Shown here piece by piece: positions 1 through 32,776 of a stretch of DNA of 32,776 nt. The DNA lies in NCBI GenBank assembly GCA_045121735.1, contig JBGVGP010000202.1, positions 1-32,776 of the forward strand. The letters run 5' to 3'. Numbering within the stretch: the stretch's first letter is position 1; each line of letters starts with the position of its first letter. Source of the stretch: Acutalibacteraceae bacterium. Its GTDB lineage: Bacteria; Bacillota; Clostridia; Oscillospirales; Acutalibacteraceae. Below the pieces are notes generated by a model. It was not told the DNA's origin, made no database searches, and saw only the letters and a list, made by a program, of their open reading frames with translations. Both the position numbers and the translations under genes were made by a program.

Positions 1-170
1 TACATACACTTTTACAACAACGAAAGAATCCAATTAAAAACAAAACTGACTCCGCTTGAAAAACGAAGTCAGTATGTCGCTTAATTAAATATTTCTGCCA
101 GGGGGCTTTTTTGTGCTGTCCGCACAATTTGGGGCAGTTCACTGATGCTACGGGTGCTTTTTTATTTGGA

Positions 171-1094
171 TCATTTCTTTAAAATATCTGATTTCTTTAT
201 TTCAGTATCCAGCTTATCTATTATCTCGTTCAAATAGGCTATATTATCGTGATGAAGTTTGGTGACCCAGAAAGTTTCTGAAAAAAGCAGATAAAAATAA
301 TTTTTAAGCATAAATTTTTCGGAAACAGATTGTTTTGACATATAAGCTTCCAGTATAGGGATTTTTCCGTTATGTACTGCGTTAAGTGCAAAAAGTTCGT
401 ATTCACTGTCGCCCCATATGCTGTTGAATGGATCTAATACACCTATCAGCTCAAAGTCTTTGTTGACTATGAGGTTTCCTGCCCAATAATCACCGTGAAT
501 AATTGTCGGTTTGCTTACAGGCTCATCAAAAATAACGTCATAATTTTCGTAAGCCTTGTTAACATAATCCAGAATATGTTTTGTGATATAGCCTTCCTTT
601 TGCAAAACGTCAGCCTCACGCTTCACCATTTTTACAAAGGGCTTATAGTAATCGTGCCAATCATCAAATTCAGGTGACAATAAATCTCCGTATTTTTCAC
701 CTTTGACGGACTGCAGCTTAATAATGTTATCTGCAATTTCCCCAGCAACCTTTTTACGGTTTTCTTCAGAAGCCTCCAAAACATAATCGGACAGGCAGTT
801 GACACCGTCAAAATATTCCATAACAACAAAGTATTGATTATCAATTGTAGTGTCGAAATAAATCTCAGGCAGCTTTATGTCTGCATATTGTTGTATGTAT
901 TTTATGTACTTGCACTCTTTTTCAAGTAAATCCTTGTCTTTTGTTGTTTTTATTGCCACCACAAACGGACTTTTGTCAAGCACTGTTCTGTAAACCATAC
1001 CGCCGGCGACTCCGCCGCCTATCTGGCTGAATTCGGTCAACTGTGCATCAAAAGCAGCTTTGACAACTCCGGACAAAGCCTTTTTAATTTCCAT
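171..1094 (-). CDS. Fructosamine-kinase / APH-superfamily phosphotransferase
   Basis: 307-aa ORF. Has a kinase-like catalytic loop IIHGDYWAGNLIV (HGDxWxGN, fructosamine-kinase family style). A DPF..WGDSEYE metal-binding segment follows, and a glycine-rich N-terminal stretch GGGVAGG is present. Confidence 0.7.
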   Translation of the reverse strand: MEIKKALSGVVKAAFDAQLTEFSQIGGGVAGGMVYRTVLDKSPFVVAIKTTKDKDLLEKECKYIKYIQQYADIKLPEIYFDTTIDNQYFVVMEYFDGVNCLSDYVLEASEENRKKVAGEIADNIIKLQSVKGEKYGDLLSPEFDDWHDYYKPFVKMVKREADVLQKEGYITKHILDYVNKAYENYDVIFDEPVSKPTIIHGDYWAGNLIVNKDFELIGVLDPFNSIWGDSEYELFALNAVHNGKIPILEAYMSKQSVSEKFMLKNYFYLLFSETFWVTKLHHDNIAYLNEIIDKLDTEIKKSDILKK

Positions 1095-1210
1095 AGTCTG
1101 TCTCCGTAAATCTCTGTTTGTAAATTTTATTTTTTTGCCGGTATCGGGGCATTACCCTCAAAGCAAGCAAAAAACTTTTTTCTGTACTCAATGGGTGCCC
1201 CCCTCGGCCC

Positions 1211-3001
1211 TTACTTATACTTCTCTGCCTGCAGATTAAACATATAAGCATAGGTGCCGCCGAGCTTCATAAGCTCACTGTGGCTGCCGCTTTCGATTAT
1301 TCTGCCCTTTTCCATAACGTAAATTCTGTCAGCGTGGACCGTTGTGGAAAGACGGTGAGAGATAAATATAACCGTCTTGTTGTCTGAGGCCTCACTCATT
1401 GCTCTGTTGAGGTTATATTCTGCAACAGGGTCAAGGTTTGCTGAGGGCTCGTCAAGAATAACGTAGGGGCAATTCTTATAAAAGGCACGGGCAATGGCAA
1501 CCTTCTGACTTTCACCGCCCGAAAGCATTATGCCCTCATCGTCAAACTCGCGAAGAAGCTCAGTTTCAGTGCCGTTTTTAAGCTTTTTGCCAAAGCCGCT
1601 GTGACCGAGTGCATCCTTTACACGCTCTTTATCATAGCTCTTGTCAAGGGCAACATTTTCACCCACATTGCAGGAGAAAAGCTGAAAATCCTGGAACACT
1701 GCCGCAAAACGGTCACGGTGCGAATCAACTGTACAGTCTCTTATATCCTCACCGTCAACCAGAATTCTGCCCTCGGTGGGGTCATAAAGGCGAAGAATCA
1801 GGTTGGTAAGTGTAGTTTTACCCGCACCGTTATAGCCTACAAGGGCAATTTTTTCGTGGGGCTTTATTGTAAGGTTAATATCTTCAAGGGTAGGCTTATC
1901 GTTGCCGGGATAGGTAAAGGAAAGGTTTTCGATTTTGATTTCCTTTGGCTCGCCCTTTTCGGCAACCCTTTCACCGTCACTGATTTTGAATTCAGCCTTA
2001 AGGAATTCACGGTACTTTTCTATCATTTTACCTCTTTCGGAGAAAACGGCAACAGCCCACACTGTAAGGAAGTTTATTGAAACGGCAATTGAGGTTGCAC
2101 CGTTAAAGGCGGCAACAAAGTCACCTGCCGAAAGGCTCTTTTTAACAAGCACGCAGTAGCCAAGGTAAAGAGGAAGCATAAACATAAAGCCGAAAATCTG
2201 TATTCCGCTTTCCTGAAGCATATAGTAGCCTGTTATTTTTTTGAAGTATTTTTTCTGGTTTGCAATAACATCGTCTGCCGCATCGTTGTAGCGCTCAATA
2301 AGAAGGGGAGAGATGTCATTCATTCTAACCTCCTTGCAGTAATCCTGAAGGTAGAAGATACGCTGAAAATAGTCGCTTCTTCTGTGGAAGCGTGTGTTGT
2401 CAATTCTTCTTCCCATCTGCAGGTTGCCTATCTTTTTGCTGATAGGGGAGAACACGCCTATAAAAAACAGAATAATCACAAGGCACATCGGGTCAATTGA
2501 AATAAGCACCGAGCCGATAGAAATAAGAAGTATGATGTTACCTACATAGTTACGCACAAGACCTAAAAGGTTCTGTATGTTATCCGAGGAGGACTCAATT
2601 GTAAGAATAAAGTTGTTGTAGAATTCGGGGTTATCGTAGCTTTCCTCGTCAAGCTGACGTGCCTTTTTATAAAGCTTTTTGTTAAGCCCGTAGTAAACCT
2701 TTTCCTTTTCAACGTTCCAGAAGAACTCCCTGAAAAACCAGGTAAAGGCATTGCTGAAAATTATTACTGCGGCAATTACGCCGACGGCAATAAAAATTGT
2801 TTCAAGGTTTTCGCCCGACTCAACGGTATCAATGATATACTTTGCGCCTATTACGCTTATAAGTCTTGAGGGCACGTGAGTCATTATACCCCATGCAAAT
2901 TCACCTATTACGAGCCAAGGGGATACCTCAAAAAGAAGCTTTACAAAAAAGAGAATATTAGAAAGCATGGAGTGAGTATTCTTAATCTTTTCTTTTTTCA
3001 T
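1211..3001 (-). CDS. ABC exporter, fused permease/ATPase subunit (heterodimer partner 2)
   Basis: 596 aa. N-terminal multi-TM domain, then Walker A GYNGAGKTT, signature LSGGESQ and Walker B VILDEPSANLD. Start overlaps the stop of the upstream paralog by 1 nt. Confidence 0.9.
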   Translation of the reverse strand: MKKEKIKNTHSMLSNILFFVKLLFEVSPWLVIGEFAWGIMTHVPSRLISVIGAKYIIDTVESGENLETIFIAVGVIAAVIIFSNAFTWFFREFFWNVEKEKVYYGLNKKLYKKARQLDEESYDNPEFYNNFILTIESSSDNIQNLLGLVRNYVGNIILLISIGSVLISIDPMCLVIILFFIGVFSPISKKIGNLQMGRRIDNTRFHRRSDYFQRIFYLQDYCKEVRMNDISPLLIERYNDAADDVIANQKKYFKKITGYYMLQESGIQIFGFMFMLPLYLGYCVLVKKSLSAGDFVAAFNGATSIAVSINFLTVWAVAVFSERGKMIEKYREFLKAEFKISDGERVAEKGEPKEIKIENLSFTYPGNDKPTLEDINLTIKPHEKIALVGYNGAGKTTLTNLILRLYDPTEGRILVDGEDIRDCTVDSHRDRFAAVFQDFQLFSCNVGENVALDKSYDKERVKDALGHSGFGKKLKNGTETELLREFDDEGIMLSGGESQKVAIARAFYKNCPYVILDEPSANLDPVAEYNLNRAMSEASDNKTVIFISHRLSTTVHADRIYVMEKGRIIESGSHSELMKLGGTYAYMFNLQAEKYK

Positions 3002-4818
3002 TACTCTTCCTCCTTCGCTTTGTTGTAGCTTGAAGCCTGAAGGGTAAACATTTTACTGTAAACGCCACCCTTTTCCATAAGCTCAGCGTGGCTTCCCTGC
3101 TCGGCAATTCTGCCGCCGTCAAGCACAAGAATTCTGTCCGAAAGCACGGCACTTGAAAGTCGGTGGGATATGTAAAGCACGGTTTTGCCCCTTGTTACAT
3201 TAATAAGGCTTTCATACATTTTGTACTCTGCAATGGGGTCAAGGGCAGAGGAGGGCTCATCGAGAACTGCAAATTCAAAATCCTTTGCAAAAAGACGGGC
3301 AACGGAAAGCTTCTGATTTTCCCCGCCGGAAAGACCTATGCCGTCCTTTTCAAATTCACGGGTAAGCACAGTGTCACCCTTTTCGGGGAAGGAGGATATT
3401 TTCTCCCACGCACCGCTTTGCTTAAGGGCAATTTCTGCCTTTTTCTTCTCTTCCTCGTCACATTCGTGACACATAAGATTTTCATTGACGGTAAGAGCAA
3501 AGTTTTTATAATCCTGGAACACTGCGCCGAAAATTCTGCGAAGTGAATTAAGCTCGTATTCCTTTATATTTTTTCCGTTGAGGATAATTTCACCCTCAGT
3601 TACATCGTAAAAACGAAGAAGCAGCTTTACAAGGGTGCTTTTACCTGCACCGTTGACACCTACAAGGGCAAGGGTTTCTCCTGCATTTATCTTAAAGCTT
3701 ACGTTTTCAAGAGTAAATTTATCTGCCGAGGGATATTTGAAGTAAACGCTTCTGAATTCAAGGCTTTCAAAGCCCTCACAAATTTCACTGCCGTTTTCAA
3801 CGTTGCTTTCAAAATCGAGGAATTCCTTCATATTCTGGAAATAGAAGGCAAAGCGGCTCATCATTTCAAAGCTTTGTGCAATGCTCAGTGTTGCCTCCTT
3901 GACGGAGTTAATTGAAGAAAGCACAACGGAAAAAGCAGAAACAGTGAGGCTTTTTGTGAAAACAAACTGATATGCCGCAAGGGCATAGGTGCCTATAATA
4001 GGAATAAACTCACCGAAAAGGCTGCTTACCGCACTGTAAAGGAAAAGCTTGAGACCGTAGGCACGGAGAATACGGATATTGGAATCAATAGCCTGCCTGA
4101 AGCGATACATCAGCACGGAGAAAATATTCGAGGTGCGCATATCCTTTGAAAAATCCTTAAGGAAAACCGTACGCTGAATGTATGCCTTGATACGGTTATT
4201 GGTTGTCATTTCCTTATCTCTTTTGTAAACGACTCTGCTTTTATAAACCTCTACAACAAAAACAAGCGCCGAGGGTAAAAGGAGAAGAAGATATCTCTTG
4301 TCAATTGTTGTAACCGTACCTATAACAAGCATAAGCGCAATAATTGAAGAGATTATAGTTGCAACTGCCGAGCAGGAGGAATCAAAAAGACTCCAAGCAA
4401 GCACCTCTGTTGCACGCTGATACTTATCGTAGAATGCGGGGTCCTCGTAGCAGGCCACATCAAGAGAAACTGCCTTTTTGAAAATCCTGTTATTTATCTG
4501 CTTGAGCACGTTTTTGGTTGCCGCCTGACGCATATAGGAGCAATACCAGTTGACGCCCTTAAGCACAACGGAAAGCACAAGAAACAGCACAAGATTTTTA
4601 AAATACTCTTCAAAGGAGCCGTTTGCATCAATTATTCCTAAAAGGACACGCAGAAAAAGAATATTCTGCACAAAAAGGGCAAACACACGGTCTGCTACCA
4701 TATTAATAAGGTAGCCTATAAGAAGTCTCTTGTCAGCCTCCCAGCCGAGCTTAAGACCGAAAACCATATTTTTAAAAAGCGGTACACGCTTATGGTCCTT
4801 GAGATAAACTCTTGCCAT
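3001..4818 (-). CDS. ABC exporter, fused permease/ATPase subunit (heterodimer partner 1)
   Basis: 605 aa. TM domain, then Walker A GVNGAGKST, signature LSGGENQ and Walker B AVLDEPSSALD. Translationally coupled to 1211-3001. Confidence 0.9.
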   Translation of the reverse strand: MARVYLKDHKRVPLFKNMVFGLKLGWEADKRLLIGYLINMVADRVFALFVQNILFLRVLLGIIDANGSFEEYFKNLVLFLVLSVVLKGVNWYCSYMRQAATKNVLKQINNRIFKKAVSLDVACYEDPAFYDKYQRATEVLAWSLFDSSCSAVATIISSIIALMLVIGTVTTIDKRYLLLLLPSALVFVVEVYKSRVVYKRDKEMTTNNRIKAYIQRTVFLKDFSKDMRTSNIFSVLMYRFRQAIDSNIRILRAYGLKLFLYSAVSSLFGEFIPIIGTYALAAYQFVFTKSLTVSAFSVVLSSINSVKEATLSIAQSFEMMSRFAFYFQNMKEFLDFESNVENGSEICEGFESLEFRSVYFKYPSADKFTLENVSFKINAGETLALVGVNGAGKSTLVKLLLRFYDVTEGEIILNGKNIKEYELNSLRRIFGAVFQDYKNFALTVNENLMCHECDEEEKKKAEIALKQSGAWEKISSFPEKGDTVLTREFEKDGIGLSGGENQKLSVARLFAKDFEFAVLDEPSSALDPIAEYKMYESLINVTRGKTVLYISHRLSSAVLSDRILVLDGGRIAEQGSHAELMEKGGVYSKMFTLQASSYNKAKEEE

Positions 4819-4854
4819 TGCTGTTCTCCTTTCTTTTTCAGCATATATAGGAAA

Positions 4855-4883
4855 AGTATACTCTACGGGTAATAAAATTGCAA
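4855..4883 (-). promoter_or_regulatory. Sigma-70-like promoter of the ABC exporter operon
   Basis: Minus strand TTGCAA-17 nt-TATACT, about 35 nt upstream of the 4818 start. RBS is AAAGGAGAA. Confidence 0.5.
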
Positions 4884-4886
4884 GAC

Positions 4887-4915
4887 TTGTAATTTTATTT
4901 AATAAATGGTATAAT
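4887..4915 (+). promoter_or_regulatory. Orphan strong promoter on the + strand (no + strand gene downstream)
   Basis: TTGTAA (4887-4892), 17-nt spacer, TGg-TATAAT extended -10 (4907-4915). Points into the hairpin at 4937-4974. Confidence 0.45.
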
Positions 4916-4928
4916 TGTTACAGTAAAA

Positions 4929-4976
4929 TAAAAAAAAGCAGAGTGCATTACGTGGTGTCGTCGTGCGCTCTGCTTT
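4929..4976. terminator. Bidirectional intrinsic terminator hairpin
   Basis: AGCAGAG(t)GC ... GC(g)CTCTGCT stem. An A-run lies 5' (U-run on the minus strand, terminating the 4991-5917 gene). TTTATATTTTT lies 3' on the + strand. Confidence 0.6.
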
Positions 4977-4990
4977 ATATTTTTAAATCA

Positions 4991-5917
4991 TTACTCCTGC
5001 TGAGTATCAAGCCCCTTAAACTCGGCAAGTGAATTATACACCTCAAGCTTAAGTGAAAGCTCGTGAGCAAAATTGATTACAGCTTGCTTGTTTTCGGAAA
5101 AATCAAGGGCTGAAATGTTAGTTTCAAAAAAGCCGATAACCTTACCGAAATTATCCTGCGCCTGCTGTGAATCACCCTTGTCGAAAAGGGTTGTTGCAAA
5201 CTGTGCTAAAAGAAGACGGAGCTTTTCACCGTAAGCAACGGTATCGTCACAAAGATATACAATATACTTCAAAAGCATATCAGGTGTCATAACCTGTACA
5301 CCCTTATCTATAATGTAGCTTAAGCCGTTATGATTATAGGAGATGCTTTCTTCAACGTTGATTTCGAGGTCGCCGAGATATTTTACAAGGCTTACAAACG
5401 CCTTTTCGTCACCTACAAGGTAACGGCTGATTTCCATATCCATATACTCGCTTACGGCAAGCACAAGCTGGCTTACACCGCCGTTACGAAGATGCTCGTC
5501 AAGGCTGCCCTCGATTTCGTTAACCTTGCATACTGCTGTAGGCTCAAGGAAGAATATTTTTGCCTTTTCCGCTTCACTGTCAAGGGAAAGCACAAAAAGA
5601 AGATGCGTTTCACCCTCGGCGTTGTCAAGACCGAAAAGGATGTTGCTTTTTAGCACCCCTCTGTCGGGCATAGTAACTGCCTGCACCTCTGCTGAGCTTA
5701 CCGGCTCAGTTATCTGTGTAGCCTGCTGGGTACTGCTGTTTTCGCCCTCGAGTATAATCGCCGCAACGGAAGCAGAAGCAAGAAGCGCAACTATAAGCAC
5801 AAAGGCCTTTATTATAAATCCGGTGCTCGGTTCGGGAATGCTGCGGAATTTTTCGGCTATTTTATTATAAATTCTTCTTATATCCTCAAAGAGCTCACTT
5901 TCAAAAAACTCTCTCAT
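4991..5917 (-). CDS. Membrane-anchored LytR-CpsA-Psr (LCP)-like protein, apparently degenerate
   Basis: 308 aa with an N-terminal TM anchor. The extracellular domain aligns by eye to the LCP core (NILFGLD...LLFVLSLD...IFFLEPT...GG...YLVGDEKAFVSLVKYLGDLEINV). The conserved Arg positions of LCP enzymes appear substituted. Confidence 0.5.
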   Translation of the reverse strand: MREFFESELFEDIRRIYNKIAEKFRSIPEPSTGFIIKAFVLIVALLASASVAAIILEGENSSTQQATQITEPVSSAEVQAVTMPDRGVLKSNILFGLDNAEGETHLLFVLSLDSEAEKAKIFFLEPTAVCKVNEIEGSLDEHLRNGGVSQLVLAVSEYMDMEISRYLVGDEKAFVSLVKYLGDLEINVEESISYNHNGLSYIIDKGVQVMTPDMLLKYIVYLCDDTVAYGEKLRLLLAQFATTLFDKGDSQQAQDNFGKVIGFFETNISALDFSENKQAVINFAHELSLKLEVYNSLAEFKGLDTQQE

Positions 5918-6050
5918 TTTGTCCTCCGTGAAGTTTTAATAAATAAAAAAATCAGCGCCTGCTGATTGTGCTTCTGTTTACGTAAATATATTAGCATAAA
6001 GGATTTTTCAAGTCAATTGAAAAATCTGTAATATTTATAAATTTTACAAA

Positions 6051-6084
6051 TAAAAAGGACTGCCGCACTCTCGTGCGGCAGTCC
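6051..6084 (-). terminator. Intrinsic terminator of the metallophosphoesterase gene
   Basis: 12-bp stem GGACTGCCGCAC-tctc-GTGCGGCAGTCC followed by a U-run on the minus strand. Confidence 0.75.
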
Positions 6085-6101
6085 GCAAGCTCAAAGCTTA
6101 A

Positions 6102-7064
6102 TTATTTAATATCGAAGGTATATGTATAGCCTTCAAGGTTTACGCCACGTGCAAAGTCTCTTGAGGTGAAGATTACGCTGTCTTCATAAATCTCAACATA
6201 TGCGCCAAGACCGTTCTGAAGATACTTGCCGTAGTCATTTTCCTTACCGAAAGCGGGGAGATTAATTGAATAAACACCGTTTTCAGCGTCGAAAATTTCA
6301 AGTGACTTTTCGTAAACACCGTCATGGAGATGGCCGTTAAGGAAGAATACGTTCTTATGCTTCATAAACACTGCCTTTACTGCCTGTGAATCGGGACCGA
6401 GGTCACCGTTCTTCCATACCTCGGGAAGACCGTGGGTATTTGCAAGTGCCTGGTGACAGATTACGAATGCGGGCTGACCGTTTGCTTCTGCAAGCTCTGC
6501 GTCAATAAAATCAAGCTGCTCCTGTGAAATGCCTGCCTTTTCAAATTCCCAGGTATCTGAACCCATAACGATGAACTTGTAGCCTTCAACCTCATATGAG
6601 TAGTAGGGCTTGTCGATTTCAATGCCGAGATATTCGGAAGCCTTATCCATAATAAGGTTTGTCTGATATTCGTAAGCAAGACGGATATCGTGGTTACCTG
6701 TTGCAAGTAAAACGGGCTTTTTGCCGATTTCGCTGTTTGCAAGTGTTTCCCATGTTACATCGTAGGAGGGGCCGTCACCGAATTCGGAGATGTCACCTGC
6801 GATTACGAGAGCGTCAAAGGGAGTTTCTGCATTGTCAATATCAGCAAGACCGTTTGCAAAAAGGTGGGGCTGGAATGCAGTATCTCTTAAGTGTGTATCT
6901 GCAAGAGCAACAAAGGACATCTTGCAGTTATCGGGGTCAACAAGCTTAATGGGGTTTTCTGTTGAAAGCTGAACTGTACCGCCGAAAAGATTTGTAAATG
7001 CAAAAACAATTGTAAGTATGTTTGTGATTACACCGAGAAGTGAACCGAGAAGTGAAGAAACCAT
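6102..7064 (-). CDS. Membrane-anchored calcineurin-like metallophosphoesterase
   Basis: Motifs ADTH, GDISEFGD, GNHD and GHLHD. I prefer the ATG at 7064 (MVSSLLG...), preceded by AAAGGAGAA, over the track start at 7127. Confidence 0.8.
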   Translation of the reverse strand: MVSSLLGSLLGVITNILTIVFAFTNLFGGTVQLSTENPIKLVDPDNCKMSFVALADTHLRDTAFQPHLFANGLADIDNAETPFDALVIAGDISEFGDGPSYDVTWETLANSEIGKKPVLLATGNHDIRLAYEYQTNLIMDKASEYLGIEIDKPYYSYEVEGYKFIVMGSDTWEFEKAGISQEQLDFIDAELAEANGQPAFVICHQALANTHGLPEVWKNGDLGPDSQAVKAVFMKHKNVFFLNGHLHDGVYEKSLEIFDAENGVYSINLPAFGKENDYGKYLQNGLGAYVEIYEDSVIFTSRDFARGVNLEGYTYTFDIK

Positions 7065-7231
7065 AGCAACTTTCTCCTTTTTAATTATTTGTGAACCTAT
7101 AATAAAATAAAAAGAATAAAAAGTCAATAAGTATAAGGAATTATTACGTAAATTATCTGCTGTGCAAACTGTATAATTAGCATAAAAATGCAGATAATTA
7201 CATTAAAACAACAAAGAAAGAGTGACCGCTT

Positions 7232-7660
7232 ATGACAGATACAGAAAGCTTACTTAAGGAATGTGACGCAGGCACAAAAACTGCCGTAAACTCAATTAAA
7301 GAGGTGCTTGACAATATAAAAAGCGAGCAGCTGCTGACGCTTCTTACCAAAAGTCTTTCCGAGCATGAGGATACAGGCAACGAAATAGCCGCGCTGTTAA
7401 GGGAAATCGGCTGTCAGGGCAAGGACCCCAATCCTATGGCAAGGGTTATGTCCTGGATGAAGATAAATTTCAAGATGCTTGAAAAGGGTGACGATAAAAC
7501 AATTGCCGCACTTATGCTTGACGGCTGCAACATGGGTGTAAAGCAGCTGAGCGCCTATATAAATGAATACGAAAATGCCGACGATAAGTCAAAGAAGCTT
7601 GCAAAAAAGCTTATAAGCTGTGAGGAAAGGCTCGGTAAGGAGCTTAAAAATTATCTTTGA
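7232..7660 (+). CDS. Hypothetical helical protein (142 aa)
   Basis: Clean ORF with coding-like composition. No motif I can name. Confidence 0.5.
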   Translation: MTDTESLLKECDAGTKTAVNSIKEVLDNIKSEQLLTLLTKSLSEHEDTGNEIAALLREIGCQGKDPNPMARVMSWMKINFKMLEKGDDKTIAALMLDGCNMGVKQLSAYINEYENADDKSKKLAKKLISCEERLGKELKNYL

Positions 7661-7679
7661 TAAAATGGAATAAAAGGTA

Positions 7680-7708
7680 TTGATTTTGCCTCTTATTTGA
7701 GGTATAAT
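7680..7708 (+). promoter_or_regulatory. Promoter of tRNA-Thr
   Basis: TTGATT (7680-7685), 17 nt, TATAAT (7703-7708). The tRNA starts 13 nt downstream. Confidence 0.7.
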
Positions 7709-7720
7709 CGGTTGTACCTT

Positions 7721-7796
<76 letters not shown>

Positions 7797-7797
7797 G

Positions 7798-7830
7798 AAA
7801 AATCCTCGTTCTCCGGAACGGGGATTTTTC
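7798..7830 (+). terminator. Intrinsic terminator after tRNA-Thr
   Basis: AAATCCTCGTT ... AACGGGGATTT stem followed by a T-run. Confidence 0.7.
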
Positions 7831-7936
7831 AGTTTCATTAACGCTTAAGCCCTGATTCAAAAAATTCCCGTTGCAAATCGCCCTGCAATATGTTAAAATT
7901 ATAACATACATCAAAGATGTGTAAAGGAGAATGAAT

Positions 7937-8770
7937 ATGAATAAATGCTGGTATGACTATAAAACCGTAATTATCACAGGAGCTTCAAGCGGTATGGGTA
8001 AGGGACTTGCAGAAAGACTTATACGTGACCATAACTGCAAGGTTATCGGTGTTGCCCGTACTGAGTCAAAGCTTGAGGCCTTCAAGCAGGAGCTTGGTAA
8101 TAAGGGTGACTACTTTACATATTATCCCTTTGACGTTTCCGTTAAGGAAAACTGGGAGAGCTTTGCCCTTAAGCTTAAGGAAGAAAATATTCACCCCGAT
8201 ATTCTCATAAACAATGCAGGTATTCTGCCTAAGTTCAACCGTTATTCAAAAATCACTCTTGAGGACGTTAATCACACAATGCAGATTAACTTTTTCTCCT
8301 CGCTTTATGCTATAAATGCGCTTCTTCCCGTTATTCTCAAGTCACCGACCCCCGGTATTGTCAACATTGCTTCCTCTGCCGCACTCTGCTCACTTGCAGG
8401 TACATCAATTTATTCTGCAAGTAAGGGCGCACTCAAAAGCTTTACCGACGCTCTTCGCGAGGAGCACAGAAAGGACTGCTACGTTGGTCTTGTATGCCCC
8501 GGCTTTACAAAAACCGACATCTTCCGCAACCAGGACAAGAGCTCTGACAAGACAATGAAGGCGCTCAATATGGTAAGCACCGACTGCGACAAAATGGTTG
8601 ACCTTATTGAAAAGGGCATATGGAAAAAGAGAGGGGATATGGTCTTCGGCATGGATGCCCACGCTATGAGCATAGGCAACAAGCTTCTCGGCACAACCTG
8701 CTCACGCCTTGCAAGTAAGGTAATTGAAATTGCTGACCTTTCAATTTTCCGTGAGGTTTTCCGCCCGTAA
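7937..8770 (+). CDS. Short-chain dehydrogenase/reductase (SDR) family oxidoreductase
   Basis: TGASSGMGKG cofactor motif, NNAG, and catalytic YSASK. ATG at 7937 has better spacing from AAAGGAGA than 7931. Confidence 0.85.
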   Translation: MNKCWYDYKTVIITGASSGMGKGLAERLIRDHNCKVIGVARTESKLEAFKQELGNKGDYFTYYPFDVSVKENWESFALKLKEENIHPDILINNAGILPKFNRYSKITLEDVNHTMQINFFSSLYAINALLPVILKSPTPGIVNIASSAALCSLAGTSIYSASKGALKSFTDALREEHRKDCYVGLVCPGFTKTDIFRNQDKSSDKTMKALNMVSTDCDKMVDLIEKGIWKKRGDMVFGMDAHAMSIGNKLLGTTCSRLASKVIEIADLSIFREVFRP

Positions 8771-8779
8771 AAAAAGCAG

Positions 8780-8809
8780 TTGACAAAAGCATTTTTCAGG
8801 TGCTATAAT
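8780..8809 (+). promoter_or_regulatory. Promoter of the TPP-riboswitch operon
   Basis: TTGACA (8780-8785), 18 nt, TGc-TATAAT (8801-8809). Confidence 0.7.
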
Positions 8810-8827
8810 ACACACAACATATGAATA

Positions 8828-8904
8828 TTACTAGGGGTGCTGAATTCTTCGGCTGAGATTATACCCATAACCTGATTCGGATAATACCGACGTAGGCTAA
8901 GTAA
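8828..8904 (+). promoter_or_regulatory. TPP (THI-box) riboswitch aptamer
   Basis: Conserved core GGGGTGC ... CTGAGA ... ACCC ... ACCTGAT..GGATAATACC..CGTAGG, closed by a P1 helix TTACT/AGTAA. Confidence 0.85.
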
Positions 8905-8912
8905 CGAGCTTT

Positions 8913-8950
8913 ATTCCACCCTTTTTGTAAAGGGTGGATTTTTTCTTTTC
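8913..8950 (+). terminator. Riboswitch expression-platform terminator
   Basis: TCCACCCTTT-ttgt-AAAGGGTGGA followed by TTTTTTCTTTT. Lies about 95 nt upstream of the first gene. Confidence 0.8.
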
Positions 8951-9043
8951 CGGCGCGCAGAAAGGAAGAAGCCCACAATCTCCACAGTATATTGATATGT
9001 TGAAATATCATCAGGTGAAAATTCACCTTAAGGAGTGTTTGTT

Positions 9044-9343
9044 ATGAACGCAAGTGTAGCAATTCAGGTTTTACCCGATGTACAGAATGATGAGGAGCTT
9101 GTAAGAATTGTTGACGAGGTAATTGCATACATCGCCTCAACAGGCTATAACTATTATGTAGGTCCCTTTGAAACAACAATAGAAGGCGACAGCTACGACA
9201 ATCTCATGGAAATTGTCAAAAACTGTCAGAAGGTGGCAATAAATGCAGGCTGTAAGGCGGTTTCCTCTTACGTAAAAATCTGCTACAAACCGGAAGGCGG
9301 TGTACTGACCATTGACAAAAAGGTATCAAAGCATCACAAATAA
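9044..9343 (+). CDS. MTH1187/YkoF-family small thiamine(-precursor)-binding protein
   Basis: 99 aa starting MNASVAIQVLP... The family assignment rests on size and a ferredoxin-like pattern. First gene behind the TPP riboswitch. ATG at 9044 is preceded by TAAGGAG. Confidence 0.7.
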   Translation: MNASVAIQVLPDVQNDEELVRIVDEVIAYIASTGYNYYVGPFETTIEGDSYDNLMEIVKNCQKVAINAGCKAVSSYVKICYKPEGGVLTIDKKVSKHHK

Positions 9344-11114
9344 GGCGGCTCCCGTTGTTTCGGTAATAACGGTTATACTGCTGTGGCTTTTTTTAAGTGA
9401 GGGCGGAATCGTACCTGCCTATATGCTGCCGTCGCCCACCGAGGTTGTAAAAGTCTTTTTCACCGATGCGGACGTGCTTTTTACTCACGCTGTCATCACC
9501 GTACAGGAGGCGCTTTACGGACTTTTACTCGGCACGGCACTCGGCTTTGTTATAGCCGTGCTTATGGACAGATTCACCTTTCTTTATAACGCCTTTTATC
9601 CTCTTCTTGTAATAAGCCAGACTATTCCCACTATTGCCATTGCGCCCCTTCTTGTTTTATGGATGGGCTTTTCTATGGCGCCGAAAATCACTCTTGTTGT
9701 GCTTACAACCTTTTTCCCCGTCTGTGTTTCTCTTCTTGACGGCTTTCGAAGTGCCGACAGGGACGAAATCAACCTTATCCGTTCAATGGGTGGGGGAAGG
9801 GTTCAGATTTTCCGTCACGTGAAGCTTCCTTCAGCGGCAGAGCAGTTTTTTTCGGGGCTTAAGGTTTCCGCCTCCTACAGTGTTGTAGGTGCGGTAATCT
9901 CTGAATGGCTCGGCGGTTTCGAGGGTCTCGGCGTTTATATGACAAGGGTAAAAAAGGCCTACGCCTTCGACAAGATGTTTGCCGTTATTATTCTTATTTC
10001 AGCTCTTTCACTTGTGCTTATGGCTATTATCAGCCTTTTGAGAAATTACGTTCTGCGCTACAAAAAAGACAGACGCTCCTTGAAGAAAGGACGTATTGAT
10101 ATGAAAAAAATTATTGCAATTCTGGTGGCTCTTGTGCTTGTTGCAGGTGTGGCAGGCTTTTTCCTTAGCAAAGAGAAAAACACAGATGAGCCCGCCGAAA
10201 TCACTCTTTGCCTTGACTGGACACCCAACACGAACCATACGGGCTTTTTTGTTGCCGATAAGCTCGGCTACTACGAAAAAGAGGGCATTAAAATTACAAT
10301 TGTTCAGCCGCCCGAAAACGGTGCAGAGCTTATGACTGCTTCGGGTAAGGCACAGTTTGGCATTTCCTTCCAGGATACACTTGCCGATTTATTCAGCGCT
10401 GAAAATGCGCCTGAAATCACAGCCGTTGCGGCAATTCTTCAGCACAACACCTCGGGCATTATCTCACGCAAGGGTGAGGGCGCTGCCACTCCCAAGGGGC
10501 TTGAGGGCATGCGCTACAGCACCTGGGACTGGCCTATTGAGCAGGCTACCGTAAAATACATTATGGAAAAGGACGGCGGTGACTACAGCAAGCTTCAGCT
10601 TATACCAAACGCCGTAACCAACGAAGCCGAGGCGCTTAAAAACAAGGATACCGACGCTATCTGGATATACTATGCCTGGGCAGGTGTAGCCGCTGAAAAA
10701 GCAGGTCTCGACTTTGACTACTTTGCCCTTACGGATATTGACGAAATATTTGACTACTACACCCCCGTAATAGTTGCAAATAACACCTTCCTCAAGGAAG
10801 AGCCCGAGCTTGCAGCAGCCTTTATGAGGGCAACCAAAAAGGGCTACGAGTTCGCCGTTAAAAATCCCGAGGAAGCAGCTGAAATGCTTGTTGAGGGCGA
10901 TACTACAGGCTCACTAGACTCATCACTTGAGCTTGTTACCGCAAGCCAGAAGTGGATAAGCGAAAAATACATTGACGACGCCGAGCAGTGGGGCATTTTT
11001 GACGCTGACAGATGGAACCGCTATTATTCCTGGGTCTATGAGCAGGGACTTATTACAAAAGAAATTCCCGAAGGCTTCGGCTTTACTAATGAATTTATTA
11101 AGGATGCTGATTAA
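9312..11114 (+). CDS. Fused ABC permease (ThiX-like, NitT/TauT type) plus NMT1/THI5-like substrate-binding protein (ThiY-like)
   Basis: Single 600-aa frame. Residues 1-250 are a multi-TM permease. There is no stop before residue 264 (MKKIIAILVALVLVAGVAGFF, an extra TM without a lipobox Cys). A periplasmic-binding-type domain follows. TTG start overlaps the preceding gene. Confidence 0.75.
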   Translation: MTKRYQSITNKAAPVVSVITVILLWLFLSEGGIVPAYMLPSPTEVVKVFFTDADVLFTHAVITVQEALYGLLLGTALGFVIAVLMDRFTFLYNAFYPLLVISQTIPTIAIAPLLVLWMGFSMAPKITLVVLTTFFPVCVSLLDGFRSADRDEINLIRSMGGGRVQIFRHVKLPSAAEQFFSGLKVSASYSVVGAVISEWLGGFEGLGVYMTRVKKAYAFDKMFAVIILISALSLVLMAIISLLRNYVLRYKKDRRSLKKGRIDMKKIIAILVALVLVAGVAGFFLSKEKNTDEPAEITLCLDWTPNTNHTGFFVADKLGYYEKEGIKITIVQPPENGAELMTASGKAQFGISFQDTLADLFSAENAPEITAVAAILQHNTSGIISRKGEGAATPKGLEGMRYSTWDWPIEQATVKYIMEKDGGDYSKLQLIPNAVTNEAEALKNKDTDAIWIYYAWAGVAAEKAGLDFDYFALTDIDEIFDYYTPVIVANNTFLKEEPELAAAFMRATKKGYEFAVKNPEEAAEMLVEGDTTGSLDSSLELVTASQKWISEKYIDDAEQWGIFDADRWNRYYSWVYEQGLITKEIPEGFGFTNEFIKDAD

Positions 11115-11852
11115 ATGATTAAGCTCAAAGCAGAAAACATAACCGTAACCTACGAAAACGAGCCCGTAATAGAAAAAATCAACCTCACACTTAAAAAGGG
11201 AGAGATTGTTTCACTTATCGGTGCAAGCGGATCGGGTAAAACAACCTTTTTTAACGCCGTTGCAGGGCTTTACGGTATTGATGAAGGCAGAGTATTTCTT
11301 GACGGCGAGGATATAACGGGTAAAACGGGTAAGGTTAGCTATATGCTTCAGAAGGATTTGCTCCTTGCTCACTATACCATAATCGACAACGTATCCCTGC
11401 CCCTTGTTATGAAGGGTGAAAAGAAAAAGGACGCCCGTAAAAAGGCATCGGAATACTTTGAGCTTTTCGGTCTTTCGGGCTGTGAAAAGAAATATCCCTC
11501 AGAGCTTTCGGGAGGCATGAGACAGCGTGCCGCACTTATGCGCACCTACCTTACGGGTAACGATGTTGTTCTGCTTGATGAGCCCTTCAGCGCTCTCGAT
11601 ACCATTACAAAAAGTGCAATGCACTCCTGGTATCTCGACATTATGAAGGAAATCGGACTTTCTACAATTTTTGTCACCCACGATATTGACGAGGCAATTC
11701 TCCTTTCAGACAGAGTATACATCCTTTCGGGTGTACCGGGCAGAATTACCGACGAGATAAAAATCGACCTGCCCAAGCCCAGAAGCATTGACGAGGTTAC
11801 AGACGAGGAGTTTGTAAGGTACAAGAGGATGATAAGGGAGAAGATACGATAG
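11115..11852 (+). CDS. ABC transporter ATP-binding protein (ThiZ-like)
   Basis: Walker A GASGSGKTT, signature LSGGMRQR, Walker B VLLDEPFSALD. Start lies 1 nt after the upstream stop. Confidence 0.85.
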   Translation: MIKLKAENITVTYENEPVIEKINLTLKKGEIVSLIGASGSGKTTFFNAVAGLYGIDEGRVFLDGEDITGKTGKVSYMLQKDLLLAHYTIIDNVSLPLVMKGEKKKDARKKASEYFELFGLSGCEKKYPSELSGGMRQRAALMRTYLTGNDVVLLDEPFSALDTITKSAMHSWYLDIMKEIGLSTIFVTHDIDEAILLSDRVYILSGVPGRITDEIKIDLPKPRSIDEVTDEEFVRYKRMIREKIR

Positions 11853-11887
11853 AGCCAAGGGCCAGAGGGCCGAGGGCCGAGTAGCAC
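11853..11887 (+). repeat. Heptad tandem array (GGCCRAG type)
   Basis: AGCCAAG GGCCAGA GGGCCGA GGGCCGA GTAGCAC. Begins at the nucleotide after the stop codon at 11850-11852. Confidence 0.8.
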
Positions 11888-11915
11888 CCTTCGGGTGCAG
11901 TAGTAAGTAACAAGG

Positions 11916-11942
11916 AAAAACCGCCCATCAGGGCGGTTTTTT
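11916..11942. terminator. Bidirectional terminator (ACCGCCC-N4-GGGCGGT family)
   Basis: AAAAACCGCCC-atca-GGGCGGTTTTTT between convergent genes. Confidence 0.8.
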
Positions 11943-11947
11943 GACAC

Positions 11948-12781
11948 TCAGTTTTTTATTTTTGCCGAATCATAAATTCTTTTACCGTCAAGGCTCCACC
12001 TTATTACACGATCTTCGCCGTAATGCTCAAATTCAACATAATCCTCACCTGTGTACCAGCTTATGCTATCACTGTCACCAAATTCGTCAAGATTACCGTT
12101 TTCGTATTTCTCATAGTAAGCGAGATATTCAGGGAGCTTGTCGTTTCCGTTTTTCTCCTTTGTCCATATTTCCTTGCCATTATAATAAAAAGCGTCTACA
12201 TCGGGGTATCTTGCTTCACCCTCGGCAGAAAAATCAACAACATCAATGGCTCTTGAATCAGTTCCCATCCCGTAGCTTTCAGCAATAATCGGTCGCTTAT
12301 CGTTGAATTCAAATACAAGCTTACCGTCTTTTTCTTTTATTTTATGAGTATAGCCTCTGGGGTTAGAGCTTTCATTTGTTGCAATGAAAAATTTATCTTT
12401 TTCTGTTTCACCGTCCTTGACCGTGTAACGGTAAACGCACATAACCACTGTATCATCAACAGTTACAAGGGGAGCATCAAAAAGCATATAGTGTCCTCCC
12501 CAGCAAACAAGCACAGCGAGCACCACCGAAACAAGCACAATAATTTTTTGCTTAGCGCGCTTTTTGTTCATCATTTTATGAAATTCACCGACTGTTGACT
12601 TGCTTTCACGCTTTGGCAAATCCTTTAAGTAAAGTGTATATTCCGCCTTGCAGGCAGCACAGCTTTTTATATGATGCTCAACGGCATTTTTTGTTTTTTC
12701 ACTTACTGCCTTATCGTGATAAAGAGGGATAAGGTCTTCTACAATTTCGCAGTCAAGGTCATTTATATAATCTTTATTCAT
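11948..12781 (-). CDS. Anti-sigma factor, zf-HC2 type, single-pass membrane protein
   Basis: From the ATG at 12781 (RBS GGAAGGAAGGA): MNKDY...C...HHIKSCAAC (H-x3-C-x2-C zinc motif), a TM helix, then an extracytoplasmic domain. The track start at 12928 is an unsupported extension. Confidence 0.7.
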   Translation of the reverse strand: MNKDYINDLDCEIVEDLIPLYHDKAVSEKTKNAVEHHIKSCAACKAEYTLYLKDLPKRESKSTVGEFHKMMNKKRAKQKIIVLVSVVLAVLVCWGGHYMLFDAPLVTVDDTVVMCVYRYTVKDGETEKDKFFIATNESSNPRGYTHKIKEKDGKLVFEFNDKRPIIAESYGMGTDSRAIDVVDFSAEGEARYPDVDAFYYNGKEIWTKEKNGNDKLPEYLAYYEKYENGNLDEFGDSDSISWYTGEDYVEFEHYGEDRVIRWSLDGKRIYDSAKIKN

Positions 12782-13057
12782 AATATCCTTCCTTCCATAG
12801 GGTGACGAGTATAATCCGAATCCCGTTTTTTTCAGGCGGATTTTCGCCAACTCTTCGTTAAAATACTCGCAAATCCGGCAGGATTTGCTGCGTTTTGTGC
12901 CTTGATTTGCCAAAAATCTGCTCTGCAAAAAATCTGCGACCTTAAAACGCGAATTTTTACAGGATTTTTGGATGACGAGGATGACGACAGGCTGTCGCCT
13001 TTCTAATCCGAATCGCCGAAAAGCCGTGAAAATTCACTTTTTAAGGCGAGGTTTGGA

Positions 13058-13558
13058 TTATTCTCGCCACCCTAATTCTTCGTTTATCATTTTTCTTGCC
13101 CTGTGGTAGGTTACCCTTGCCCAGCTTTCACTTTTTGAAAAGAGTGTTGCAATATCGTTAAAGGAAAGCTCACCGAAAACCCGCAGTGAAAAAACCTCCT
13201 TATAAGGCTCGTTCATTCTGTGCAGTATTTTATGTATGCTTAAAAGGGTATCCTTTTTAATAATGCTTTCTTCTGTGTTGTCAGCAGAGCTTTCCTCCCC
13301 AAACAAATCCTCGTCAGAAAACTCTCTGCCCTGCTTTTTAAGCTTATTGAGCCAAAGCCTTTTTGCAATAGCACAAAGCCAGGTGTAAAGACTGCTTTGT
13401 CCCTCAAAGCCTTTTTTAGCACTCATTGCTTTAAGAAAGGCTTCCTGAGTGATGTCGGAGGCTTCGGTTTCATTGCGACACAAGGAAAGCACATAGTGAT
13501 ATACTGCCGAATACTCGGCGCAAAGCACCTCGTCCGTAATTTTATCTTTATTTTTCAC
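13058..13558 (-). CDS. ECF-type RNA polymerase sigma-70 family factor
   Basis: 166 aa. Region 2 (DITQEAFLKA...YTWL) and region 4 HTH (SFNDIATLFSKSESWARVTYHRARK). GTG start behind AGGAAGGTGAAGGA. Confidence 0.85.
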   Translation of the reverse strand: MKNKDKITDEVLCAEYSAVYHYVLSLCRNETEASDITQEAFLKAMSAKKGFEGQSSLYTWLCAIAKRLWLNKLKKQGREFSDEDLFGEESSADNTEESIIKKDTLLSIHKILHRMNEPYKEVFSLRVFGELSFNDIATLFSKSESWARVTYHRARKMINEELGWRE

Positions 13559-13602
13559 TCCTTCACCTTCCTTTCGCAGTTGTCATGACCGTCTGCTGTT
13601 TA

Positions 13603-13631
13603 TTAGACAATTATAAATTAAAAACGTTACA
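13603..13631 (-). promoter_or_regulatory. Candidate ECF-type autoregulated promoter
   Basis: Minus strand TGTAAC-17 nt-GTCTAA (AAC / GTC hallmarks), about 45 nt upstream of the sigma-factor start. Confidence 0.35.
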
Positions 13632-13663
13632 AAATAAAATTTTTCAAGGTCAGAAATTGCAAA

Positions 13664-13696
13664 TAAAAAAAACGCACCGAAAATCGGTGCGTTTTC
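13664..13696. terminator. Terminator (ACGCACCGA family, copy 1)
   Basis: A-run, ACGCACCGA-aaa-TCGGTGCGT, T-run. Near-identical to 16653-16685. Confidence 0.8.
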
Positions 13697-13697
13697 C

Positions 13698-13719
13698 TTA
13701 CTACTTACTACTTACTACT
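13698..13719 (-). repeat. Heptad array (GTAGTAA x3 on the minus strand)
   Basis: TTACTAC x3 on the + strand. Begins 2 nt downstream of the stop of the 13721-14245 gene. Confidence 0.8.
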
Positions 13720-13720
13720 C

Positions 13721-14245
13721 TTACAGTGCAACAGCCATTGCAACAGTTGCGATTACGGCAGCAATAAATGTGATGCCGTAGCTTTCAAGGTAAGAGCCGA
13801 TGTAAAGAATTACAATAGCAGGGGAGTAAAAAATCTTCTGAAGAATGTTGCCCTGCTTATAAACCTTTTCCTTCATATTGATAGCGTCCTCAACAAGGCT
13901 GTAGCTGTTTACAAAAAGTGAAACGGAAAGCCAGTATGAAACGGCACATGCAATTGCAAGAAGTACATTTGTTGTTCCGTAGAAGAAAAGGAACACAACG
14001 GGGAATATTGCAAGCAAGAGTGCGCCGATAGCGTTGAAGAATGCGGGAACGAAGCAGAAAGCAAAGGCCGAACGGGCAGTATGCATAAGCTCGTGGTCTA
14101 CATGGCCTGCGAGCTCATCCTGTCTTAAATATCTGTTGTCCTCAACAGGCACCTTACAGATACGGCAGATAATCTGTTCCCAGAAGCATCTTACATAAGC
14201 ACCGGGGAAGGTGATATATTTTGTAATGTAATAAAAAGCTGTCAT
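13721..14245 (-). CDS. Integral membrane putative zincin metalloprotease (DUF3267-like)
   Basis: 174 aa with an HELMH (HExxH) motif followed by several TM helices. Overlaps the upstream gene by 4 nt. Confidence 0.6.
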   Translation of the reverse strand: MTAFYYITKYITFPGAYVRCFWEQIICRICKVPVEDNRYLRQDELAGHVDHELMHTARSAFAFCFVPAFFNAIGALLLAIFPVVFLFFYGTTNVLLAIACAVSYWLSVSLFVNSYSLVEDAINMKEKVYKQGNILQKIFYSPAIVILYIGSYLESYGITFIAAVIATVAMAVAL

Positions 14246-15663
14246 CCTATGTCACCTCTCATATCTGCAATAGCCTCTTCAATTGAGATTTTATCGTTTT
14301 TGTACTGTACAACAAGGTCGCTGATTTCATAGCCTGCGTTTTTAAGGGTTTCGTCCATATTTTTGTAAACGTCCTCATTACCGCAGTAGGCTGCACAAAG
14401 TGCATAAAGGTTACAGTTAGATACTGTATAGTAGTTTGCGTTCATATACTGACCCATTGTTTCAAGTGCAAGTGCACCCTCGCCCTTGATAAGGTAAGCA
14501 ATTACAAGTGTGGGATAATAGGATGTGTCACCCTGGGGAGCATTTTTTGCTGCCTGCTCGCAAAGATCTATCATTGCATCTGCATCGGGCTGCTCAAGAT
14601 AACGGTAGTAAAGAGCAAGGTTAGCATATGCCTTCATATCCTCGGAATTTATTTCCGTCATCTTTTCAAAATATTCTTCGGCAAGCTCCTTGTCGCCCAT
14701 TTTTGCGGCAACCTCGCACATTGCTCCGATGTAAATCCACTCTGCAATGCCGTCCTTGTCGCTGTCCTCAATTACCTTGAGAGCCTCAAGCTGCTTTGCG
14801 GGCTCTGCCTTTGCAAGGCGGAGTGCCTCGTACTTGTAATAATCAAGGAGAATAGCGTTATATCTGATGCCCTTTTCCTCGTCAATGAATTTTTCCTTTT
14901 CTGCCTCAAGCCTTGCTATAAGCTCGTCACAGTCAAAGTCCTTACCTGAAAAAGCATCTGTAACAACACCCTCAACGGCTTCTCTTGTAGCAATAAAGGA
15001 ATCGATGAATTCTATAATTTTCTTATACTTTTTGTTGCCTGCCTTTTCAAGTTCTTTTTCGGTATAGTTAGCCTGGATAACCTCCTTTGCGTTGCTTACA
15101 TAGCCTGTACGCATAAAGCCGTCGATAAGCATTTCAACTGCCTTTGAGGAATCGTTGCTTGTATCCGATGCAAAGCTGTAAAGAGACTGAACAGCAGACA
15201 TCATTTTATTGTCGCTTGCATAGGTACGAGCCTCAAGCACGGTAAGTGCTTTATCAAGACTGCCTGAAGAAAGGTAAGCAGTAACACCGAAAACAACCAC
15301 CATTAAAATAAGTGCAAGCACACCGCTTATTCTTAAGGGGTAATGCTTCATAAGGTCACGGCATTCCTCACAGTAGGGGTAGCCCTCGCCGTGAAGGGTG
15401 CTTACGGTTTTTTCGCCGCAGCATTCACAAAGGGGAAGCTCCTCTTCCTGCTCTATGCTGTCCTCATCCTCAAATTCTTCAAGCTCCTGAATAAGCTCTG
15501 CTTCTCCGTTTTCCTCTTCATTGGCGGCACTGTCAATTGCCTCCTGGAACATATCGCGGATTTCTTCAAGCTCCTTTACAAGAGCGTCGGCATCCTGAGC
15601 TGTCTCGGCCTCGGGAGCGTCATCCTTAAGCTCTTCAAGCTCCTTGTTTTCAAAATCGTCCAA
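14242..15663 (-). CDS. Zinc-ribbon / TM / TPR-like repeat protein
   Basis: 473 aa. Very acidic N-terminus, CECCG...CEEC zinc ribbon, one TM helix, then an alpha-helical repeat (TPR-like) region. Confidence 0.55.
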   Translation of the reverse strand: MDDFENKELEELKDDAPEAETAQDADALVKELEEIRDMFQEAIDSAANEEENGEAELIQELEEFEDEDSIEQEEELPLCECCGEKTVSTLHGEGYPYCEECRDLMKHYPLRISGVLALILMVVVFGVTAYLSSGSLDKALTVLEARTYASDNKMMSAVQSLYSFASDTSNDSSKAVEMLIDGFMRTGYVSNAKEVIQANYTEKELEKAGNKKYKKIIEFIDSFIATREAVEGVVTDAFSGKDFDCDELIARLEAEKEKFIDEEKGIRYNAILLDYYKYEALRLAKAEPAKQLEALKVIEDSDKDGIAEWIYIGAMCEVAAKMGDKELAEEYFEKMTEINSEDMKAYANLALYYRYLEQPDADAMIDLCEQAAKNAPQGDTSYYPTLVIAYLIKGEGALALETMGQYMNANYYTVSNCNLYALCAAYCGNEDVYKNMDETLKNAGYEISDLVVQYKNDKISIEEAIADMRGDIG

Positions 15664-15798
15664 AATAAAACCTCCTTAAGGTAAAATATTTTACCTATAG
15701 TCAATTAAGTAGTATTTTAACACTGTTACGGATAAAATGCAACCTATAATTACTCAAGTTTATAATATCAACCTTTTTTTAAAGCTACTTTAAAACGG

Positions 15799-15827
15799 TT
15801 GAGAAAAAAAGTGAAATGTGATAATAT
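15799..15827 (+). promoter_or_regulatory. Promoter of queH
   Basis: TTGAGA, 17 nt, TGa-TAATAT extended -10. Confidence 0.55.
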
Positions 15828-15860
15828 ATGTTCAGTATTAATTTTATGCGGGGTGAAGCA

Positions 15861-16460
15861 ATGGAAAATCTTCAGCGTGAGCTTGAAAAAATTATAGAAA
15901 AAAACAAAAGGGACGGCATAAAACCGACCCTGCTTCTTCACGCCTGCTGTGCTCCCTGCAGCAGCTACTGCATAGAATATCTCAACGAGCATTTTGATAT
16001 CACCCTTTTATTCTACAACCCCAATATTTACCCTGCCGACGAATACGATTACCGAATCAGTGAGCTTAAAAGGCTTGTAAGTGAAATGGAACTTTCTATT
16101 CCCGTGCTTGAATGCGAAAACGACACCGAAAGCTTTTACGCCCTCGCCAAGGGCAGAGAGGATGTGCGCGAGGGCGGTGTGAGGTGCTTTGACTGCTACC
16201 GTCTGCGCCTTGAAAAAACTGCCGAGCTAGCAAAGAAGGGCGGCTTTGACTATTTCACAACCACCCTTTCTATAAGTCCTCTCAAAAACGCACAGAAGCT
16301 TCGTGAAATCGGTCTTGAGCTTGAGGAAAAATACGGCGTTAAAAATCTCCCCTCGGATTTCAAAAAGAAAGAGGGCTATAAAAGAAGCATTGAGCTTTCA
16401 AAAAAGTATAACCTTTACAGACAGGATTACTGCGGTTGCGAGTATTCGAGGAGAAGCTGA
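15861..16460 (+). CDS. queH: Epoxyqueuosine reductase QueH (DUF208)
   Basis: LLLHACCAPCS, CFDCYRLR and C-terminal DYCGCEYS cysteine motifs. ATG at 15861 follows GGGGTGAAG. Confidence 0.8.
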   Translation: MENLQRELEKIIEKNKRDGIKPTLLLHACCAPCSSYCIEYLNEHFDITLLFYNPNIYPADEYDYRISELKRLVSEMELSIPVLECENDTESFYALAKGREDVREGGVRCFDCYRLRLEKTAELAKKGGFDYFTTTLSISPLKNAQKLREIGLELEEKYGVKNLPSDFKKKEGYKRSIELSKKYNLYRQDYCGCEYSRRS

Positions 16461-16462
16461 GA

Positions 16463-16490
16463 CAATTCGCAATGCGCAATGCGCAATTCC
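16463..16490 (+). repeat. Heptad array (CAATGCG type)
   Basis: CAATTCG CAATGCG CAATGCG CAATTCC, starting 3 nt after the queH stop. Confidence 0.8.
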
Positions 16491-16540
16491 CCCTCTCCGT
16501 CAGACCTTTGGTCTGCCACCTCTCCCGATGGGAGAGGCAA
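16489..16540 (+). repeat. Y-hairpin-Y'-R element, copy 1
   Basis: CCCTCTCC GTCA CAGACC-ttt-GGTCTG CCA CCTCTCCC gat GGGAGAGG. Confidence 0.85.
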
Positions 16541-16566
16541 GTATAAAGGCCATGCAAAAAAACAGT

Positions 16567-16620
16567 CCTCGGCTCTCCATTTGGGAGAGCTGTCAAAATC
16601 AAAGATTTTGACTGAGAGGG
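16567..16620 (+). repeat. Hairpin + GTCAAAATC palindrome + mirror purine module, copy 1
   Basis: GCTCTCC-atttg-GGAGAGC, then T GTCAAAATC-aaa-GATTTTGAC T GAGAGGG. Confidence 0.85.
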
Positions 16621-16652
16621 CATACAGTTTTCCAACACGAAAATATCAACCG

Positions 16653-16685
16653 TAAAAAAACGCACCGAAAAATCGGTGCGTTTTC
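16653..16685 (+). terminator. Terminator (ACGCACCGA family, copy 2)
   Basis: ACGCACCGA-aaaa-TCGGTGCGT plus TTTT. Together with the following heptads it is about 98 percent identical to 13664-13719. Confidence 0.8.
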
Positions 16686-16686
16686 C

Positions 16687-16708
16687 TTACTACTTACTAC
16701 TTACTACT
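16687..16708 (-). repeat. Heptad array (TTACTAC x3)
   Basis: Identical to the array at 13698-13719. Confidence 0.8.
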
Positions 16709-16739
16709 AAAAAAACGCCCCATCAAGGGGCGTTTTTTT
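16708..16739 (-). terminator. Rubrerythrin terminator (bidirectional)
   Basis: ACGCCCC-atcaa-GGGGCGT flanked by A- and T-runs. Confidence 0.75.
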
Positions 16740-17271
16740 AATAATTCTCTTTTCTAACCTCGAAGTAGCTCTGAGGATGAGCGCATACGGGGCAAACCTC
16801 GGGAGCCTTTTTACCCATTACAAGGTGTCCGCAGTTACGGCATTCCCACATGGTCTCCTCGCTCTTTTCAAATACTGCCTTCATCTCAACGTTGTTAAGA
16901 AGTGCACGGTATCTTTCCTCGTGGCTCTTTTCAATAGCAGCAACCATTCTGAACTTGTTTGCAAGGTCTGTAAAGCCTTCTTCCTCAGCCTCATCAGCAA
17001 ACTTTGCATACATGTCAGTCCACTCGTAGTTTTCACCTGCTGCAGCTGCTGCAAGGTTTTCTGCTGTGTTACCAAGCTCACCGAGAGCCTTGAACCACAT
17101 TTTTGCGTGCTCCTTTTCGTTGTTTGCAGTTGCTTCAAAAATAGCGGCAATCTGCTGATAGCCTTCCTTTTTTGCTACGGAAGCAAAGTAGGTGTACTTG
17201 TTTCTTGCCTGTGATTCACCTGCAAAGGCCTCCATAAGATTTTTTTCGGTTTTTGTACCTTTAAGATTCAT
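16738..17271 (-). CDS. rbr: Rubrerythrin
   Basis: Ferritin-like di-iron domain ([30 protein letters not shown]) plus a C-terminal rubredoxin CRNCGH...CPVCAHP. Confidence 0.9.
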
Positions 17272-17301
17272 AGTTGTTTCCTCCTTGTTTTCTTTGTAAA
17301 A

Positions 17302-17330
17302 ATAATATCATCAGAACACAGTTTTGTCAA
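17302..17330 (-). promoter_or_regulatory. Promoter of rubrerythrin
   Basis: Minus strand TTGACA-17 nt-TATTAT. Confidence 0.6.
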
Positions 17331-17385
17331 TTCGCTTTTTGTTTATTCATAAAGTTTTTTATAATGAAAAAATGACAATAAACAG

Positions 17386-17414
17386 TTGAACAAAGGTCAA
17401 TAATATGGTAATAT
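17386..17414 (+). promoter_or_regulatory. Promoter of the ABC-F gene
   Basis: TTGAAC-17 nt-TAATAT. Confidence 0.5.
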
Positions 17415-17455
17415 GAATTTGTATGCAAAAAAATTAAAGTGAGGTCAGTTATAAA

Positions 17456-19057
17456 ATGATTAGTACAAATAACGTAACTCTGCAGTACGGTGGCAGAGAG
17501 CTTTTCAAAAGCGTTTCAATCAACTTTACAAAGGGCAACTGCTACGGTCTTATCGGTGCCAACGGCGCAGGTAAAAGTACCTTTTTAAAGATTCTTTCAG
17601 GTGAAATTGAGCCTAACAAGGGCTATGTTACAATCACTCCCGGTGAAAGACTTTCTGTTTTAAAGCAGGACCACTACGCTTATGATGAATACGATGTAAT
17701 AAGAACAGTGCTTATGGGTAACCCCAAGCTTGTTGAAATTATGGACGCCAAGGAGGAGCTTTACTCAAAAGAGGAGTTCACCGAGGAGGACGGCATAAGA
17801 ATCAGCGAGCTTGAAGAGGAGTTTGCAGAAATGGACGGCTGGAGTGCCGAAAGTGATGCGGAAATTCTTCTCAACGCCCTGGGCATTCATAACGAATTCC
17901 ACTACTCTCTTATGAAGGATTTAAGCGGTGACCAGAAGGTTAAGGTGCTTCTTGCACAGGCTCTTTTCGGCAACCCCGATATTCTTCTTCTTGACGAGCC
18001 TACCAACCATCTTGACGTTGCGGCTATCAACTGGCTTGAGGAATTCCTCATGAATTTTGAAAACACCGTTATCGTTGTCAGCCATGACAGACACTTTCTC
18101 AACAAGGTCTGCACACATATTGCTGACTGTGACTTCGGCAAAATCACAATGTACGTAGGTAACTACGATTTCTGGTACGAATATACCCAGATGGCACAGC
18201 GTCAGCTTCGTGAGCAGAACAAGAAAACCGAAGCGAAGATGAAGGAGCTTCAGGAATTCATTGCACGCTTCAGTGCTAACGCTTCAAAATCAAAGCAGGC
18301 AACAAGCCGTAAAAAGCTGCTTGATAACCTCGTATTAGAGGATATGCCCGTTTCCTCAAGACGCTTCCCCTTTGTTGAATTCAAGCCCGACAGAGAAATC
18401 GGTAACGATATGCTTACGGTTGAGGGACTTACCAAAACCGTCGGCGACAGAAAGGTGCTCGACAACGTTTCATTTACAATAAGACCTAACGAAAAGGTTG
18501 CCTTTGTAGGTACCGATGCCGTTGCAAAGACCACACTTTTCAAAATTCTTATGGGTGAGCTTGAGCCCGACGAGGGTAGCTTCAAGTGGGGCGTTACAAC
18601 CTCACAGGCTTACTTCCCCGCTGATAACTCTGCCTTCTTTGACGACGTTGAGGACAGCCTTATCGACTGGGTAAGAAGCTATTCCGACCTTCAGTTTGAA
18701 ACTGATGTAAGAGGCTGGCTCGGCAGACTTATGTTCTCCGGTGAAGAGGCAACCAAAAAGGCAAAGGTTCTTTCCGGCGGTGAAAGAGTGCGCTGTATGC
18801 TTTGCAAAATGATGCTTTCAGGTGCAAACGTGCTTATTCTTGACGAGCCCACCAACCACCTTGACCTTGAGTCTATCACTGCGCTCAACAACGCTCTTAT
18901 CAAATTCAAGGGTGCTCTTCTTTTCACCTCACACGACCATCAGTTTGTTCAGTCAATTGCTGACAGAATTATTGAAATCCGTCCCGACGGACTTTATGAC
19001 CGCAAGGAAACCTACGACGAATTCCTTGAAAACAACGAATTGCTTATCACTAAATAA
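17456..19057 (+). CDS. ABC-F family ATPase (YbiT-like size class)
   Basis: 533 aa with two NBDs and no TM domain. NBD1 has GANGAGKST / LSGDQ / LLLDEPTNHLD. NBD2 has GTDAVAKTT / LSGGER / LILDEPTNHLD. A charged linker lies between them. Confidence 0.9.
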   Translation: MISTNNVTLQYGGRELFKSVSINFTKGNCYGLIGANGAGKSTFLKILSGEIEPNKGYVTITPGERLSVLKQDHYAYDEYDVIRTVLMGNPKLVEIMDAKEELYSKEEFTEEDGIRISELEEEFAEMDGWSAESDAEILLNALGIHNEFHYSLMKDLSGDQKVKVLLAQALFGNPDILLLDEPTNHLDVAAINWLEEFLMNFENTVIVVSHDRHFLNKVCTHIADCDFGKITMYVGNYDFWYEYTQMAQRQLREQNKKTEAKMKELQEFIARFSANASKSKQATSRKKLLDNLVLEDMPVSSRRFPFVEFKPDREIGNDMLTVEGLTKTVGDRKVLDNVSFTIRPNEKVAFVGTDAVAKTTLFKILMGELEPDEGSFKWGVTTSQAYFPADNSAFFDDVEDSLIDWVRSYSDLQFETDVRGWLGRLMFSGEEATKKAKVLSGGERVRCMLCKMMLSGANVLILDEPTNHLDLESITALNNALIKFKGALLFTSHDHQFVQSIADRIIEIRPDGLYDRKETYDEFLENNELLITK

Positions 19058-19068
19058 GAGGTGCTTTT

Positions 19069-19764
19069 ATGATTTATGTAATGGGAGACATTCACGGCTG
19101 CAAGGACAAATACGACGAAATGCTCGAAAAGCTTTCACCGGGGGAGCATGACGCAGTTTTTCTTCTGGGTGATGTTATTGATGTAGGTGATGACGGTATT
19201 GAAATACTGAACGATATGATGTACCGTGCAAACATTTATCCTATCCTCGGCGAAAGAGAATACTATGCAAAAAAATTCCTGCCCCTTATTGCACAAAAGG
19301 GCAGTGCCGAAAAGGCTCTTGAATCACTTGACGGTGAGGATAAGGAAATGCTTTCAGCATGGCTCTCAATGAAAAGTGAAAAAACAATCGAGGACTTTCT
19401 TAAGCTTGATGATGAGGGCAAGGAAGCAATTCTCGAATTTCTTGAGGAGTTTGCAGTATTTGAGGAAATTGACTGCAACGGTAAAAAATTCCTTCTCACC
19501 CACGCAGGTATAGACAATCACGATGAGCTTGACCTTTACGAGCATATGGAAGAGGATTTTATTTTTGCAAAAACAGATTATAACAAAATATACTTCCCCA
19601 ACGCTTATCTTGTAACAGGTCACACACCCACCGTTGCAATAGGCAAGGAATATGCAGGTAAGGTTTACGCTAAAAAGCGTCACCTTGCCCTTGACTGCGG
19701 TGCTGCCTTCGGCGGCAGACTTGCGGCAGTCTGCCTTGATACACTTAAGGTAAGCTACTGCTGA
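19069..19764 (+). CDS. Metallophosphoesterase (PPP-family Ser/Thr phosphatase-like)
   Basis: GDIHG, GDVIDVGD and GHTP motifs. Lies 11 nt downstream of the ABC-F gene. Confidence 0.75.
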   Translation: MIYVMGDIHGCKDKYDEMLEKLSPGEHDAVFLLGDVIDVGDDGIEILNDMMYRANIYPILGEREYYAKKFLPLIAQKGSAEKALESLDGEDKEMLSAWLSMKSEKTIEDFLKLDDEGKEAILEFLEEFAVFEEIDCNGKKFLLTHAGIDNHDELDLYEHMEEDFIFAKTDYNKIYFPNAYLVTGHTPTVAIGKEYAGKVYAKKRHLALDCGAAFGGRLAAVCLDTLKVSYC

Positions 19765-19766
19765 TT

Positions 19767-19805
19767 TAGTAGTCAGTAGTCAGTAGCCAGTAGTCAGGAG
19801 TCAGG
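19767..19805 (+). repeat. Heptad array (AGTCAGT type)
   Basis: TAGT AGTCAGT AGTCAGT AGCCAGT AGTCAGG AGTCAGG, starting 3 nt after the stop at 19762-19764. Confidence 0.85.
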
Positions 19806-19831
19806 AAACCGCCCGAAAGGGCGGTTTTTTT
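19806..19831 (+). terminator. Terminator (ACCGCCC-N4-GGGCGGT family)
   Basis: AAACCGCCC-gaaa-GGGCGGTTTTTTT. Confidence 0.85.
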
Positions 19832-19863
19832 GTGGATTTTTTCAGATTTTTTCAAAAAAATTA

Positions 19864-19894
19864 TTGACATTTACCTTAGGTTAAACTGTAATAT
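19864..19894 (+). promoter_or_regulatory. Promoter with a 19-nt spacer upstream of the MerR-like gene
   Basis: TTGACA (19864-19869), 19 nt containing the dyad ACCT-T-AGGT, TAATAT (19889-19894). Confidence 0.45.
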
Positions 19895-19929
19895 AAGTGT
19901 ACCGAAATACAAAAAAGGGGTGCATTTTT

Positions 19930-21213
19930 ATGAAAATGAAGGACGTTATAGCCCTTACGGGTCTTACCGACCGTGCTATAAGACTCTACATTGAAAACGG
20001 ACTTGTTTCTCCGTCGTGCATAGAATCCTACTCGGGAAGAAAAAACATTGACTTTACCGAGGATGATGTTACAGAGCTTTGTAACATTGCTATTCTCCGT
20101 AAGGTAGGCTTTTCTATAAACGAAATCAAACAGCTTCGCCTTGACGAGGAAAGCTGCCGTAAGGTGCTTACCGAATTTATGAGTAAAACCTCTGAACGGA
20201 TAAAAAACGACAAAGAGGTGCTTGAAAAGCTTAAAGCCGTGGCTGAGAGCGAAACCGTTACCTTAAAAAAAATCTGTGAAAGCCTTAACAGTGTTACAAA
20301 AGAAAAAGAAGTACCTAAATCTGATACAAAATTCAGTTTTGCAGAGAAATTTGAAAAGCGTTTTTTTACTGTTTTAGCTTCGGTTGGTCTTATTTATATT
20401 TTCGGCTGTATTGTGTACAGTGTTCTTATCTGTGTGTTCAATTTTGATTATCTCTATCCTACAGTAAGAGCCTTTGATTTTTATTTCTTCGCAAAGCTTT
20501 TTATTGTTGTGTTTGTCGTTGCAAGCTGTGTGTATTTTCTTTATACCTACCGCAGAAGAATACTGTCTGACGATAGAAAAAAACGGCTCATAAGCCACAC
20601 TGTTCTCTCGGTATTCTGCACTTTTTTATGCTGGTGCTTTTTCTTCTGCACACTTTGGTCTGTATTTTCACCCAACGCCTGCTCAAAAACAACATCGCCG
20701 AAAAATTATCTTGTACTTGACGAATATGCAGAGAGTAAAGAAATAACGGAGTTTTTCCCTTATGAAATAGACGGCTATGCAACTAACAGCCACGGCGGCA
20801 ACGATTTGCTGATTGATTTTCCCGACACTTATCCTGACACTACAAAATATTACTATAAATACTTCCGCGACGGTTTCGGCGGCGATGTGTTTACGGAAAT
20901 AACTGCCGAATGGAAGCTTCTTGAAAAATACAAAAAGTATGATGATTACCTTTACCGATACAATCAGCACAAGAAAAAATACCTTAGTCCGGAATTCGGA
21001 AAGCCCGTTACCGTAAAAACAAGGGATGACTGGCAGCTGATTTATTATGATGATGTTTCCGAGGATAACTGGAATAAAAATTACAGCTACAGAATTTTTG
21101 CATACAACGAGAAAACAAAAACGGTACGTTTTATTTACGCCTCGCGGTACATAAAAGACCACATTGAAGAGGGCAAAGAGATTGTACCGAATTTTATGAG
21201 CTTTGAATGGTAA
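19930..21213 (+). CDS. Membrane-anchored MerR-family HTH protein
   Basis: From the ATG at 19930 (RBS AAAGGGGTG): MerR HTH MKMKDVIALTGLTDRAIRLYIENGL, a coiled region, three TM helices, then a ~170-aa Tyr/Asp/Lys-rich C-terminal domain. Confidence 0.7.
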   Translation: MKMKDVIALTGLTDRAIRLYIENGLVSPSCIESYSGRKNIDFTEDDVTELCNIAILRKVGFSINEIKQLRLDEESCRKVLTEFMSKTSERIKNDKEVLEKLKAVAESETVTLKKICESLNSVTKEKEVPKSDTKFSFAEKFEKRFFTVLASVGLIYIFGCIVYSVLICVFNFDYLYPTVRAFDFYFFAKLFIVVFVVASCVYFLYTYRRRILSDDRKKRLISHTVLSVFCTFLCWCFFFCTLWSVFSPNACSKTTSPKNYLVLDEYAESKEITEFFPYEIDGYATNSHGGNDLLIDFPDTYPDTTKYYYKYFRDGFGGDVFTEITAEWKLLEKYKKYDDYLYRYNQHKKKYLSPEFGKPVTVKTRDDWQLIYYDDVSEDNWNKNYSYRIFAYNEKTKTVRFIYASRYIKDHIEEGKEIVPNFMSFEW

Positions 21214-21237
21214 AAAGATGCAGTGATGCTGAATATA

Positions 21238-21271
21238 CAAAAAGCAGGCGTTTTCGTAACACCTGCTTTTA
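21238..21271. terminator. Bidirectional terminator between convergent genes
   Basis: AAAGCAGG-13-nt loop-CCTGCTTT flanked by A- and T-runs. Confidence 0.55.
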
Positions 21272-21299
21272 ATGTTATATATCTTTCTGTACTGTCGCC

Positions 21300-22412
21300 T
21301 TACATCATTGACGAAACCAACATCGACAGAAGCTGATTTGCAAAATATGCCGCAAAAGCAATAAAAATTGAAGCGCCGCCGTTTTTAACAATATAACGCA
21401 TTGCTGACGGCTTGTCACTCATCGCCTCAATACCCCTGACGTGACTTATAACGTGCTTTTTGTAAATGACGTTTGCCACAAGAGCGCAGATAAGCTGAAG
21501 TAAAACTGTAGCAAAAAAGTAAATTGCCATAGGAATTGATGCAGCCGTAAGCTCGGCAAAAATTTCGTTGAACTGTGCCTCGGTCATTGTGCCCGATTCA
21601 GCAAGGGGTGCAAGCTTTTCAAAAACCTCAAGCATACCGTAAAGATAGGGTGTAATAATTATGCTCAGTGCAAGCGATGCAGTCATTACTACAATACCTG
21701 CCTTGTATAGCTTACGGTAGAAGAACCAGTAGGCACCGAAGAAGAACGCGGCAAAGTTGAAGCTTATCTTCCTGCCTCTTTGCATTTTCTTGAACCTTGC
21801 AATATAGCTCATAGCGTTTGAGCCTATGAAGTTGCCGACGTTGTTTGTCATTACGCCGTCAATTTCATCCGTTACAGGGAAGGGGCCGCCGAGGTTGAGT
21901 CTTGAAGCCTCATTGCCCTGAGCGTCAGTATTTCCCGTAAGCACATCAATAAGCTTCTGCTGTACCTGCTGTGCAGTATCGGGCTTTTCTTCCTCTTCCT
22001 TTTTCTCAAAGGCCTCACCCTCGCCGAGAGTAAAGGGTGCCTCGTAATCGGGTATGTCTCTGTTAGGATTGATAGCCCTCTGCTCTTCCTTATGCATTGC
22101 ATCAACAACGTTCATACCGAAAAGGGTGAACTTCATTCCGCACTGCTTGCATACGGGTGTGCCTACGGGGTTGTCATAGCCGCAGTTAGGGCAGCTTGCT
22201 GTCTCTCTTTTTTCTGCGGGAAGAGCTGCTTCGTTTTTTACTATTCCCTGCCAGGTATAGCCGTCACCGTGCATATGTGCGCAAACGCAACGGTCTTCCC
22301 TTTCATAGCATTCTCTGTGCTGAGGTGTGCCGCATTCGGGGCATACAACAACGTCATCTCCGTCTTCAAAGGGGCGGTTACAGCCCTGACAGAGGTTTCC
22401 TGTATATTTCAT
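21300..22412 (-). CDS. Zinc-ribbon protein with DUF2628-like membrane domain
   Basis: 370 aa. N-terminal CQGC...CPEC...H..C cysteine cluster, a second ribbon CPNC...CKQC, then FNFAAFFFGAYWFFYRKLYKAG and TM helices. Confidence 0.6.
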   Translation of the reverse strand: MKYTGNLCQGCNRPFEDGDDVVVCPECGTPQHRECYEREDRCVCAHMHGDGYTWQGIVKNEAALPAEKRETASCPNCGYDNPVGTPVCKQCGMKFTLFGMNVVDAMHKEEQRAINPNRDIPDYEAPFTLGEGEAFEKKEEEEKPDTAQQVQQKLIDVLTGNTDAQGNEASRLNLGGPFPVTDEIDGVMTNNVGNFIGSNAMSYIARFKKMQRGRKISFNFAAFFFGAYWFFYRKLYKAGIVVMTASLALSIIITPYLYGMLEVFEKLAPLAESGTMTEAQFNEIFAELTAASIPMAIYFFATVLLQLICALVANVIYKKHVISHVRGIEAMSDKPSAMRYIVKNGGASIFIAFAAYFANQLLSMLVSSMM

Positions 22413-22521
22413 AAATAACTCCTTTTAAATAAGTCTTTGAATATTATTTTACGGTAATATATAGAATAATACTACTTTTACCGATTAATTGCAACAGTTT
22501 GAACTTTTTTCCTTAAAGGTG

Positions 22522-22549
22522 TTGCCCTTTACAAATAAATGTGTATAAT
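22522..22549 (+). promoter_or_regulatory. Promoter about 270 nt upstream of prfB
   Basis: TTGCCC (22522-22527), 16 nt, TATAAT (22544-22549). No better promoter is seen closer to prfB. Confidence 0.45.
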
Positions 22550-22582
22550 GTATAAGGTGGAATAAGGCGAAAGCCCAAGCTA

Positions 22583-22631
22583 AATTCGGAATTCAAAATT
22601 CGGAATTCAAAATTCGGAATTCGGAATTAAC
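22583..22631 (+). repeat. Heptad array (AATTCGG / AATTCAA, 7 units)
   Basis: AATTCGG AATTCAA AATTCGG AATTCAA AATTCGG AATTCGG AATTAAC. An inverted partner ATTCCGAATTC lies at 22741-22751. Confidence 0.85.
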
Positions 22632-22824
22632 TCCAATGAAGATTGTTTTTACAAGTCGGAATAAGAAATCGTATATCAGCTATATCAATACACATATAAA
22701 CGCAGCGGAGCGACCCTTCATTCCAAATTTCTGATTACGCATTCCGAATTCAGATAACAATCTGTATTTTAAAATAGTAGTTGACCTATAAATAAACTTA
22801 AAAATTCCCGAAAGGATGAGAAAG

Positions 22825-23946
22825 ATGGTTCAGTTTGAAGAATTAAGATTGAGACTTCTTGAAAGCGAAAAGCCTCTCAAGGAGCTTGCTTCTGCACTCG
22901 GCCTTGAAGAGATGGCAAAGGAGGTTGCCACCCTTGAGGAGCAGACTGCTGCAGAGGATTTCTGGGGTGACCTTGCAAATTCACAGAAGGTGCTTCAGCG
23001 CATTGCTGCACTTAAAAACAAAATCAAGGCATACGAGGACCTTACAACAGCCTTTGACGATGCCCTTGTTATGATTGAGCTTTCCGACGAGGAGGGTGAC
23101 CTTGAGCTTCTTCCCGAATGTGAGGAAAGCGTAAAGGCCGTTGAGGACGAGCTTGACAAGCAGACTCTTGCAACACTCCTTTCAGGCGAATACGATAACA
23201 ATAACGCTATTCTTAACTTCCACGCAGGTGCAGGCGGTACCGAAGCACAGGACTGGTGTCAGATGCTTTTCAGAATGTACGGTCAGTGGGCAACAAAGCA
23301 CGGCTTTAAGTTTACAACCGTTGACTTCCTTGACGGTGACGAAGCAGGTCTTAAATCTGCAACAGTTGTTATTGAAGGCGAAAACGCTTACGGCTATCTC
23401 AAGGGTGAGATGGGTGTTCACCGTCTTGTACGTGTTTCTCCCTTCGACTCATCAGGACGCCGTCACACCTCCTTTGCTTCACTTGAGGTTATGCCCGAAA
23501 TCGACGATACCGTTGAGGTAGAAATCCGTGAAGAGGATATCAAGATGGAGGTTTACCGTGCTTCAGGTGCAGGCGGACAGAAGGTTAACAAAACCTCATC
23601 AGCCGTTCGACTTATCCACGAGCCTACAGGCATTGTTGTTTCCTGCCAGGTTGAAAGAAGCCAGCATCAGAACAGAGAAGTTTGTATGAAGATGCTCAAG
23701 TCCAAGCTTATCGAAATCAAGGAAAGAGAGCATCTTGACAAGATTGAGGATATCAAGGGCGAGCAGAAGGAAATCGGCTGGGGCAGCCAGATCCGTTCCT
23801 ACGTATTTATGCCCTACACCCTTGCAAAGGACCACAGAACAGGCTTTGAAATGGGTAACATCAACGCTGTTATGGACGGCGATATTGACGGCTTTATCAA
23901 CGCATATCTTAAAAAGCAGTCCCTTGATGCACTCAGTGCTGAGTAA
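22825..23946 (+). CDS. prfB: Peptide chain release factor 2
   Basis: SPF tripeptide (RVSPFDS) and GGQ (SGAGGQKVN). The whole N-terminal domain is in the same frame. Start is 22825 (or 22816). Confidence 0.9.
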   Translation: MVQFEELRLRLLESEKPLKELASALGLEEMAKEVATLEEQTAAEDFWGDLANSQKVLQRIAALKNKIKAYEDLTTAFDDALVMIELSDEEGDLELLPECEESVKAVEDELDKQTLATLLSGEYDNNNAILNFHAGAGGTEAQDWCQMLFRMYGQWATKHGFKFTTVDFLDGDEAGLKSATVVIEGENAYGYLKGEMGVHRLVRVSPFDSSGRRHTSFASLEVMPEIDDTVEVEIREEDIKMEVYRASGAGGQKVNKTSSAVRLIHEPTGIVVSCQVERSQHQNREVCMKMLKSKLIEIKEREHLDKIEDIKGEQKEIGWGSQIRSYVFMPYTLAKDHRTGFEMGNINAVMDGDIDGFINAYLKKQSLDALSAE

Positions 23947-23955
23947 GAGTAGGCC

Positions 23956-23982
23956 GTAGGGTACGCCCTGTGTGGCGTACCG
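23956..23982 (+). repeat. GGTACGCC hairpin element, copy 1
   Basis: GTAG GGTACGCC ctgtgt GGCGTACC G. Matches the reverse complement of 30665-30691 at 26 of 27 positions. Confidence 0.85.
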
Positions 23983-24002
23983 CAAGCAAACAGTAATAAG
24001 TA

Positions 24003-24036
24003 GTCACGCGCGAGTAAATTCGTGCGTGACTTTTTG
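24003..24036 (+). terminator. prfB terminator (GTCACGCGCGA family, copy 1)
   Basis: GTCACGCGCGA-gtaaat-TCGTGCGTGAC plus TTTTT. Confidence 0.8.
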
Positions 24037-24094
24037 TTTTGCTCCGTGCGCGTCATAGAGTCGAGAGGTAACGCGTAGGGTACACTCTTGGTAA

Positions 24095-24140
24095 CTCCTT
24101 CCGTCACCCTTCGGGTGCCACCTTCCTCAAAGAGGAAGGC
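24095..24140 (+). repeat. Y-hairpin-Y'-R element, copy 2
   Basis: CTCCTTCC GT CACCC-ttc-GGGTG CCA CCTTCCTC aaa GAGGAAGG. Confidence 0.85.
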
Positions 24141-24143
24141 TTT

Positions 24144-24195
24144 AAGGCTCCCTCGCTGAGGGAGCTGTCAAAATCTATGATTTTGACTGAGGGAG
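24144..24195 (+). repeat. Hairpin + GTCAAAATC palindrome + purine module, copy 2
   Basis: GCTCCCTC-gct-GAGGGAGC, then T GTCAAAATC-tat-GATTTTGAC T GAGGGAG. Confidence 0.85.
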
Positions 24196-24204
24196 TAAAA
24201 ACCA

Positions 24205-24238
24205 CACACGCACGATTAAGTTCGGGCGTGACTTTTTA
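24205..24238 (+). terminator. Terminator (GTCACGCGCGA family, copy 2, one mismatch)
   Basis: CACGCACGA-ttaagt-TCGGGCGTG AC TTTTT. Confidence 0.65.
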
Positions 24239-24297
24239 TTTTTATGTGATTTAAAAAGTACCGAGGGTCTGACGGAGAGTGTCCTGACTACTGCACC

Positions 24298-24382
24298 TTT
24301 TTCATACGCCACAGCGTATTTCATAGCGCAGCTATTTCATATCCGCAGGATATTTCATAAATCCGTAAGGATTTATTTCATT
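24298..24382 (+). repeat. Array of four mini-hairpins separated by (A)TTTCAT
   Basis: TTTCAT occurs at 24300, 24319, 24335, 24353 and 24376. The intervening palindromes are ACGC-caca-GCGT, AGC-gca-GCT, ATCC-gca-GGAT and AAATCC-gtaa-GGATTT. Confidence 0.75.
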
Positions 24383-24385
24383 GTC

Positions 24386-24494
24386 CCCTGGCTACTCACT
24401 ACTCTCTACTGCGCTGTCAGGCGCCCTGGCTACTCACTACTCTCTACTGCGCCGTCAGGCGCCCCTGACTACTGCCTACTGCCTACTGACTACT
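24386..24494 (+). repeat. 38-bp tandem direct repeat x2 plus heptad tail
   Basis: CCCTGGCTACTCACTACTCTCTACTGCGC(T/C)GTCAGGCG at 24386 and 24424, with 1 mismatch. The tail is CTGACTA CTGCCTA CTGCCTA CTGACTA (24465-24494). Confidence 0.85.
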
Positions 24495-24507
24495 TTTAAA
24501 TTCCCCC

Positions 24508-24536
24508 TTGACAATCGTATTACCCTGTGCTATATT
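24508..24536 (+). promoter_or_regulatory. Promoter of the padR operon
   Basis: TTGACA (24508-24513), 17 nt, TGc-TATATT (24528-24536). Confidence 0.7.
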
Positions 24537-24539
24537 ATA

Positions 24540-24569
24540 CATAGATAGTCGAGGCATAGATACTCGAGG
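24540..24569 (+). promoter_or_regulatory. Tandem 15-nt direct repeat at the predicted padR transcription start (operator candidate)
   Basis: CATAGATAGTCGAGG followed by CATAGATACTCGAGG (14 of 15 identical), immediately downstream of the -10. Confidence 0.4.
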
Positions 24570-24604
24570 GCACTTTAAATATAATTTTAAAAGGAGGGTT
24601 TTTC

Positions 24605-24952
24605 TTGAATATAAGCAAGGAGCTCGCAAAGGGCAGCACAGCAATGCTTGTTTTAAGTGTGCTTTCAAAGGAAAATCTTTACGGATACCAGATTATCCGT
24701 ACCGTAGCAAATTTATCCGACGACGTTTTTCAGATGAATGAGGGTACTCTTTACCCCATTCTGCACTCACTTGAAAAAAACGGTATGCTTGAAAGCTACT
24801 GGAGCGAGGCAAGTGAAACCGTAAGACGCAGAAAATACTATAAAATCACCGACAAGGGCTTAAAGGAGCTTGCAAAGCAGAACAAAGAATGGAAGGAGTA
24901 TTCCACAGCCGTTTCCAAAGTGTTGGGAGGTGCAGCTCATGTTACCGCTTGA
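24605..24952 (+). CDS. PadR family transcriptional regulator
   Basis: 115 aa winged-helix (LYGYQIIR...MNEGTLYPILHSLEKNGMLESYW...RRKYYKITDKG). TTG start behind AAGGAGGG. Confidence 0.85.
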   Translation: MNISKELAKGSTAMLVLSVLSKENLYGYQIIRTVANLSDDVFQMNEGTLYPILHSLEKNGMLESYWSEASETVRRRKYYKITDKGLKELAKQNKEWKEYSTAVSKVLGGAAHVTA

Positions 24953-26606
24953 CTTTGATTCTTATGTAAAAGAAATCTGTAAGGATATAAAATCAAGACC
25001 GAGACGTGAAGAGGTTGAAGAGGAGCTGCTTTGTCATCTCGAGGATAACTACGAAAGAAATCTCAATATCGGTATGACCGAGGAAGAGGCAAGGCTCAAT
25101 GCCATTAAAGAAATGGGGGACGGTGAATTACTTTCCTATTATATTTCACAGGTCAATTCAGATTCACCGCTGAAAAATATGAATTCTGCACTTATAGGTA
25201 TAATAAGCGGATTTGTAGGCCTTAACTTCCTGTTTTCAGGCGTTGTAAAGGAGACTGCAGTCGCTTTTGGCTTTATACTTATGTTCCTCCCTCTTTTAAG
25301 AATGAGGAAAATGAACAAAAAGGCAGAAGCCGCCCTTCACTTTTTCAATTTTTATGCCCTTTCACAGCTTTTTTATTACTGCATAAGCATAGGCAATATA
25401 CTTCCTCAATGGGTGTTTTACACTTATATAATTGTTAATTCTCTTTTTGAGGGTCTTTTCTGGATTTTCCTTTTCTCTTCAATTTATGAGCTTTGCAGTA
25501 ATAACCTTGATGAAGAAGCAAAAAAAACAAGGCTTGTTTTCTGCGGTGTGTTTTACATGCTTTTATCCTTTCTGTCAGGCTATATTCTTATTCTCTCCGA
25601 GGGTGAAAGCGTACACATTGATGATTTCATCATGCCTTTAATTCTGATTTTTATGTTCATATTTACTCTTGTTCAGCTTTTCAGGGCAAAAAGTCTTTTA
25701 TGGGCAGCTGACAGTGAGTACGGTATTGAGTCTGCAAACAAAAAGAATCTTGCCGTTTATTACTGTGCAGGACTTTTCTGCCTTATTACAATAATCGGCT
25801 GCAACTATTTTGCCTCAACAAAGGAGCCTGTAAAGGCAGAGCATATAATTCACGATGTTTCACAGGAAGAACAAAAGGAAGCCGACAGGGTAAGACAGAA
25901 AATGCTCAAGTGGGACGTTGACCCACAGATTGTTGAGGATTTACCCGACAGCGAAATTCTGAACTATAAGGATGCTGAATTTGTTTCTTTCGGTGCTGAC
26001 GGCGGAAGCCTCGGCGGTTCATCCTACGACAGCGGAGCAAGCAGTGACCTTTACTACTATTGGTTTTTCATTCCCGATAAGGAATACGAGGGTAATTATG
26101 ATGTAAGGCTGCTTTGTTATATTGAAAGTCACTATGCAGACAAGGTAAAAAGCCTTTACCGGAAAGGCTTTTACTATATGCCGTGGCAGAATTATTCCTA
26201 CGGCTTCGACATTTTTCCCCTTAACTTTGAGGATGAGTTCAACGGCTCTTACATTGGTATAATCACCGAAGAAAAGGGAAAGAAATACAATGCAGAGCCC
26301 TTTTTCACTTACAGAATCAAGGATACCGAGGAAGGATTTCCGAATGATTACCCCAAGGGCTTTGAATACAGAGAGGAAAAGGGGCAACGGGTATATTTTG
26401 CCATACCATTTGGTGTAGCCAACCCCGAGGAATTTGAAGCCACAATATATGCGGCAACGGTAAGGCAGCGTTGGTTTACGGGCTTTAATTACAAAAGCTC
26501 TGCCGAATATATCAGAACTATTTTCAAGGGTGACAGCCTGCATATACCTCAGGATACTTATATGCCCTATTATTACAGGCTGCATAATATTTATAGTAGT
26601 AAGTAG
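24939..26606 (+). CDS. PadR-associated multi-pass membrane protein with large C-terminal domain
   Basis: ATG at 24939 (RBS GGGAGG) overlaps the padR end by 14 nt. N-terminal DUF1700-like helical prefix (DFDSYVKEICKDI...EEELLCHLEDNYE), about 6 TM helices, then a ~260-aa Tyr-rich soluble domain. Confidence 0.65.
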   Translation: MLPLDFDSYVKEICKDIKSRPRREEVEEELLCHLEDNYERNLNIGMTEEEARLNAIKEMGDGELLSYYISQVNSDSPLKNMNSALIGIISGFVGLNFLFSGVVKETAVAFGFILMFLPLLRMRKMNKKAEAALHFFNFYALSQLFYYCISIGNILPQWVFYTYIIVNSLFEGLFWIFLFSSIYELCSNNLDEEAKKTRLVFCGVFYMLLSFLSGYILILSEGESVHIDDFIMPLILIFMFIFTLVQLFRAKSLLWAADSEYGIESANKKNLAVYYCAGLFCLITIIGCNYFASTKEPVKAEHIIHDVSQEEQKEADRVRQKMLKWDVDPQIVEDLPDSEILNYKDAEFVSFGADGGSLGGSSYDSGASSDLYYYWFFIPDKEYEGNYDVRLLCYIESHYADKVKSLYRKGFYYMPWQNYSYGFDIFPLNFEDEFNGSYIGIITEEKGKKYNAEPFFTYRIKDTEEGFPNDYPKGFEYREEKGQRVYFAIPFGVANPEEFEATIYAATVRQRWFTGFNYKSSAEYIRTIFKGDSLHIPQDTYMPYYYRLHNIYSSK

Positions 26607-26636
26607 TAAGTAGTGAGTAGTCAGTAGTCAGTAGTC
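26595..26636 (+). repeat. Heptad array (AGTAGTA x2, AGTAGTG, AGTAGTC x3)
   Basis: Six units. The last four codons and the TAG stop (26604-26606) of the upstream gene lie inside the array. Confidence 0.9.
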
Positions 26637-26667
26637 ACGCGCGATTAAGTTCGAGCGTGACTTTTTT
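26634..26667 (+). terminator. Terminator (GTCACGCGCGA family, copy 3)
   Basis: GTCACGCGCGA-ttaagt-TCGAGCGTGAC plus TTTTTT. Confidence 0.8.
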
Positions 26668-26695
26668 GTTTACATCCGCACGCAGTAAGGACCAA

Positions 26696-26746
26696 GGACT
26701 CCCTCCGTCACGGCTTTGCCGTGCCACCTCCCTCAAGGAGGGAGAC
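26696..26746 (+). repeat. Y-hairpin-Y'-R element, copy 3
   Basis: CTCCCTCC GT CACGGC-ttt-GCCGTG CCA C CTCCCTC aag GAGGGAG. Confidence 0.85.
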
Positions 26747-26794
26747 TGGTGTTTATTACTGATGAAGTAGTAAAAAATACCCTTTGTATAAAAC

Positions 26795-26828
26795 AAAAGC
26801 AGGTGACGCAAAAATCACCTGCTTTTTA
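26795..26828. terminator. Orphan bidirectional terminator-like hairpin
   Basis: AAAGCAGGTGA-cgcaaaaa-TCACCTGCTTT plus TT. Both flanking genes already have their own terminators. Confidence 0.5.
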
Positions 26829-26853
26829 CTGTTCTCCGAAATGTCGGGCAAAA

Positions 26854-26883
26854 CTCGGACCTTGGCTCTTGGCCCTCAGCCCT
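26854..26883 (-). repeat. Heptad array (GGCCAAG type, minus-strand sense)
   Basis: + strand CTCGGAC CTTGGCT CTTGGCC CTCAGCC. Lies just beyond the glyQS terminator. Confidence 0.75.
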
Positions 26884-26913
26884 AAAAAAACCGCCCCGAA
26901 AGGGCGGTTTTTG
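26884..26913 (-). terminator. glyQS terminator (ACCGCCC...GGGCGGT family)
   Basis: Minus strand AAAAACCGCCC-tttcg-GGGCGGTTTTTTT. Confidence 0.85.
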
Positions 26914-26922
26914 CTACTATAA

Positions 26923-28308
26923 TCAAAACTCCATCTTTGCTTCAATATAAGCAACAAGCTCGTCAATCTTAACTCTTTCCTGCTGCATTGTGTCACGGTC
27001 ACGTACTGTTACACAGCCGTCCTCTGCTGACTCAAAGTCATAGGTGATACAGAAGGGAGTACCGATTTCGTCCTGACGGCGGTATCTCTTACCGATTGAG
27101 CCTGCATCGTCGAACTCTGTCATAAACTTCTTCTGAAGCATGTGGTAAACTTCCTCTGCTTCAGCATTAAGCTTCTTTGAAAGGGGAAGCACTGCTGCCT
27201 TGATGGGAGCAAGTGTGGGATGGAAGTGAAGCACAACTCTTGTGTCGTTCTTCTCTGCATCAACAACCTCTTCGTCGTAAGCCTCTGTCATAACGGCAAG
27301 GAAAAGTCTTTCTACGCCGAGAGAGGGCTCGATAACATAGGGGATGTATCTTTCGTTTGTGGTGGGATCGAAATAATCGAGAGCCTTACCTGATGTGTTG
27401 ATGTGCTGGGTAAGGTCGTAGTCTGTTCTGTCAGCAACGCCCCAAAGCTCACCCCAGCCGAAGGGGAAGAGGTACTCGAAGTCTGTTGTAGCCTTTGAGT
27501 AGAAGCAAAGCTCATCCTTATCGTGGTCACGGAGACGAAGGTTTTCTTCCTTGATATTGAGTGAGTAGAGCCAGTCACGGCAGTATGCTCTCCAGTAGTC
27601 GAACCACTCGAGGTCTGTGCCGGGCTTACAGAAGAATTCAAGCTCCATCTGTTCAAATTCGCGAACACGGAAGATGAAGTTACCGGGTGTGATTTCGTTA
27701 CGGAAGGATTTACCGATCTGTGCAACACCGAAGGGAACCTTTCTTCTTGTTGTTCTCTGGATATTTGCAAAGTTTACGAAAATACCCTGTGCAGTTTCGG
27801 GACGACGGTAAAGCTCATTCTTGCTGTCCTCGGTAACGCCCTGGAAGGTCTTGAACATAAGGTTGAACTGACGGATGTCAGTGAAGTTATGTGCGCCGCA
27901 GTCGGGACAGGGAATGTTCTTTTCATCTATGTAATTTTTCATTTCCTCGTTGGACCAGCCTGCAACGTTTGTGCCGTCAAAATTCTCGATAAGGTTATCG
28001 GCTCTGTGACGGGTCTTACATTCCTTACAGTCCATAAGAGGATCGGAGAAGCCGCCGAGGTGACCTGAAGCAACCCATGTCTGAGGATTCATAAGAATTG
28101 CTGAGTCAAGACCTACGTTGTAGGGGTTCTCCTGAACGAACTTCTTAAGCCATGCTTTCTTGATGTTGTTCTTAAGCTCAACGCCGAGAGGGCCGTAGTC
28201 CCATGTGTTTGCAAGGCCGCCGTAGATTTCACTGCCTGCATAAACGAAGCCTCTGCCTTTGCAAAGCGCAACGAGCTTTTCCATTGATTTTTCTGTGTTC
28301 TTAAGCAT
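26923..28308 (-). CDS. glyQS: Glycine--tRNA ligase (class II, alpha2 type)
   Basis: 461 aa. The N-terminus [34 protein letters not shown] and the rest are characteristic of dimeric GlyRS. Confidence 0.95.
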
Positions 28309-28409
28309 ATAAAATACTTCCTTTCGGTCTTCTCCCTTTCACCGATGGCTTCGGCGTGGTAAGAAGGTAATTTTCAGGAATAAGGCCTGCGCCTTAAACT
28401 GTTCACAAT

Positions 28410-28438
28410 ATAATAATACAAAAGAGGAATAAAGTCAA
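28410..28438 (-). promoter_or_regulatory. Promoter of glyQS
   Basis: Minus strand TTGACT-17 nt-TATTAT, giving a leader of about 95 nt. Confidence 0.55.
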
Positions 28439-28446
28439 GGGTATTT

Positions 28447-28488
28447 GAGTAGTCAGTAGCCAGTAGTCAGGGCCGAGGACCGAGTAGG
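28447..28488 (+). repeat. Heptad array (mixed AGTAGTC and GGCCGAG types)
   Basis: GAGTAGT CAGTAGC CAGTAGT CAGGGCC GAGGACC GAGTAGG. Confidence 0.85.
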
Positions 28489-28512
28489 GACACGGCTTGC
28501 CGTGTCCGCAGG

Positions 28513-28561
28513 TTTCCCTCTCCGTCACTTCGTGACACCTCTCCCAAGGGGAGAGGCAAGG
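28513..28561 (+). repeat. Y-hairpin-Y'-R element, copy 4
   Basis: CCCTCTCC GTCAC-ttc-GTGAC A CCTCTCCC aag GGGAGAGG. Preceded by the hairpin GGACACGG-cttg-CCGTGTCC. Confidence 0.85.
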
Positions 28562-28616
28562 AGAGTAGCTCATATTGAAAAACGGCACCCTGTTTACTGG
28601 ATACCGTCTTGTGTAT

Positions 28617-28856
28617 TCAATTCAATTCGGGATGCTCGTTCTCAATTTTTAAAATAAGTTCATGGGGTGTCATGCCGAGGGCAAAGGATAATTTCCATAA
28701 GGTTTCAAAATTAGGAAGCTTTGAGGAATTTTCTATCATTGCAAGGTGGCTTCGCGCAATACCTGCAAGTCCGCTGCATACCTCCTGTGAAAGTCCTTTT
28801 TCTGTACGAAGACGCTTTATAACGCTCCCTATTACTTTTTTGTCAAGTTCTATCAT
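28617..28856 (-). CDS. XRE-family helix-turn-helix transcriptional regulator
   Basis: 79 aa from the ATG at 28856 (RBS AAGGTGGTG). HTH segment IKRLRTEKGLSQEVCSGLAGIARSHLAMIENS. Confidence 0.8.
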   Translation of the reverse strand: MIELDKKVIGSVIKRLRTEKGLSQEVCSGLAGIARSHLAMIENSSKLPNFETLWKLSFALGMTPHELILKIENEHPELN

Positions 28857-28916
28857 CGTAGACACCACCTTTTGTATTAGTGTAACCTTATGCAAAAAAA
28901 ATCATGTCTATTATCA

Positions 28917-28945
28917 TTGACAATTGTACAAATTTATGGTATGTT
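28917..28945 (+). promoter_or_regulatory. Promoter of the 28976 gene, divergent from XRE
   Basis: TTGACA (28917-28922), 17 nt, TATGTT. The near-palindrome CAATTGTACAAATT overlaps the -35 and spacer. Confidence 0.5.
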
Positions 28946-28975
28946 TGAATTACCAAAATAAAAGGAGTGTCAAAT

Positions 28976-29875
28976 ATGGATAACATAGTAGAATTAGCAA
29001 TTTTTGTACCTATACTTTTTGTATTGGAAGCACTTATGGTAGTCTTCTCCTTACTTTTTATGCACCATTCAGCAAAGCAGCTTAACCACAAGCTTTCACC
29101 TGCTTGGTATGTATGCGGTGTACTTTTTGGCTTGTGGACACTTATTGTTTTCCTTATCAAAAGAAAAGACTTTCCCGGAGAAGGCTTCAAGACATGTCCC
29201 TCATGCGGTGCTAAATATCCCGTTAACTATGAAATCTGCAGTCAGTGCCTTGTAGAATTGCCAGTTATAGATACCGAAAAACAGAAAAAGCATAAAAAGC
29301 TTGCAAAAATTTTCGGCGGCTCTATTATTGCAATGTATGTGCTTGCTGTAATTGCAGGTATTGTATTCGGTGCAGTTTTAACCTATTACGGTATTGATTC
29401 TTTTATGGATTCAACAGACAGAATTGCTGTTGAAGGTGTTTTCTACGATAAAAAAGGCTTAAGCTATGAAAACGACGACGATGTTCTTCTTTATGACAAG
29501 GACGGCAAGACCTATACCTACACCGTTGAAAAAGTATATAACGAAGAATTAGAAATGGAGTTTGATGAATACTATTACGTAAGTGACGACGGTAAAAAAT
29601 ATGCAGTTTATGACTGCTATGTAACAGAAGACGGTTGGTTCTACTGTGATAAGGGATACTTTCTTGAATATTATCTTCCCGATACAGATAAAATGAGTGA
29701 AGAAGAGCTTGACGCATATTATCAGGAGGAGCTTGAAAAGGATAACGGAGAATACAAATATTACAATTCCAAATATGTAGATAAAAAAGGTAACATCTAC
29801 TATATGGCTTATGAGGCATCATGGAATGAAAAGGGTGAGCTTATCACCGAAGAAAATGATGTAAGCGTTAAATAA
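28976..29875 (+). CDS. Membrane protein with zinc ribbon and Tyr/Asp/Glu-rich C-terminal domain
   Basis: ATG at 28976 behind AAAGGAG. Two TM helices, CPSCG...CSQC ribbon, a third TM helix, then an acidic Tyr-rich domain. Confidence 0.6.
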   Translation: MDNIVELAIFVPILFVLEALMVVFSLLFMHHSAKQLNHKLSPAWYVCGVLFGLWTLIVFLIKRKDFPGEGFKTCPSCGAKYPVNYEICSQCLVELPVIDTEKQKKHKKLAKIFGGSIIAMYVLAVIAGIVFGAVLTYYGIDSFMDSTDRIAVEGVFYDKKGLSYENDDDVLLYDKDGKTYTYTVEKVYNEELEMEFDEYYYVSDDGKKYAVYDCYVTEDGWFYCDKGYFLEYYLPDTDKMSEEELDAYYQEELEKDNGEYKYYNSKYVDKKGNIYYMAYEASWNEKGELITEENDVSVK

Positions 29876-29877
29876 AT

Positions 29878-29924
29878 AATCACACCGTCATGGTTTAACG
29901 AAACCAAGACGGTGTGATTTTTTC
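29878..29924 (+). terminator. Intrinsic terminator
   Basis: ATCACACCGTC ... GACGGTGTGAT (11 bp) plus TTTTTT. Confidence 0.8.
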
Positions 29925-29975
29925 ACTCGCCGTGCAGGCATTACTTTTTTTGTAAAAAAAGTAACCAAAAAAGCT

Positions 29976-30605
29976 TTACATTTTTCTGCCCTTACACCAC
30001 TCATTCATACAGCATTTTTCGCACTGCGGCCTTCTTGCAATACAAACTGCTCTGCCGTGAAGCACTGCCCTGTGACAGAAATCATTGCTCTTATCCGGGG
30101 CAATGATTTTTTTTAATTCAAGCTCTACCTTTTTCGGGTCCTTTGTGCTGACTAACCCTAACAGATTTGTAATTCTTATAAGATGCGTGTCGGCAACAAT
30201 TGCAGGCTGTCCGTAAACGTCACCCATAATAAGGTTTGCCGTTTTTCTGCCTATACCCGGAAGTGAGGTAAGCTTCTCGATTGAATCGGGCACCTTGCCG
30301 TCAAATTCGTCTCTTATTTTTATTGCAAGTCCCTTTATGTCACTTGCCTTCTGACGGTAAAAGCCGCAGGAGAAAATTATTTTTTCTATATCCTTTTCCT
30401 CTGCCTCACAGTAGCTTTCAAGGGTTGGGTACCTGCTGAAAAGGGCAGGGGTTACCTTGTTTACCCTTTCGTCGGTACACTGTGCCGAAAGCCTTGTTGC
30501 TATAAGCAGCTCAAGAGGATTTGATGCAACAAGTGAGCATAATGCATCGGGATATTCCTTTTCAAGTGCCGCAACACAAAAGGCTGCTCTTTGCTTTTTT
30601 GTCAT
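29976..30605 (-). CDS. nth: Endonuclease III
   Basis: HhH motif LPGIGRKTANLIMG and Fe-S cluster loop C-x6-C-x2-C-x5-C (CIARRPQCEKCCMNEWC). ATG at 30605 is better spaced from AAAAGGAA than 30614. Confidence 0.9.
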   Translation of the reverse strand: MTKKQRAAFCVAALEKEYPDALCSLVASNPLELLIATRLSAQCTDERVNKVTPALFSRYPTLESYCEAEEKDIEKIIFSCGFYRQKASDIKGLAIKIRDEFDGKVPDSIEKLTSLPGIGRKTANLIMGDVYGQPAIVADTHLIRITNLLGLVSTKDPKKVELELKKIIAPDKSNDFCHRAVLHGRAVCIARRPQCEKCCMNEWCKGRKM

Positions 30606-30639
30606 ATTTATCATTCCTTTTCTGCGCCCGAAGGGCGCT

Positions 30640-30660
30640 CTGACTACTGACTACCGGCTA
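30640..30660 (-). repeat. Heptad array (TAGTCAG type, minus-strand sense)
   Basis: + strand CTGACTA CTGACTA CCGGCTA, inside the ogg-nth spacer. Confidence 0.7.
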
Positions 30661-30664
30661 TTCA

Positions 30665-30691
30665 CGGTACGCCACATAGGGCGTACCCTAC
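30665..30691 (-). repeat. GGTACGCC hairpin element, copy 2
   Basis: Minus strand GTAGGGTACGCCCTATGTGGCGTACCG. The TAG stop of the ogg-like gene (30688-30690) is part of the element. Confidence 0.85.
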
Positions 30692-31500
30692 TTCAAATTC
30701 CTTCTCCAATGGAAAAGATACTGCTGTGCAATGCCCTCATTGCCTGTGAATACCTCGGGTAAGCCGTTGGGATACATCTCCTCCATTATACGCTTTACCC
30801 ATACATCAACGGGAAAAGCCTCAACTCTGCCAAAGCCGTAAAGGAGTGTACATTCGGCAACCTTTGCGCCTACTCCCTTTATTTTGCAAAGCTCCTGACG
30901 TGCCTGCTCAATGGGCATTTTTTCAATATCCTCAAGTGAGATTTCACCGTCATTGAGCTTCTGTACTGCATCGGCAATATATTTTGCCCTGAAGCCCGCA
31001 CGAAGGGGCGCAAGCTCCTCTGCAGTTATGCCCTTTAAGCTTTCATAAGAGGGGAAGGTGTAATCCTCATCGTTAAGCCTTTCACCGAAGGCTCTGCAAA
31101 GACGGTCTATTATGCCCTCAATTCTCGGAATATTATTGTTCTGCGAAATTATAAAGGAGCAAAGTGCCTCCCAGCTGTCCTGCTTTAAGATTCTTATTCC
31201 CTCATATTCACCGTAGGCCTTTTTAAAGCTTTCGTCGGCGCAAAGACCCTCACAGATTTTTTTATAGTCGCGCTTAAGATCAAAATATTCTTCAATAAGC
31301 CTGTCCGTTTCTTCATCGGTATTTTTGAAAATTATTCTGTTTTCATCCTGCTCAATATCAATTATTTTTCCCTTTACAACACCGTGAAAGCTGCCGTCCT
31401 CTTTTTTTCTCCAGCGGAAAGCCTGTCCGCAGAAAAGTGACAGCTCTATATCAAGGCAGGAAAAATTCTCTAAAACCGTGTTTTTCTCTATCTTTTCCAT
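30688..31500 (-). CDS. ogg: 8-oxoguanine DNA glycosylase / AP lyase (Ogg1-type, HhH-GPD)
   Basis: N-terminal OGG_N-like segment (FCGQAFRWRK) and HhH-GPD with catalytic Lys/Asp context IKGVGAKVAECTLLYGF...FPVDVWVKR. Confidence 0.75.
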   Translation of the reverse strand: MEKIEKNTVLENFSCLDIELSLFCGQAFRWRKKEDGSFHGVVKGKIIDIEQDENRIIFKNTDEETDRLIEEYFDLKRDYKKICEGLCADESFKKAYGEYEGIRILKQDSWEALCSFIISQNNNIPRIEGIIDRLCRAFGERLNDEDYTFPSYESLKGITAEELAPLRAGFRAKYIADAVQKLNDGEISLEDIEKMPIEQARQELCKIKGVGAKVAECTLLYGFGRVEAFPVDVWVKRIMEEMYPNGLPEVFTGNEGIAQQYLFHWRRNLK

Positions 31501-31603
31501 TTTTATACCTATTTTCTTTTTTTACTTGCAGGGTTAATTATACCATAATCGGGACATAAAAGCAACTTACAGGGTATATTTTAACCGTTTTATAAAAAAA
31601 CAC

Positions 31604-31632
31604 TTGCAACTTGACTTTCTTTGTGCTAGAAT
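31604..31632 (+). promoter_or_regulatory. Promoter of dnaA
   Basis: TTGCAA (31604-31609), 17 nt, TGc-TAGAAT (31624-31632). Confidence 0.55.
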
Positions 31633-31739
31633 TATAGAGTATGTAATTATGTTTTTTTATCTTTATATTTAATATATATATTTAATTATATATAAGGCAT
31701 TTTTGCATGATTATAAAAAATTAACACAGGAGGTTCAAT

Positions 31740-32776
31740 ATGGATTCTTTTGCTGAAATATGGCAACTTGTTCAACAGGAGCTTAAAAATCAGGTAACCG
31801 AAGTAGCCTACAATGTATGGCTCAGCCCTCTCGAATTCGTTAAGTTTGAAAACGACACGGTTTATCTTTCAATAAGCGAGTTCAAGAAAAATATTATAGC
31901 CGATAAATTTATGAATACTCTTACCGGTGCATTTGAAGCAATTCTCGGCTTTAAGGTTGAAATTGTTTTCCTTGTTCCCGGTGAAACCAAAGCACAGGAA
32001 AAGGCACAGACAGAGGAAGTACAGTCCTTTGAGCACGATTACACCTTTGATAATTTTATCACAGGCCCTTCAAACCGTTTTGCTCACGCGGCTGCACTCA
32101 ACGTTGCAAATAATCCGGGTATTGCCTATAACCCTCTTTTCATTTACGGTCATTCAGGTCTTGGTAAAACCCACCTTCTTCTTGCAATAATGAATGAAAT
32201 CAAGCTTCAGCGTCCCGATGCAAAAATTATTTACACAAGCGGTGAGCTTTTCACAAACGAGCTTATCTACTACATCGGAAATCATAACACCTATGCCTTC
32301 CACGAAAAGTACAGAAACTGTGACGTGCTGCTTGTTGACGATATTCAGTTTATCGCAAAGACAGAAACAACCCAGGAGGAATTCTTCCACACCTTCAACG
32401 CACTTAAAAATAACGGCAGTCAGATTGTTCTTACCTCTGACCGTCCTCCGAGAGAAATGATGACCCTTGAGGAGAGACTCCGTACCCGTTTTGAAATGGG
32501 ACTTATCGCTGACGTTCAGCCTCCCACACTCGAAACAAGAATGGCTATTGTCAAAAAGAAGTCTGACGACCTTAACATCATCCTCGGTGACGACGTTATC
32601 AAGTTCATTGCAGAAAATATTAAAAAGAATATCCGTCAGCTTGAGGGTATTGTTAAAAAGATTTGTGCTTACCGCGATGTTGAGGGCTCTTCTCCCAGCA
32701 TTGCCGTTGCTAAAAGAGCTATAAGCGACATTATTAACGACAGTCAGCCTACTCCCGTAACCGTTGAAACTATCAT
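31740..32776 (+). CDS. dnaA: Chromosomal replication initiator DnaA (5' partial, runs off the window)
   Basis: My own translation from the ATG at 31740 (RBS ACAGGAGGT) gives MDSFAEIWQLVQQELK...YTFDNFITGPSNRFAHAAA...GHSGLGKTHLL (Walker A)...LLVDDIQF (Walker B)...LTSDRPP. It is open to the window end and absent from the ORF track because it has no stop. Confidence 0.9.
   Translation, partial: MDSFAEIWQLVQQELKNQVTEVAYNVWLSPLEFVKFENDTVYLSISEFKKNIIADKFMNTLTGAFEAILGFKVEIVFLVPGETKAQEKAQTEEVQSFEHDYTFDNFITGPSNRFAHAAALNVANNPGIAYNPLFIYGHSGLGKTHLLLAIMNEIKLQRPDAKIIYTSGELFTNELIYYIGNHNTYAFHEKYRNCDVLLVDDIQFIAKTETTQEEFFHTFNALKNNGSQIVLTSDRPPREMMTLEERLRTRFEMGLIADVQPPTLETRMAIVKKKSDDLNIILGDDVIKFIAENIKKNIRQLEGIVKKICAYRDVEGSSPSIAVAKRAISDIINDSQPTPVTVETI

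Follow-up and report, generated by a model that had tools for sequence, protein, structure and literature searches.

Acutalibacteraceae DNA of 32,776 nucleotides (contig JBGVGP010000202.1 of assembly GCA_045121735.1, hereafter the window) carries a short intergenic element for which an initial annotation, made from the letters alone, described two mirror-image polypyrimidine tracts, A and A', and a matching polypurine tract, B, all three of which change together from copy to copy. What kind of element is this, and which structure could oblige three separate tracts to change in step?

Architecture of the element in the window

The four copies are found where the initial annotation had placed them when the window sequence is read directly, and a pattern describing their common architecture matches the window at exactly these four sites, against 0.00 matches expected from 100 dinucleotide-preserving shuffles of the window, none of which gave a match. 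The unit is a module of ~45 nt composed of tract A, GTCA, a variable hairpin, CCA, tract A', a 3-nt loop and tract B. As had been claimed, A' in 4/4 copies gives A when reversed and B when reverse-complemented, and the inverted fragment noted at 24265-24283 is real, being a truncated module. Beyond the features annotated earlier, we observe two hairpins (16572-16590 and 24148-24164), distal purine partners of tract A, and a GGAGAG motif in copy 4. Each of the two additional hairpins is part of a second, inverted module, which makes copies 1 and 2 imperfect palindromes, of ~130 nt and ~103 nt, respectively, each a pair of two inverted modules (L-type and R-type); copies 3 and 4 are single modules. 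The features are as follows.

16491-16537, + (pyrimidine strand): copy 1, L-type module, identified by direct reading, pattern match and ssDNA folding; tract A CCCTCTCC (16491-16498), GT, bridging hairpin CAGACC-TTT-GGTCTG (16501-16515), CCA, A' CCTCTCCC (16519-16526), loop GAT, B GGGAGAGG (16530-16537)
16572-16620, - (pyrimidine strand on minus): copy 1, inverted R-type module; Y/R hairpin GCTCTCC/GGAGAGC (16572-16590), bridging hairpin GTCAAAATC-AAA-GATTTTGAC (16592-16612), third tract GAGAGGG (16614-16620), complementary to tract A of the L-type module
24095-24139, +: copy 2, L-type module, identified by direct reading and pattern match; A CTCCTTCC (24095-24102), hairpin (24105-24117), A' CCTTCCTC (24121-24128), loop AAA, B GAGGAAGG (24132-24139)
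24148-24195, -: copy 2, inverted R-type module; Y/R hairpin CTCCCTC-GCT-GAGGGAG (24148-24164), bridging hairpin (24167-24187), third tract GAGGGAG (24189-24195), which pairs with tract A of the L-type module with one G.T pair
24265-24283, -: truncated module remnant, read directly; its reverse complement, CACTCTCCGTCAGACCCTC, consists of tract A, GTCA and the 5' half of the hairpin, the A'/B hairpin being absent
26699-26744, +: copy 3, single L-type module; A CTCCCTCC, CTCCCTC(C) (26699-26706), hairpin CACGGC-TTT-GCCGTG (26709-26723), A' CTCCCTC (26728-26734), loop AAG, B GAGGGAG (26738-26744)
28516-28565, +: copy 4, single L-type module; A CCCTCTCC (28516-28523), hairpin GTCAC-TTC-GTGAC (28524-28536), A' (28538-28545), loop AAG, B (28549-28556), and an extra short purine tract, GGAGAG (28560-28565), that can pair with CTCTCC of tract A (28518-28523)

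Read on the minus strand, copy 1 takes the form Y(8)-loop(3)-R(8)-hairpin-R(8), which matches the tract order in class II intrastrand triplexes of the purine motif; read on the same strand, copy 4 is 5'-CCTCTCCCCTTGGGAGAGGTGTCACGAAGTGACGGAGAGGG-3'. Tract A of copy 3 is without a distal partner, and when the minus strand of this copy is folded as ssDNA both hairpins form and the third tract is left unpaired. Within the window, all four L-type modules lie on the + strand, beside + strand genes.

Distribution and arrangement of the modules

A descriptor scan of relatives had been suggested in the initial annotation, and such scans yielded, among the matches listed, several hundred further modules in Oscillospirales, other Firmicutes, Sphingomonadaceae, Chloroflexota, Armatimonadota and viral contigs. 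These derive from at least 119 genome loci, at least 120 metagenome loci, and the 71 loci of a complete viral scan. Conservation of GTCA, CCA and the Y/R tracts across phyla partly reflects the design of the two collection patterns, in which GTCA, CCACC/CACCT and the pyrimidine or purine character of A' and B were fixed; tract A was unconstrained in all patterns except for its last 2-3 bases. The commonest state among the matches listed is the single L-type module without a partner (142, versus 76 inverted pairs), and the L-/R-type pairs comprise 42 with third tracts outside and 34 with third tracts inside. Arrangements are mosaic, with single modules, inverted pairs in both layouts, tandem arrays, doublets and mosaic clusters all being present.

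Covariation of the three tracts

The relation between tracts, which is one of identity or mirror and not of complementarity, was computed directly in Python for 266 distinct modules, representing 29 tract combinations and 12 distinct A' among the matches listed. The L-type modules listed give 7.38/8 valid triples, compared with 5.66 +/- 0.21 when shuffled, and register 0 alone works (7.5 versus 2.6-3.9 elsewhere). Moreover, the same result is obtained for the R-type modules listed (6.53/7 versus 4.61 +/- 0.31) and for the viral set alone (7.5/8 versus 5.62 +/- 0.32), these sets being drawn partly or wholly from sequences other than the main set. In all three cases 0/20000 shuffles are as good as the observed match, a count that overstates independence because the copies are related by descent, the signal being carried by the 12 A' and 29 combinations among the matches listed. 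For these 29 combinations, mutual information is 0.30-0.66 bits on the mirror diagonal and ≤0.21 at all off-diagonal positions. Hence the claim that the tracts change together extends to the wider module set, and the proposed test of whether A tracks the mirror of A' has a clear outcome, the mutual information peaking on the mirror diagonal alone.

Which bases occupy tract A is also informative. Opposite G-C pairs, A carries C 150 times, T 14 times, and A and G once each; opposite A-T pairs it carries T 44 times, A 20 times, and C and G once each (29 combinations, among the matches listed). As read from these counts, the placement of adenine agrees with antiparallel purine-motif pairing on the complementary strand, where G.GC, A.AT and T.AT are the permitted triples. 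The variants AAACACCC with CCCTCTTT, CCACATCC with CCTTCTCC, and AATCCTCC with CCTCCTTT agree with the purine-motif code at 8/8 positions, versus 4-6/8 for a plain mirror; GGGTGTTT with AAAGAGGG and GGATGAGG with GGGGAAGG are other natural combinations. We also found a three-step intermediate (A = CTCCTTCC, A' = CCTCCCTC, B = GAGGAAGG), together with states in which one or all three tracts have changed. One mismatched triple is kept in the most frequent variant among the matches listed, CCTCATCC with CCTTCCCC, and one each is seen in CTCCTTCC with CCTCCCTC and CCCTCTCC with CCTCCCCC.

The linker between A and A' is 18-26 nt long and holds a hairpin of 4-7 bp. Its sequence varies while its pairing is kept, as the initial annotation had stated for the window: 82% of the 245 distinct linkers among the matches listed have a perfect stem of ≥5 bp, as opposed to 1.6% of shuffles. 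Given that the A-A' relation is specifically a mirror, that the three tracts change in step and that the hairpin varies but stays paired, a three-stranded reading is the best account of the covariation. That part of the triplex proposed in the initial annotation therefore stands, but its pyrimidine motif on the + strand leaves the adenines in A unexplained.

An ordinary MITE- or REP-like palindromic repeat would account for the tracts differently, with A acting as a terminal inverted repeat or closing helix and the mirror likeness arising as a by-product of low-complexity C/T tracts and subfamilies inherited in blocks. Consistent with this idea, the long forms have terminal inverted repeats of 11-13 bp, and MFE folds of copies 1, 2 and 4 (z-scores of -5.3, -7.0 and -3.6, respectively) pair A with a downstream purine tract, closing a 3- or 5-way junction. 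In palindromic pairs, tract A can alternatively pair with the third tract of the partner module, and MFE folding predicts that pairing using a program that covers hairpins, not triplexes. In addition, there are only about a dozen A' variants among the matches listed, so that descent could inflate the statistics. The partnerless L-type modules, however, which are the commonest state among the matches listed, still obey the rule, and mutual information is limited to the mirror diagonal whereas block inheritance would spread it across the variable columns. Templated copying, moreover, cannot create mirror repeats, and adenines in A lie opposite A-T pairs 20 times but opposite a G-C pair only once among the matches listed. 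Nor are the usual marks of mobility seen. Five aligned polymorphic loci show neither a target duplication nor a clean empty site, their boundaries being ragged or inside other modules, and all-against-all clustering of the 1398 neighbouring ORFs among the matches listed gave no recurrent transposase or RAYT-like ORF, only ABC ATPases, transporters, kinases, dehydrogenases and spurious antisense ORFs. We consider a repeat of this ordinary kind unlikely.

Orientation and locus instability

Another view is that the element is transcribed and that its RNA forms an intramolecular triplex of the pyrimidine motif (C+.GC, U.AU), serving, for example, as a 3'-end stabiliser or a pH sensor. RNA intrastrand triplexes of the pyrimidine type exist (PMC4666352), most variants among the matches listed also score 7-8/8 under the pyrimidine code, and the strand shared by the four L-type modules of the window and their neighbouring genes would suit such a role. 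The pyrimidine code, however, forbids the adenines of A opposite A-T pairs, and L- and R-type modules are opposite in orientation inside one element. In addition, C+.GC would make up five to seven of the eight triples, often at consecutive positions, an arrangement unfavourable near neutral pH. Among the matches listed, module orientation is 31 versus 42 and 39 versus 40 relative to flanking genes, and 75 versus 73 relative to the majority gene strand, so that no orientation bias relative to genes is seen by these proxies, which use crude ORF calls. An RNA role is not favoured because orientation is independent of both flanking genes and majority gene strand. With Rfam 15, scans at gathering level found no match to the element in the window or in 18 loci (the matches elsewhere being to a tRNA, a TPP riboswitch and Gut-1), and the best match in a permissive scan of copy 2 was anti-hemB, at 18 bits versus a threshold of 49.5. 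A transcribed triplex is improbable.

Several other candidates were also set aside. A lagging-strand (HUH-type) mechanism was sought through strand bias, and gene-orientation proxies reveal no bias among the matches listed. Hammerhead, HDV-like and tRNA-like folds, a riboswitch expression platform, and mimicry of the 3' end of 16S rRNA by pairing to a Shine-Dalgarno-like tract were also considered and dropped, given that the junction nucleotides are incompatible with ribozyme cores, that no start codon lies downstream at a constant spacing, and that orientation is random.

Modules mark deletions and indels between close relatives. These comprise a 298-nt deletion between two direct modules (L297 versus L299), the loss of 36 nt from within a palindromic pair (L227 versus L242), and an indel of one module (L277 versus L256).

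The bridging hairpin at an orthologous site

A diverged module is present in relatives at the same site as the module that follows prfB in the window (L122/L123). The three tracts are kept in L122, the bridging hairpin is wholly different, and both GTCA and CCA are missing. At 83-90% nucleotide identity, the intergenic regions of the prfB relatives are rearranged and unalignable, and therefore afford no filled-versus-empty comparison for the window's own copies. The sole contigs encoding an identical QueH protein come from a strain with a QueH-rubrerythrin spacer identical to that of the window.

This orthologue bears on the idea of a protein-binding array, in which one protein, or its paralogues, would read the CCTCC/GGAGG-like tracts and the GTCA-hairpin-CCA junction and thereby make the tracts co-vary. 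REP and BIME elements are known protein-binding sites and provide a precedent; furthermore, the tract repertoire is small, and every copy in the window has GTCA and CCA(CC) on either side of its bridging hairpin. Conservation of these flanks in the wider set was, however, imposed by the search patterns, and the L122 module keeps its tracts without them. A protein reading dsDNA would have no need of mirror symmetry rather than dyad or direct symmetry, and the equivalence of A and T opposite A-T pairs is a nucleic-acid pairing rule. We give a protein-binding array little credence. The two-state Watson-Crick switch put forward in the initial annotation, with B pairing to either A' or A, is already contradicted by the variant spectrum and can hardly be credited at all: near-self-mirror tracts (copies 1, 3 and 4) allow 7-8 bp between A and B, and the RNA MFE fold of copy 3 forms this pairing, but the longest A:B helix is at most 3-5 bp in 21/29 combinations among the matches listed, AAACACCC and AAAGAGGG cannot pair at all, and the covariation is in the mirror register, not in the direct-repeat register that a switch requires.

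Relation to known repeats and triple helices

Although the initial annotation did not recognize the element as a described repeat, it is of the same kind as the BoxC/PIT/TM-ECO elements of E. coli and other proteobacteria (Holder et al. 2015, PMC4666352), with a hairpin added in one loop. TM-ECO elements are intergenic, lack strand bias, occur as inverted pairs of type A and type B, and are tied to locus instability; their loops are of 3-6 plus 3 nt (PMC4666352). The single strand folds to a stable triplex by CD and NMR, and the antiparallel purine motif forms in DNA, not RNA; in vivo DMS footprinting did not detect the triplex, however, and the duplex wins in vitro when the complement is present (PMC4666352). 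The present sequences form a repeat family that is widespread and intergenic in gut Clostridia, their phages and some other phyla; it is a new version of the BoxC/"potential intrastrand triplex" (PIT) repeats, a group that has received little study, and is set apart by its hairpin.

The likeness is extensive. In both groups a single strand carries three tracts, one pyrimidine tract followed by two purine tracts (class II), namely CCCTCTCCC / GGGAGAGGG / GGGTGAGGG in E. coli and CCTCTCCC / GGGAGAGG / GGAGAGGG here, and the first loop is of 3 nt. T.AT triples occur besides A.AT and G.GC, and single mismatched triples are frequent. As in the definition of PIT elements, R is the reverse complement of Y, and the sequence of the third tract matches R in antiparallel register under the G.GC, A.AT and T.AT code in the L-type and R-type modules among the matches listed and in the viral modules. 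Both groups are strictly intergenic and multi-copy, with no strand bias or linked transposase or other mobility gene (here by crude gene calls, among the matches listed). Both also form inverted pairs of two subtypes, the 42 + 34 pairs listed here corresponding to an E. coli pair that we read in L129, and both show small deletions and locus variability. PIT elements are further defined by two short loops, whereas here loop 1 is of 3 nt and the second connector, which in BoxC is of 3 nt, is the 18-26-nt linker with its 4-7 bp hairpin between GTCA and (C)CA. Tract length is 7-8 nt here but 9 nt in BoxC, and the hosts are mainly Oscillospirales, other Firmicutes, their (pro)phages, Sphingomonadaceae, Chloroflexota and Armatimonadota, as opposed to Enterobacteria, cyanobacteria and Haemophilus. 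The tracts are nearly identical to those of the E. coli BoxC in L129, the loops and flanks are unalignable by eye, and the similarity of the tracts could be convergent. We therefore liken the family to BoxC by tract pattern and claim no relation by descent from sequence. Searches for PIT elements, as outlined in PMC4666352, used loops of 0-10 nt (Hoyne et al. 2000) or 1-6 nt (ITxF). Published searches would miss the present family because its second loop holds a hairpin, giving a connector of 18-26 nt compared with loops of up to 10 nt.

Similarities to other groups are more limited. Like REP, BIME and REPIN sequences, the modules are short structured intergenic repeats, unstable between strains, that occur singly, as inverted doublets forming long hairpins, and in mosaic clusters where two subtypes alternate in orientation. 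They lack, however, the GTAG-type tetranucleotide with a simple palindrome and, among the matches listed, any recurrent RAYT or transposase nearby, and they possess a three-tract mirror relation that is absent in REPs. The long forms share inverted ends with MITEs, but not target duplication (five polymorphic loci) or a neighbouring transposase. H-DNA has in common with the modules mirror-repeat pyrimidine tracts, here A and A', and the triplex base codes; in the modules, however, B is on the same strand, the fold is intrastrand, and a palindromic spacer of ~20 nt splits the mirror halves. RNA triple helices (the ENE/MALAT1 type, and the SAM-II and preQ1-II pseudoknots) likewise place a third strand in the major groove of a hairpin. 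These RNAs are rich in U.A-U, strand-specific and tied to a transcript or gene, whereas the present modules are randomly oriented, would form mostly C+.GC triples, and show an A/T equivalence that fits a DNA-only motif.

A structural interpretation

On balance, the modules probably constitute a family of DNA repeats dispersed between genes, similar in type to REP/BIME and BoxC, in which the tract sequences appear to obey the antiparallel purine-motif triple-helix code. On the minus strand, a pyrimidine tract, a 3-nt loop and a purine tract would form a Watson-Crick hairpin, followed by the variable bridging hairpin and a second purine-rich tract, which may fold back on the first purine tract via G.GC, A.AT and T.AT triples. 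We infer that the tracts continue to co-vary because a folded ssDNA triplex is either selected for or is the form through which the repeat propagates; it would arise transiently when the duplex opens during replication, repair, recombination or supercoiling. The proposed triple constraint would explain why there are only about a dozen tract variants and yet a hypervariable bridging hairpin. The folded form might obstruct or recruit DNA-processing enzymes, leading to local slippage, deletion or recombination, as has been proposed for TM-ECO. By analogy, such a repeat could be self-propagating, or at least self-maintaining, with a structural role and no gene-specific regulatory task; this biological role is the weakest step of our interpretation.

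Somewhat more doubtfully, natural selection itself may maintain the folded DNA triple helix, the hairpin-bridged purine-motif triplex then being a functional ssDNA structure, such as the recognition fold of a DNA-processing or mobilising enzyme or a programmed punctuation mark for replication or recombination. Were this tentative proposal true, a DNA triplex would for the first time have been proved from comparative sequences, by covariation on the mirror diagonal, much as covariation proved RNA helices, and the recognition fold would be common to gut Clostridia, their phages and distant phyla. Work on E. coli has recognised intrastrand triplex repeats since the 1990s, with in vitro folding and a correlation with instability as their biological support. 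About a dozen tract variants among the matches listed, in which three strands change in step with the purine-motif register and A/T equivalence, offer an evolutionary argument for triplex structure for which the uniform E. coli copies give little scope. Repeat-mediated deletions may, in addition, shape the genome plasticity of gut bacteria. Repeats of the triplex type are abundant in Faecalibacterium prausnitzii and other major commensals of the human and animal gut, and in their phages; one module locus (L093) is in F. prausnitzii strain UT1 (NZ_CP170812.1).

Modules in the window and beyond

Direct reading of the sequence agrees with the initial annotation on the coordinates and tracts of all four + strand modules. 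A pattern for this architecture (CCGTCA, 8-16 nt, CACCT plus five pyrimidines, 3 nt, eight purines) matches the window at these four sites and at no other, and has 0 matches in 100 dinucleotide-preserving shuffles of the window. A hairpin scan of the 32.8 kb finds six C-rich hairpins with a pyrimidine arm and a purine arm, four of which are the reported copies. The two extra hairpins belong to inverted second modules (R-type, as opposed to the L-type copies 1-4), whose reverse complement reads CCCTCTCA-GTC[hairpin]GAC-AG-CTCTCC-loop-GGAGAG, a plan identical to that of the reported unit; this makes imperfect L-type/R-type palindromes of copies 1 and 2.

Modules and related features in the window
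16491-16620, palindrome of copy 1 (L-type + R-type)
16572-16590, extra pyrimidine/purine hairpin 1, part of an inverted module (hairpin scan)
24094-24196, palindrome of copy 2 (L-type + R-type)
24148-24164, extra pyrimidine/purine hairpin 2, part of an inverted module (hairpin scan)
24265-24283, degenerate inverted fragment noticed earlier, confirmed here as a truncated module
26699-26744, + strand, copy 3, a lone single module
28516-28556, + strand, copy 4

Within each of copies 1 and 2 the outer tracts are complementary, and both copies, folded as RNA or DNA, give a predicted five-way junction closed by tract A and the distal purine tract (z -5.3 to -7.0). Copy 4 has a short additional GGAGAG able to pair with the CTCTCC of its tract A. 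Directly upstream of copy 4 lies an orphan hairpin (GGACACGGC-TTG-CCGTGTCC, 28488-28507) that is nearly the same as copy 3's bridging hairpin (CACGGC-TTT-GCCGTG) and may be the leftover of another module. The window is chromosomal DNA of an Acutalibacteraceae/Oscillospiraceae-like Clostridium (GC 42.6%), and its genes encode QueH, rubrerythrin, release factor 2, a class II aminoacyl-tRNA synthetase and an ABC-F protein.

Further copies were sought in public collections with two degenerate patterns, both leaving tract A free except for its last two or three bases and the second also requiring no more than pyrimidine or purine at six positions of A' and B. Genomes, metagenomes and viral contigs were all positive, with at least 119 loci in species-representative genomes, at least 120 in metagenomes and 71 in the completely scanned IMG/VR viral contigs. 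Among the matches listed, named hosts are predominantly Oscillospirales (Oscillospiraceae, Ruminococcaceae, Acutalibacteraceae, Faecalibacterium including F. prausnitzii UT1, Flintibacter, Pseudoflavonifractor), with other Firmicutes (Christensenellaceae, Lachnospiraceae, and the Negativicutes Selenomonas, Mitsuokella and Schwartzia), at least nine Sphingomonadaceae/Alphaproteobacteria, one Chloroflexota and one Armatimonadota. Rfam gave no match to the element.

Covariation of the three tracts

Pooled over all loci, the matches listed contain 266 distinct L-type modules, which carry 12 versions of A' and 22 of A in 29 different A/A' combinations. Tract A was read against reversed A' under a triple rule allowing C opposite a G-C pair and T or A opposite an A-T pair. 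Among the matches listed, L-type combinations average 7.38 of 8 valid positions, versus 5.66 +/- 0.21 with A shuffled among combinations, and R-type modules 6.53 of 7 versus 4.61 +/- 0.31; viral contigs alone give 7.5 versus 5.62 +/- 0.32. In each of these three sets 0 of 20000 shuffles did as well, a count that ignores descent and is not a probability. Shifting the L-type register by 1-3 nt lowers the score from 7.5 to 2.6-3.9 (matches listed). Moreover, mutual information between the eight A and eight A' columns peaks, by row and by column, on the mirror diagonal alone (0.49, 0.50, 0.40, 0.30, 0.66 and 0.36 bits, every other cell being at most 0.21, among the matches listed), which is the expected mark of a pairing register and not of subfamilies inherited as blocks. 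This diagonal, and the recurrence of the relation in R-type and viral sets whose sequences are partly or wholly other than those of the L-type set, are stronger arguments than the shuffle counts. B is exactly complementary to A' in 74 of 78 viral matches to a pattern that required only pyrimidines or purines at these tracts, with no demand for exact complementarity. The three-tract relation is real and specific, and the proposal that the tracts change together, with A following the mirror of A', holds well beyond the four copies. The main interest of the element lies in this comparative evidence for a putative DNA triplex and in the opening it gives to a direct biophysical test.

The bridging hairpin is hypervariable while its pairing is kept, as the four copies had suggested: a perfect stem of 5 bp or more is present in 82% of the 245 distinct linkers among the matches listed, versus 1.6% of shuffles. 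Tract versions among these matches number only about a dozen, and few tract versions with a variable hairpin are what a three-way constraint predicts. Intermediate states occur. A tract A of CTCCTTCC accompanies A' and B still of CCCTC type in 45 instances, and changes in all three tracts in 8 instances, window copy 2 among them (matches listed); in one viral contig B is changed and A' unchanged. A relative with 89% nucleotide identity in prfB carries, after that gene, CTCCTTCC - ACCGCAAGCGGT - CCC - CCTTCCT - CAGGA - AGGAAGG, with tracts as in the window and an unrelated hairpin, and without the GTCA/CCA junction letters or an R-module. The element is absent from the other prfB relatives examined, where the neighbours differ.

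In every relative examined (83-90% nucleotide identity in prfB), gene order near prfB, QueH and rubrerythrin differs from that of window positions 15800-24000; rubrerythrin/ABC-F, for example, follows prfB in locus L124 and QueH in the window. Intergenic DNA of these relatives is unalignable with the window.

Pairing code and type of the proposed triplex

Among the matches listed, tract A places C 150 times, T 14 times, and A and G once each opposite G-C pairs, and T 44 times, A 20 times, and C and G once each opposite A-T pairs; adenine at positions 2-6 alone faces an A-T pair 12 times and a G-C pair 0 times. Rare variants (AAACACCC with A'/B CCCTCTTT/AAAGAGGG, CCACATCC with CCTTCTCC, and AATCCTCC with CCTCCTTT) match at 4-6 of 8 positions as plain mirrors and at 8 of 8 once A counts as T opposite A-T. 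Read on the complementary strand (GGGTGTTT against AAAGAGGG, the others alike), the tracts follow the antiparallel purine-motif code of G.GC, T.AT and A.AT triples.

The pyrimidine-motif triplex put forward in the initial annotation allows only T opposite A-T, yet the matches listed have A there 20 times, and it would here require five to seven protonated cytosines of eight. According to Holder et al. (PMC4666352), purine-motif triplexes are formed by DNA and not by RNA. The core of the initial proposal, that selection acts on a structure of three strands and not on sequence, holds; the evidence does not point to an RNA or a pyrimidine-motif triplex. The other proposal, a Watson-Crick switch of B between A' and A, fails for most variants, with only 3-5 contiguous A:B pairs in 21 of the 29 combinations among the matches listed. 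ViennaRNA with DNA parameters, which models no triplexes, forms both hairpins and leaves the third tract of copy 3 unpaired. Drawn from the A/T code, the DNA-only purine motif and the limited A:B pairing, our best reading is a DNA fold of the strand complementary to the one first read, which would run pyrimidine tract, 3-nt loop, purine tract, bridging hairpin, third tract, an order termed 'class II' by Holder et al. (PMC4666352). The comparisons point to such a purine-motif DNA triplex, which may form in cells.

Relation to E. coli triplex repeats

The element had not been recognised as a described repeat, but its kind, the intrastrand-triplex repeats of E. coli (BoxC type), is known, if obscure. 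Holder et al. 2015 (PMC4666352), citing Hoyne et al. 2000 and BoxC work of the 1990s, describe CCCTCNCCC-N3-6-GGGNGAGGG-N3-GGGNGAGGG in E. coli and about 260 proteobacterial genomes as intergenic, without strand bias or linked mobility genes, frequent in inverted type A + type B pairs, and associated with small deletions and locus variability. Its single strand forms a very stable triplex by CD and NMR; DMS in vivo detected no triplex (PMC4666352). We confirmed an inverted pair in E. coli sequence. Common to both are strand order, nearly identical tract sequences, a 3-nt first loop, tolerated single mismatches, T.AT usage, pairing of two subtypes and instability. The present family differs in its hosts, in its 7-8-nt tracts and in having an 18-26-nt hairpin-containing connector where the E. 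coli repeat has a 3-nt second loop. Published searches limited loops to 10 nt or less (Hoyne et al., as given in PMC4666352) or, for ITxF, to 6 nt (PMC4666352). The main text of Holder et al. (PMC4666352) mentions none of Firmicutes, Clostridia, Faecalibacterium or Sphingomonas, and our literature search found no description of the hairpin-bridged variant, a silence that is not proof of absence.

Genomic arrangement and instability

The matches listed comprise 142 single L-modules, 42 inverted L/R pairs with third tracts outside, 34 with third tracts inside (the arrangement of E. coli BoxC pairs) and 13 tandem L-L arrangements. Orientation is random relative to genes by crude ORF calls among the matches listed: 31 co-oriented and 42 anti for an adjacent 3' end, 39 v 40 for an adjacent 5' end, and 75 v 73 for the majority gene strand of the locus. 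No protein family recurs beside the modules listed besides common housekeeping families. Comparisons of near-identical loci reveal the loss of 298 nt between two directly repeated R-type hairpins (L297 v L299), a 36-nt deletion within a palindromic pair that keeps its outer stem (L227 v L242), a difference of a single 59-nt module (L277 v L256) and a whole long form inside a replaced spacer (L175 v L142); none of the four has a clean target-site duplication. Our best guess is that the repeat would be a self-maintaining structural element, provoking slippage and recombination when single-stranded.

Positions 1-3032 of contig L025 show the element expanded in the manner of a satellite, as a tandem array (period ~180-220 nt) in which R-type modules alternate with L-type ones, all with identical bridging hairpins. 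One locus common to many Eubacteriales bins (around the pattern match in L007, L011, L016, L036, L041, L049, L056, L061, L070, L078, L079 and L111) has an R-type module, a ~50-nt spacer (..GCGCGTTACAATGAAGTTAGTACAAATCTAAAGTCACGCAGG) and an L-type module, all conserved, then a conserved hairpin GGCAGAGAAAACAA..CTCTGCC; its third tracts point inward, like those of E. coli BoxC pairs, and it has no Rfam match.

Other repeats and RNAs in the window

Other features of the window
11854-11881, 13697-13719, 16463-16487, 16686-16708, 19768-19804, heptamer arrays
22583-22628, 24392-24494, 26595-26637, 28448-28470, 30640-30654, heptamer arrays
8823-8916, TPP riboswitch (RF00059), 64 bits, upstream of ORFs starting at 9035 and 9312
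24005-24040, 24207-24240, 26636-26667, terminator-like hairpins (GTCACGCGCG..CGTGCGTGAC then a T-run)
24313-24383, minus strand, Gut-1 RNA (RF01706), 60.6 bits versus a threshold of 50
24385-24488, 2.7 copies of a 38-nt tandem unit (CCCCTGGCTACTCACTACTCTCTACTGCGCCGTCAGGCG)

Intergenic spacers are filled by about a dozen heptamer tandem arrays (units AGTAGTC, CTTACTA, CAATGCG, AATTCGG, CTGACTA, CTACTCA, GCCGAGG), which often begin no more than a few bases from a stop codon, and beside terminator hairpins; they resemble cyanobacterial STRR heptamers. Because many units carry a stop codon, three units place a stop in every frame. Arrays of these kinds recur in relatives (ATTCCGA, CTTACTA and CTGCCTA in L122; CAATGCG directly after the prfB stop in L126). 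The three terminator-like hairpins, all of one family, bracket copies 2 and 3, so that copy 2 lies between two + strand terminator-like sites. Each 38-nt unit has one GC hairpin and heptamer-like subrepeats, and a single related copy lies at 30617-30665. The Gut-1 match, on the strand opposite to copy 2 and ~115 nt downstream of it, places this little-known motif in an Acutalibacteraceae/Oscillospiraceae-like genome.

Follow-up and report, generated by a model that had tools for sequence, protein, structure and literature searches.

A hairpin-bridged mirror repeat of gut Clostridia with the layout of an intrastrand triplex

At two sites in the 32,776 nt of Acutalibacteraceae DNA analysed here (the window), a hairpin, a 9-bp dyad and a purine tail follow each other in the same order, and the question raised by this locus is what kind of element these modules represent. 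Direct re-reading of the window gives the letters of both sites as they were first read in an earlier note. On the plus strand, site 1 (16572-16620) reads GCTCTCC-ATTTG-GGAGAGC, T, GTCAAAATC-AAA-GATTTTGAC, T, GAGAGGG and site 2 (24147-24195) reads GCTCCCTC-GCT-GAGGGAGC, T, GTCAAAATC-TAT-GATTTTGAC, T, GAGGGAG. The dyad GTCAAAATC-N3-GATTTTGAC has two matches in the window when up to three mismatches are allowed, against 0.00 expected from 100 shuffles. Two further observations of the earlier note, that the first hairpin covaries between the copies and that the tail mirrors its purine arm, are borne out at both sites. Unrelated housekeeping genes flank the two sites.

Each module is preceded by a Y-Y'-R element (16491-16537 and 24095-24139), and the resulting composites extend over 16491-16620 and 24095-24195, in agreement with the 100-130 nt proposed before. 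Read on the minus strand, a module has the order Y tract, A, GTCAAAATC-N3-GATTTTGAC, AG, Y arm, loop, R arm. The upstream Y-Y'-R element is built in the same way, its middle hairpin likewise beginning with GTCA and ending with TG(A/C)C, and each composite is therefore a pair of inverted units of one family and not, as had been thought, a combination of two modules. The logic that the earlier note saw shared between module and Y-Y'-R element is real; what looked like a companion is a Y-Y'-R unit seen from the opposite strand.

The window holds six units (four A units and two B units), as identified by an architecture scanner that asked for nothing beyond a hairpin with a Y/R hairpin starting within a few bases of its end. 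In the composite at site 1, unit A1 (plus strand) comprises the third-strand tract CCCTCTCC (16491-16498), which mirrors Y' (16519-16526) at 8/8 positions, the bridging hairpin GTCAGACC-TTT-GGTCTGCC (16499-16517), of the GTCA...TG(C)C type with a T.C mismatch at its base, and the Y'/R hairpin CCTCTCCC-GAT-GGGAGAGG (16519-16537). Its third-strand tract can pair by Watson-Crick with the tail at 16614-16620 as well. Unit B1 is placed on the minus strand, with its Y'/R hairpin at 16572-16590, the dyad as bridging hairpin at 16592-16612 (no strand assigned) and its third-strand tract at 16614-16620 (GAGAGGG on the plus strand, mirror of GGGAGAG/GGAGAG); the minus strand reads third-Y, hairpin, Y', R and the plus strand gives the class II order Y-R-R(H). 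At site 2, unit A2 (plus strand) consists of the third-strand tract CTCCTTCC (24095-24102), the bridging hairpin GTCACCC-TTCG-GGTGCC (24103-24119) and the Y'/R hairpin CCTTCCTC-AAA-GAGGAAGG (24121-24139). Unit B2 (minus strand) has its Y'/R hairpin at 24147-24165, the dyad at 24167-24187 (no strand assigned) and a self-mirror third-strand tract at 24189-24195 (plus strand GAGGGAG). Two solo units lie further downstream on the plus strand: A3 (CTCCCTCC, GTCACGGC-TTT-GCCGTGCC, A, CCTCCCTC-AAG-GAGGGAG(A); 26699-26745), which has no Watson-Crick partner within 250 nt, and A4 (CCCTCTCC, GTCAC-TTC-GTGAC, A, CCTCTCCC-AAG-GGGAGAGG; 28516-28556). Several window units are located beyond terminators; obvious terminators to the right of site 1 were missed by a simple terminator scan and were read by eye.

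On the Y strand a unit thus runs third Y tract, bridging hairpin, A/AG, Y' arm, 3-8-nt loop, R arm, with a length of about 45-55 nt and arms of 6-10 nt that belong to many sequence types. The opposite strand presents Y-loop-R, hairpin and purine tail, the layout of a class II purine-motif intrastrand triplex. The class II order (Y arm, loop, R arm, loop, reverse-Hoogsteen tract) is found in both modules on the plus strand and in all units on the purine strand. The second loop of both modules consists of T, a 21-nt hairpin and T; at 23 nt (13-25 nt in other units) it lies outside the short-loop criterion used for such triplexes (1-6 nt, ITxF; 0-10 nt, Hoyne et al.).

The bridging hairpin almost always opens with GTCA and closes with TGAC. 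This base is exact in 36 of 57 non-redundant units, and eight more, including three of the four window A units, carry the T.C mismatch there. The interior varies (GCCTTGACGGC, CGCCGATGGCG, GCTTCGC, CTTCG and AAAACC/GGTTTT are among its versions): the six window units have five versions between them, with pairing kept, and compensatory variants such as GTCAAAACC/GGTTTTGAC are found in other genomes. The AAAATC dyad is one allele of this variable hairpin. The dyad arms are indeed identical in the two window copies and only the centre differs, as first noted, but the invariance suggested by these copies does not extend to the family. The exact AAAATC dyad was also seen in other repeat contexts (a Ruminococcus multi-hairpin element and hairpin clusters of Methanobacterium) and, in several phyla, at the tips of longer palindromes. 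A shared factor that recognizes the dyad across these contexts is possible, though hypothetical.

When one genome per species was scanned for the exact pattern (596 Gb, in which about 10-20 chance matches are expected for 18 fixed bases), the dyad turned up in more than 120 genome loci, which is a minimum. Among the matches listed there are 123 dyad instances, with 43 clean units and 24 more that have adjoining Y/R tracts, and the hosts are mostly metagenome-assembled genomes (MAGs) of gut Clostridia (Oscillospiraceae, Acutalibacteraceae, Faecousia, Fimenecus). Loci of gut Clostridia share the neighbours Y/R hairpin, T, dyad and purine tract; the identical layout occurs in Chryseobacterium and Cloacibacterium. 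Many copies are situated at contig ends, as expected of high-copy repeats. The scanner found 92 units in the dyad loci, whereas some 0.4 Mb of gut-Clostridia sequence chosen without regard to the dyad contained a single one, numbers to be read with the fact that most loci were ascertained via the dyad; the distribution of the family is patchy. Three of 86 units lie inside ORFs and the rest are intergenic. There is no transcription-strand bias (38 versus 49), and units favour the 3' ends of genes, with 87 neighbouring genes pointing toward the unit and 48 away. Inverted pairs are present at both window sites and at the loci L043, L207 and L069, and some other genomes place units head-to-head. 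We hold, with moderate confidence, that the modules are units of a dispersed non-autonomous intergenic repeat with a triplex-type fold and that the composites are inverted tail-to-tail pairs of such units. The family is probably selfish or neutral toward neighbouring genes.

Evidence for movement comes from a related subfamily. At L069 a 165-nt insert, made up of two head-to-head units, is flanked by a 13-bp direct repeat ATAAATTATAATT, and the orthologous empty site in L089 contains this AT-rich palindrome once only, which points to insertion of the MITE type in one lineage at least. In several loci from different genomes AAATTATAATTT stands on both sides of a solo unit, at fixed distances of -19 and +21 nt. 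Target duplication is not visible at the window's own copies; in the fetched loci there is no recurrent transposase-like ORF within 1.5 kb of units, and no RAYT-like neighbour was seen near them. An origin from phage or plasmid was considered and set aside, since the searches lent it no informative support: plasmids gave only irrelevant Sphingomonas matches, a phage collection yielded nothing but faecal contigs that are unannotated and unverified, and the four dyad matches in 2.9 million IMG/VR contigs are uninformative on phage origin. The only contig with the same QueH as the window is 100% identical, and a search with the window's release factor returned no matching record. The nearest metagenome QueH loci (at most 65% identical), an unbiased negative sample for the unit scan, are almost without units.

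The feature that defines the family is the mirror relation. All six window units have a third tract that reads as the Y arm reversed but not complemented, in register around the bridging hairpin (A units 8/8, 8/8, 7/7 and 8/8; B units 6/6 and 7/7). Across 33 non-redundant units the mirror score is 190/237 (permuted 149 ± 4.1), a value reached by 0/5000 permutations, and a direct repeat scores 161/237 (permuted 148 ± 3.7); a model in which the tail pairs with the Y arm of the hairpin as a direct repeat was rejected on this far weaker fit. The 69 unfiltered non-redundant units from the window and other genomes score 408/517 against 332.5 ± 5.6 (z = 13.4, where descent among the units means that permutation z-scores overstate independence), and unrelated hairpin pairs caught by the same scanner score 44%. 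In these further copies the third tract tracks the hairpin arm; a tract unrelated to the arm is what the earlier note had named as speaking against its reading. There are about 28 distinct Y' arm sequences, each with its own matching third tract, which strongly supports the proposal that the tail would have the geometry of an antiparallel purine-motif third strand. Mirror covariation of homopurine/homopyrimidine tracts is the requirement, and the signature, of an intramolecular triple helix; to our knowledge it is a product of neither Watson-Crick pairing nor recognition by a dimeric protein.

The mirror rule is not a by-product of the stem that could close a composite, because solo units keep it, with a score of 167/209 (permuted 136.5 ± 3.8) for 27 units that lack any Watson-Crick partner within 250 nt. 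The outer tract CTCCTTCC of site 2 mirrors the arm CCTTCCTC exactly and pairs with the tail only via a G.T wobble. The tail of the L207 composite matches the outer tract as a Watson-Crick stem at 7/7 positions and the mirror of its own arm at 6/7. As tail-to-tail composites keep both the mirror and the closing-stem relation, the two folds would compete.

The triads predicted for 57 units, chosen beforehand to have no more than two mirror mismatches, have as third base on the purine strand G at 289 of 299 G-C pairs (others at 10), and at 129 A-T pairs it is A in 83 cases, T in 44, G in one and C in one. Within these pre-selected units the spectrum is that of antiparallel purine-motif triads. 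Of the 44 T cases, 33 are found at the loop end and one at the hairpin end; a conserved flank, ACAAT, may lie behind those at the loop end. In the 69-unit analysis the T.A-T preference is not significant without the loop-end position, and the gain from allowing this triad is no greater than that from control relaxations, so that the comparative data separate neither the strand nor the purine from the pyrimidine motif. The mismatch spectrum had appeared suggestive as a means to decide strand and motif, and was given up when the signal was lost after loop-end trimming. Other observations do bear on the strand. On the pyrimidine strand, C makes up about 70% of the third tracts, and adjacent C+ triads are disfavoured at neutral pH. 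Folded as ssDNA, each module forms two stable hairpins and leaves the third tract unpaired (z -5.9 to -7.4, Watson-Crick folding only). RNA does not form purine-motif triplexes (as cited in PMC4666352), and the same problem of adjacent C+ was noted for the C-rich strand of the TMECO elements that are compared below (PMC4666352). The C-rich tracts, the chemistry of RNA, the unbiased orientation of the units and the free third tract in ssDNA favour DNA, and its purine strand, as the site of the predicted triplex.

Several other accounts of these repeats have to be weighed against a triplex-type fold. That the units are an ordinary MITE- or REP-like palindromic repeat without a selected triplex, their mirror being a low-complexity coincidence or inherited from a single founder, would suit the high copy number with assemblies broken at contig ends, the target-site duplication of one lineage and the two-letter, low-complexity sequence of the tracts. 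We judge this very improbable: permutations that keep composition never attain the observed mirror score, some 28 arm types with a matching third tract need repeated coordinated change at three segments, and we know of no replication or recombination process that generates mirror (non-complementary) repeats. The earlier note had also allowed that an invariant dyad could be a protein operator. The dyad would then be a dsDNA site for a dimeric protein or other sequence-specific host factor, with the flanking tracts secondary. In favour of the operator, the exact 18 nt recur in several repeat contexts in Clostridia, Bacteroidota, Methanobacterium and other phyla, the matches far exceed the number expected by chance and the 3-nt centre varies freely, as in many operators. 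Variation of the hairpin interior within one genome, with pairing maintained (five versions in six window units, compensatory variants elsewhere), is not what an operator predicts; what is kept is the GTCA/TGAC base. The sites are mostly at gene 3' ends rather than at promoters, and the genes beside the two window sites are unrelated to each other and have housekeeping roles. An operator is accordingly a quite unlikely explanation, and the claim of invariance on which it was based does not stand.

The remaining accounts place the fold in RNA. The 100-130-nt composite might be a structured RNA (a small RNA or a 3'-UTR element) in which the tail is the 3' arm of a closing stem and the mirror is incidental. 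RNA folding of both composites does give a five-way junction (z = -4.7 at site 1 and -6.9 at site 2), closed by a stem of 7-8 bp (CCCTCTC with GAGAGGG at site 1, ACTCCTTC with GAGGGAGT at site 2), and in the L207 composite the tail and Y1 are perfectly complementary. The composite at site 2, moreover, follows a terminator-like hairpin (24002-24031) and precedes a second hairpin of the same repeat family (24193-24242), a terminator by eye that the scan did not flag. However, the complementary strands of the composites fold about equally well, the orientation of units relative to genes is unbiased and the outer tract at site 2 tracks the mirror instead of the exact complement. Rfam 15 has nothing over either site at the gathering score (whole window searched), nothing over the element at E <= 10 (site 1, 16440-16760) and no match to other dyad-bearing elements. 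A multibranch RNA with a closing stem was dropped as the main explanation because the mirror rule persists in solo units, which have no possible partner, and because the head-to-head units of other genomes allow no closing stem; we regard it as unlikely. A different role for RNA, also one to which we give little credence, is that the pyrimidine-strand transcript of a unit forms a class IV pyrimidine-motif triplex (C+.G-C, U.A-U) that caps transcripts and shields mRNA 3' ends from exonucleases, and so would correspond, in bacteria, to the triple-helical elements that stabilize RNA. A parallel pyrimidine third strand fits the mirror rule equally well, units lie preferentially downstream of gene 3' ends and pyrimidine-type intrastrand triplexes are possible in RNA (PMC4666352). 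Yet the cytosine content of the third tracts would require runs of C+ triads, the sense strand is not preferentially the pyrimidine strand (38 versus 49) and several window units lie past terminators. The 44 positions with T at A-T pairs become, on the pyrimidine strand, third-tract A, which makes a non-canonical parallel triad, although 34 of them are at tract ends.

The closest known relatives of the DNA fold preferred here are the BoxC/PIT elements, which Hoyne and Maher reportedly described in 2000 and 2002. The BoxC/PIT/TMECO repeats of E. coli, other Proteobacteria and Cyanobacteria have the pattern CCCTCNCCC-N3-6-GGGNGAGGG-N3-GGGNGAGGG (Holder et al. 2015, PMC4666352). As ssDNA, TMECO forms a very stable class II purine-motif triplex according to CD and NMR (Tm 70-82 °C); DMS footprinting in cells detected no triplex and no function was found (PMC4666352). 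TMECO is intergenic, strand-unbiased, frequent in inverted pairs, without promoter or terminator activity and associated with local genome variability (PMC4666352). The two families share the order of the purine strand (Y arm, short loop, R arm, linker and a second R tract that mirrors the first). Both are G/C-rich, intergenic and strand-unbiased without a link to gene function, often occur as inverted pairs, are patchy between related genomes and show local insertion/deletion variability. They differ in the second loop, which is 3 nt in TMECO (TTA or CCG) and a 13-25-nt hairpin with a GTCA/TGAC base and one or two junction bases in the present family; in the arms (one 9-nt consensus in TMECO versus 6-10 nt of many types); and in the hosts, which here are gut Clostridia and Bacteroidota. 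The 13-bp target duplication in one lineage of the family likewise contrasts with TMECO, for which no link to mobile elements was seen. The TMECO pattern has 0 matches in the window and 0 in 207 loci. Published searches for intrastrand triplexes capped loops at 6 or 10 nt (PMC4666352), limits that a family with a hairpin of 13-25 nt would escape, and no later description of a hairpin-bridged variant was found in the literature consulted. The family is thus, as far as can be predicted from its layout, a hairpin-bridged variant of the intrastrand-triplex repeats that stands outside the TMECO sequence family.

Other repeats share single aspects of the fold. REP/BIME elements are imperfect palindromes of 20-40 bp with a GTAG-type head and an associated RAYT transposase. 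Like REP/BIME and MITE elements, the units are short, non-coding, high-copy intergenic palindromes that occur singly or as inverted pairs, mostly downstream of genes, and the target-site duplication that flanks one subfamily is a feature of MITEs. In contrast to REPs, the units have no GTAG-type head; their base is GTCA/TGAC, and they have two hairpins and a mirror tract. Neither REPs nor MITEs have a mirror repeat, the conserved feature by which the present family is defined. H-DNA has in common with the family a pair of mirror-symmetric purine tracts and the same triad rules. The halves of the family mirror, however, are about 23 bp apart, the spacer has its own palindrome and one half already belongs to an inverted repeat, for which reasons the natural fold of the family would be intrastrand and not classical H-DNA. 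The recurrent G-rich repeats of the archaeal Methanomicrobiaceae, which carry a C-rich track, are intergenic, and CD and S1 probing show that in ssDNA their G-rich third strand lies antiparallel on a GC hairpin (PMC8044849). They resemble the family in being intergenic, highly repeated and built from a third strand on a hairpin, but their third strand is 5' of the hairpin (class I-like), the reverse of the family order, and they have no bridging hairpin. Their fold competes with a G-quadruplex, whereas the window units do not have four G-runs.

From the covariation and the TMECO precedent, we infer that the third strand of the family would adopt the geometry of an intramolecular triple helix, that this triplex would form in DNA instead of RNA and that the fold would be the target of selection. 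When a strand becomes single, as replication forks, transcription bubbles or transposition intermediates would allow, the Y'/R hairpin could form; the bridging hairpin would then act as a rigid turn and the third tract would occupy the major groove of the Y'/R hairpin. The triads would be G.G-C with A.A-T (or T.A-T) if the purine strand folds, and C+.G-C with T.A-T if it is the pyrimidine strand. The fold is perhaps selected because it helps the element to propagate or to be recognized, or because it affects polymerases. A more specific version, which we offer tentatively and consider rather doubtful, is that the triple-helical fold is under purifying selection, clamped by GTCAAAATC-N3-GATTTTGAC, and that a hypothetical widespread factor (a structure-specific transposase, a nuclease or a replication protein) recognizes the junction of hairpin and triplex. 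If a selected fold of this kind is real, the family would be the first natural nucleic-acid family with a long (6-10-triad) intramolecular triplex backed by three-way covariation, and its clamping hairpin GTCAAAATC-N3-GATTTTGAC would be common to Clostridia, Bacteroidota and methanogens.

The role of intrastrand triplexes in living bacteria is unsettled, as BoxC/TMECO folds in vitro and has given neither footprint nor function in cells (PMC4666352). The family described here adds evidence of a different kind, since dozens of variants alter the arm, its complement and the mirror tract together. It also points to an architectural class with a hairpin-delivered third strand, overlooked by short-loop searches, in Clostridia that are abundant in the human gut. 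For these organisms the repeats have a practical consequence in that they break short-read assemblies of gut MAGs, and the natural variants are a ready series of compensatory mutations for biophysics and genetics. Coordinated change of three segments is hard to explain unless three-stranded pairing is selected.

The AAAATC dyad, a palindrome with 9-bp arms and a 3-nt centre that is one allele of the bridging hairpin in the triplex-type repeat units, is found in other settings as well in the comparison loci. In a Ruminococcus MAG (L051, 6915-7010; also L027, L049 and L093) it lies in a multi-hairpin repeat, distinct from the triplex-type units and without an Rfam match, whose closing stem ACTAATCTT/AAGATTAGT encloses three hairpins: the dyad itself, CCGCCT-NNN-AGGCGG, and a long one, ATCAAATTATAGAC. 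In methanogens (Methanobacterium sp. MBAC-LM, L009 2330-2440, and 13 similar loci) the dyad is flanked by GC...AG and occurs within clusters of related AAAATC-N3-GATTTT hairpins; purine/pyrimidine mirror tracts are absent from these clusters.

One subfamily of triplex-type units has the AT-rich palindrome AAATTATAATTT as its duplicated target, or as its terminal flank, as seen in the filled site L069 (150-570) versus the empty site L089 (2055-2295), and in L081, L105, L106 and L108.

The window holds a tRNA-Thr(CGT) (7721-7796, + strand) and a TPP riboswitch (8823-8916, + strand, 64 bits) with ORFs starting at 9035/9312 downstream. Just right of the site-2 composite (24095-24195), an inverted pair of triplex-type units, 24313-24383 on the - strand matches Gut-1 RNA (RF01706) with 60.6 bits against a gathering score of 50; after it, at 24386-24461, comes a direct repeat in tandem, with a 38-nt unit and 97% identity. 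The site-1 composite (16491-16620) directly adjoins, on its left, three tandem copies of CGCAATG (16468-16488).

Terminator-like hairpins recur with 78-88% identity at 23991-24040, 24193-24242 and 26622-26671, and at 13664-13719 and 16653-16708; two copies of one such family bracket the site-2 composite. A simple terminator scan reported none in 16300-16900, and terminators made of a hairpin and a T-run are clear by eye at ~16658-16690 and ~16711-16740. Tandem AGTAGTC/AGTAGTA heptamers (19754-19817, 26588-26651 and 28441-28490; as the complement at 13690-13719, 16686-16713 and 24464-24495) occupy many intergenic regions, each array adjoining a terminator-like hairpin, and constitute another repeat family in the source genome.

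Follow-up and report, generated by a model that had tools for sequence, protein, structure and literature searches.

Heptanucleotide arrays in intergenic DNA

The window, a 32,776-nt stretch of DNA from an uncultured, gut-type Clostridia bacterium (family Acutalibacteraceae; contig JBGVGP010000202.1), contains about 16 arrays of tandem 7-nt units spread over 9 of its 24 intergenic regions. These arrays belong to an already described class of repeats, known from cyanobacteria and Xanthomonas, whose origin is unexplained. We consider it probable that they are heptanucleotide simple-sequence repeats of the STRR or long-SSR type, generated by a sequence-independent duplication in 7-nt steps and filtered by selection.

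Tandem Repeats Finder reported period-7 arrays starting at 11854, 13697, 16463, 16686, 19768, 22583, 24392/24430/24465, 26595, 28448, and 30640, in agreement with the coordinates of a preliminary description of this DNA. A self-match scan of the window identified 8 arrays of period 7, 0–3 at each of the other periods from 4 to 13, and 6 at period 14 (twice 7); the same scan of Markov-shuffled windows (n = 50) gave a mean of only 0.12 period-7 arrays, confirming that the arrays are real. Their positions and contexts are as follows.

11853–11881, + strand: G-class array AGCCAAG GGCCAGA GGGCCGA GGGCCGA G, its first base directly after the TAG stop (11850–11852) of an ABC ATPase gene; identical in L001
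11884–11915, + strand: hairpin GCACCCTTCGGGTGC (11884–11898), then an S-class remnant, AGTAGTA AGTAACA AGG (11899–11915), with a two-way terminator (11916–11942) on its 3′ side
13697–13719, − strand: S-class array, AGTAGTA ×3, 1 nt past the stop (13721–13723) of a gene for a 174-aa membrane protein, directly followed by a terminator (13665–13695)
16463–16487, + strand: CAATGCG-class array, about 3.6 units, 2 nt past the QueH stop
16686–16708, − strand: S-class array, AGTAGTA ×3, between the rubrerythrin terminator (16709–16737) and a second terminator (16654–16684)
19768–19806, + strand: S-class array, about 5.3 units grading into AGGAGTC AGG, 3 nt past the metallophosphoesterase stop and abutting a terminator (19806–19831)
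22583–22628, + strand: E-class array of about 6.6 units (AATTCGG/AATTCAA), located in the 5′ leader of prfB some 34 nt downstream from a predicted −10 box (ending at 22549)
23947–24004, + strand: degenerate S-class array past the prfB stop, split by an inserted hairpin (23960–23981) and running into a terminator (24002–24031)
24385–24494, − strand: nest of S-class heptads and 5-bp GC hairpins (S ×4, hairpin, S ×3, hairpin, S ×3) that includes a 38-nt tandem duplication; antisense to the PadR gene, with its end 13 nt upstream of the PadR promoter −35 (24508), and, on the − strand, directly 5′ of a Gut-1 RNA match
26595–26637, + strand: S-class array, AGTAGTA ×2, AGTAGTG, AGTAGTC ×3, overlapping the last 12 nt of the upstream ORF (...Y S S K stop) and supplying the last three codons and the TAG stop (26604–26606) of a 5xx-aa membrane protein; the final unit reaches into the 5′ arm of a terminator (26634–26661)
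26683–26699, + strand: two G-like units, AAGGACC AAGGACT, followed by a two-hairpin "family A" element (26699–26744)
26854–26883, − strand: G-class array AGGGCTG AGGGCCA AGAGCCA AGGTCCG AG, in GlyRS sense, directly past the T-tract of the GlyRS terminator (26884–26912)
28448–28488, + strand: three S units, then two to three G units in the same 7-nt register, antisense to GlyRS, beginning 9 nt from the GlyRS promoter −35 (28438–28433, − strand) and followed by a hairpin (28488–28507)
30640–30654, − strand: S-class array, TAGTCAG ×2, between hairpins 30666–30687 and 30624–30638 in the 73-nt ogg–nth spacer

The units fall into four classes: S (AGTAGTM), G (GGCCRAG), E (AATTCGG), and CAATGCG. The preliminary description had rightly recognized several classes, but had counted CTGACTA and TTACTAC separately from AGTAGTM, of which they are the reverse complement. 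The window is 85.7% coding, and all of the arrays are non-coding (the probability of finding 11 of 11 outside coding DNA by chance is about 5 × 10⁻¹⁰). The earlier statement that no array lies in a gene body is therefore upheld, with the proviso that the 26595 array reaches into the end of an ORF. S units place a stop codon in every frame of either strand, so the absence of this class from ORFs is automatic; for the G, E, and CAATGCG classes, the absence counts as a genuine finding. These three classes also fall outside any stop-trap reading, which, as had been anticipated, is not general.

The neighboring genes are of the housekeeping type (GlyRS, RF2, ogg, nth, and rubrerythrin). Searches of Rfam at two thresholds returned only tRNA, the TPP riboswitch, and Gut-1, and no family covered the arrays or their hairpins; a literature search on the exact unit strings returned only unrelated plant papers. 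The arrays are not a CRISPR locus, as their units are 7 nt long and directly adjacent, in contrast to the 24–48-nt repeats of CRISPR arrays with unique spacers of similar length. REP or BIME sequences, the unit of which is an imperfect palindrome of 20–40 nt, also do not match the S-class arrays, which contain no palindrome and are predicted to be unpaired.

Arrays are polar with respect to neighboring genes

The arrays that lie downstream of a gene stop or terminator read in the sense of that gene at all nine such sites, five on the + strand and four on the − strand. Orientation is therefore not set by the direction of replication: the window lies on one side of dnaA/oriC, and its arrays point both ways, following the adjacent gene. 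The prfB leader array is likewise in sense orientation, both in the window and in two relatives, so that the arrays read in sense wherever the direction of transcription is known (3′ UTRs and the prfB leader). Those at 24385–24494 and 28448–28488 are not behind stop codons; they are promoter-side and antisense, with ends 13 and 9 nt, respectively, from predicted −35 boxes. Together, the sites show that array polarity is fixed, with the 5′ end abutting a constrained element, be it a stop codon, a terminator T-tract, a hairpin, or a −35 box.

Six arrays had been described as beginning within 3 nt of a stop codon or including it. This was correct for five, with gaps of 0, 1, 2, and 3 nt at 11853, 13719, 16463, and 19768 and an overlap of the 26595 array with its own stop, but not for the ogg–nth array, which a hairpin separates from the ogg stop, 33 nt away. 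The usual position between stop and terminator was borne out at the window sites. That position, together with the array in the prfB leader, implies that the arrays would be transcribed. As RNA, the S-class arrays are predicted to be unpaired, and the 26595 array mostly so.

The same placement rule holds well beyond the window. Three tandem copies of AGTAGTC occur in at least 120 loci from many phyla, in which the neighbor on the 5′ side of the array is at a median distance of 9–41 nt and that on the 3′ side at 90–182 nt (ORF calls in these loci were naive, and distances to start codons are biased toward small values). Stop codons are overlapped by twelve sense arrays (11 from the cross-phylum loci), and no antisense array comes within 10 nt. 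An identical polar rule has been published for the GGGAATC and GGGGAYT repeats (PMC4692102).

The period, not the unit sequence, is shared across phyla

The loci that bear (AGTAGTC)×3 amount to 874 kb of sequence and contain 311 period-7 arrays, compared with at most 27 at any other period, and these period-7 arrays fall into 106 unit classes. ORFs make up 84% of this sequence but hold only 28 of the 161 period-7 arrays that keep a frame open; for periods 6, 9, and 12, the share of arrays inside ORFs is 60–90%. Heptad arrays are thus scarce in coding DNA even when their units contain no stop codon.

In viral contigs, we counted stretches of three tandem units for the S (35), G (8), and E (8) heptamers, for two scrambled heptamers with the same composition as the S unit (36 and 14), and for two octamers (0 and 0). 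The unit sequence is thus arbitrary, whereas the period of 7 is specific. The S unit is not special, for instance as a horizontally spread element, as scrambled heptamers are about as common in these contigs. A conserved period with unconserved sequence had been called unusual; it is instead a documented general property of prokaryotic simple repeats, and the five heptamers tried gave 8–36 stretches each, the two octamers none. An array joined to a terminator as a universal cassette also fails across phyla, where S arrays are followed by a terminator in 9 cases compared with 7–14 in the controls, and holds only in this lineage.

Hairpin elements and array turnover in relatives

Relatives of the window were reached through homologues of its rubrerythrin and GlyRS; look-ups of the exact GlyRS and nth proteins gave no match. 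The labels of the homologues (Clostridia, Oscillospiraceae, Acutalibacteraceae) suggest a place in the Oscillospirales. In this lineage, as the comparison shows, arrays act as hot spots where small hairpin elements occur, and the two are shuffled jointly. Compared with L133 and L132, the window has a 22-nt hairpin, GGTACGCC-CTRTGT-GGCGTACC, inserted into its prfB and ogg arrays, and the post-prfB array of L133 is uninterrupted (G AGTAGAC AGTAGTC AGTAGTC). In L258 and L133, the array 3′ of the 5xx gene contains a longer element of 105 or 169 nt with the ends CGTCAC...GTGACG, with one more insertion nested there. None of the inserted elements is flanked by convincing 7-bp target-site duplications. 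The hairpins that accompany the arrays may be REP-like.

Whole modules have also been copied between loci. The array at 16686–16708 and its terminator form a 56-nt copy of 13664–13719 (matching 16653–16708), and the composite at 11853–11942 is found at a different locus in L002, where the hairpin, S-class remnant, and terminator of 11884–11942 recur. The result of this shuffling is a mosaic of intergenic regions that change quickly between relatives. The suggestion of a mobile-module scar is thus half right, in that the arrays travel with, and are interrupted by, small hairpin elements, which may or may not transpose.

At a given site, relatives may differ in unit class or unit number or lack an array altogether. 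The prfB leader has seven E units in the window, two S units in L124, five G units in L133, and none in L135; past the QueH stop, L002 has a G-class array and a hairpin instead of the CAATGCG class. At the GlyRS promoter, relatives carry E-antisense units or the S and G blocks in swapped order, and the L133 counterpart of the 26854 array begins 2 nt past the GlyRS stop. The block of G-like units and "family A" element at 26683 is missing from L124, and the unit count 3′ of the 5xx gene is 6, 3, or 2 across the window and its relatives. Compared with the 73 nt of the window, the ogg–nth spacer is 6–13 nt long and array-free in L125, L129, and L135, and in L124 (43 nt) and L132 (80 nt) it has arrays but lacks the first hairpin. 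In the 21 kb of the close relative L125, no array of period 7 is present.

Variation in unit number between relatives, the subject of a proposed check, was found, as was variation in class, and there was none relative to L001, whose flanks are about 99% identical and whose arrays are identical to those of the window, as are the arrays of L123. The arrays are not hypermutable. Phase variation can be set aside on the same grounds, together with the housekeeping nature of the neighboring genes and the lack of any array between −35 and −10. A metagenome search with the conserved terminator returned a single contig, which is not a population sample.

Possible origins of the arrays

The reading that we favor has two steps. 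First, a mutational process indifferent to the unit sequence would duplicate DNA in steps of 7 nt; the literature proposes polymerase slippage, and the preliminary idea of slippage-generated spacers coincides with the leading published hypothesis (Mrazek 2007, as cited in PMC4679880 and PMC4692102). Second, because 7 is not a multiple of 3, arrays would be purged from coding DNA and persist in non-coding spacers alone. This reading needs no dedicated function. In addition, S-class arrays supply three-frame stops and a spacer, predicted to be unpaired, ahead of terminator hairpins. Slippage is nonetheless a proposal. Purely local slippage is opposed by the recurrence of a few unit classes at many loci and by the copying of composite modules, which call for dispersal or sequence selection, and neutral mutation with purifying selection does not explain the strict polarity. 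The array-free close relative L125 hints at a lineage-specific factor.

Dedicated mobile-element machinery, with the arrays as footprints and landing pads of miniature elements that it writes and spreads, is an unlikely source, although several observations point toward it. Candidate mechanisms are the insertion and excision of hairpin elements leaving 7-bp duplications, a hairpin-guided HUH nuclease, and slippage of a reverse transcriptase on an RNA intermediate. Hairpin elements of 21–27 nt were reportedly found within the heptamer repeats of Nostoc by Elhai in 2008, with RNA intermediates proposed. In our lineage, the 22-nt and 105- or 169-nt elements inside arrays, the identical array-plus-hairpin composites at unrelated loci, the differing unit classes at one site, and the lack of arrays in L125 are all consistent with such machinery, and a factor that spreads horizontally would fit the finding of arrays in viral contigs as well as in many phyla. 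However, the window encodes no transposase, reverse transcriptase, or HUH nuclease, the inserted elements lack clean flanking 7-bp duplications, and the ability of arbitrary heptamers to form arrays argues against target-sequence specificity. Rehm et al. also found no association of their repeats with insertion sequences or transposable elements (PMC4692102).

We give less credence to the arrays being functional RNA or DNA sites, either with a 7-nt register read by a multimeric protein, HutP-like for the S class, or with the S class as a three-frame stop or insulator cassette selected at gene ends. HutP binds UAG-N4-UAG-N4-UAG and opens a terminator. The S arrays fit this three-UAG spacing: they read UAG every 7 nt, in sense, directly ahead of terminators, their last unit overlaps the terminator 5′ arm at 26595 and 23991, and they are predicted to be unpaired. 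The agreement of orientation with transcription at every post-gene site and, for the window as well as two relatives, in the prfB leader also speaks for a functional site, as does the altered regulation of the recO promoter upon deletion of heptamer repeats (Nostoc preprint). But the HutP spacing is not matched by the G, E, and CAATGCG arrays, which have no UAG and yet obey the same placement rules and replace S at the same site. Scrambled heptamers are as common as S, terminators follow S arrays across phyla no more distinctively than they follow controls (9 cases vs. 7–14), and relatives conserve neither the presence of an array nor its unit number. The window itself encodes no HutP-family protein.

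It is comparably improbable that a transferable, lineage-specific factor with a 7-nt step writes polar arrays beside hairpins and gene boundaries, the arrays acting as landing pads for moving hairpin and terminator modules. Such a factor could be a nuclease, a transposase, a reverse transcriptase, or a polymerase accessory protein. If it exists, the spread of relatives from none (L125) to many (the window) would make the 7-nt question testable by phylogenetic profiling.

Assembly or scaffolding artefacts, which the preliminary description had raised, can practically be dismissed: the short Logan contig L123 ends inside the 19768 array, and such repeats can break an assembly, but the same arrays recur base for base in assemblies made independently from other samples (L001, L133/L134, and L258) and are present in L123 as well, and they are ordered between stop codons and terminators.

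Relation to known repeat systems

Heptanucleotide repeats have reportedly been known in bacteria since 1990, and in 2007 heptanucleotides were shown to be the most abundant long simple repeat (Mrazek 2007, via PMC4679880 and PMC4692102). So far, neither their 7-nt period nor their polar placement beside genes has been explained. To this, the present analysis adds a Clostridia example in which four unrelated unit classes follow one placement rule, the validity of that rule for AGTAGTC arrays across many phyla, and controls in which arbitrary heptamers, but not octamers, form arrays. Close relatives whose same site carries other classes or none open a comparative-genomics route to the responsible factor. 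There are also practical consequences, in that arrays can extend or replace the 3′ ends of genes (26595 in the window; nth in L129) and can break short-read assemblies (L123).

Several described systems resemble the window arrays. Cyanobacterial STRR, said to have been reported by Mazel in 1990, are tandem and intergenic, with several different heptamers per genome. Like these and the elements attributed to Elhai (2008), the window combines several intergenic heptamers with tiny hairpin elements inside arrays, but it comes from a different phylum and has other unit sequences, and STRR arrays can be much longer; the likeness of its 22-nt hairpin to the SDR mini-elements is one of architecture only. 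Phase-variation SSRs, which occupy the ORF or promoter spacer of surface or virulence genes and are hypervariable between close strains, share short tandem units able to change number, but the window units are 7 nt rather than 1–5 nt long and lie neither in the 5′ part of an ORF nor between −35 and −10.

The survey of long SSRs (5–11 nt) in prokaryotes, as summarized in PMC4679880 and PMC4692102, found heptanucleotides to be the most abundant, with a scattered phylogenetic distribution, and proposed polymerase slippage (Mrazek 2007); this lineage is outside its coverage, and those summaries do not report polarity or module mosaics. The TAACTGA repeats of marine Beggiatoaceae, cyanobacteria, and Bacteroidetes (MacGregor 2015, PMC4679880) are also stop-bearing heptamers, present in 2–6 copies, intergenic, and patchy across phyla. 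In that system, a single unit dominates, and the window arrays differ further in mostly following stop codons.

The repeats of Xanthomonas (GGGAATC) and Nostoc PCC 7120 (GGGGA(C/T)T) described by Rehm et al. in 2015 (PMC4692102) likewise consist of tandem 7-nt units, occur at numerous loci, and strongly favor non-coding DNA. They share with the window arrays a position nearer to the 5′ neighboring ORF, whatever the orientation of that ORF, either on the coding strand within less than 50 bp of the stop (including overlap) or on the non-coding strand upstream of an ORF, and their unit number and sequence vary between related genomes. In contrast to these repeats, the window units are not G-rich and cannot form quadruplexes, four unrelated classes occur within 20 kb, the host is a member of the Clostridia, and intrinsic terminators and small hairpin elements are closely interspersed among the arrays. 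In period, multi-locus occurrence, non-coding location, polarity, and variation between relatives, the arrays in these 32.8 kb of genome agree with the prokaryotic intergenic heptanucleotide repeats.

Heptanucleotide arrays in the window avoid genes

Using Tandem Repeats Finder, we located period-7 arrays in the window at 11854, 13697, 16463, 16686, 19768, 22583, 24392/24430/24465, 26595, 28448, and 30640, matching the coordinates of the preliminary description, which had proposed intergenic 7-nt tandem arrays. A self-match scan of the window returned eight arrays of period 7, six of period 14 (twice 7), and zero to three at each of the other periods from 4 to 13; Markov shuffles of the window gave 0.12 period-7 arrays. 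According to our manual gene map, 85.7% of the window is coding, and arrays occupy 9 of the 24 intergenic regions. The earlier claim that none lies inside a gene body holds (probability for 11 arrays, ~5e-10). Independent assemblies of other samples carry the same arrays, ruling out an assembly artefact. The observation as a whole is confirmed, and the interpretation first attached to it is partly supported. A 905-nt short-read Logan contig (L123) stops within the S array at 19768 of the window, suggesting that heptad repeats break assemblies.

Units in the window fall into four classes: S (AGTAGTM), G (GGCCRAG), E (AATTCGG/AATTCAA), and CAATGCG. Several classes had been listed before, but two of them do not stand on their own: the reverse complement of AGTAGTM gives CTGACTA and TTACTAC. 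The array at the 3' end of a membrane-protein gene (the 5xx gene) has the following composition.

26595-26637, + strand, S-class array: AGTAGTA x2, AGTAGTG, AGTAGTC x3

The final 12 nt of the upstream ORF (...Y S S K stop) belong to this array, whose 3' end enters a strong terminator hairpin (26634-26661). In this lineage, the usual end of an S array is AGG(G/A), with a small GC hairpin or a terminator next. Structure prediction leaves S arrays unpaired as RNA, and G and E arrays could self-pair via GGCC or GAATTC.

Array orientation follows the neighbouring gene

At all nine window sites downstream of a stop codon or terminator, the array is sense to its own gene.

11853, 16463, 19768, 23947, and 26595: + strand, post-gene arrays (n = 5)
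13697, 16686, 26854, and 30640: - strand, post-gene arrays (n = 4)

The reported abutment on stop codons was borne out at 11853, 13719, 16463, and 19768 (gaps of 0-3 nt) and at 26595, which overlaps the stop, but not for the ogg-nth array at 30640, which comes after a hairpin; those at 16686 and 26854 begin at a terminator T-tract. Unlike the post-gene sites, 24385-24494 and 28448-28488 hold arrays that run antisense to the downstream gene and end 13 nt from the predicted -35 box of the PadR promoter and 9 nt from that of the GlyRS promoter, respectively. The E array at 22583 lies within the prfB 5' leader, ~34 nt past the predicted -10 box.

Because dnaA starts at 31740, the window falls entirely to one side of the origin, and yet arrays occur on both strands according to gene; orientation follows the neighbouring gene, and we rejected replication as its cause. 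In 31501-32776, dnaA runs off the window end, and the AT-rich stretch before it, which has TTTATA-type repeats, may be the replication origin, so that the window may adjoin oriC.

The period, not the unit sequence, is special

The exact sequence (AGTAGTC)x3 occurs at at least 120 loci in a one-genome-per-species collection, against an expectation of ~0.3 for one 21-mer. The matches listed include Cyanobacteria, Acidobacteriota, Chloroflexota, Planctomycetota, Bacteroidota, Bacillota (with Acutalibacteraceae), and others. In the 874 kb of these matches, we counted 311 period-7 arrays, in 106 unit classes; no other period in the range 4-12 exceeded 27 arrays. At least one frame stays open through 161 of the period-7 arrays, and only 28 of these lie inside ORFs, compared with an ORF cover of 84%; the majority of arrays of period 6, 9, or 12 lie inside ORFs. 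In the AGTAGTC orientation, the upstream neighbour of the matches listed is at a median of 9-41 nt and the downstream neighbour at 90-182 nt, start-codon distances being biased small by naive ORF calls. Twelve sense arrays among the matches listed and the window, including that at 26595, overlap, or themselves provide, the upstream ORF's stop codon, and no antisense array among the matches listed lies <10 nt from a facing stop codon. A control search counted exact-match stretches in viral contigs.

Exact-match stretches in viral contigs
S (AGTAGTC) x3: 35
G (GGCCGAG) x3: 8
E (AATTCGG) x3: 8
Scrambled AAGGTTC x3: 36
Scrambled ACGTTGA x3: 14
Octamer AAGGTTCG x3: 0
Octamer AGTAGTCT x3: 0
Hexamer AGTGTC x4: 21

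Arrays turn over at fixed sites among relatives

Labels on the homologues of the window GlyRS read MAG Clostridia, Oscillospiraceae, or Acutalibacteraceae. The related contig L001 matches the window at ~99% identity except in one putatively imported segment and carries identical arrays, indicating that they are not hypermutable. Compared over window 8800-10400, divergence from L001 is mosaic, at ~20% over the thiamine-transporter genes and ~1% elsewhere, suggestive of recombination import.

More distant related loci revealed fast turnover at fixed sites. In the prfB leader, a common promoter and small hairpin are followed by E x7 in the window, S x2 plus a hairpin in L124, G x5 in L133, and no array in L135. 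In L125, L129, and L135, the ogg-nth spacer lacks an array and measures 6, 7, and 13 nt, respectively; with S units, it measures 43 nt (L124), 80 nt (L132; S x3 and a hairpin), or 73 nt (window; hairpin, S x2, hairpin). The QueH stop is followed by CAATGCG units in the window versus G units in L002, and the 5xx gene by six S units versus three degenerate ones in L124. No period-7 array was found in 21 kb of L125, whose GlyRS gene is 90% identical.

Arrays also receive insertions. Downstream of the 5xx gene, the S array is split by an element with CGTCAC...GTGACG ends in L258 (~780-890, - strand, 105 nt) and L133 (3260-3450, 169 nt), the latter copy holding a further nested insertion of 63 nt. 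At the prfB 3' end, the S array of the window, unlike that of L133, contains an inserted 22-nt hairpin; its family is also inserted 3' of ogg. Composite modules recur at unrelated loci: 13664-13719 matches 16653-16708, and window block 11853-11942 matches a block 3' of rubrerythrin in L002.

In L129, the called nth ORF contains an S array (AAGTAGTAAGTAGTAAG, 8144-8160), which it reads through in the sole open frame, and it exceeds its orthologues by 8-12 residues, so arrays can remodel a protein's C-terminus. Gene order near GlyRS is strongly rearranged between the window and L124 and L129-L135 (GlyRS DNA 90-96% identical), with prfB, ogg-nth, the ABC transporter, and the PadR pair in differing orders and orientations.

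Neighbouring hairpin elements and RNAs

A Gut-1 RNA hit (RF01706; 24313-24383, - strand) scored 60.6 bits, above the gathering score; immediately before it on its own strand lies a nest of hairpins and S-class heptads (24385-24494). In L135 (~9700-9830), hairpins spaced by TTTCAT form a similar run that adjoins S arrays upstream of GlyRS. Further elements were also noted.

16491-16537, 24095-24139, 26699-26744, and 28516-28556, + strand: dispersed ~45-nt two-hairpin element, with more copies in L133 and L135
16571-16616 and 24146-24191: 46-nt two-hairpin repeat GGCTCYC...GGGAGAGCTGTCAAAATCnnnGATTTTGACTGAG, both copies shortly downstream of a ~45-nt element
29938-29965: palindromic AT-rich element AAAGTTTTTTGGTTACTTTTTTT.CAAAAAAAGTAAC, then GCC..CGGCGAGC, also in L124, L130, L131, L132, and L135

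The ~45-nt element usually has heptads just before it and matched no Rfam family; compensatory changes across seven copies occur at 7 of the 14 predicted pairs, and its second hairpin pairs a CACCTCC arm, resembling the 16S rRNA 3' end, with a GGAGG-like arm. In relatives, the palindrome and a second family (AAAGTTTTGGTCAAGCTTTT.CAAAAGCTTG....) are inserted at most a few bases from many stop codons (GlyRS, prfB, nth, MFS, and ABC ATPase). Ordinary features of the window include a tRNA gene (7721-7793) and a TPP riboswitch (8823-8916) upstream of thiamine-binding and transporter genes.

Origin of the arrays and known heptamer repeats

The most likely origin of the arrays would be a sequence-independent duplication process with a 7-nt step, probably slippage, with selection removing repeats that break the frame in coding DNA. 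In addition, small hairpin and terminator modules would move into and between arrays in a lineage-specific manner. This process does not account for polarity, the recurrence of a few classes within the lineage, or the array-less close relative, and we therefore retain two rivals: that dedicated machinery writes the arrays, or that they form a putative protein-binding register. For the latter, an antiterminator such as HutP, whose motif is reportedly UAG-N4, would fit the S-class sequence next to terminators, but this analogy does not cover the other classes and finds no support across phyla.

Cyanobacterial STRR sequences are reportedly a prior example of heptamer repeats, and Elhai is said to have described hairpin mini-elements within heptamer arrays. 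Our search of one paper library for tandem AGTAGTC strings returned unrelated plant papers only.

Rehm et al. (PMC4692102) described intergenic repeats, GGGAATC in Xanthomonas and GGGGA(C/T)T in Nostoc, which lie nearer the 5' neighbouring ORF irrespective of its orientation, either on the coding strand, separated from the stop codon by <=50 bp (overlap included), or, upstream of ORFs, on the non-coding strand. These repeats are for the most part transcribed and vary among related species, and their function is not known according to those authors. TAACTGA repeats are patchy across phyla (MacGregor, PMC4679880), and a Nostoc preprint reports regulatory effects of deleting heptamer repeats. As cited in PMC4692102 and PMC4679880, Mrazek 2007 found heptanucleotides to be the commonest long simple repeat in most repeat-rich genomes, with polymerase slippage perhaps the reason.

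The window arrays show every testable defining feature of this intergenic class and belong to this known kind. The main value of our data lies in comparing the related loci as a series, since this could reveal what factor underlies the 7-nt period. Relative to the known repeats, the window is new in its Clostridia host, its unit sequences, and the coexistence of four classes.
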